A stretch of 64,000 bases of DNA, from contig CP068257.2 of NCBI GenBank assembly GCA_009914755.4, forward strand, positions 1,920,001 to 1,984,000, read 5' to 3'. This DNA is from the human T2T-CHM13v2.0 reference genome, Homo sapiens. Each line of letters starts with the position of its first letter. Position 1 is the stretch's first letter. Below are positions 1 through 64,000 of this stretch, one piece after another. The notes beneath the pieces were generated by a model. That model made no database searches. It saw only the letters and a list, made by a program, of their open reading frames with translations, and was not told the DNA's origin. A program made the position numbers and the translations under genes.

Positions 1-1434
1 TACATAAAATATCAAAGTACCCCAAATATATATTATATACTCTACAAGAAATATCAAAGTTCACAAACTATATATTATATACTGTACATAAAATATCAAA
101 GTACCCAAGGTATATATTCTATAATGTACAAAAAATATCAAAGTACCCAAAGCGTGTATTATATACTGTATATAAAATGTGAAATTACATCAGATATATA
201 TTTTATTCTGTACATAAAATATCAAAGTACACCAGATATATATTCTATAGTGTACATAAAATATCAAAGAACCCAAACTATACATTATATACTGTACATA
301 AAATATGAAATTACATCAAATATATATTATATTAGGTACATAAAATATGAAAGTACATCAAATATAGATTATATACTGTACATTAAATACCAAAGTACCC
401 CAAATATATATTTTATACTCTACATGAAATATCAAAGTTCACAAACTATATATTATATACTGTACATAAAATATCAAAGTACCCAAGGTATATATTCTAT
501 ACTGTAAAAAAATATCAAAGTACCCAAAGCATGTATTATATACTGTACCTAAAATATGAAAGTACATCAAATATATATTTTATTCTGTACATAAAATATC
601 AAAGTACACCAGATATATATTCTATAGTGTAAATAAAATATCAAAGTACCCAAACTATACATTATATACTGTACATAAAATATGAAATTACATCAAATAT
701 ATATTATATTAGGTTCATAAAATATGAAAGTACATCAAATATAGATTATATACTGTACACTAAATACCTAAGTACCCCAAATATATATTTTATACTGTAC
801 ATGAAATATCAAAGTTCACAAACTATATATTATATACTGTACATAAAATATCAAAGTACCCAACGTATATATTCTATACTGTACAAAAAATATCAAAGTA
901 CCCAAATCATGTATTATATACTGTACCTAAAATATGAAAGTACATCAAATATATATTTTATTCTGTACATAAAATATCAAAGTACACCAGATATATATTC
1001 TATAGTGTACATAAAATATCAAAGTACCCAAACTATACATTATATACTGTACATAAAATATGAAATTACATCAAATATATATTATATTAGGTACATAAAA
1101 TATGAAAGTACATCAAATATAGATTATATACTGTACATAAAATATCAAAGTACCCCAAATATATATTATATACTCTACATGAAATATCAAAGTTCACAAA
1201 CCATATATTATATACTGTACATAAAATAAAGTACCCAAGGTATATATTCTATACTGTAGAAAAAATATCAAAGGACCCAAAGCATGTATTATATACTGTA
1301 TATAAAATATGAGAGTACATCAAATATATAATTTATTCTGTACATATAATATCAAAGTACACCAGACATATATTCTATAGTGTACATAAAATAACAAAGT
1401 ACAAAAACTATAAATTATATACTGTACATAAAAT

Positions 1435-4400
1435 ATGAAATTACATCTAATATATATTAGGTACATAAAATATGAAAGTACATCAAATATAGATTATATA
1501 CTGTACATAAAATTTCAATGTACCCCAAATATATATTTTATACTCTACGTGAAATATCAAAGTTCACAAACCATATATTGTATACTGTACATAAAATATC
1601 AAAGTACCCAAGGTATATGTTCTATACTGTACAAAAAATATCAAAGTACCCAAAGCATGTATTATATACTGTACATAAAATATGAAAGTACATCATATAT
1701 ATATTTAATTCCGTACATAAAATATCAAAGTACACCAGATATATATTCTATTGTGTACATAAAATATCAAAGTACACAAACTATACATTATATACTGTAC
1801 ATAAAATATGAAATTACATCAAATATATATTATATAAGGTACATAAAATATGAAAGTACATCAAATATAGATTATATACTGTACAATAAATACCAAAGAA
1901 CCCCAAATATATATTATATACTGTACATTAAATACCAAAGATCCCCAAATATATATTATATACTCTACATGAAATATCAAAGTTCACAAACAATATATTA
2001 TATACTGTACATAAAATATCAAAGAACCCAAGGTATATATTCTATACTGTACAAAAAATATCAAAGTACCCAAAGCATGTATTATATACTGTATATAAAA
2101 TATGAAAGTACATCAAATATATATTTTATTCTGTACATAAAATATCAAAGTACACCAGATATATATTCTATAGTGTACATAAAATAACAAAGTACAAAAA
2201 CTATAAATTATATACTGTACATAAAATATGAAATTACATCAAATATATATTAGTTACATAAAATATGAAAGTACATCAAATATAGATTATATACTGTACA
2301 TAAAATATGAATGTACCCCAAATATATATTTTATACTCGACATGAAATATCAAAGTTCACAAACCATATAATGTATACTATACATAAAATATCAAAGTAC
2401 CCAAGGTATATATTCTATACTGTACAAAAAATATCAAAGTACCCAAAGCATGTATTATATACTGTACATAAAATATGAAAGTACATCAAATATATATTTT
2501 ATTCTGTACATAAAATATCAAAGTACACCAGATATATATTCTATAGTGTACATAAAATATCAAAGTACCCAAACTATACATTATATACTGTACATAAAAT
2601 ATGAAATTACCTCAAATATATATTATATTAGGTACATAAAATATGAAAGTACATCAAATATAGATTATATACTGTACATTAAATACCAAAGTACCCCAAA
2701 TATATATTTTATAGTGTACATGAAATATCACAGTTCACAAACTATATATTATATACTGTACATATAATATCAAAGTACCCAAGGTATATATTCTATACTG
2801 TACAAAAAATATCAAAGTACCCAAAGCATGTATTATATACAGTACATAAAATATGAAAGTACATCAAATATATATTTTATTCTGTACATAAAATATCAAA
2901 GTACACCAGATATATATTCTATAGTGTACATAAAATAACAAAGTACACAAACTATAAATTATATACTGTACATAAAATATGAAATTACATCAAATATATA
3001 TTAGGTATATAAATTATGAAAGTACATCAAATATAGATTTTATACTGTACATAAAATATCAATGTACCCCAAATATATATTTTATACTCTACATGAAATA
3101 CCAAAGTTCACAAACCATATATTATATACTGTACATAAAATATCAAAGTACCCAAGGTATATATTCTATACTGTACAAAAAATATCAAAGTACCCAAAGC
3201 ATGTATTATATACTGTACATAAAATATGAAAGTACATCAAATATGTATTTTATTCTGTACATAAAATATCAAAGTACACCAGATATATATTCTATAGTGT
3301 ACATAAAATATCAAAGTACCCAAACTATACATTATATACTGTACATAAAATATGAAATTACATCAAATATATATTATATTAGGTACATAAAATATGAAAG
3401 TACATCAAATATAGATTATATACTGTACATAAAATATCAAAGTACCCCAAATATATATTATATACTCTACATGAAATATCAAAGTTCACAAACTATATAT
3501 TATATACTGTACATAAAATATCAAAGTACCCAAGGTATATATTCTATAATGTACAAAAAATATCAAAGTACCCAAAGCGTGTATTATATACTGTATATAA
3601 AATGTGAAATTACATCAGATATATATTTTATTCTGTACATAAAATATCAAAGTACACCAGATATATATTCTATAGTGTACATAAAATATCAAAGTACCCA
3701 AACTATACATTATATACTGTACATAAAATATGAAATTACATCAAATATATATTATATTAGGTACATAAAATATGAAAGTACACCAAATATAGATTATATA
3801 CTGTACATTAAATACCAAAGTACCCCAAATCTATATTTTATACTGTACATGAAATATCAAAGTTCACAAACTGTATATTATATACTGTACATAAAATATC
3901 AAAGTACCCAAGGTATATATTCTATACTGTACAAAAAATATCAAAGTAACCAAAGCATGTATTATATACTGTACCTAAAATATGAAAGTTCATCAAATAT
4001 ATATTTTATTCTGTACATAAAATATCAAAGTACACTAGATATATATTCTATAGTGTACATAAAATACCAAAGTACCCAAACTATACATTATATACTGTAC
4101 ATAAAATATGAAATGACATCAAATATATATTATCTTAGGTATATAAAATATGAAAGTACATCAAATATAGATTATACACTGTACATAAAATATCAAAGTA
4201 CCCCAAATATATATTATATACTCTACATGAAATATCAAAGTTCACAAACTATATATTATATACTGTACATAAAATATCAAAGTACCCAAGGTATATATTC
4301 TATACTGTAAAAAAATATCAAAGTACCCAAAGCATGTATTATATACTGTACCTAAAATATGAAAGTACATCAAATATATATTTTATTCTGTACATAAAAT

Positions 4401-7400
4401 ATCAAAGTACACCAGATATATATTCTATAGTGTAAATAAAATATCAAAGTACCCAAACTATACATTATATACTGTACATAAAATATGAAATTACATCAAA
4501 TATATATTATATTAGGTTCATAAAATATGAAAGTACATCAAATATAGATTATATACTGTACACTAAATACCTAAGTACCCCAAATATATATTTTATACTG
4601 TACATGAAATATCAAAGTTCACAAACTATATATTATATACTGTACATAAAATATCAAAGTACCCAACGTATATATTCTATACTGTACAAAAAATATCAAA
4701 GTACCCAAATCATGTATTATATACTGTACCTAAAATATGAAAGTACATCAAATATATATTTTATTCTGTACATAAAATATCAAAGTACACCAGATATATA
4801 TTCTATAGTGTACATAAAATATCAAAGTACCCAAACTATACATTATATACTGTACATAAAATATGAAATTACATAAAATATATATTATATTAGGTACATA
4901 AAATATGAAAGTACATCAAATATAGATTATATACTGTACATAAAATATCAAAGTACCCCAAATATATATTATATACTCTACATGAAATATCAAAGTTCAC
5001 AAACCATATATTATATACTGTACATAAAATAAAGTACCCAAGGTATATATTCTATACTGTAGAAAAAATATCAAAGGACCCAAAGCATGTATTATATACT
5101 GTATATAAAATATGAAAGTACATCAAATATATAATTTATTCTGTACATATAATATCAAAGTACACCAGACATATATTCTATAGTGTACATAAAATAACAA
5201 AGTACAAAAACTATAAATTATATACTGTACATAAAATATGAAATTACATCTAATATATATTAGGTACATAAAATATGAAAGTACATCAAATATAGATTAT
5301 ATACTGTACATAAAATTTCAATGTACCCCAAATATATATTTTATACTCTACGTGAAATATCAAAGTTCACAAACCATATATTGTATACTGTACATAAAAT
5401 ATCAAAGTACCCAAGGTATATGTTCTATACTGTACAAAAAATATCAAAGTACCCAAAGCATGTATTATATACTGTACATAAAATATGAAAGTACATCATA
5501 TATATATTTAATTCCGTACATAAAATATCAAAGTACACCAGATATATATTCTATTGTGTACATAAAATATCAAAGTACACAAACTATACATTATATACTG
5601 TACATAAAATATGAAATTACATCAAATATATATTATATAAGGTACATAAAATATGAAAGTACATCAAATATAGATTATATACTGTACAATAAATACCAAA
5701 GAACCCCAAATATATATTATATACTGTACATTAAATACCAAAGATCCCCAAATATATATTATATACTCTACATGAAATATCAAAGTTCACAAACAATATA
5801 TTATATACTGTACATAAAATATCAAAGAACCCAAGGTATATATTCTATACTGTACAAAAAATATCAAAGTACCCAAAGCATGTATTATATACTGTATATA
5901 AAATATGAAAGTACATCAAATATATATTTTATTCTGTACATAAAATATCAAAGTACACCAGATATATATTCTATAGTGTACATAAAATAACAAAGTACAA
6001 AAACTATAAATTATATACTGTACATAAAATATGAAATTACATCAAATATATATTAGTTACATAAAATATGAAAGTACATCAAATATAGATTATATACTGT
6101 ACATAAAATATGAATGTACCCCAAATATATATTTTATACTCGACATGAAATATCAAAGTTCACAAACCATATAATATATACTATACATAAAATATCAAAG
6201 TACCCAAGGTATATATTCTATACTGTACAAAAAATATCAAAGTACCCAAAGCATGTATTATATACTGTACATAAAATATGAAAGTACATCAAATATATAT
6301 TTTATTCTGTACATAAAATATCAAAGTACACCAGATATATATTCTATAGTGTACATAAAATATCAAAGTACCCAAACTATACATTATATACTGTACATAA
6401 AATATGAAATTACCTCAAATATATATTATATTAGGTACATAAAATATGAAAGTACATCAAATATAGATTATATACTGTACATTAAATACCAAAGTACCCC
6501 AAATATATATTTTATAGTGTACATGAAATATCACAGTTCACAAACTATATATTATATACTGTACATATAATATCAAAGTACCCAAGGTATATATTCTATA
6601 CTGTACAAAAAATATCAAAGTACCCAAAGCATGTATTATATACAGTACATAAAATATGAAAGTACATCAAATATATATTTTATTCTGTACATAAAATATC
6701 AAAGTACACCAGATATATATTCTATAGTGTACATAAAATAACAAAGTACACAAACTATAAATTATATACTGTACATAAAATATGAAATTACATCAAATAT
6801 ATATTAGGTATATAAATTATGAAAGTACATCAAATATAGATTTTATACTGTACATAAAATATCAATGTACCCCAAATATATATTTTATACTCTACATGAA
6901 ATACCAAAGTTCACAAACCATATATTATATACTGTACATAAAATATCAAAGTACCCAAGGTATATATTCTATACTGTACAAAAAATATCAAAGTACCCAA
7001 AGCATGTATTATATACTGTACATAAAATATGAAAGTACATCAAATATGTATTTTATTCTGTACATAAAATATCAAAGTACACCAGATATATATTCTATAG
7101 TGTACATAAAATATCAAAGTACCCAAACTATACATTATATACTGTACATAAAATATGAAATTACATCAAATATATATTATATTAGGTACATAAAATATGA
7201 AAGTACATCAAATATAGATTATATACTGTACATAAAATATCAAAGTACCCCAAATATATATTATATACTCTACATGAAATATCAAAGTTCACAAACTATA
7301 TATTATATACTGTACATAAAATATCAAAGTACCCAAGGTATATATTCTATAATGTACAAAAAATATCAAAGTACCCAAAGCGTGTATTATATACTGTATA

Positions 7401-10400
7401 TAAAATGTGAAATTACATCAGATATATATTTTATTCTGTACATAAAATATCAAAGTACACCAGATATATATTCTATAGTGTACATAAAATATCAAAGTAC
7501 CCAAACTATACATTATATACTGTACATAAAATATGAAATTACATCAAATATATATTATATTAGGTACATAAAATATGAAAGTACACCAAATATAGATTAT
7601 ATACTGTACATTAAATACCAAAGTACCCCAAATCTATATTTTATACTGTACATGAAATATCAAAGTTCACAAACTGTATATTATATACTGTACATAAAAT
7701 ATCAAAGTACCCAAGGTATATATTCTATACTGTACAAAAAATATCAAAGTAACCAAAGCATGTATTATATACTGTACCTAAAATATGAAAGTTCATCAAA
7801 TATATATTTTATTCTGTACATAAAATATCAAAGTACACTAGATATATATTCTATAGTGTACATAAAATACCAAAGTACCCAAACTATACATTATATACTG
7901 TACATAAAATATGAAATGACATCAAATATATATTATCTTAGGTATATAAAATATGAAAGTACATCAAATATAGATTATACACTGTACATAAAATATCAAA
8001 GTACCCCAAATATATATTATATACTCTACATGAAATATCAAAGTTCACAAACTTTATATTATATACTGTACATAAAATAAAGTCCCCAAGGTATATATTC
8101 TATACTGTAGAAAAAATATCAAAGTACCCAAAGCATGTATTATATACTGTATATAAAATATGAAAGTACATCAAATATATATTTTATTCTGTACATAATA
8201 TATCAAAGTACACCAGATATATATTCTATAGTGTACATAAAATAACAAAGTACAAAAACTATAAATTATATACTGTACATAAAATATGGTATTACATCAA
8301 ATATATATTAGCTACATAAAATATGAAAGTACATCAAATATAGATTATATACTGTACATAAAATTTCAATGTACCCCAAATATATATTTTATACTCTACA
8401 TGAAATATCAAAGTTCACAAACCATATATTATATACTGTACATAAAATATCAAAGTACCCAAGGTATATATTCTATACTATACAAAAAATATCAAAGTAC
8501 CCAAAGCATGTATTATATACTGTACCTAAAATATGAAAGTACATCAAATATATATTTTATTCTGTACATAAAATATCAAAGTACACCAGATATACATTCT
8601 ATAGTGTACATAAAATATCAAAGTACCCAAACTATACATTATATACTGTACATAAAATATGAAATTACATCAAATATATTTTATATTAGGTACATAAAAT
8701 ATGAAAGTACATCAAATATAGATTATATACTGTACATTAAATACCAAAGTACCCCAAATATATATTTTATACTGTACATGAAATATCAAAGTTCACAAAC
8801 TATATATTATATACTGTACATATAATATCAAAGTACCCAAGGTATATATTCTATACTGTACAAAAAATAACAAAGTACCAAAAGCATGTATAATATACTG
8901 TACATAAAATATGAAAGTACATCAAATATATATTTTATTCTGTACATAAAATATCAAAGTACACCAGATATATATTCTATAGTGTACATAAAATATCAAA
9001 GTACCCAAACTATACATTATATACTGTACATAAAATATGAAATTACATCAAATATATATTATATTAGGTACATAAAATATGAAAGTACATCAAATATAGA
9101 TTATATACTGTACATTAAATACCAAAGTACCCCAAATATATATTTTATACTGTACATGAAATATCAAAGTTCACAAACTATATATTATATACTGTACATA
9201 AATTATCAAAGTACCCAAGGTATATATTCTATACTGTACAAAAAATATCAAAGTACCCAAAGCATGTATTATATACTGTACATAAAATATGAAAGTACAT
9301 CAAATATATATTTTATTCTGTACATAATATATCAAAGTACACCAGATATATATTCTATAGTGTACATAAAATAACAAAGAACACAAACTATACATTATAT
9401 ACTGTACATAAAATATGAAATTACATCAAATATATATTAGGTGCATAAAATATGAAAGTACATCAAATATAGATTATATACTGTACATAAAATATCAATG
9501 TACCCCAAATATATATTTTATACTATATATGAAATATCAAAGTTCACAAACCATATATTGTATACTGTACATAAAATATCAAAGTACCCAAGGTATATGT
9601 TCTATACTGTACAAAAAATATCAAAGTACCCAAAGCATGTATTATATACTGTACATAAAATATGAAAGTACATCAAATATATATTTTATTCCGTACATAA
9701 AATATCAAAGTACACCAGATATATATTCTATAGTGTACATAAAATATCAAAGTACACAAACTATACATTATATACTGTACATAAAATATGAAATTACATC
9801 AAATATATATTATATAAGGTACATAAAATATGAAAGTACATCAAATATAGATTATATACTGTACAATAAATACCAAAGAACCCCAAATATATATTATATA
9901 CTGTACATTAAATACCAAAGAACCCAAAATATATATTATATACTCTACATGAAATATCAAAGTTCACAAACTATATATTATATACTGTACATATAATATC
10001 AAAGTACCCAAGGTATATATTCTATACTGTACAAAAAATATCAAAGTACCCAAAGCATGTATTATATACAGTACATAAAATATGAAAGTACATCAAATAT
10101 ATATTTTATTCTGTACATAAAATATCAAAGTACACCAGATATATATTCTATAGTGTACATAAAATAACAAAGTACACAAACTATACATTATATACTGTAC
10201 ATAAAATATGAAATTACATCAAATATATATTAGGTACATAAAATATGAAAGTACATCAAATATAGATTATATACTGTACATGAAATATCAAAGTACCCCA
10301 ATATATATTTTATACTCTACATGAAATACCAAAGTTCACAAACCATATATTATATACTGTACATAAAATATCAAAGTACCCAAGGTATATATTCTATACT

Positions 10401-13400
10401 GTACAAAAAATATCAAAGTACCCAAAGCATGTATTATATACTGTACATAAAATATGAAAGTACATCAAATATGTATTTTATTCTGTACATAAAATATCAA
10501 AGTACACCAGATATATATTCTATAGTGTACATAAAATATCAAAGTACCCAAACTATACATTATATACTGTACATAAAATATGAAATTACATCAAATATAT
10601 ATTATATTAGGTACATAAAATATGAAAGTACATCAAATATAGATTATATACTGTACATAAAATATCAAAGTACCCCAAATATATATTATATACTCTACAA
10701 GAAATATCAAAGTTCACAAACTATATATTATATACTGTACATAAAATATCAAAGTACCCAAGGTATATATTCTATAATGTACAAAAAATATCAAAGTACC
10801 CAAAGCGTGTATTATATACTGTATATAAAATGTGAAATTACATCAGATATATATTTTATTCTGTACATAAAATATCAAAGTACACCAGATATATATTCTA
10901 TAGTGTACATAAAATATCAAAGAACCCAAACTATACATTATATACTGTACATAAAATATGAAATTACATCAAATATATATTATATTAGGTACATAAAATA
11001 TGAAAGTACATCAAATATAGATTATATACTGTACATTAAATACCAAAGTACCCCAAATATATATTTTATACTCTACATGAAATATCAAAGTTCACAAACT
11101 ATATATTATATACTGTACATAAAATATCAAAGTACCCAAGGTATATATTCTATACTGTAAAAAAATATCAAAGTACCCAAAGCATGTATTATATACTGTA
11201 CCTAAAATATGAAAGTACATCAAATATATATTTTATTCTGTACATAAAATATCAAAGTACACCAGATATATATTCTATAGTGTAAATAAAATATCAAAGT
11301 ACCCAAACTATACATTATATACTGTACATAAAATATGAAATTACATCAAATATATATTATATTAGGTACATAAAATATGAAAGTACATCAAATATAGATT
11401 ATACACTGTACATAAAATATCAAAGTACCCCAAATATATATTATATACTCTACATGAAATATCAAAGTTCACAAACTATATATTATATACTGTACATAAA
11501 ATAAAGTCCCCAAGGTATATATTCTATACTGTAGAAAAAATATCAAAGTACCCAAAGCATGTATTATATACTGTATATAAAATATGAAAGTACATCAAAT
11601 ATATATTTTATTCTGTACATAATATATCAAAGTACACCAGATATATATTCTATAGTGTACATAAAATAACAAAGTACAAAAACTATAAATTATATACTGT
11701 ACATAAAATATGGAATTACATCAAATATATATTAGGTACATAAAATATGAAAGTACATCAAATATAGATTATATACTGTACATAAAATTTCAATGTACCC
11801 CAAATATATATTTTATACTCTACATGAAATATCAAAGTTCACAAACCATATATTATATACTTTACATAAAATATCAAAGTACCCAAGGTATATATTCTAT
11901 ACTATACAAAAAATATCAAAGTAGCAAAGCATGTATTATATACTGTACCTAAAATATGAAAGTACATCAAATATATATTTTATTCTGTACATAAAATATC
12001 AAAGTACACCAGATATATATTCTATAGTGTACATAAAATATCAAAGTACCCAAACTATACATTATATACTGTACATAAAATATGAAATTACATCAAATAT
12101 ATTTTATATTAGGTACATAAAATATGAAAGTACATCAAATATAGATTATATACTGTACATTAAATACCAAAGTACCACAAATATATATTTTATACTGTAC
12201 ATGAAATATCAAAGTTCACAAACTATATATTATATACTGTACATATAATATCAAAGTACACAAGGTATATATTCTATACTGTACAAAAAATAACAAAGTA
12301 CCAAAAGCATGTATAATATACTGTACATAAAATATGAAAGTACATCAAATATATATTTTATTCTGTACATAAAATATCAAAGTACACCAGATATATATTC
12401 TATAGTGTACATAAAATATCAAAGTACCCAAACTATACATTATATACTGTAAATAAAATATGAAATTACATCAAATATATTTTATATTAGGTACATAAAA
12501 TATGAAAGTACATCAAATATAGATTATATACTGTACATTAAATACCAAAGTACCCCAAATATATATTTTATACTGTACATGAAATATCAAAGTTCACAAA
12601 CTATATATTATATACTGTACATAAATTATCAAAGTACCCAAGGTATATATTCTATACTGTACAAAAAATATCAAAGTACCCAAAGCATGTATTATATACT
12701 GTACATAAAATATGAAAGTACATCAAATATATATTTTATTCTGTACATAATATATCAAAGTACACCAGATATATATTCTATAGTGTACATAAAATAACAA
12801 AGTACACAAACTATACATTATATACTGTACATAAAATATGAAATTACATCAAATATATATTAGGTACATAAAATATGAAAGTACATCAAATATAGATTAT
12901 ATACTGTACATAAAATATCAATGTACCCCAAATATATATTTTATACTATACATGAAATATCAAAGTTCACAAACCATATATTGTATACTGTACATAAAAT
13001 ATCAAAGTACCCAAGGTATATGTTCTATACTGTACAAAAAATATCAAAGTACCCAAAGCATATATTATATACTGTACATAAAATATGAAAGTACATCAAA
13101 TATATATTTTATTCCGTACATAAAAGATCAAAGTACACCAGATATATATTCTATAGTGTACATAAAATATCAAAGTACACAAACTATACATTATATACTG
13201 TACATAAAATATGAAATTACATCAAATATATATTATATTAGGTACATAAAATATGAAAGTACATCAAATATAGATTATATACTGTACATTAAATACCAAA
13301 GAACCCCAAATATATATTATATACTCTACATGAAATATCAAAGTTCACAAACTATATATTATATACTGTACATAAAATATCAAAGTACACAAGGTATATA

Positions 13401-16400
13401 TTCTATACTGTACAAAAAATATCAAAGTACCCAAAGCATGTATTATATACTGTATATAAAATATGAAAGTACATCAAATATATATTTTATTCTGTACATA
13501 AAATATCAAAGTACACCAGATATATATTCTATAGTGTACATAAAATAACAAAGTACACAAACTATAAATTATATACTGTACATAAAATATGAAATTACAT
13601 CAAATATATATTAGGTACATAAAATATGAAAGTACATCAAATATAGATTATATACTGTACATAAAATATCAATGTACCCCAAATATATATTTTATACTCG
13701 ACATGAAATATCAAAGTTCACAAACCATATAATATATACTGTACATAAAATATCAAAGTACCCAAGGTATATATTCTATACTGTACAAAAAATATCAAAG
13801 TACCCAAAGCATGTATTATATACTGTACCTAAAATATGAAAGTACATCAAATATATATTTTATTCTGTACATAAAATATCAAAGTACACCAGATATATAT
13901 TCTATAGTGTACATAAAATATCAAAGTACCCAAACTATACATTATATACTGTACATAAAATATGAAATTACATCAAATATATATTATATTAGGTACATAA
14001 AATATGAAAGTACATCAAATATAGATTATATACTGTACATTAAATACCAAAGTACCCCAAATATATATTTTATACTGTACATGAAATATCAAAGTTCACA
14101 AACTATATATTATATACTGTACATATAATATCAAAGTACCCAAGGTATATATTCTATACTGTACAAAAAATATCAAAGTACCTAAAGCATGTATTATATA
14201 CAGTACATAAAATATGAAAGTACATCAAATATATATTTTATTCTGTACATAAAATATCAAAGTACACCAGATATATATTCTATAGTGTACATAAAATAAC
14301 AAAGTACACAAACTATAAATTATATACTGTACATAAAATATGAAATTACATCAAATATATATTAGGTACATAAAATATGAAAGTACATCAAATATAGATT
14401 ATATACTGTACATAAAATATCAATGTACCCCAAATATATATTTTATACTCTACATGAAATACCAAAGTTCACAAACCATATATTATATACTGTACATAAA
14501 ATATCAAAGTACCCAAGGTATATATTCTATACTGTACAAAAAATATCAAAGTACCCAAAGCATGTATTATATACTGTACATAAAATATGAAAGTACATCA
14601 AATATATATTTTATTCTGTACATAAAATATCAAAGTACACCAGATATATATTCTATAGTGTACATAAAATATCAAAGTACCCAAACTATACATTATATAC
14701 TGTACATAAAATATGAAATTACATCAAATATATATTATATTAGGTACATAAAATATGAAAGTACATCAAATATAGATTATATACTGTACATTAAATACCA
14801 AAGTACCCCAAATATATATTTTATACTGTACATGAAATATCAAAGTTCACAAACTATATATTATATACTGTACATAAAATATCAAAGTACCCAAGGTATA
14901 TATTCTATACTGTACAAAAAATATCAAAGTACCCAAAGCATGTATTATATACTGTACCTAAAATATGAAAGTACATCAAATATATATTTTATTCTGTACA
15001 TAAATTATCAAAGTACACCAGATATATATTCTATAGTGTACATAAAATATCAAAGTACCCAAACTATACATTATATACTGTACATAAAATATGAAATTAC
15101 ATCAAATATATATTATATTAGGTACATAAAATATGAAAGTACATCAAATATAGATTATACACTGTACATAAAATATCAAAGTACCCCAAATATATATTAT
15201 ATACTCTACATGAAATATCAAAGTTCACAAACTATATATTATATACTGTACATAAAATAAAGTCCCCAAGGTATATATTCTATACTGTAGAAAAAATATC
15301 AAAGTACCCAAAGCATGTATTATATACTGTATATAAAATATGAAATTACATCAAATATATATTTTATTCTGTACATAATATATCAAAGTACACCAGATAT
15401 ATATTCTATAGTGTACATAAAATAACAAAGTACAAAAACTATAAATTATATACTGTACATAAAATATGAAATTACATCAAATATATATTAGGTACATAAA
15501 ATATGAAAGTACATCAAATATAGATTATATACTGTACATAAAATTTCAATGTACCCCAAATATATATTTTATACTCTACATGAAATATCAAAGTTCACAA
15601 ACCATATATTATATACTGTACATAAAATATCAAAGTACCCAAGGTATATATTCTATACTATACAAAAAATATCAAAGTACCCAAAGCATGTATTATATAC
15701 TGTACCTAAAATATGAAAGTACATCGAATATATATTTTATTCTGTACATAAAATATCAAAGTACACCAGATATATATTCTATAGTGTACATAAAATATCA
15801 AAGTACCCAAACTATACATTATATACTGTACATAAAATATGAAATTACATCAAATATATTTTATATTAGGTACATAAAATATGAAAGTACATCAAATATA
15901 GATTATATACTGTACATTAAATACCAAAGTACCCCAAATATATATTTTATACTGTACATGAAATATCAAAGTTCACAAACTATATATTATATACTGTACA
16001 TATAATATCAAAGTACCCAAGGTATATATTCTATACTGTACAAAAAATAACAAAGTACCAAAAGCATGTATAATATACTGTACATAAAATATGAAAGTAC
16101 ATCAAATATATATTTTATTCTGTACATAAAATATCAAAGTACACCAGATATATATTCTATAGTGTACATAAAATATCAAAGTACCCAAACTATACATTAT
16201 ATACTGTAAATAAAATATGAAATTACATCAAATATATTTTATATTAGGTACATAAAATATGAAAGTACATCAAATATAGATTATATACTGTACATTAAAT
16301 ACCAAAGTACCCCAAATATATAATTTACACTGTACATGAAATATCAAAGTTCACAAACTATATATTATATACTGTACATAAATTATCAAAGTACCCAAGG

Positions 16401-19400
16401 TATATATTCTATACTGTACAAAAAATATGAAAGTACCCAAAGCATGTATTATATACTGTACATAAAATATGTAAGTACATCAAATATATATTTTATTCTG
16501 TACATAATATATCAAAGTACACCAGATATATATTCTATAGTGTACATAAAATAACAAAGTACACAAACTATACATTATATACTGTACATAAAATATGAAA
16601 TTACATCAAATATATATTAGGTACATAAAATATGAAAGAACATCAAATATAGATTATATACTGTACATAAAATATCAATGTACCCCAAATATATATTTTA
16701 TACTATACATGAAATATCAAAGTTCACAAACCATATATTGTATACTGTACATAAAATATCAAAGTACCCAAGGTATATGTTCTATACTGTACAAAAAATA
16801 TCAAAGTACCCAAAGCATGTATTATATACTGTACATAAAATATGAAAGTACATCAAATATATATTTTATTCCGTACATAAAAGATCAAAGTACACCAGAT
16901 ATATATTCTATAGTGTACATAAAATATAAAAGTACACAAACTATACATTATATACTGTACATAAAATATGAAATTACATCAAATATATATTATATTAGGT
17001 ACATAAAATATGAAAGTACATCAAATATAGATTATATACTGTACATTAAATACCAAAGAACCCCAAATATATATTATATACTCTACATGAAATATCAAAG
17101 TTCACAAACTATATATTATATACTGTACATAAAATATCAAAGTACCCAAGGTATATATTCTATACTGTACAAAAAATATCAAAGTACCCAAAGCATGTAT
17201 TATATACTGTATATAAAATATGAAAGTACATCAAATATATATTTTATTCTGTACATAAAATATCAAAGTACACCAGATATATATTCTGTAGTGTACATAA
17301 AATAACAAAGTACACAAACTATAAATTATATACTGTACATAAAATATGAAATTACATCAAATATATATTAGGTACATAAAATATGAAAGTACATCAAATA
17401 TAGATTATATACTGTACATAAAATATCAATGTACCCCAAATATATATTTTATACTCGACATGAAATATCAAAGTTCACAAACCATATAATATATACTGTA
17501 CATAAAATATCAAAGTACCCAAGGTATATATTCTATACTGTACAAAAAATATCAAAGTACCCAAAGCATGTATTATATACTGTACCTAAAATATGAAAGT
17601 ACATCAAATATATATTTTATTCTGTACATAAAATATCAAAGTACACCAGATATATATTCTATAGTGTACATAAAATATCAAAGTACCCAAACTATACATT
17701 ATATACTGTACATAAAATATGAAATTACATCAAATATATATTATATTAGGTACATAAAATATGAAAGTACATCATATATAGATTATATACTGTACATTAA
17801 ATACCAAAGTACCCCAAATATATATTTTATACTGTACATGAAATATCAAAGTTCACAAACTATATATTATATACTGTACATATAATATCAAAGTACCCAA
17901 GGTATATATTCTATACTGTACAAAAAATATCAAAGTACCTAAAGCATGTATTATATACAGTACATAAAATATGAAAGTACATCAAATATATATTTTATTC
18001 TGTACATAAAATATCAAAGTACACCAGATATATATTCTATAGTGTACATAAAATAACAAAGTACACAAACTATAAATTATATACTGTACATAAAATATGA
18101 AATTACATCAAATATATATTAGGTACATAAAATATGAAAGTACATCAAATATAGATTATATACTGTACATAAAATATCAATGTACCCCAAATATATATTT
18201 TATACTCTACATGAAATACCAAAGTTCACAAACCATATATTATATACTGTACATAAAATATCAAAGTACCCAAGGTATATATTCTATACTGTACAAAAAA
18301 TATCAAAGTACCCAAAGCATGTATTATATACTGTACATAAAATATGAAAGTACATCAAATATATATTTTATTCTGTACATAAAATATCAAAGTACACCAG
18401 ATATATATTCTATAGTGTACATAAAATATCAAAGTACCCAAACTATACATTATATACTGTACATAAAATATGAAATTACATCAAATATATATTATATTAG
18501 GTACATAAAATATGAAAGTACATCAAATATAGATTATATACTGTACATTAAATACCAAAGTACCCCAAATATATATTTTATACTGTACATGAAATATCAA
18601 AGTTCACAAACTATATATTATATACTGTACATAAAATATCAAAGTACCCAAGGTATATATTCTATACTGTACAAAAAATATCAAAGTACCCAAAGCATGT
18701 ATTATATACTGTACCTAAAATATGAAAGTACATCAAATATATATTTTATTCTGTACATAAATTATCAAAGTACACCAGATATATATTCTATAGTGTACAT
18801 AAAATATCAAAGTACCCAAACTATACATTATATACTGTACATAAAATATGAAATTACATCAAATATATATTATATTAGGTACATAAAATATGAAAGTACA
18901 TCAAATATAGATTATACACTGTACATAAAATATCAAAGTACCCCAAATATATATTATATACTCTACATGAAATATCAAAGTTCACAAACTATATATTATA
19001 TACTGTACATAAAATAAAGTCCCCAAGGTATATATTCTATACTGTAGAAAAAATATCAAAGTACCCAAAGCATGTATTATATACTGTATATAAAATATGA
19101 AATTACATCAAATATATATTTTATTCTGTACATAATATATCAAAGTACACCAGATATATATTCTATAGTGTACATAAAATAACAAAGTACAAAAACTATA
19201 AATTATATACTGTACATAAAATATGAAATTACATCAAATATATATTAGGTACATAAAATATGAAAGTACATCAAATATAGATTATATACTGTACATAAAA
19301 TTTCAATGTACCCCAAATATATATTTTATACTCTACATGAAATATCAAAGTTCACAAACCATATATTATATACTGTACATAAAATATCAAAGTACCCAAG

Positions 19401-20351
19401 GTATATATTCTATACTATACAAAAAATATCAAAGTACCCAAAGCATGTATTATATACTGTACCTAAAATATGAAAGTACATCGAATATATATTTTATTCT
19501 GTACATAAAATATCAAAGTACACCAGATATATATTCTATAGTGTACATAAAATATCAAAGTACCCAAACTATACATTATATACTGTACATAAAATATGAA
19601 ATTACATCAAATATATTTTATATTAGGTACATAAAATATGAAAGTACATCAAATATAGATTATATACTGTACATTAAATACCAAAGTACCCCAAATATAT
19701 ATTTTATACTGTACATGAAATATCAAAGTTCACAAACTATATATTATATACTGTACATATAATATCAAAGTACCCAAGGTATATATTCTATACTGTACAA
19801 AAAATAACAAAGTACCAAAAGCATGTATAATATACTGTACATAAAATATGAAAGTACATCAAATATATATTTTATTCTGTACATAAAATATCAAAGTACA
19901 CCAGATATATATTCTATAGTGTACATAAAATATCAAAGTACCCAAACTATACATTATATACTGTAAATAAAATATGAAATTACATCAAATATATTTTATA
20001 TTAGGTACATAAAATATGAAAGTACATCAAATATAGATTATATACTGTACATTAAATACCAAAGTACCCCAAATATATAATTTATACTGTACATGAAATA
20101 TCAAAGTTCACAAACTATATATTATATACTGTACATAAATTATCAAAGTACCCAAGGTATATATTCTATACTGTACAAAAAATATGAAAGTACCCAAAGC
20201 ATGTATTATATACTGTACATAAAATATGTAAGTACATCAAATATATATTTTATTCTGTACATAATATATCAAAGTACACCAGATATATATTCTATAGTGT
20301 ACATAAAATAACAAAGTACACAAACTATACATTATATACTGTACATAAAAT
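1435..20351. repeat. HSat1A higher-order repeat domain: about five tandem HOR copies of roughly 3.4-4.2 kb (81-99 monomers) with high copy-to-copy identity
   Basis: The ORF track gives identical or near-identical peptides at fixed offsets, which shows near-identical DNA: 1435/5238, 2450/6253 and 2979/6782 are all offset by 3803 bp. The next copy boundaries are 5238->9415 (4177 bp), 9415->12838 (3423 bp), 12838->16595 (3757 bp) and 16595->20352 (3757 bp). The length differences (about 334-380 bp) are close to multiples of 8-9 monomers. Positions 1-1434 are a partial copy (position 124 matches about 3549; 801 matches 4604). Confidence 0.8.
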
Positions 20352-23300
20352 ATGAAATTACATCAAATATATATTAGGTACATAAAATATGAAAGAACAT
20401 CAAATATAGATTATATACTGTACATAAAATATCAATGTACCCCAAATATATATTTTATACTATACATGAAATATCAAAGTTCACAAACCATATATTGTAT
20501 ACTGTACATAAAATATCAAAGTACCCAAGGTATATGTTCTATACTGTACAAAAAATATCAAAGTACCCAAAGCATGTATTATATACTGTACATAAAATAT
20601 GAAAGTACATCAAATATATATTTTATTCCGTACATAAAATATCAAAGTACACCAGATATATATTCTATAGTGTACATAAAATATAAAAGTACACAAACTA
20701 TACATTATATACTGTACATAAAATATGAAATTACATCAAATATATATTATATAAGGTACATAAAATATGAAAGTATATCAAATATAGATTATATACTGTA
20801 CATTAAATACCAAAGAACCCCAAATATATATTATATACTCTACATGAAATATCAAAGTTCACAAACTATATATTATATACTGTAAATAAAATATCAAAGT
20901 ACCCAAGGTATATATTCTATACTGTACAAAAAATATCAAAGTACCCAAAGCATGTATTATATACTGTATATAAAATATGAAAGTACATCAAATATATATT
21001 TTATTCTGTACATAAAATATCAATGTACACCAGATATATATTCTATAGTGAACATAAAATAACAAAGTACAAAAACTATAAATTATATACTGTACATAAA
21101 ATATGAAATTACATCAAATATATATTAGGTACATAAAATATGAAAGTACATCAAATATAGATTATATACTGTACATAAAATATCAATGTACCCCAAATAT
21201 ATATTTTATACTCGACATGAAATATCAAAGTTCACAAACCATATAATATATACTGTATACAAAATATCAAAGTACCCAAGGTATATATTCTATAGTGTAC
21301 AAAAAATATCAAAGTACCCAAAGCATGTATTATATACTGTACATAAAATATGAAAGTACATCAAATATATATTTTATTCTGTACATAAAATATCAAAGTA
21401 CACCAGATATATATTCTATAGTGTACATAAAATATCAAAGTACCCAAACTATACATTATATACTGTACATAAAATATGAAATTACATCAAATATATATTA
21501 TATTAGGTACATAAAATATTAAAGTACATCAAATATAGATTATATACTGTACATTAAATACCAAAGTAATCCAAATATATATTTTATACTGTACATGAAA
21601 TATCAAAGTTCACAAACTATATATTATATACTGTACATATAATATCAAAGTACCCAAGGTATATATTCTATACTGTACAAAAAATATCAAAGTACCCAAA
21701 GCATGTATTATATACAGTACATAAAATAAGAAAGTACATCAAATATATATTTTATTCTGTACATAAAATATCAAAGTACCCAAGGTATATGTTCTATACT
21801 GTACAAAAAATATCAAAGTACCCAAAGCATGTATTATATACTGTACATAAAATATGAAAGTACATCAAATATATATTTTATTCCGTACATAAGATATCAA
21901 AGTACACCAGATATATATTCTATAGTGTACATAAAATATCAAAGTACACAAACTATACATTATATACTGTACATAAAATATGAAATTACATCAAATATAT
22001 ATTATATAAGGTACATAAAATATGAAAGTACATCAAATATAGATTATATACTGTACATTAAATACCAAAGAATACCAAATATATATTATATACTCTACAT
22101 GAAATATCAAAGTTCACAAACTATATATTATATACTGTACATAAAATATCAAAGTACCCAAGGTATATATTCTATACTGTACAAAAAATATCAAAGTACC
22201 CAAAGCATGTATTATATACTGTATATAAAATATGAAAGTACATCAAATATATATTTTATTCTGTACATAAAATATCAAAGTACACCAGATATATATTCTA
22301 TAGTGTACACAAAATAACAAAGTATAAAAACTATAAATTATATACTGTACATAAAATATGAAATTACATCAAATATATATTAGGTACATAAAATATGAAA
22401 GTACATCAAATATAGATTATATACTGTACATAAAATATCAATGTACCCCAAATATATATTTTATACTCTACATGAAATATCAAGGTTCACAAACCATATA
22501 ATATATACTGTACATAAAATATCAAAGTACCCAAGGTATATATTCTATACTGTAAAAAAATATCAAAGTACCCAAAGCATGTATTATATACTGTACATAA
22601 AATATGAAAGTACATCAAATATATATTTTATTCTGTACATAAAATATCAAAGTACACCAGATATATATTCTATAGTGTACATAAAATATCAAAGTACCCA
22701 AACTATACATTATATACTGTACATAAAATATGAAATTACATCAAATATATATTATATTAGGTACATAAAATATGAAAGTACATCAAATATAGATTATATA
22801 CTGTACATTAAATACCAAAGTACCCCAAATATATATTTTATACTGTACATGAAATATCAAAGTTCACAAACTATATATTATATACTGTACATATAATATA
22901 AAAGTACCCAAGGTATATATTCTATACTGTACAAAAAATATCAAAGTACCCAAAGCATGTATTATATACAGTACATAAAATATGAAAGTACATCAAATAT
23001 ATGTTTTATTCTGTACATAAAATATCAAAGTACACCAGATATATATTCTATAGTGTACATAAAATAACAAAGTACACAAACTATAAATTATATACTGTAC
23101 ATAAAATATGAAATTACATCAAATATATATTAGGTACATAAAATATGAAAGTACATCAAATATAGATTATATACTGTACATAAAATATCAATGTACCCCA
23201 AATATATATTTTATACTCTACATGAAATACCAAAGTTCACAAACCATATATTATATACTGTACATAAAATATCAAAGTACTCAAGGTATATATTCTATAC

Positions 23301-26300
23301 TGTACAAAAAATATCAACGTACCCAAAGCATATATTATATTCTGTACATAAAATATCAAAGTAATCCAAATATATATTCTATAGTGTACATAAAATATGA
23401 AAGTACCCAAACTATACATTATATACTGTACATAAAATATGAAATTACATCAAATATATATTATATTAGGTATAGAAAATATTAAAGTACATCAAATATA
23501 GATTATATACTCTACATAAAATACCAAAGTACCCCAAATATATATTTTATACTGTACATGAAATATCAAAGTTCACAAACTATATATTATATACTGTACA
23601 TAAAATATCAAAGAACTCAAGGTATATATTCTATACTGTATAAAAAATATCAAAGTACCCAAAGCATATATTATATTCTGTACATAAAATATGAAAGTAC
23701 ATCAAATATATATTTTATTCTGTACATAAAATATCAAAGTAAACGAAATATATATTCTATACTGTATATGAAATATCAAAGTACCCATACTATACATTAT
23801 ATACTGTACATAAAATATGAAATTACATCAAATATATATTATATTAGGTACATAAAATATGAAAGTACATCAAATATAGATTATATACTGTACATTAAAT
23901 ACCAAAGTACCCCAAATATATATTTTATACTGTACATGAAATATCAAAGTTCACAAACTATATATTATATACTGTACATAAAATATCAAATTACCCAATG
24001 TATATATTCTATACTGTACAAAAAATATCAATGTACCCAAAGCATGTATTATATACTGTACATGAAATATGAAAGTACATCAAATATATATTTTATTCTG
24101 TACAAAAAATATCAAAGTACACCAAATATATATTCTATAGTGTACATAAAATATCAAAGTACCCAAACTATACATTATATACTGTACATAAAATATGAAA
24201 TTACATCAAATATATATTATATTAGGTACATAAAATATGAAAGTACATCAAAATTGATTATATACTGTACATAAAATATCAAAGTACCCCAAATATATAT
24301 TATATACTGTACATGAAATATCAAAGTTCACAAACAATATATTATATACTGTACAAAAAATATCAAAGTACCCAAAGCATGTATTATATACTGTACATAA
24401 AATATGAAAATACATCAAGTATATATTTTATTCTGTACATAAAATATCAAAGTACACCAAAAATGTATTCTATAGTGTACATAAAATATCAAATTACCCA
24501 AACTATACATTATATACTGTACATAAAAGATGAAATTACATCAAATATATATTATAATAGGTACATAAAATATGAAAGTACGTCTAATATAGATTATATA
24601 CTGTACATAAAATATCAAAGTACTCCAAATATATATTATATTCTGTACATGAAATATCAAAGTTCACAAACTATATATTATATACTGTACATAAAATATC
24701 AATGTACCCAAGGTATATATTCTATACTGTACAAAAAATATAAAAGTACCCAAAGCATGTATTATATACTGTACATAAAATATGAAATTACATCAAATAT
24801 ATATTTTATTCTGTACAAAAAATATCAAAGTACACCAAATATATATTCTATACTGTACATAAAATATCAAAGTACCCAAACTATACATTATATACTGTAC
24901 ATAAAATTTGAAATTACATAAAATATATATTATATTAGGTACATAAAATATGAAAGTACATCAAATATAGATTATATACTGTACATAAAATATCAAAGTA
25001 CCCCAAATATATATTATATAGTGTACATGAAATATCAAAGTTCACAAACTATATATTATATACTGTACATAAAATATCAAAGTACCCAAGGTATATATTC
25101 TGTACTGTACAAAAAATATCAAAGTACCCAAAGCATGTATTATATACTGTACATAAAATATGAAAGTACATCAAATATATATTTTATTCTGTACATAATA
25201 TATCAAAGTACACCAAATATATATTCTATAGTGTACATAAAATATCAAAGTACCCAAACTATACATTATATACTGTACATAAAATATGAAATTACATCAA
25301 ATATATATTATAATAGGTACATAAAATATGAAAGTACATCAAATATACATTATATACTGTACATAAAATATCAAAGTACCCCAAACATATATTATATACT
25401 GTACATGAAATATCAAAGTTCACAAACTATATATTATATACTGTACATAAAATATCAAAGTACCCAAGGTATATATTCTATAATGTACAGAAAATATCAA
25501 AGTACCCAAAGCATGTATTATATTCTGTACATAAAATATGAAAGTACATGAAATATATATTTTATTCTGTACATAAAATATCAAAGTACACCAAATATAT
25601 ATTTTATACTGTACATAAAATATCAAATTACCCAAACTATACATTATATACTGTACATAAAATATGAAATTACATCAAATATATATTATAATAGGTACGT
25701 AAAATATGAAAGTACGTCAAATATAGATTATATACCGTACATAAAATATCAAAGTACTCCAAATATATATTATATTCTGTACATGAAATATCAAAGTTCA
25801 CAAACTATATATTATACACTGTACATAAAATATCAACGTACCCAAGGTATATATTCTATACTGTACAAAAAATATCAAAGTACCCAAAGCATGTATTATA
25901 TACTGTACATAAAATATGAAAGTACATCAAATATATATTTTATTCTGTGCAAAAAATATCAAAGTACGCCAAATATATATTCTATACTGTATATAAAATA
26001 TCAAAGTACCCAAACTATACATTATATACTGTACATAAAATATGAAATTACATCAAATATATATTATATTAGGTAAATAAAATATGAAAGTACATCAAAT
26101 ATAGATTATATATGTACGTAAAATATCAAAGTACTCCAAATATATATTATATACTGTACATGAAATATCAAAGTTCACAAACTATATATTATATACTGTA
26201 CATAAAATATCAAAATACCCAAGGTATATATTCTATACTGTACAAAAAATATCAAAGTTCCCAAAGCATGTATTATATACTGTACATAAAATGTGAAAGT

Positions 26301-29300
26301 ACATCAAATATATATTTTATTCTGCACATAAAATATCAAAGTACACCAAATATATATTCTATAGTGTACATAAAATATCAAAGTACCCAAACTATACATT
26401 ATATACTGTACATAAAATATGAAATTACATCAAATATATATTATATTAGGTACAGAAAATATGAAAGTACATCAAATATAGATTATATACTGTCCATAAA
26501 ATACCAAAGTACACCAAATATATATTTTATACTGTACTTGAAATATCAAAAATCACAAACTATATATTATATACTCTACATAAAATATCAAAGTACTCAA
26601 GGTATATATTCTATACTTTACAAAAAATATCAAAGAACCCAAGGCATGTATTATATACTGTACATAAAATGTGAAAGGACATCAAATATATATTTTATTC
26701 TGTACATAAGATATCAAAGTAAACCAAATATATATTCTATACTGTTCATAAAATATCAAAGTACCAAACTATACATTGTATACTGTACATAAAATATGAA
26801 ATTACATAAAATATATATTATACTAGGTACATAAAATATGAAAGTACATCAAAATTGATTATATACTGTACATAAAATATCAAAGTACCCCAAATATATA
26901 TTATATACTGTACATGAAATATCAAAGTTCACAAACTATATATTATATACTGTACAAAAAATATCAAAGTACCCAAAGCATGTATTATATACTGTACATA
27001 AAATATGAAAGTGCATAAAATATATATTTTATTCTGTACATAGAATATCAAAGTACACCAAATATATATTCTATACTGTACATAAAATATCAAAGTACCC
27101 ATACTATACATTATATACTGTACAAAAAATATGAAATTACATCAAATATATATTATATTAGGTACATAAAATATGAAAGTACATCAAATATAGATTATAT
27201 ACTGTACATAAAATACCAAAGTACCCCAAATATATATTTTATACTGTACATGAAATATCAAAGTTCACAAACTATATATTATATACTGTACAAAAAATAT
27301 CAAACTACCCAAGGTATATATTCTGTACTGTACAGAAAATATCAAAGTACCCAAAGCATGTATTATATACTGTACATAAAATATGAAAGTACATCAAATA
27401 TATATTTTATTCTGTACATAAAATATCAAAGTACACCAAATATATATTCTACACTGTACATAAAATATCAAAGTACCCAAACTATACATTATATACTGTA
27501 CATAAAATATGAAATTACATCAAATATATATTATATTAGGTACATAAAATATGAAAGTACATCAAATATAGATTATATACTGTCCATAAAATACCAAAGT
27601 ACCCCAAATATATATTATACACTGTAGATGAAATATCAAAGTTCACAAACTATATATTATAGACTGTACATAAAATATCAAAGTACCCAAGGTATATATT
27701 GTATACTGTATAAAAAATATCAAAGTACCCAAAGCATGTATTATATACTGTACATAAAATGTGAAAGTACATCAAATATATATTTTATTCTGTACATAAA
27801 TTATCAAAGTACACCACATATATATTCTGTAGTGTACATAAAATATCAAAGTACTCAAAGTATACATTATATACTGTACATAAAATATGAAATTACATCA
27901 ATTATATACTATATTAGGTACATAAAATATGAAAGTACATCAAATATAGATTATATACTGTACATAAAATATCAACGTACCCCAAATATATATTATATAC
28001 TGTACATGAAATACCAAAGTTCACAAACTATATATTATATGCTGTACATAAAATATCAATGTACCCAAGTTATATATTCTATACTGTACAAAAAATATCA
28101 AAGTACCCAAAGCATGTAGTATATACTGTACATAAAATATCAAAGTACATCAAATATATATTTCATTCCGTACAAAAAATATCAAAGTCCACCAAATATA
28201 TATTCTATAGTGTGCATAAAATATCAAACTACCCAAACTATACATTATATAGTGTACATAAAATATGAAATTACATGAAATATATATTATATTAGGTACA
28301 TAAAATATGAAAGTACATCAAATATAGATTATATACTGTAGATAAAATATCAAAGTACCCCAAATATATATTATATACTGTACATGAAATATCAAAGTTC
28401 ACAAACTATATATTATATACTGTACATAAAATATAAAAGTACTCAAGGTATATATTCTGTACTGTACAAAAAATATCAAAGTACCCAAAGCATGTATTAA
28501 ATACTGTACATAAAATATGAAAGTACATCAAATATATATTTTATTCTGTAAATAAAATATCAAAGTACACCAAATATATATTCTATACTGTACATAAAAT
28601 ATCAAAGTACCCAAACTATACATTATATACTGTACATAAAATATGAAATTACATCAAATATATATTATATTAGGTACATAAAATATGAAAGTACATCAAA
28701 TATAGATTATATACTGTACATAAAACATCAAAGTACCCCAAATATATATTATAAACTGTACATGAAATATCAAAGTTCACAAACTATATATTATATACTG
28801 TACATAAAATATCAAGGTACTCAAGGTATATATTCTATAATGTACAGAAAATATCAAAGTACCCAAAGCATGTATTATATTCTGTACATAAAATGTGAAA
28901 GTACATGAAATATATATTTTATTCTGTACATAAAATATCAAAGTACTCCAAATATATATTTTATACTGTACAAAAAATATCAAATTACCCAAACTATACA
29001 TTATATACTGTACATAAAATATGAAATTACATCAAATATATATTATAATAGGTACATAAAATATGAAAGTACATCAAATATAGATTATATACTGTACATA
29101 AAACATCAAAGTACTCCAAATATGTATTATATTCTGTACATGAAATATCAAAGTTCACAAACTATAAATTATATACTGTACATAATATATCAATGTACCC
29201 AAGGTATATATTCTATACTGTACAAAATATATCAAAGTACCAAAAGCATGTATTATATACTGTACATAAAATATGAAAGTATACCAAATATATATTTTAT

Positions 29301-31300
29301 TCTGTACATAAAATATCAAATTACACCAAATATATATTCTATACTGTACATAAAATATCAAAGTACCCAAACTATACATTATATACTGTACATAAAATAT
29401 GAAATTACATCAAAAATATATTATATTAGGTACATAAAATATGAAAGTACATCAAATATAGATTATATACTGTACATAAAATATCAAAGTACCCCAAATA
29501 TATATTATATACTGTACATGAAATATCAAAGTTTACAAACTATATATTCTATACTGTACATAAAATATCAAAGTACAAAAGGTATATATTCTATACTGTA
29601 CAAAAAATATCAAAGTACCCAAAGCATGTATTATATACTGTACATAAAATACGAATGTACATCAAATATATATTTTATTCTGTACATAAAATATCAAAGT
29701 ACCACAAATATATATTATATACTGTACATGAAATATCAAAGTTCACAAACTATATATTATATACTGTACATAAAATATCAATGTACCCAAGGTATATATT
29801 CTATACTGTACAAAAAATATCAAAGTACCCAAAGCATGTATTATATACTGTACATAAAATATGAAATTACATCAAATATATATTTCATTCTGTACAAAAA
29901 ATATCAAAGTACTCCAAATATATATTCTATAGTGTACATAAAATATCAAAGTACCCAAACTATACATTATATACTGTACATAGAATATGAAATTACATCA
30001 ATTATATATTATATTAGATACATAAAATATGAAAGTACATCAAATATAGATTATGTACTGTACATAAAATACCAAAGTACTCCAAATATATATTATATTC
30101 TGTACATGAAATATCAAAGTTCACAAACTATATATTATATACTGTACATAAAATATCAATGTACCCAAGGTATATATTCTATACTGTACAAAATATATCA
30201 AAGTACCCAAAGCATGTATTACATACTGTACATAAAATATGAAAGTACACCAAATATATATTTTATTCTGTACATAAAATATCAAAGTACACCAAATATA
30301 TATTCTATACTGTACATAAAATATCAAAGTACCCAAACTATACATTATATACTGTACATAAAATATGAAATTACATCAAAAATATATTATATTAGGTACA
30401 TAAAATATGAAAGTACATCAATTATAGATTATATACTGTACATAAAATATGAAAGTACCCCAAATATATAGTATATACTGTAGATGAAATATCAAAGTTC
30501 ACAAAATATATATTATATACTGTACATAATATATCAAAGTACCCAAGGTATATATTCTATACTGTACAAAAAATATCAAAGTACCCAAAGCATGTATTAT
30601 ATACTGTACATAAAATATGAAAGTACATCAAATATATATTTTATTCTGTACATAAATTATCAAAGTACACCAAATATATATTCTATAGTGTACATAAAAT
30701 ATCAAAGTACCCAAACTATACATTATATACTGTACATAAAATACGAAATTACATCAAATATATATTATAATAGGTACATAAAATATGAAAGTACATCAAA
30801 TATAGATTATATACTGTACATAAAATATCAAAGTACTCCAAATATACATTATATTCTGTACATGAAATATCAAAGTTCACAAACTATATATTGTATACTG
30901 TACATAAAATATCAATGTACCCAAGGTATATATTCTATACTGTACAAAATATATCAAAGTACCCAAAGCATGTATTATATACTGTACATAAAATATGAAA
31001 GTACACCAAATATATATTTTATTCTGTACATAAAATATCAAAGTACACCAAATATATATTCTATACTGTACATAAAATATCAAAGTACCCAAACTATACA
31101 TTATATACTGTACATAAAATATGAAATTACATCAAATATATATTATGTTAGGTACATAAAATATGAAAGTACATCAAATATAGATTATATAGTGTACATA
31201 AAATATCAAAGTACCCCAAATATGTATTGTATACTATACATGAAATATCAAAATACACAAACTATGTATTCTATACTGTACATAAAATATCAAAGTACCC
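20352..31300. repeat. HSat1A array, less homogenised domain (HOR still recognisable but copies diverge)
   Basis: The same 42-bp monomer continues, but the track peptides no longer repeat exactly. There are many monomer-level substitutions, e.g. caaagtacaccaaatatatattctatactg variants, and both-strand short ORFs appear. Confidence 0.7.
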
Positions 31301-33075
31301 AAAGCATGTATTATATAATGTACATAAAATATCAAACTACACAAATATTTATTGTGAACTCGAAATAAAATATCAAATTAACCAAACTATATAATATATA
31401 TTGTACATAAAAAACCAAAGTACCCAAACCATATATTTTATACTGTACATAAAATATCAAAGTACACAAAATGTATATTCTATACTCTACATAAAATATC
31501 AAAGTACCCAAACATGTATTATATACTGTACATAAAATATCAAAGTACACAAATATTTATTGTTCACTCTAAATAAAATATCAAAGTAACCAAACTATAT
31601 ATTATATATTGTACATAAAAAATCAAAGTACCCAAACTATATATTTTATACTGTACATAAAATATCAAAGTACACCAAATATATATTCTATACTGTACAT
31701 AAAATACCGAAGCACATCAAATATATATTCTATACTGTACATAAAATATCAAACTACCCAAATATATATTGTATACTGTACCTAATATATCAAAGTACCC
31801 AAATTATATATTTTATACTGTACATAAACTATCAAAGTGCCCAAACTATAAATTATATACTGTACATAAAATATGAACTTACATCAAATACATATTATAT
31901 TAGGTACATAAAATATGAAAGTACATCAAATATAGATTATATACTGTACATAATATATCAGAGTACCCCAAATATATATTATATACTGTACATGAAATAT
32001 CAAAGTGTACAAAATATATATTATATACTGTACATAAAATATCAAAGTACCCAAATTATATATTATATACTGTACATAAAATATCAATCTATCCAATGTA
32101 TAGATTATATACCGTACATAAAATATGAAAGCACATCAAATATATATTTTATTCTGTACATAAAATATCAAAGTACACCAAACATATATTCTATACTGTA
32201 CATAAAATATCAAGGTACACCTAATATATATTCTATACTGTACATAAAATATCAAACTTCCCAAACATATATTATATTCTTTACATAATATATCAAAGTA
32301 CCCAAACTATATATTTTATACTGTACATAAAATATCAAAGTACCCAAACTATACATTATATACTGTACGTAAAATATGAAATTACACCAAATATATATTA
32401 TATTAGGTACATCAAATATGAAAGTACATGAAATATAGATTATATACTGTACATAAAATACCAAAGTACCCCAAATATATATTATATACTGTACATGAAA
32501 TATCAAAGTACACAAATTATATATTATATACTGTACATAAAATATCAAAGTATCCGAAGTATATATTATGTACTGTACATAACATATCAAGGTAACCAAA
32601 CTATATATTTTTTAAGGTACATAAAATATCAAAGTACCCAAAGTACATATCATATACTGTACATAACATATCAAAGTAACCATACTATATATTATATACT
32701 ATACATAAAATATGAAAGTACCTAAAGTATATATTATATACTCTACATAAAATATCAATGTTCTGAAACTATATATTATATACTGTACATAAAATAGAAA
32801 AGTACACCACATATATATTCTATACTGTACATAATATAGAAGTACAGGAAATATATATTGTATACTGTACATAAAATATCAAAGTATCCAAACATATATT
32901 ATATAATGTACGTAATATATCAAATTACCCAAACCATATGTTTTATTCTGTACATAAAATATCAAAGTACCCAAACTATTCATTATATACTGTACATAAA
33001 ATATACTGTACATCAAATGTATATTATATTATGTAAATAAAATATGAAAGTATATCAAATATAAATTATATTCTG
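31301..33075. repeat. Degenerate HSat1A array edge
   Basis: The monomers are still about 42 bp with the gtacataaaatatcaaagtac core but are strongly diverged, e.g. tgtgaactcgaaataaaatatcaaattaaccaaactatataatatatattgtacataaaaaaccaaag. There is a local duplication of about 220-250 bp (31,330-31,550 resembles 31,550-31,780). The region ends abruptly at 33,075. Confidence 0.7.
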
Positions 33076-33505
33076 AGCTTTCGGAGCAGCCCGGACAGAG
33101 CTCTCATACCTTTCCACCACCCCACCCCGGCCTGACCACCCCCTCCCGAACCCCGTCTCCCACCCCCGTAAAATGCGTCTTCCCTTAGGCTGGGTGAGGA
33201 CCCACGTCCTTCAAAACCTCGGGCCCACCCAGCCTCCAGGCCTGACAACCCTCCGACGGCTCGCCTCCTCTGAGCCTCCACGCCACCGTCGCCGGCCCGT
33301 CCGTGCCCCTGCAGCCTCCCAGCTGCCACCATGGAGTGTCTGGCGGCGGAACGCAGACTTCTAGCCCTCTTTGCCGGCCTCCTGGCTAGACCTGCGCTCA
33401 TTGCGCACCCCGGCTCGCGTGCAAGGGAGTCCGCTGGCCTCTCTGTGCCCTTGTCCGTCTATGAAATTCCGACTGAGGCTCTCCCAACACCTTCCGATGC
33501 TCTTT
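33076..33505 (+). other. D4Z4-like macrosatellite 3' fragment (region downstream of the DUX4-like ORF plus pLAM-like tail), truncated on its 5' side by the HSat1A array
   Basis: 33,082-33,505 is collinear with 47,513-47,931, by eye about 85-90% identical, e.g. ggagcagcccggacagagctctcatacctttccaccacc vs gggagcagcccaagcagagctctcatgcctttccaccacc. Both end in ccaacaccttccga(t/c)gctctttagtcaaagcctggagaatagttacatctcctggatgatcagttcagaaata. The fragment is GC-rich, in contrast with the flanking AT-rich satellite. Confidence 0.8.
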
Positions 33506-36500
33506 AGTCAAAGCCTGGAGAATAGTTACATCTCCTGGATGATCAGTTCAGAAATACATCACAATGCCCCCTCCCTGCGGAGCCTACAGAAGATTTGCAT
33601 CATTTGGGTGATCAGTGCAGAGATATATCACAATGTCCCCTGTACAAAAAGCATGGAAATGATTTACACCACCTCGGTGATCAGTGCATAGGTATGTCAG
33701 AAATCCCCAGTAGGCTGAACCTAGACAAGGGTTACATCACTTAGGTGATCAGTGTAGAGATATGTGAAAAGTCCCATGTAGACAGAGCCTAGACAAGTGT
33801 TCCATCAGCTAGTGATCAGTGCAGGGATAAGTTGTAAAGCCTACTGTAGGCAGAGTGTAGACAAGTGTTTCCTCCCTGGGGTGATCACTGTAGAGATATG
33901 TCACAAAGCCCCTGTAAGCAGAACCTTGACAAGGGTTACATCACCTGTTTGATCAGTGGAAATGTATATCACAAAGTCCCCTGTAGGCAAAGCCCAGACA
34001 ATTGTTACATCACCTGGGTGAGCAGTGGAGAGATCTGTCACAATGCCCCTGTAGGCAGAGATTAAACAAGGGTTACATCACCTGGGTGATCAGTGCAGAG
34101 ATATGTCAAAACACTCCTGTAGGATGAACCTAGACAGGAGTAACCACCCGGGTGATCAGTGCAGAGATATGTGAGAATTCCCGTGTAGACAGAGTCTAGA
34201 CAAGCGTTACATCACCTAGGTTATAAGTGCAGGTATAAGTAGTAAAGCCTCCTGTAGGCAGAGCGTAGACAAGAGTTCCCTCCCAAGGGTGATAAGTGCA
34301 GAGATGTGTCACAAAGCCCCCATAGGCAGAGCCTAGACAAGAGTTTCATCACTTGGTTGATCAGTTCAGAGATGTGTCAAAATGTCCATGTAGGCAGATC
34401 TAAGACAAGAGTCCATCACCTGTGTGATCAGTGCAGAGATATGTACCAATGTCCCCTGTAGGCAGTGCCTAGACAAGAGTTACATCACCTCAGAGATCAG
34501 TGCATAGATCTGTCACAAAGCCTTCTATAGGCAAACCCATACAAGGCTTACATCATCTAGGTGACCAGCGCAGAGATACGTCACACAAATCCTTGTAGAG
34601 AGAGCCTAGACAAGGGTTACATCACCTAGATGAACACTACAGAGATATTTCACAATATCCCCTGTAGGCAGATCGTAGACAAGAGTTGAATCACCTGGGT
34701 GATCAGTGCAGAGATATTTCACAATGACCCCTATGGGTAGACGGTAGACAAGAGTTACATCACCTAGGTGATCCGTGCAGAGATTTGTCAAAATTCCCAG
34801 TAGGCAGTACTTATAGAAGTGTTACATCACCTAAGTGATCAGTGCAGAGATATGTCACAAAGCTCCTGTAGGCAGAACTTAGATGAGTTATATCACCTGG
34901 GAGATCAGTGCAAAGGTATGTCACAAAGCCCCATGTAGGCAAAGCCTAGACAATAGTTCCATCACTTGGGTGATCAGTGGCGAGATCTCTCACAATTCCC
35001 CTGTAGGTAGAGGTTATACAACAGTTACCTCACCTGGGTGATCAGTGCAGAGATATGTCACAATGCCCCCATAGGAAGATCCAAGACAAGAGTCCGTCAC
35101 CTGGGTGATCAGTGCAGAGATATGTGAGAAATCCCGTGTAGGCAGAGCCTAGACAAGTGTTACATCAACTAGGTTATCAGTGCAGGTATAAGTCATAAAG
35201 CCTCCTATAGGCAGAGCGTAGAAAAGAGTTCCCTCCCCAGGGTGATCAGTGCAGAGATGTGTCACAAAGCCCTGTAGGCAGAGCCTAGACAAGAGATTCA
35301 TCACTTGGTTGATCAGTTCAGAGATGTGTCACAATCTCCATGTAGGCAGATCTAAGACAAGAGTCCATCACCTGGGTGATCAGTGCAGAGATATGGACCA
35401 ATATCCCCTGTAGGCAGTGCCTAGACAAGAGTTGCATCACCTCAGAGATCAGTGCAGAGATATTTCACAAAGCCTTCTGTAGGCAAAGCCCATACAAGGC
35501 TTACATCACCTAGGTGATCAGTGCAGTGATATGTCACAAAAATCCCTGTAGACAGAGACTAGAAAAGAGGTACATCAACTGGGAGATCAGTGCAGATATT
35601 TGACACAATGCCCCCATAGACAGAGCCTAGACAAGACTTCCATCACCTTGGCGATAAGTGCAGAGATATGTCACAAATCCCCCTCTAGGCAGAGTACAGA
35701 GAAGAGTCCCATCACCTGGGTGATCAGTGCAGAGATATTTCACAATGCCCCCTGTGGGCAGAGAGTGGACAAGAGTTACATAACCTAGGTGGTCTGTGCA
35801 GAGCTATATCAAAACGCCCCTGTAGGCAGAGCCTAGATAAATATTACATCACCTGGGTGATCAGTGCAGAGATACGTCACAATAACCCCTGTAGGTGGAG
35901 CCTAGACAAGAGTTACATCAACTGGGTGATCAGTGCAGAGATATGTCACAAAGCCCCTGTAGGCACAGCCTAAAGAAGTGTTACATCACCTGGGTGATCA
36001 GTGAAGAAATATGTCACAAAGCCCCTGTAGGACGAGCCTAGACAAGAGTTGTTACATCTCCTGGGTGATCAGTGCAAAGATATGTCACAAAGCCCCCTGT
36101 AGACAAATCTCAGAAAATTGTTACATCACATGGTTGATCAGTGGAGATATCTGTCAAAATTCCCCTACAGGCGCAGCTTAGACAAGCGTTACATCACATG
36201 AGTGATCATTTCAGAGATATGTCACTATGCCCCCATAGGCAGATCCAAGACAAGAGTCCATCACCTCGGTGATCAGTGCAGATATATGCCACAATGCCAC
36301 CAGTAGGCAGATATAGAGAAAGTTACATCACCTGCGTGATCAAGGCAGAGATATGTCACAATGCCCCTGTAGGCAGAGCCTAGACGAGAGTCCCATCACC
36401 TGGGTGATCAGTGCAGAGTTATGTCACAATGCCCCCTCTTGACAGAGCCTAGAAAATGGTTATATCACCTGGGTGATCAGTGCAGAGATGTGTCACAACA

Positions 36501-39500
36501 CCCCTGTAGCCAGAGCCTAGACCAGAGTTACATCACCTGGGTGATCAGTGCAGAGATATGTCATAAATCCCACTGTAGGCAAAGCCTAGACAAGTTTTAC
36601 ATCACCTCAGCGATCAGTGTAGAAATATGGCCCAATATCCCTCTAGGCAGAGCTTAGACAAGAGTCACATCTCCTGGGTGATCAGTGCAGAGAAAAGTCA
36701 CAATGCCCCCGTAGGCAGAGCATAGACGAGAGTTCCATAACCCGGGTGATCCGTGCAGAGTGATGTCACAACGCCCTCTGTAGGCAGAGACTAGAAAAGA
36801 GTTACATCACCTGGGTGATCAGTGCAGATATATGTCACAATACCCGCTGTAGGCAGAGCATAGAGAAGAGTGGCATCACCTCGGTGATCAGTGCAGATAT
36901 ATGTCACAATGTCCCCTGCAGGCAAAGCCTAGGCAAGAGTTACATCACGTTTGTCATCAGTTTAGGGATATGTGAAAACGCCCCTGTAGGCAGAGCCTAG
37001 ACAAGAGTTACATCACCTAGTTAATCAGTGCAGAGATATTTCACAATACACCCTGTAGGCAGTTACTAGGCAAGAGTTGAATCACCTGGGTGATCAGTGC
37101 AGAGATATTTCACAATGCCCCCTTTGGGCAGAGGGTAGACAAGAGTTACATCACCTAGGTGATCCGTGCAGAGATTTGTCAAAATTCCCTTTGGCAGTGC
37201 TCATAAAAGTGTTACATCACCTAAGTGATCAGTGTAAAGATATGTCACAAAGCTCCTGTAGGCAGAACTTAGATGAGTTACGTCACCTGGGAGATCAGTG
37301 CAAAGGTATGTCACAAAGCCCCATGTAGGCAAAGCCTAGACAATAGTTCCATCACTTGGGTGATCAGTGGCGAGATCTCTCACAATACCCCTGTAGGCAG
37401 AGCTTATACAACAGTTACATCATCTGGATGATCAGTGCAGAGATATGTCACAATGCCCCCATAGGCAGATCCAAGACAAGAGTCCGTCACCTGGGTGATC
37501 AGTGCAGAGATATGTGAGAATTCCCGTGTAGGCAGTGTCTAGACAAGAGTTACATCACCTAGGATATCAGTGCAGGTATAAGTCATAAAGCCTCCTGTAG
37601 GCAGAGCGTAGACAAGAGTTCCCTCCCCAGGGTGATCAGTGCAGAGATGTGTCACAAAGCCCCTGTAGGCAGAGCCTAGACAAGAGTTTCATCACTTGGT
37701 TGATCAGTTCAGAGATGTGTCACAATCTCCATGTAGGCAGATCTAAGACAAGAGTCCATTACCTGGGTGATCAGTGCAGAGATATGTACCAATGTCCCCT
37801 GAAGGCAGTGCCTAGACAAGAGTTGCATCACCTCAGATGTCAGTGCATAGATATGTCACAAAGCCTTCTGTAGGCAAAGCCCATACAAGGCTTACATCAC
37901 CTAGGTGATCAGTGCAGTGATATGTCACAAAAATCCCTGTAGACAGAGCCTAGAAAAGAGTTACATCACCTGGGTGATCAGTGCAGATATTTGACACAAT
38001 GCCCCCATAGACAGAGCCTAGACAAGACTTCCATCACCTGGTTGATCAGTGCAGAGATATGTCACAAATTCCCCTCTAGGCAGAGTATAGAGAAGAGTCC
38101 CATCACCTGGGTGATCAGTGCAGAGATATTTCACAATGCCCCCTGTAGACAGAGAGTGGACAAGAGTTACATAACCTAGGTGATCTGTGAAGAGCTATGC
38201 CAAAACGCCCCTGTAGGCAGAGCCTAGATAAATGTTACATCACCTGGGTGATCAGTGCAGAGATACGTCACAATAACCCCTGTAGGTGGAGCCTAGACAA
38301 GAGTTACATCAACTGGGTGATCAGTGCAGAGATATGTCACAAAGCCCCTGTAGGCAGAGCCTAAACAAGAGTTACATCACCTGGCTGATCAGTGCAGAAA
38401 TATGTCACAAAGCCCCTGTAGGCCCTGCCTAGCCAAGAGTTGTTACCTCTCCTGGGTGATCAGTGCAAAGATATGGCACAAAGCCCCCTGTAGACAAATC
38501 CCAGAAAATTGTTACATCACCTGGGTGATCAGTGGAGATATCTGTCAAAATTCCCCTTCAGGCACAGCTTGGACAAGCGTTACATCCCATGAGTGATCAG
38601 TGCAGAGATAAGTCATTATGCCCCCATAGGCAGATCCAAGACAAGAGTCCATCACCTGGGTGATCAGTGCAGAAATATGTCACAATGTCGACAGTAGGCA
38701 GATACAGACAAGAGTTACATCACCTGCGTGATCACTGCAGAGATATGTCACAATGCCCCTGTAGGCAGAGCCTAGACACGAGTCCCATCACCTGGGCGAT
38801 CAGTGCAGAGTTATGTCACAATGCCCCCTTTTGACAGAGCCTAGAGAAGGGTTACATCACCTGGGTGATCAGTGCAGAGATGTGTCACAAGCCCGCTGTA
38901 GCCAGAGCCTATATATGAGATACACCAGCTATGTGATCAGTGCAGTGACATGTCACAATGTCCCTGTAGCCATATCCTTGAGAAAAGTGACATCACCTCG
39001 GTGATCAGTGCGTAGATATGTCACAATATCTCCAATAGGCAGATTAGACAAGAGTTACATCTCCTGGGTGATCAGGGCAGAGATATGTCACAATGCCCCC
39101 TGTAAGCAGATCCCAGACAAGAGTTGCATCACCTCGGTGATCAGTGCAGTGATATGTCTCAATGCCCCCTGTCGTTGAAGCCTATACAAGAGTAACATCA
39201 TCTCGGTGATCAGTGCAGTGATATGTTAAAATGCCCCTGTAGGCAGAGCCTAGACAAGAGTCACATCACCTGGGTGATCAGTGCAGAGATATCTCACAAT
39301 AACCCCTGTAAGCAGAGCCTACACAACAGTTACAACACCTGGGTGATCAGTGCAGAGATATGTCATAAATCTCACTGTAGGCAAAGCCTAGACAAGTTTT
39401 ACACCACCTCAGCGATCAGTGCAGGGATATGTCCCAATGTCCCTCAAGGCAGAGCTTAGACAAGAGTCACATCTCCTGGGTGATCAGTGCAGAGATAAGT

Positions 39501-42500
39501 CACAATGACCCCGTAGGCAGAGCCTAGACAATAGTTACATAACCCGGGTGATCCGTGCAGAGTCATGTCACAACGCCCTCTGTAGGCAGAGACTAGAAAA
39601 GAGTTACATCACCTTTGTGATCAGTGCAGAGATATGTCACAATGCCCCCTGTAGGCAGAGCATAGAGAAGAGTTGCAACACCTGGGTGATCAGTGCAGAG
39701 ATATGTCACAAAGCTCCTGTAGGCAGAACTTAGATGAGTTACATCACCTGGGAGATCAGTGCAAAGGTATGTCACAAAGCCCCATGTAGGCAAAGCCTAG
39801 ACAACAGTTACATCACTTGGGTGATCAGTGGCGAGATCTCTCACAATTCCCCTGTAGACAGAGCTTATACAACAGTTACATCACCTGGGTGATCAGTGCA
39901 GAGATATGTCACAATGCCCCCATAGGCAGATCCAAGACAAGAGTCCGTCACCTGGGTGATCAGTGCAGAGATATGTGAGAATTCCCGTGTAGGCAGAGCC
40001 TAGACAAGTGTTACATCACCTAGGTTATCAGTGCAGGTATAAGTCATAAAGCCTCCTGTAGGCAGAGCGTAGACAAGAGTTCCCTCCCCAGGGTGATCAG
40101 TGCAGAGATGTGTCACAAAGCCCCTGTAGGCAGAGCCTAGACAAGAGTTTCATCACTTGGTTGATCAGTTCAGAGATGTGTCACAATGTCCACGTAGGCA
40201 GATCTAAGTCAAGACTCCATCACCTGGGTGATCTGTGCAGAGATATGTACCAATGTCCCCTGTAGGCAGTGCCTAGACAAGAGTTGCATCACCTCAGAGA
40301 TCAGTGCAGAGATATTTCACAAAGCCTTCTGTAGGCAAAGCCCATACAAGGCTTACATCACCTAGGTGATCAGTGCAGTGATATGTCAAAAAAATCTCCG
40401 TAGACAGAGCCTAGAAAAGAGGTACATCACCTGGGTGATCAGTGCAGATATTTGACAGAATGCCCCCATAGACAGAGCCTAGACAAGACTTCCATCACCT
40501 TGGCGATCAGTGCAGAGATATGTCACAAATCCCCCTCTAAGCAGAGTACAGAGAAGAGTCCCATCACCTGATTGATCAGTGCAGAGATGTTTCACAATGT
40601 CCCCTGTAGGCAGAGAGTGGACAAGGGTTACATAACCTAGGTGATCTGTGGAGAGCTATGTCAAAACGCCCCTGTAGGCAGAGCCTAGATAAATGTTACA
40701 TCACCTGGGTGATCAGCGCAGAGATAGGTCACAATACCCCTGTAGGTGGAGCCTAGACAAGAGTTACATCAACTGGGTGATCAGTGCAGAGATATGTCAC
40801 AAATCCCTGATAGGCAGAGCCTAGACAAGAGTCCCATCACCTGGGTGATCATTGCAGAGTTATGTCACAAAACCCCCTTTTGACAGAGCCTAGACAAGGG
40901 TTACATCACCTGGGTGATCATTGCAGAGATGTGTCACAAGCCCCCTGTAGCCAGAGCCTGGAAAAGAGTTACATCTGCTGTGTGATCAGTGCAGTGACAT
41001 TTCACAATGTCCCTGTAGCCATATCCTTGAGAAAAGTGACATCACCTGGGTGATCAGTGCGGAGATATATCACATTGTCTCCAGTAGGCAGAGCCTAGAC
41101 AAGAGTTACATCACCTGGGTGATCAGGGCAGAGATATGTCACAATGACCCCTGTAAGCAGATATGAGACAAGAGTTGCATCACCTCGGTGATCAGTGCAG
41201 ATTTATGTCTCAATGCACCTTTTCAGCGAAGCCTATACAAAAGTTACATCATCTCGGTGATCAGTGCAGTGATATGTTAAAATGCCCCTGTAGGCAGAGC
41301 CTAGACAAGAGTTACATCACCTGGGTGATCAGTGCAGAGATATCTCATAATACTCCCTTTAAGCAGAACCTAGACAAGAGTTACATCACCTGGGTGATTA
41401 ATGCAGAGATATGTCATAAATCCCACGTAGGCAAAGCCTAGACAAGTTTTATATAACCTCAGCGATCAGTGCAGAGATATGTCCCAATGTCCCTCTAGGC
41501 AGAGCTTAGAAAAGGGTCACACCTCCTGAGTGATCAGTGCAGAGATAAGTCACAATGCCCCCATAGGCAGAGCCTAGAGGAGAGTTACATAACCCTGGTG
41601 ATCCGTGCAGAGTGATGTCACAACGCCCTCTGTAGGCAGAGACTAGAAAAGAGTTACATCACCTGGGTGATCAGTGCAGAGATATGTCACAATGCCCCCA
41701 GGAGGCAGAGCATAGAGAAGAGTTGCATCACATGGGTGATCAGTGCAGAGATATGTCAAAATGTCCCCTGTAGGCAGAGTATAGAGAAGAGTTGCATCAC
41801 ATGGGTGATCAGTGCAGAGATATGTCAGAATGTCCCCTGTAGGCAGAGCATAGAGAAGAGTTGCATCACCTGGGTGATCAGTGCGGAGATATGTCACAAT
41901 GTCCCCTGTAGGCAAAGCCTAGGCAAGAGTTGCATCACCTAGGTGATCAGTGCAGATATATGTCCAATGTCCCCTGTAGGCAAAGCCTAGGCAAGAGTTA
42001 CATCACCTTTGTCATCAGTTCAGGGATATGTGAAAATGCCCCTGTAGGCAGAGGCTAGAGAAGAGTTACATCACTTTGTTGATCAGTGCAGATATGTTTC
42101 ACAATACCCCCTGTAGGCAGATCTTAGACAAGAGTTGAATCACCTTGGTGATCAGTGCAGAGATATTTCACAATGCCCCCTTTGGGCAGAGGGTAGACAA
42201 GAGATACATCACCTAGGTGATCCGTGCAAAGATTTGTCAAATTTCCCTGAAGGCAGTGCTTATGAAAGTGTTACATCAGCTAAGTGATCAGTGCAGAGAT
42301 ATGTCACAAAGCTCCTGTAAGCAGAATTTAGATGAGTTACATAACCGGGTGATCATTGCACAGGTATGTCACAAAGCCCCCTGTAGGCAAAGCCTAGACA
42401 ATAGTTCCATCACTTGGGTGATCAGTGGCGAGGTCTCTCACAATTCCCCTGTAGGCAGAGCTTATACAAGAGTTACATCACCTAGGTGATCAGTGCAGAG

Positions 42501-45160
42501 ATATTTCACAATGCTCTTGCAGGCAGAGCGTAAGCAAGAGTTACATCACCTAGATGATCAGCGCAGAGATATGTCACAAGGCCCCCTATAGGCAGAGCCT
42601 GGACAAGAGTTACATCACCTCGGTGATCAATGCAGCGATATGTCACTATGACCCGTAGGCAGAGCCTAGTCAAGCGTTACATCACCTGGGTGATCAGTGC
42701 ACATATATGTCACAAAGCCCCCATACACAGAGCCTAGACGAGAGTCCCATCACCTGGGTATTCAGTGCAGAGTTCTGTCACAAATTCCCTTTAGGCAGAT
42801 CCTAGACAAGTGTTACATCACTTGGATGATCAGTGTAAAGATATGTCACAATGTCACTGTAGGCAGAGTCTAGACAAGAGTTACATGACGTAGGTGATCA
42901 GTGCAGAGATACATCGCAATGTCCCTGTAGGCAGAGCCTTGACAAGTGGTACATCACCTGGGTGATCATTGCAGGGATATGTCACAAATCACCCTGTAGG
43001 CAGATCCTAGAAAAGAGTTACATCACCTAGGTGATCAGTGCAGAGATTTGTCAAAATTCCCTGTGGGCAGTGCTTATATAAGTGTTGCATCACCTAAGAG
43101 ATCAGTGCAGAGATACGTCACAAAGCTCCTGTAGGCAGAATTTAGATGAGTTTACATCACCTCGGTGATCAGTGCAAAGCTATGTCACAAATCCCCTGTA
43201 GGCAAAGCCTAGACAATAGTTACATCACTTGTGTGATCAGTGGTGAGATCTCTCACAATTCCCCTGTCGGCAGAGATTATACAATAGTTACATCACCTGG
43301 GTGATCAGTGCAGAGATATGTAACAGTACCCCCATAGGCAGATCCAAGACAAGAGTCCGTCACCTGGGTGATCAGTGCAGAAATATGTCACAAAGCCCCC
43401 TTAGGCAGAGCCTAGACAAAAGACCCATCACCTGGATGATTAGTGCAGAGTTATGTCACAAAGTCCCTTTAGGCAGATCTTAGACAAGAGTTACATCACT
43501 TGGATGATCAGTGCAGAGATATGTCACAATGCCAATGTAAGCAGAGCCTAGATAAGTGTTACATGACCTAGGTGAACACTGCAGGGATACATCGCAATGT
43601 CCCTGTAGGCAGAGCCTTGACAAGTGGTACATCACCTGGGTGATCATTGCAGGGATATGTCACAAGGCACCCTGTAGGCATATCCTAGAAAAGAGTTACA
43701 TCACCTGGGTGATCAGTGCAGAGATATGTCACAATGCCACTGTAGGCAGAGCCTAGACAAGAGTTACATGACCTAGGTGATCAGTGCAGAGATACATCGC
43801 AATGCCCCTGTAGGTAGAGCCTTGGCAAGTGGCATATCACCTGGGTGATCATTGCAGGGATATGTCACAAGGCACCCTGTAGGCATATCCTAGAAAAGAG
43901 TTACATCACCTGGGTGATCAGTGCAGAGATATGTCACAATGCCACTGTAGGCAGAGCCTAGACAAGAGTTACATGACCTAGGTGATCAGTGCAGAGATAC
44001 ATCGCAATGCCCCTGTAGGCAGAGCCTTGAAAAGTGGTATATCACCTGGGTGATCATTGCAGGGATATGTCACAAAGCACCCTGTAGGCAGATCCTAGAG
44101 AAGAGTTATATCACCTGAGTGATCAGTGCAGAGATATGTCACAAGCCCCCTGTAGGCAGAGCCTAGACAAGAGTTATATCACCTGGGTGATCAGTGCAGT
44201 GATATGTCACAATGCCGTGCAGCCAGATCCTAGACTAAATTTACAGCACCTGGGAGATCAGTGCAGAGATATGTCACAATGTCCCCAGTAGGCAGAGACC
44301 AGGCAAGAGTTGGATCACCTCGGGATCAGTGCAGAGATATGTCTCAATCCCCCTGTGGGCACAGCCTAGACAAGAGTTACATCACCTAGGTTAACAGTGC
44401 AGAGATATGTCGAAATGCCCTGTAGGCAGAACCTACACAAGTGTTACATCACTTAGGTAATCAGTGCAGAGATATGTCACAATACCCCCTGTAAGCAGAG
44501 CCTAGACAAGAGTTAGATCACCTGGGTGAACAATGAAGAGATATGTGGCAACGCCCCTTTAAGCAGAGCCTAGACAATAGTTACATCACCTGAGTGATCA
44601 GTGCAGAGATCTGTCACAATGCCCCTTTAGGCAGAGCTCAGAACAGAGTTACATCACCTGGGTGATCAGTGCGGATATATGTCACAATGCCCCCATAGGC
44701 AAATCCAAGACAAGGGTCTGTCACCTGGGTGATCAGTGCAGAAATATGTGACAATGCCCCCAGTAGGCAGAGCCAAGAGAAGAGTCCCACTACCTGGGTG
44801 ATCAGTGCAGAGATATGTGACAAGGACCCTTTAAGAAGAACCTAGACTATAGTTACATCACCTGAGTGATCAGTGCAGAGATCTGTCACAATGACCCTTT
44901 AGGCAGAGCTTAGACCAGAGTTACATCACCTGCGTGATCAGTGCAGAGATATTTCACAATGCCCCCATAGGCAGATCCAACACAAGAGTTACATCACCTG
45001 GGTGATCCGTGTAGAGATATGTCACAATGCCCCCATAGGCATAGCCTAGAAAAAAGTCCCATCACCTGGGTGATCAGTGCAGAGATATGTCACAAAGTCC
45101 CAGTAGGCAGAGCCTAGACAAGGTTTACATCACTTTGTTGATCAGTTCCGAGATGTGTCA
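33506..45160. repeat. Beta satellite (68-bp Sau3A family) array, block 1
   Basis: It consists of 68-bp monomers of the form catcacctgggtgatcagtgcagagatatgtcacaatgcccctgtaggcagagcctagacaagagttacatcacc, each with one GATC. About 2.4-kb HOR copies lie at roughly 35.1-42.4 kb: track peptides 35600/37991 and 36421/38813 repeat at 2391-2392 bp. A 204-bp trimer sub-HOR occupies 43,540-44,160. Confidence 0.9.
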
Positions 45161-47931
<2,771 letters not shown>

Positions 47932-50900
47932 TAGTCAAAGCCTGGAGAATAGTTACATCTCCTGGATGATCAGTTCAGAAATATGTCACAATGCCCTCTC
48001 CATGCGGAGCCTAGAGAAGATTTGCATCTTTTGGGTGATCAGTGCAGAGATATTTCACAATGTCCCCTGTTCTAAAAGCCTGGAAATGATTTACATCACC
48101 TCGGTGATCAGTGCATAGGTATGTCAGAAATCCCCAGTAGGCTGAACCTAGACAAGGGTTACATCACTTAGGTGATCAGTGTAGAGATATGTGAAATTTC
48201 CCATGTAGACAGAGCCTAGACAAGTGTTACATCTCCTAGTGATCTGTGCAGGGATAAGTCGTAAAGCCTCTTGTAGGCAGAGTGTAGACAAGTGTTTCCT
48301 CCCTGGGGTGATCAGTGCAGAGATATGTCACAAAGCCCCTGTAAGCAGAACCTTCACAAGGGTTACATCACCTGTTTGATCAGTGGAAATATATATCACA
48401 AAGCCCCCTGTAGGCAAAGACCAGACAATTGTTACATCACCTGGGTGAGCAGTGGAGAAATCTGTCACAATGCCCTTGTAGGCAGAGCTTAGACAAGGGT
48501 TACATCACCTGGGTGATCAGCGCAGAGATATGTCAAAACGCTCCTGTAGGCTGAACCTAGACAGGAGTTACATTACCTGTGTGATCAGTGCAGAGATATC
48601 TGAGAATTCCCGTGTAGGCAGAGCCTAGACAAGACTTACATCACCTAGGTTGTCAGTGCAGGTATAAGTCATAAAGCCTCCTGTAGACAGAGCATACACA
48701 AGAGTTCCCTCCCCAGGGTGATCAGTGAAGAGATGTGTCACAAAGCCCCTGTAGGCAGAGCCTAGACAAGAGTTTCATCACTTCGTTGATCAGTTCAAGA
48801 TATGTCACAATGTCCATGATGCCAGATCTAAGACAAGAGTCCATCACCTGGGTGATCAGTGCAGAGATATGTACCAATGTCCCCTGTAGGCAGTGCCTAG
48901 ACAAGAGTTGCATCACCTCAGAGATCAGTGCATAGGTATGTCACAAACCCTTCTGAAGACAAAGCCCATACAAGGCTTACATCAACTAGGTGATCAGTGC
49001 AGTGATATGTCACAAAAATCCCTGTAGACAGAGCCTAGAAAAGAGTTACATCACCTGGGTGATCAGTGCAGATATTTGACACAATGCCCCCATAGACAGA
49101 ACCTAGACAAGGCTTCAATCTCTTGGGTGATCAATGCAGAGATATGTCACAAAACGCCCTCTAGGCAGAGTATAGAGAAGAGTCCCATGACCTGGGAGAT
49201 CAGTGCAGAGATATTTCACAATACTCCTGTAGGCAGACAGTGGACAAGAGTTACATAACCTAGGTGATCTGTGCAGAGCTATGTCAAAACGCCCCTGTAG
49301 GCAGAGCCTAGATAAATGTTACATCTCCTGGGTGATCAGTGCAGACATACGTCACAATACCCCCTGTAGGTGGAGCCTAGACAAGAGTTACATCACCTGG
49401 GTGATCGATGCAGAGATATGTCACAAAGCCCCTGTAGGCCGAGCCTAGACAAGAATTACATCTCCTGGGTGATCAGTGCAAACATATGTCACAAAGCCCC
49501 CTGTGGACAAATCCCAGAAAATTGTTACATCACCTGGGTGATCAGTGGAGTTATCTGTCACAATTCCCTTCTAGGCGCAGCTTAGACAAGCGTTACATCA
49601 CATGAGTGATCAGTGCAGAGATATGTCACTATGACCCCATAGGCAGATCGAAGACAAGAGTCCATCACCTGGGTGATCAGTGCAGAGATATGTCATAAAT
49701 ACCACAGTAGGCAAAGCCTAGACAAGTTTTACATCAGCTGGGTGATCATTGCAGAAATATGTCCCAATGTCCCTCTAGGCAGAGCTTAGACAAGAGTCAC
49801 ATCTCCTGGGTGATCAGTGCAGGGATAAGTCACAATGCCCCAGTAGGCAGAGCCTAGACAAGAGTTACATAACCCGGGTCAACCGTGCAGAGTGATGTCA
49901 AAAGGCCCTCAGTAGGCAGAGCCTAGACAAGAGTTACATAACCCGGGTGATCCGTGCAGAGTGATGTCACAACGACCTCTGTAGGCAGAGACTAGAAAAG
50001 AGTTACATCACCTGGGTGATCAGTGCAGAGATATTTCTCAACGCCCCCTTTGGGCAGAGGGTAGACAAGAGTTATATCACCTAGGTGATCAGTGCAGAGA
50101 TTTGTCAAAATTCCCTGTAGGCAGTGCTTATAAACGTGTTACATCACATAAGTGATCAGTGCAGAGATATGCCACAAAGCTCCTGTAGGCAGAACTTAGA
50201 TGAGTTACATCACCTGGGTGATCAGTGCAAAGTTGTGTCACAAAGCCCCCTATAGGCAAAGCCTAGACAATAGTTACATCACTTGGGTGATCAGTGGCGA
50301 GATCTCTCACAATTACCCTGTAGGCAGCAGAGCTTATACAACCGTTACATCATCTGGGTGATCAGTGCAGAGGTATGTCACAATGCCCCCATAGGCAGAT
50401 CCAAGACAGGAGTCCATCACCTGGGTGATCAGTGCAGAAATATGTCACAATGCCCCCTTAGGCAGAGCCTACACAAAAGCCCCATCACCTGGATGATCAG
50501 TGCAGGGTTATGTCACAAAGTCCCCTTAGGCAGATTGTAGACAAGAGTTACATCACTTGGATGATCAGTGCAGAGATATGTCACAATGCCACTGTAGACA
50601 GAGTCTAGACAAGAGTTACATGACCTAGGAGATCAGTGCAGAGATACATCGCAATGTCCCTGTAGGCAGAGCCTTGACAAGTGGTACATCACCTGGGTGA
50701 TCATTGCAGGGATATATCACAAAGCACCCTGTAGGCAGATACTAGAAAAAAGTTACAGCACCTGGGTGGTCAGTGCAGAGATATGTCACGATGCCATTGT
50801 AGGCAGAGCCTAGGCAAGAGTTAAATGACCTAGGTGATCAGTGCAGAGATACATCACAATGCCCCTGCAGGCAGAGCCTTGACAAGTGGTATATCACCTG

Positions 50901-52148
50901 GGTGATCATTGCAGGGATATGTCACAAAGCACCCTGTGGGCAGATCCTAGAGAAGAGTTATATCACCTGGGTGATCAGTGCAGAGATATGTCACAAGAAC
51001 CCTGTAGGCAGAGCCTAGACAAGTGTTATATCACCTGGGTGATCAGTGCAGTGATATGTCACAATGCCGTGTAGCCAGAGCCTAGACTAAAGTTACAGCA
51101 CCTAGGAGATCAGTGCAGAGATATGTCACAATGTCCCCAGTAGGCAGAGACCAGGCAAGAGTTGGATCACCTCGGGATCGGTGCAGAGATATGTCTCAAT
51201 CCCCCTGTGGGCACAGCCTAGACAAGAGTTACATCACCTCAGTGAACAGTGCAGAGATCTGTCAGGATGCCCCTGTAGGCAGAGCCTACACAAGTGTTAC
51301 ATCACTTTGGTGATCAGTGCAGAGATATGTCACGATACCCCCTGTAAGTAGAGACTACACAAGAGTTACATCACCTGGGTGGTCAGTGCAGAGATATGTG
51401 GCAACGCCCCTTTAAGCAGAGCCTAGACAATAGTTACATCACCTGAGTGATCAGTGCAGAGATCTGTCACAATGCCCTTTTAGGCAGAGCTTAGACCAGA
51501 GTTACATCACCTGGGTGATCAGTACAGAGACATGTTACAATGCCCCCATAGGCAAATCCTAGACAAGAGTCCGTCACCTGGGTGATCAGTGTAGAAATAT
51601 GTGACAATGCCCAAGGAGGCAGAGCCTAGAAAAGAGTCCCATCACCTGGGTGATCAGTGCAGAGATATTTCACAATGCTCCTGCAGGCAGAGCATAAGCA
51701 AGAGTTACATCACATAGATGATCAGTGCAGAGATTTATCACAAGGCCCCCTATAGTCAGAGGCTCGACAAGAGTTACGTCACCTCGGTTATCAATGCAGT
51801 GATATGTCACTATGCCTCATAGGCAGAGCCTAGTCAAGCGTTACATCACCTGGGTGATCAGTGCAGAGATATGTCACAAAGCCCCCATACACAGCGCCTA
51901 GACAAGTGTCCCATCACCTGGGTGATCAGTGCAGAAATATGTCACAATGCCCCCATAGGCAGATCCAACACAAGAGTTACATCACCTGGGTGATCAGTGT
52001 AGAGATATGTCACAATGCCCCCATAGGCAGAGCCTAGACAAAAGTCCCATCACCTGGATGATCAGTGCAGAGATATCTTCCAAAGCCCCTGAAGGCAGAG
52101 CCTAGAGAAAAGTAACATCACTTTGTTGATCAGTTCAGAGATGTGTCA
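47932..52148. repeat. Beta satellite array, block 2
   Basis: 68-bp GATC-containing monomers. The first roughly 1.05 kb (47,932-48,985) is collinear with 33,506-34,560, continuing the duplication of about 1.48 kb (33,082-34,560 vs 47,513-48,985) that begins in the D4Z4-like 3' region, at a constant offset of about 14.42 kb; by eye about 93% identical. Confidence 0.9.
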
Positions 52149-52870
52149 TGCTGACTGTTTGCTCCCGGAGCTCTGCGGGCACCCGGAAACATGCAGGCAA
52201 GGTGGAAGACTGGCATTGTGCCTTCGCTCTCCTTGCCAGTTTACAAAACTGCCACACCGAAGACTCCCCATGTTGCCGCACACGGGAATCCATCATCAGT
52301 CCATCACGCTGGGGAGGCATCTTCTCTCTGGGGTCTCGCTCTGGTCTCCTACGTGGAAATGAACGAGAGCCACACGCCTGCCCCTGTGACACTGTCCCAG
52401 CAACGGCGACACCCACAGGCACTGCCACCTTCACGGAGAGAGGGCCTGGAACACAGCAGACTCCCACGGAGATTCAGTCCCACACTCCCCTCCACCCTCC
52501 CAGGCCGGTTTCTCCCTGCTGAAGACGCGTGGGAGCCCAGAGAGCAGCTTCCAGTTCCCGCCTGATTCCTGGAGAGGTCGGCAGAGCCAGCCCCGGAAAC
52601 GCGCCCCTCTCACCACTTCCCCCTCGCCCCCTTCATCTTCGTATCTCCAGCCCCACCACCGCCATCACCACACCCTCCCCCCCAATACAACCACCCCACA
52701 GCCCCAGGCCTCGACGCCCTGGGACCCTTCCGGGGTGGGGCGTGCTGTCCCAGGGCTCACCGCCATTCATGAAGGGGTGGAGCCTGCCTGCCTGCAGGCC
52801 TTCATAATAGCCGCTGGCTGGCTGTCCGGGCAGGCCTCCTGGCTGCACCTGCCGCAGTCCACAGGCTGGA
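52149..52870 (+). other. D4Z4-like 5' fragment (upstream region only, about 720 bp), truncated about 75 bp before the position of the DUX4-like ATG
   Basis: It begins with the same junction as the other copies (..gatcagttcagagatgtgtca|tgctgactgtttgctcccggagctctgcgggcacc) and is collinear with 45,161-45,881. It ends at ..cacctgccgcagtccacaggctgg and then goes straight into beta satellite (atgagatatttcacaaagccttctgtaggcaaagcc). Confidence 0.8.
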
Positions 52871-54631
52871 TGAGATATTTCACAAAGCCTTCTGTAGGCA
52901 AAGCCCATACAAGGCTTACATCACCTAGGTGATCAGTGCAGTGATATATCAAAAAAATCCCTGTAGACAGAGCCTAGAAAAGAGGTACATCACCTGGGTG
53001 ATCAGTGCAGATATTTGACACAATGCCCCCATAGACAGAGCCAAGACAAGACTTCCATCACCTTCGTGATCAGTGCAGAGATATATCAAATATCCCCCTC
53101 TAGGCAGAGTGTAGAGAAGAGTCCCATCACCTGGGTGATCAGTGCAGAGATATGTGAGAATTCCCGTGTAGGCACAGCCTAGACAAGTGTTACATCACCT
53201 AGGTTATCAGTGCAGGTATAAGTCGTAAAGCCTCCTGTAGGCAGAGCATAGACAAGAGTTCCCTCCCCAGGGTGATCAGTGCAGAGATGTGTCACAAAGC
53301 CCCTGTAGGCAGAACCTAGACAAGAGTTACATCACCTGGGTGATCAGTGCAGAGATATGTCCCAATGCCACTGTAGGCAGAGCCTAGAGAAGAGTTACAT
53401 GACCTAGGAGATCAATGCAGAGATACATCGCAATGCCCCTGTAGGCAGAGCCTTGACAGGTGGTATATCACCTGGGTGACCATTGCAGGTATATGTCACA
53501 AAGCACCCTGTAGGCAGATCCTAGAGAAGAGTTGTATCACCTGGGTGATCAGTGCAGTGATATGTCACAAGCACCTTTAGGCAGAGCCTAGACAAGAGTT
53601 ATATCACCTGGGTGATCAGTGCAGTGATATGACACAATGCTGTGTAGCCAGAGCCTAGACTAAAGTTACAGCACCTGGGAGATCAGTGCAGAGATATGTC
53701 ACAATGTCCCCAGTAGGCAGAGAACAGGCAAGAGTTGGATCACCTCGGGATCAGTGCAGAGATATGTCTCAATCCCCTTGTGGGCACAGCCTAGACAAGA
53801 GTTAAATCACCTCGGTTAACAGTGCAGAGATATGTCAAAATGCCCCTGTAGGCAGAGCCTACACAAGTGTTACATCACCTGGGTGATCAATGCAGAGATA
53901 TGTGACAAGGCCCCTTTAAGCAGAACCTAGACAATAGTTACATCACCTGGGTGATCAGTGCAGAGATCTGTCACAATGCCCCTTTAGGCAGAACTTAGAC
54001 CAGAGTTACATCATTTGGGTGATCAGTGCAGTGATATGCCACAATACCCCCATAGGCAAATCCAAGACAAGAGTCCATCACCTGTCACAATTCCCCCAGG
54101 TGGCAGAGCCTAGAGAAGAGTCCCATCACCGGGGTGACCAGTGCAGAGATATTTCACAATGCCCCTGTAGGCAGAGTGTAAGCAAGAGTTACATCACCTA
54201 GATGATCAGTGCACAGATATGTCACAAGGCCCCCTATAGGCAGAGCCTGCACAAGAGTTACATCACCTCGGTGATAAATGCAGTGATATGTCACTATGCC
54301 CGTAGGCAGAGCCTAGTCAAGCACTAAATCAAATGGGTGATCAGTGCAGAGATATGTCACAAAGCCCCCATACACAGAGCCTAGACAAGAGTCCCATCAC
54401 CTGGGTGATCAGTGCAGAAATATGTCACAATGCCCCCATAGGCAGATCCAACACAAGAGTTACATCACCTGGGTGATCAGTGTAGAGATATGTCACAATG
54501 CCCGCATAGGCAGAGCCTAGACAAATATCCCGTCACCTGGGTGATCAGTGCAGAGATATGTCACAAAGCCCCTGTAGGTAGAGACTAGACAAGTGTTACG
54601 TCACTTTGTTGATCAGTTCCGAGATGTGTCA
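52871..54631. repeat. Beta satellite array, block 3
   Basis: 68-bp GATC monomers. The order matches parts of the 35-kb HOR with an internal deletion of about 1.6 kb (35,455-35,775, then a jump to the 35,120-type). Confidence 0.85.
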
Positions 54632-59970
<5,339 letters not shown>

Positions 59971-62900
59971 CACTACAGCCTGTGTGACAGAGGGAGACCC
60001 TGTTGAAAGAAAGGAGTGGAATGGAAGGGATTGGAATGGAATGGAATGGATTGGAATGCAGTGGAGTGGAATTGAGTGTAGTGGAGTGGAGTGCAGTGGA
60101 ATGGAATGGAATGGAATAGTGAAATGAAAAGTGAGCTGAGATTGTGCCACTGCACACCAGCCTTGGTGACAGAGTGAGATACTGTCAAAAGAAAGTACTG
60201 GAATGGAATGGAGTGGAATGGAATGGAATGGAGTGGAATGGAATGTAATGGAGTTGAGAGCAGTGGAGTGGAGTAGAAAGGAGTGGAATGGAATGGGATG
60301 GAAAGAAAAGGACTGGAGTGGATTGGGCTGGGTTGGAGTGGAGTGGAATGGATTGGAGTGGAGTGGAGTGGAATTTAATGGAGTAGAATACAATGGAATG
60401 GTGAAATGAAATGTGAGCTGAGATTCTGCCACTGCGCTCCAGGCTGGGTGACAGAGTGAGATACTCTCGAAAGAAAGGAATGGAATTGAATGCAGTGGAA
60501 TGGAATGGAATGGATTGGAGTGGAGTGGAGTGGAGTGGAGTGGAGTGAAATAGAGAGGAATGGAATGGGATGGAATGGAATGTAAAGGAATGGTGAAAAT
60601 AAATGTGAGCTAAGATTGTGCCACTGCACTGCAGCCTCTGTGACAGAGTGAGATCCTTTGGAAAGAAAGGAAAGGAATGGTATGGAATGGAATGGAGTGG
60701 AGTGGAGTGGAGTGGCGTGGAATGGAATGGAATGGAATGGAATGGAATGGAATGGAATGGAGTGGAATGTAATGGAATGGACTGGAATGGAATACAATGG
60801 AATGCAATGGAATAGAATGCAGTGAAATGGAATGTTGACATGTAATGTGAACAGAGATTGTGCCACTGCACTCCAGCCTGGGTGACACAGTGATATCCTG
60901 TCGAAAGAAAGGAATGGAATGCAATGGAGTGAAACGGAATGGAATGGAATGGAGTGGAGAGGAGTGGAGTGGAGTGGAGTAAAGTGGAGTGGAGTGGAAG
61001 GCAATGGATTGGAATAGGGTGGAGAGGAATGGAATGGAGTGGAATGGAATGGGAGGGAACGGAGTGGAGTGGAGTGGAGTGGAATGAAGAGTAACGGAGT
61101 GGAGTGGAGTGGAATGCAATCGAATGGAATGTAATTGAAAGGAATGAAATGGAGTGGAATGGAATGAAATGGAATGGAGTGGAGTGGAATGGAGTGGAGT
61201 GGAATGGAGTGGAGTGGAGAGGAATGGAGTGGATAGGAGTGGAATGGAGTGGAGTGGAGTGGAATGGAATGGAGAGGAATTGAACGGAATAGAGTGGAAT
61301 GGAGTGGAAAAGAGTGGAATGGAATGTAGTGGAATGAAATGGAGTGGAGTGGACTGGAGTATAGTGTAATGGAATGCAGTGGAATGCAATGTAGTGTAAT
61401 AGAATGGAATGGAATGGAACGGAATGGAATGGAATGGAATGAAATGGTGAAAAGAAATGTGTGCTGAGACTGTGCAAATGCACTACAGCCCGTGTGACAG
61501 AGGGAGATCCTGTCGAAAGAAAGGCGTGGAATGGAAGGGATTGGAATGGAATGAATTGGACTGGAGTGGAGTCGAATTGAGTGGAGTGGAGTGGAGTGGA
61601 GTGCAGTGGAATAGAATGGAATGGAATGGAATGCTGAAGTGAAATGTGAGATGAGACTGTGCCACTGCACACCAGCCTGGGTGACAGAGTGAGATTCTGT
61701 CAAAAGAAAGGAATGGAATGGAATGGAGTGGAATGGAATGGAGTGGAGTGGAGTGGAGTGGAGTGGAAAGGAGTGGAATGGCGTGGGATGGAATGGAGTG
61801 GAGTGGAGTAGACTGGAATGGAGTGGAGTGGAGTGGAGTGGAATGGATTGGAGAGGAGTGGAGAAGAGTGGAGTGGAGTCGAATGGAATGGAATGGAATG
61901 AAATCGTGAAATGAAATGTGACCCGAGATTTTGTCACTGCGCTCCAGGCTGGGTGACAGAGTGAGATTCTTTCAAAAGAAAGCAATAGAATGGAATGCAG
62001 TGGAATGGAATGGAGTGGAATGGAGTGGGGTGAAGTGGAGTGGACTGGAATGGGATGGAATGGAGTGGAATGAAATGGAGATGAGTGGGGTGGAGGGGAT
62101 TGCAGTGGAATGGAGCAGAATGGAATGGGATGGAATGGAATGGAGTGGAGTGCAGTCGAGAGGAGAGGAGTGGAATGGAGTGGAATGGCATCGGATATAA
62201 TGGAATTAAGTGGAGTGGAGTGGAGTGGAATGGAGTGGTATGGAATGGAATTGAATGGAATGGAATGGAATGGTGAAATGAAATGTGATCTAAGATTGTG
62301 CCACTGAACTCCAGTCTGGTTGACAGAGTGAGATCTAGTAGAAATAAAGGAATGGAATGGAATGGAGTAGAATGGAATGGAATGGAGTGCAGTGCAGTGG
62401 AATGGAGTAGAGTGGAATGGAGTTGAGTGGAAGGGAGTGGAATGGAATGGCATGGAATGGAGTGGAATGGAATTGAATGGAGTTGAACGGAATGGAATAG
62501 AATGAAATGGAATGCAGTGAAATGAATTGGACTAGAATTGAATGGATTGGAGTGGAGTGGAGTGGAATCGAGTGGAGTGCTATGGAATGGAATGGAGTGG
62601 AGTGGGGTGGAGTGGAATGGAAAGGAGTGGAGTGGAATGGAGTGGAGTGGAATGGAATGGGAAGGAGTGGAGTGGAATGGAATGGCATGGAATGGAGTGG
62701 AATGGAATGGAGTGGAGTGGAGAGGAGTAGAATTGAATGGACTGGAGCGGAATGGAGTGGAGTAGAATGGAATGGAAAGGGAAGGAATGGAATGGAATGG
62801 AATGGAATAGAGTACAATGGAATGGAATGGAGTGGAATGGAATGGAGTGGGGTGGAGTGGAGTGCAGTGGAGTGGAATGGAGTGAAATGCAGTGGAGTGG

Positions 62901-64000
62901 AATGGGGTGGAATGGAGTGGGGTGGAGTGGAGTGCAGTGGAGTGGAATGGAGTGAAATGGAGTGAAATGCAGTGGAGTGGAATGGGGTGGAATGGAGTGG
63001 AGTCCAGTGGAATGGTATGGAATGGAATGGAATGGAGTGAAGTGGAATGGAGTGGAACGGAATGGAGTGGAGTGGAGTGGAGTGGAATGAAATAGAGTGG
63101 AATGGAATGGGATGGAATGGAATGCAAAGGAATGGTGAAAAGAAATGTGAGCTGAGATTGTGATACTGCACTCCAGCTTTTGTGACAGAATGAGATCCTG
63201 TGGAAAGAAAGGAATGGAATGGAATGGAGTGGAATGTAATGCAGAAGAGGAGAGTGGAGTGGAGTGGAATGTAATGCAGTGGAGGGGAGTGGAGTGGAGT
63301 GCAGAGGAGTGGAGTGGAATGGAGTGTAGTGAAGGGGAGTGGAATTGAGTGGAGTGGAGTGGAATAGAGTGGAATGGAATGGAGTGGAGTGGAGTGGAAT
63401 GGAGTGGCATGGAGTGGAAAGGAGTGGAATGGATTGGAGTGGAATGGAGAGGAGTGGAGTGGAGTGGAGTAGAGTGGAATGGAATGGAGTGGAGTGGAGT
63501 GGAAAGGAGTGGCATGGAGTGGAATGGAGTGGAGTGGAGTGGAGTGGAATGGAGTGGAGTGGAGTGCAGTGGAAGGGATTGGAATGGAAAGGAATAGAGT
63601 GGAATGGAATGGAATGATATGGTGAAAAGAAATGTGTGCTGAGATTGTGCCACTGTGCTACAGCCTGTGTGACACAGGGTGATCCTGTCAAAAGAAAGGA
63701 GTGGAATGTAAGGGATTGGCATGGAATGGAATGGATTGGAGTGGAGTGGAATGGAATTGAGTGGAGTGGAGTGGAGTGCACTGGAATGGAATGGACTGGA
63801 GTGGAATGGTGAAATGAAATATGAGCTGAGATTGTGCCAGTGCACACCAGCCTGGGTGACAGAGTGAGACCCCATCAAAACAATGGAATAGAATGGAGTG
63901 GAATGGAATGGAGTGGATTGGAGGGGAGTGGAGTTGAAAGGAGTGGAATGGAAAGGAGTGGAATGGAAAGGAGTGGAGTGGAATGCATTGGAGTGGAGTG
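59971..64000 (+). repeat. HSat3-type (GGAAT)n satellite with regularly interspersed Alu 3'-end segments, forming a 1.5-2.2-kb HOR
   Basis: ggaatggaatggagtggagtggaatg tracts (GGAAT/GGAGT variants) on the + strand, which give ATTCC-type FHSIPLHS peptides on the - strand. They are interrupted about 12 times by an Alu 3'-end segment of about 65-75 bp, preceded by a short ggtgaaatgaaat linker and opening into the array via caaaagaaaggaatgg: gtgagctgagattgtgccactgcactccagcctgggtgacagagtgagatcctgtcaaaagaaaggaatgg. No CAACCCGAGT-type motif was seen by eye. Confidence 0.88.
60131..60195 (+). mobile_element. Alu 3'-end fragment (about 65 bp; right-arm terminus plus A-rich tail), representative of about 12 similar fragments in the HSat3 block
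   Basis: gtgagctgagattgtgccactgcacaccagccttggtgacagagtgagatactgtcaaaagaaag matches the Alu consensus 3' end GTGAGCCGAGATCGCGCCACTGCACTCCAGCCTGGGCGACAGAGCGAGACTCCGTCTCAAAAA (from memory). Similar fragments lie at about 59,971, 60,413, 60,605, 60,847, 61,457, 61,646, 61,919, 62,284, 63,148, 63,636 and 63,822. Confidence 0.8.

What the first reader, a model, noticed from the sequence alone, without database searches (positions are those of the whole stretch)
45128..45175. All three D4Z4-like 5' ends enter beta satellite at exactly the same nucleotide of the same monomer variant
The junctions at 45,160/45,161, 52,148/52,149 and 54,631/54,632 all read ..catcactttgttgatcagttc(c/a)gagatgtgtca|tgctgactgtttg(a/c)tcc... 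Each is preceded by the same monomer series of about 430 bp (44,700-45,130, 51,660-52,120, 54,130-54,600). This points to one ancestral D4Z4-beta-satellite junction that was later amplified as part of a beta-satellite macro-repeat, and not to three separate insertions. The 3' ends differ: a complete unit, a cut about 75 bp before the ATG, and a cut after homeodomain 2. That implies later deletions, probably by exchange between beta-satellite monomers and D4Z4-internal sequence.
Basis: seen in the sequence. Interest (0 to 1): 0.55.

Follow-up and report, generated by a model that had tools for sequence, protein, structure and literature searches.

The report
Family-wide D4Z4–beta-satellite junction, already known
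The three DUX4-containing (D4Z4-like) repeat pieces do start at the same base of the same beta-satellite monomer, but this junction is the standard 5' end of a known, genome-wide human repeat family (the LSAU–beta-satellite composite), so the finding is correct but ordinary.

Summary
The 22-mer GATGTGTCA|TGCTGACTGTTTG occurs exactly three times, at 45160/61, 52148/49 and 54631/32. Each time it joins position 57 of a distinctive 68-bp beta-satellite monomer to the same D4Z4 base. A 2-nt CA microhomology leaves the exact breakpoint ambiguous.

The single-origin reading is supported, but at genome scale rather than locally. Among 121 D4Z4 5' ends in 120 human-derived contigs from public metagenomes, 114 carry the identical junction and monomer variant. 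The other 7 continue into full-length D4Z4. This matches the published '5'-truncated D4Z4–pLAM' class (319 versus 13 full copies in T2T-CHM13) of the LSAU–BSAT composite.

The three window copies are 87–88% identical to each other, about 93–94% identical to the family consensus, and share almost no derived changes. They are therefore old, independent family members, not recent local duplicates.

- D1 is a complete family element of 2771 bp that ends in pLAM-like sequence.
- D2 and D3 are 3' deletion derivatives with GAG and GTG microhomologies.

Novelty: already known. Interest is low.

The parts
33083..33504 (+). D0: fourth D4Z4-like fragment. It is the 3' end only (D positions 2350-2771, including the pLAM-like tail). 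Its 5' end abuts the 42-bp AT-rich satellite and its 3' end runs into beta satellite.
   Evidence: blastn against D1: 83.6% over 422 bp, E 6e-130; sequence read
33505..45160 (+). Beta-satellite block 1 (68-bp monomers). It holds uninterrupted 'empty-site' monomers of the junction type (CACTTGGTTGATCAGTTCAGAGATGTGTCA^CAAT) starting at 34350, 35302, 37693 and 40154.
   Evidence: TRF period 68, 170.8 copies; motif search and sequence context
45104..45160 (+). Junction monomer J1: beta-satellite monomer positions 1-57, carrying the diagnostic variants CACTTTGTTGATCAGTTC and GATGTGTCA. The last 2 nt (CA) are microhomology with D4Z4.
45161..47931 (+). D1: complete beta-satellite-embedded D4Z4–pLAM element (2771 bp). 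The DUX4 pseudogene has its ATG at 45957, a stop at codon 19 and another stop after homeodomain 2. The KpnI-equivalent GGTACC is at 47447-47452. The pLAM-specific tail is 47786-47931.
   Evidence: DUX4 structures 6u81/6e8c E 4e-69; two Pfam homeodomains
47932..52148 (+). Beta-satellite block 2. The first monomers (a1, a2) are homologous to the 4qA pLAM/exon 3 region. The position of the 4qA ATTAAA poly(A) signal reads GTCACA (47985-47990). An uninterrupted junction-type monomer carries its motif at 48779. The block ends in junction monomer J2 (52092-52148).
   Evidence: TRF; 85.6% identity over 97 aligned positions to the published 4qA pLAM oligo; conserved a1-a6 series
52149..52874 (+). D2: 5' fragment of the element (D positions 1-727). 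It is cut 70-73 bp before the ATG position and joined to beta satellite through a GAG microhomology (52872-52874).
52872..54631 (+). Beta-satellite block 3, collinear with 50415-52148. It ends in junction monomer J3 (54575-54631).
54632..55957 (+). D3: 5' fragment of the element (D positions 1-1327). The broken DUX4 reading frame has its ATG at 55427. The cut lies about 24 codons after homeodomain 2, joined to beta satellite through a GTG microhomology (55955-55957).
55955..59970 (+). Beta-satellite block 4. It contains an uninterrupted junction-type monomer (motif at 57375).

Best explanation
The window is a stretch of the human LSAU–beta-satellite (LSAU-BSAT / LSAU-BETA) composite repeat, lying between a 42-bp AT-rich satellite and a GGAAT satellite.

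Its D4Z4-like pieces belong to the common '5'-truncated D4Z4–pLAM' element. That element has 2625 bp shared with the canonical D4Z4 unit plus a 146-bp pLAM-like tail, and beta satellite on both sides.

The 5' junction was made once. Position 57 of one particular beta-satellite monomer type was joined, through a 2-nt CA microhomology, to a point about 956 bp 3' of the D4Z4 KpnI site. That single joint was then copied together with the element and its neighbouring beta satellite, by tandem and segmental duplication and by unequal exchange.

Later events in this window:
- Exchange inside the beta satellite changed spacer lengths and replaced everything upstream of the last monomer.
- Two copies lost their 3' parts through deletions of about 3-3.7 kb with 3-nt microhomology (D2, D3).
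- One copy was cut at its 5' side at the border with the 42-bp satellite (D0).

Shown directly: junction identity, its family-wide spread, the empty-site monomer, the deletions, and the star-like divergence.

Inferred, at roughly 40% confidence: the joint is the novel junction of a tandem duplication of a 4qA-like chromosome end (D4Z4–pLAM–six monomers–junction-type monomer). This would explain the 467-bp spacer (6×68+57, plus 2) and the resulting 3238-bp composite unit.
For: - The junction is identical in the three copies and is not expected by chance.
- The same junction occurs in 114 of 121 external D4Z4 5' ends. The other 7 run on into D4Z4 sequence ...GGTGGCCA|TGCTG. The 106 external junction-bearing segments long enough to compare form 42 sequence types at 99%.
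- Element anatomy. Most contigs carry D positions 1-2771 flanked by beta satellite. Canonical tandem units consist of D positions 1-2625 plus a unique segment of about 620 bp (X), which is absent from the window.
- Uninterrupted monomers with the same diagnostic variants exist in the window and in L012. They show what the unbroken target looked like.
- The beta satellite after pLAM is a conserved a1-a6 series in 44 of 51 loci. The 467-bp spacer is a1-a6 plus monomer positions 1-57.
- The D1 3' flank is 85.6% identical to the published 4qA pLAM sequence.
- DUX4 identity is confirmed.
- Divergence is star-like.
- The deletion model for D2 and D3 is supported.
- Independent assemblies reproduce the structures: L046 at 99.4% and L054 at 96.6% end to end.
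- Literature: 319 5'-truncated versus 13 full copies in T2T-CHM13, located in LSAU-BSAT regions (PMC10620044); the LSAU-BETA composite on 16 chromosomes, with 80-95% identity in centromere transition regions (bioRxiv 10.1101/2021.07.12.451456); co-amplification of DUX genes and beta satellite (PMC2671837).
Against: - The external sample was selected with a pattern that requires D positions 1-27. D4Z4 fragments with other 5' ends, such as D0 here or the inverted fragment in L043, cannot be counted. The figure of 114/121 therefore says nothing about them.
- Many contigs are short-read assemblies of human contamination. They may be collapsed consensus sequences, and the same loci may be sampled from many people. 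One cluster holds 62 of the 106 segments.
- No human reference genome was available, so chromosome assignment and identity to the 4q array were not measured.
- The tandem-duplication origin is not distinguished from an insertion or translocation into beta satellite followed by amplification. The upstream monomers in the window are not the a5-a6 series that the simplest form of that model predicts, so later exchange has to be invoked.
Confidence: 0.88

Rival explanations
1. Recent local amplification. The three junctions are copies made within this locus by duplication of a local macro-repeat (beta satellite plus D4Z4). This is the narrow reading of the first reader's proposal.
For: The J2 and J3 flanks are collinear for about 1.7 kb with a period of about 2.48 kb. 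J1 and J3 share a C at 45149/54620 that, among external contigs, occurs only in the two that correspond to these same loci.
Against: The D segments are 87-88% identical to each other but 93-94% identical to the family consensus. They share only 1-3 derived sites out of 42-50. The J2/J3-type upstream series is at least as similar (93-100% per monomer) in contigs from other loci, for example L024 and L109. The junction is present genome-wide.
Confidence: 0.06
2. Independent, site-specific insertions. A mobile D4Z4/DUX4 element repeatedly integrated at the same position of a preferred beta-satellite monomer.
For: DUX4 is regarded as a retrogene in the literature (PMC12376486 abstract). The target monomer type recurs many times in the array.
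Against: There is no target-site duplication. The 5' flank ends at monomer position 57 and the 3' flank starts at position 1 of a different, conserved monomer series. The element's 5' end is an internal point of the D4Z4 unit, not a transcript or element terminus. Flanking monomers are co-inherited on both sides. The element encodes no integration machinery (only homeodomains were found).
Confidence: 0.03
3. Several original junctions were homogenised. Different D4Z4/beta-satellite joints existed and gene conversion or concerted evolution later replaced them with a single version.
For: Beta satellite and D4Z4 arrays on acrocentric arms are thought to exchange sequence (general knowledge). One very homogeneous subfamily dominates the sample (62 of 106 segments).
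Against: The diverged copies (85-88% identity) carry the same joint as the homogeneous ones. Conversion tracts would have to span the joint every time while leaving 12% divergence on the D4Z4 side.
Confidence: 0.03

Closest known systems
'Truncated_5'' D4Z4–pLAM repeats of T2T-CHM13 (Butterfield et al. 2023, Genome Res, PMC10620044)
   Same: [quoted passage not shown] It is interspersed with beta satellite, and the copies are diverged and carry DUX4 pseudogenes. The window junction maps to about KpnI+956, and the ~620-bp segment X is absent.
   Different: The paper gives a length class and a copy number (319), not the nucleotide-level joint, the monomer variant or the empty-site monomer. D2, D3 and D0 are further-truncated derivatives of this class.
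LSAU-BSAT / LSAU-BETA composite repeat annotation (Hoyt et al., bioRxiv 10.1101/2021.07.12.451456)
   Same: LSAU/D4Z4 subunits alternate with 68-bp beta satellite, both as arrays and as single monomers. Within-array identity is 80-95% in centromere transition regions. The window copies are 87-88% identical and lie between two other satellites.
   Different: Spacers here are irregular (11.7, 4.2, 1.8 and 4.0 kb) rather than forming a regular tandem unit. The regular 3238-bp unit with a 467-bp spacer was seen only in external contigs.
Distal end of the 4qA D4Z4 array (last partial unit – pLAM – beta satellite)
   Same: The 3' junction of D1 and D0 (D position 2625, then the pLAM-like tail, then monomer a1) is the same arrangement. 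The window is 85.6% identical to the published 4qA pLAM sequence around the DUX4 poly(A) signal.
   Different: The window reads GTCACA where 4qA has ATTAAA, so it has no poly(A) signal. The DUX4 reading frame is broken. There are no tandem 3.3-kb units upstream. No beta-satellite|D4Z4 5' joint is described at 4q35 (from memory; not tested here).
DUXY locus on Yq11 (Schmidt et al. 2009, PMC2671837)
   Same: It is an imperfect tandem of LSAU and beta satellite carrying DUX genes. Length variation is confined to the beta-satellite blocks. The authors propose an ancestral DUX–beta-satellite cassette that was duplicated and transposed.
   Different: The chromosomal setting is different. No DUXY sequence was available to test whether it carries the same joint.

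Membership tests
5'-truncated D4Z4–pLAM element / LSAU–BSAT composite | D4Z4 homology including the DUX4 double homeobox | tested here: met
   The D1 translation matches DUX4 structures 6u81/6e8c at E 4e-69 over both homeodomains. Pfam Homeodomain matches twice.
5'-truncated D4Z4–pLAM element / LSAU–BSAT composite | [quoted passage not shown] | tested here: met
   In full-length contigs (L072, L107, L041 and others) about 620 bp of unique sequence lies between D position 2625 and the junction point. With 336 bp from the KpnI site to position 2625, the junction falls at about 956 bp. That 620-bp segment has no match anywhere in the window.
5'-truncated D4Z4–pLAM element / LSAU–BSAT composite | 3' end in pLAM-like sequence that continues into beta satellite | tested here: met
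   D1 and D0 end in the pLAM-like tail. The window is 85.6% identical to the published 4qA pLAM oligo sequence. D2 and D3 lack this end because of deletion.
5'-truncated D4Z4–pLAM element / LSAU–BSAT composite | Interspersed with 68-bp beta-satellite blocks | tested here: met
   TRF reports a period of 68 for the blocks at 33505-45160, 47932-52148, 52872-54631 and 55955-59970.
5'-truncated D4Z4–pLAM element / LSAU–BSAT composite | Location on acrocentric short arms, 1q12 or other pericentromeric regions, and about 90% identity to 4q D4Z4 | not testable with these tools
   No human reference genome or 4q35 sequence was available. The flanking 42-bp AT-rich and GGAAT satellites fit such a setting only by general knowledge.
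Canonical D4Z4 macrosatellite (4q35/10q26 type) | Head-to-tail 3.3-kb units, each containing the segment between the pLAM divergence point and the promoter-proximal region | tested here: not met
   The window has no adjacent D4Z4 units and no copy of the ~620-bp segment X.
Canonical D4Z4 macrosatellite (4q35/10q26 type) | Intact DUX4 open reading frame | tested here: not met
   D1 has a stop at codon 19 and another after homeodomain 2. D3 has stops and frameshifts.
Transposable-element-type insertion | Target-site duplication and defined element termini | tested here: not met
   The 5' flank ends at monomer position 57. The 3' flank starts at position 1 of a different conserved monomer series. 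No duplication of the target was found.

The most novel reading that the evidence does not exclude
The CA-microhomology joint between position 57 of one identifiable beta-satellite monomer type and D4Z4 is the founding joint of a tandem duplication of a 4qA-like chromosome end (D4Z4–pLAM–a1..a6–junction-type monomer; primordial unit 3238 bp). On this reading, the whole acrocentric and pericentromeric LSAU–BSAT family descends from a 4qA-type terminus. The joint and its recognisable empty site would then be a single datable marker for tracing that expansion through primates.
Probability: 0.35. Interest if true: 0.35.

Novelty: already known. Interest (0 to 1): 0.15.

Why it matters
The finding adds little beyond bookkeeping. 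It confirms at nucleotide level that the abundant beta-satellite-embedded D4Z4 copies share one origin. It also gives a precise diagnostic joint (…GATCAGTTCAGAGATGTGTCA|TGCTGACTGTTTG…) that separates them from 4q/10q D4Z4. This could help with read assignment in FSHD long-read or methylation assays, where these divergent copies are a major off-target (PMC10620044). It does not change current understanding of D4Z4 or of beta satellite.

Tried and rejected
- A megablast self-comparison at 88% identity with word size 24 gave no hits, because monomer divergence breaks long words. I replaced it with blastn at word size 16.
- A first anchored alignment with free end gaps slipped out of register. I redid it anchored at the junction.
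- I tested whether the ~620-bp D4Z4 segment missing from the element is degenerate beta satellite or pLAM-like. It is not; only chance 13-17-mers matched.
- I tested whether contigs of about 3.2-3.5 kb are circularly overlapping assemblies of a tandem unit. Only L041 has a terminal overlap. The evidence for the 3238-bp unit therefore rests on four contigs that span two elements with a 467-bp spacer.
- My first translation coordinates were off by one base and hit stop codons. The ATG is at 45957.
- The Hoyt et al. Science paper could not be fetched under the PMC id I recalled, so I used the bioRxiv version.
- The bacterial, phage and plasmid collections and the RNA tools were not used, because this is human satellite DNA.

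Full report
**Window layout**

Tandem Repeats Finder and blastn divide the window as follows.

| Coordinates | Content |
|---|---|
| 1-33075 | 42-bp AT-rich satellite |
| 33083-33504 | D0, a D4Z4-like 3' fragment |
| 33505-45160 | 68-bp beta satellite |
| 45161-47931 | D1 (2771 bp) |
| 47932-52148 | beta satellite |
| 52149-52874 | D2 |
| 52872-54631 | beta satellite |
| 54632-55957 | D3 |
| 55955-59970 | beta satellite |
| from about 60200 | GGAAT-type satellite |

All D pieces and all beta-satellite blocks are in the same orientation. The D pieces are DUX4-related. The D1 translation across both homeodomains matches DUX4 crystal structures at E 4e-69 and gives two Pfam homeodomain hits. The reading frames are broken.

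**Checking the observation**

The 22-mer that spans the joint, GATGTGTCA|TGCTGACTGTTTG, occurs exactly three times, at the stated coordinates. None is expected by chance, even with three mismatches allowed. In the multiple alignment the last monomer and the start of D4Z4 are in register without gaps. D1, D2 and D3 are collinear from their first base at 87-88% identity.

The beta-satellite side stops at position 57 of the 68-bp monomer. That monomer carries unusual variants: CACTTTGTTGATCAGTTC and GATGTGTCA, where the consensus has CACCTGGGTGATCAGTGC and GATATGTCA.

Both parental sequences can be read elsewhere. The uninterrupted monomer of the same type reads ...GATGTGTCA|CAATGTCCATG. Full-length D4Z4 reads ...GGTGGCCA|TGCTGACTG. 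The two share CA, so the breakpoint is ambiguous by two bases.

The claim of a common 430-bp monomer series is only partly right.
- Background in-phase identity between beta-satellite segments is 77%.
- The last 204 bp are 92-93% identical in all three pairs, above the 99th percentile of background.
- J1 drops to background from about the fourth or fifth monomer upstream and becomes similar again further out.
- J2 and J3 stay collinear for about 530 bp tightly and about 1.7 kb loosely.

**The same junction elsewhere**

I scanned public metagenome contigs with a pattern taken only from the D4Z4 side (TGCTGACTGTTTGNTCCNNGAGCTCTG). They are evidently human contamination in human-associated samples.

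Of 121 occurrences, 114 are preceded by beta satellite ending in the same monomer variant at the same base. The other seven are preceded by D4Z4 sequence. The 106 junction-bearing external segments long enough to compare (-90..+300) fall into 42 sequence types at 99% identity, with one homogeneous cluster of 62.

Two contigs are counterparts of the window itself.
- L046 matches 44688-48520 at 99.4%.
- L054 matches 48172-58430 end to end at 96.6%, including both truncated copies.

The structures are therefore not assembly artefacts.

**Anatomy of the element**

Most contigs carry the full D1-type element (D positions 1-2771) with beta satellite on both sides. In contigs with canonical head-to-tail D4Z4, D position 2625 is followed by about 620 bp of unique, non-satellite sequence and then by D position 1. 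This segment is absent from the window.

The KpnI-equivalent site is at D position 2287-2292, so the junction lies about 956 bp into the KpnI-defined unit. [quoted passage not shown] That class has 319 copies against 13 full copies in T2T-CHM13, located in LSAU-BSAT regions of the acrocentric chromosomes and pericentric chromosome 1 (PMC10620044).

The 3' end of D1 and D0 is the 4qA-type arrangement. The window at 47941-48037 is 85.6% identical to a published 4qA pLAM sequence around the DUX4 poly(A) signal. That sequence is itself recognisably the first beta-satellite monomers (72% to the monomer consensus). The window reads GTCACA where 4qA has ATTAAA.

**Beta-satellite context and the likely founding event**

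The beta satellite after pLAM is a conserved series of six monomers (a1-a6). It is present in 44 of 51 loci and after D1 in the window.

In four contigs the next element follows after 467 bp. That spacer is a1-a6 plus positions 1-57 of the junction-type monomer, which gives a 3238-bp composite unit. In L012 the same series ends in an intact junction-type monomer followed by more beta satellite. In the window, intact monomers of this type have their motifs starting at 34350, 35302, 37693, 40154, 48779 and 57375.

I infer, at moderate confidence, that the joint arose as the novel junction of a tandem duplication of a D4Z4–pLAM–beta-satellite end. Exchange within the beta satellite later replaced the sequence upstream of the last monomer. 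This would explain why only that monomer is shared family-wide, while longer upstream series define subfamilies. An insertion or translocation into beta satellite followed by amplification is not excluded.

**Age and relationship of the three copies**

Each window copy is 93-94% identical to the family consensus over the first 720 bp, but only 87-88% identical to the other two. They share just 1-3 of their 42-50 derived changes. This is a star-like pattern. The copies separated near the time of the family's expansion and are not recent local duplicates. It agrees with the 80-95% within-array identity reported for LSAU composites in centromere transition regions (bioRxiv 10.1101/2021.07.12.451456).

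**3' ends**

D2 stops at D position about 727, which is 70-73 bp before the ATG position. It is joined to beta satellite through GAG. D3 stops at about position 1327, roughly 24 codons after homeodomain 2, and is joined through GTG.

Their 3' flanks match beta satellite lying 1004 and 2228 bp downstream of pLAM in intact L042-type units. That implies simple deletions of about 3.05 and 3.7 kb. Three bases of microhomology indicate non-homologous or microhomology-mediated joining, not homologous exchange.

**Comparison with what is known, and verdict**

All testable defining features of the 5'-truncated D4Z4–pLAM / LSAU–BSAT family are met. The features of the canonical 4q/10q array are not met. 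[quoted passage not shown]

The nucleotide-level description of the joint, its 2-nt microhomology and its empty-site monomer was not in any of the papers I read. It is a refinement of a known picture, not a new kind of feature.

The main limitation is ascertainment. The external search required the first 27 bases of the element, and no reference genome was available. Other kinds of 5' end, such as D0 here, therefore could not be counted.

Noticed in passing
It covers D positions 2350-2771 including the pLAM-like tail, at 83.6% identity to D1. Its 5' end abuts the 33-kb 42-bp AT-rich satellite directly, and its 3' end starts the 11.7-kb beta-satellite block.
   Followed up: partly
window 47805-47931 versus 45847-45985 (also 33373-33468 and 55318-55423): The pLAM-specific tail is a diverged partial copy of the DUX4 promoter-proximal region and first codons. 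It is about 75% identical over about 105 bp (E about 1e-14), and then reads CTCCCAACACCTTCCGAC against the ORF's CCCTCCCAACACCTTCGGAC, with the ATG region missing. The D4Z4-to-beta-satellite 3' joint would then lie at about codon 9-10 of a relic partial unit. I did not check whether this is published.
   Followed up: partly
window 47985-47990: The position that corresponds to the 4qA DUX4 poly(A) signal ATTAAA lies inside the first beta-satellite monomer after D1. It reads GTCACA, the normal beta-satellite sequence, so this copy has no such signal.
   Followed up: yes
window motif starts 34350, 35302, 37693, 40154, 48779, 57375: Uninterrupted beta-satellite monomers carrying the same diagnostic variants as the junction monomer (CACTTGGTTGATCAGTTCAGAGATGTGTCA followed by CAATGTCCATG). 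These are 'empty-site' versions. Spacings of about 2.4 kb among some of them suggest a higher-order repeat.
   Followed up: partly
window 45149 and 54620 (versus 52137): J1 and J3 share a C (GTTCCGAG) where J2 and nearly all external loci have A. Among the external contigs this C occurs only in the two that correspond to these same loci (L046, L054). It is either a hint of a closer J1-J3 relationship or a parallel change.
   Followed up: no
L054 (OOQC01000110.1) versus window 48172-58430: A 10.3-kb contig from an unrelated assembly reproduces the whole beta-satellite–D2–beta-satellite–D3–beta-satellite block, but at only 96.6% identity. The block with both truncated copies therefore exists in at least two diverged versions, either paralogous loci or deep haplotypes.
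   Followed up: partly
L009, L102, L108, L118 (external contigs): A regular composite unit of about 3238 bp: the 2771-bp element plus a 467-bp spacer of exactly six monomers plus 57 bp. It is probably the main homogeneous subfamily, since 62 of the 106 sampled segments are within 1% of each other.
   Followed up: partly
L072 6805-12794, L107 523-4145: Short canonical-type D4Z4 arrays (two units, with the ~620-bp segment between them) embedded in beta satellite. The first unit starts at the same beta-satellite joint.
   Followed up: no
window 59971-60015 and recurring at about 187-192-bp spacing within 60310-61820: Fragments resembling the 3' end of an Alu element (…GCCACTGCACACCAGCCTTGGTGACAGAGTGAGATACTGTCAAAAGAAAG…; recognised from memory, not tested). 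One sits at the border between beta satellite and the GGAAT satellite, and others recur inside the GGAAT satellite.
   Followed up: no
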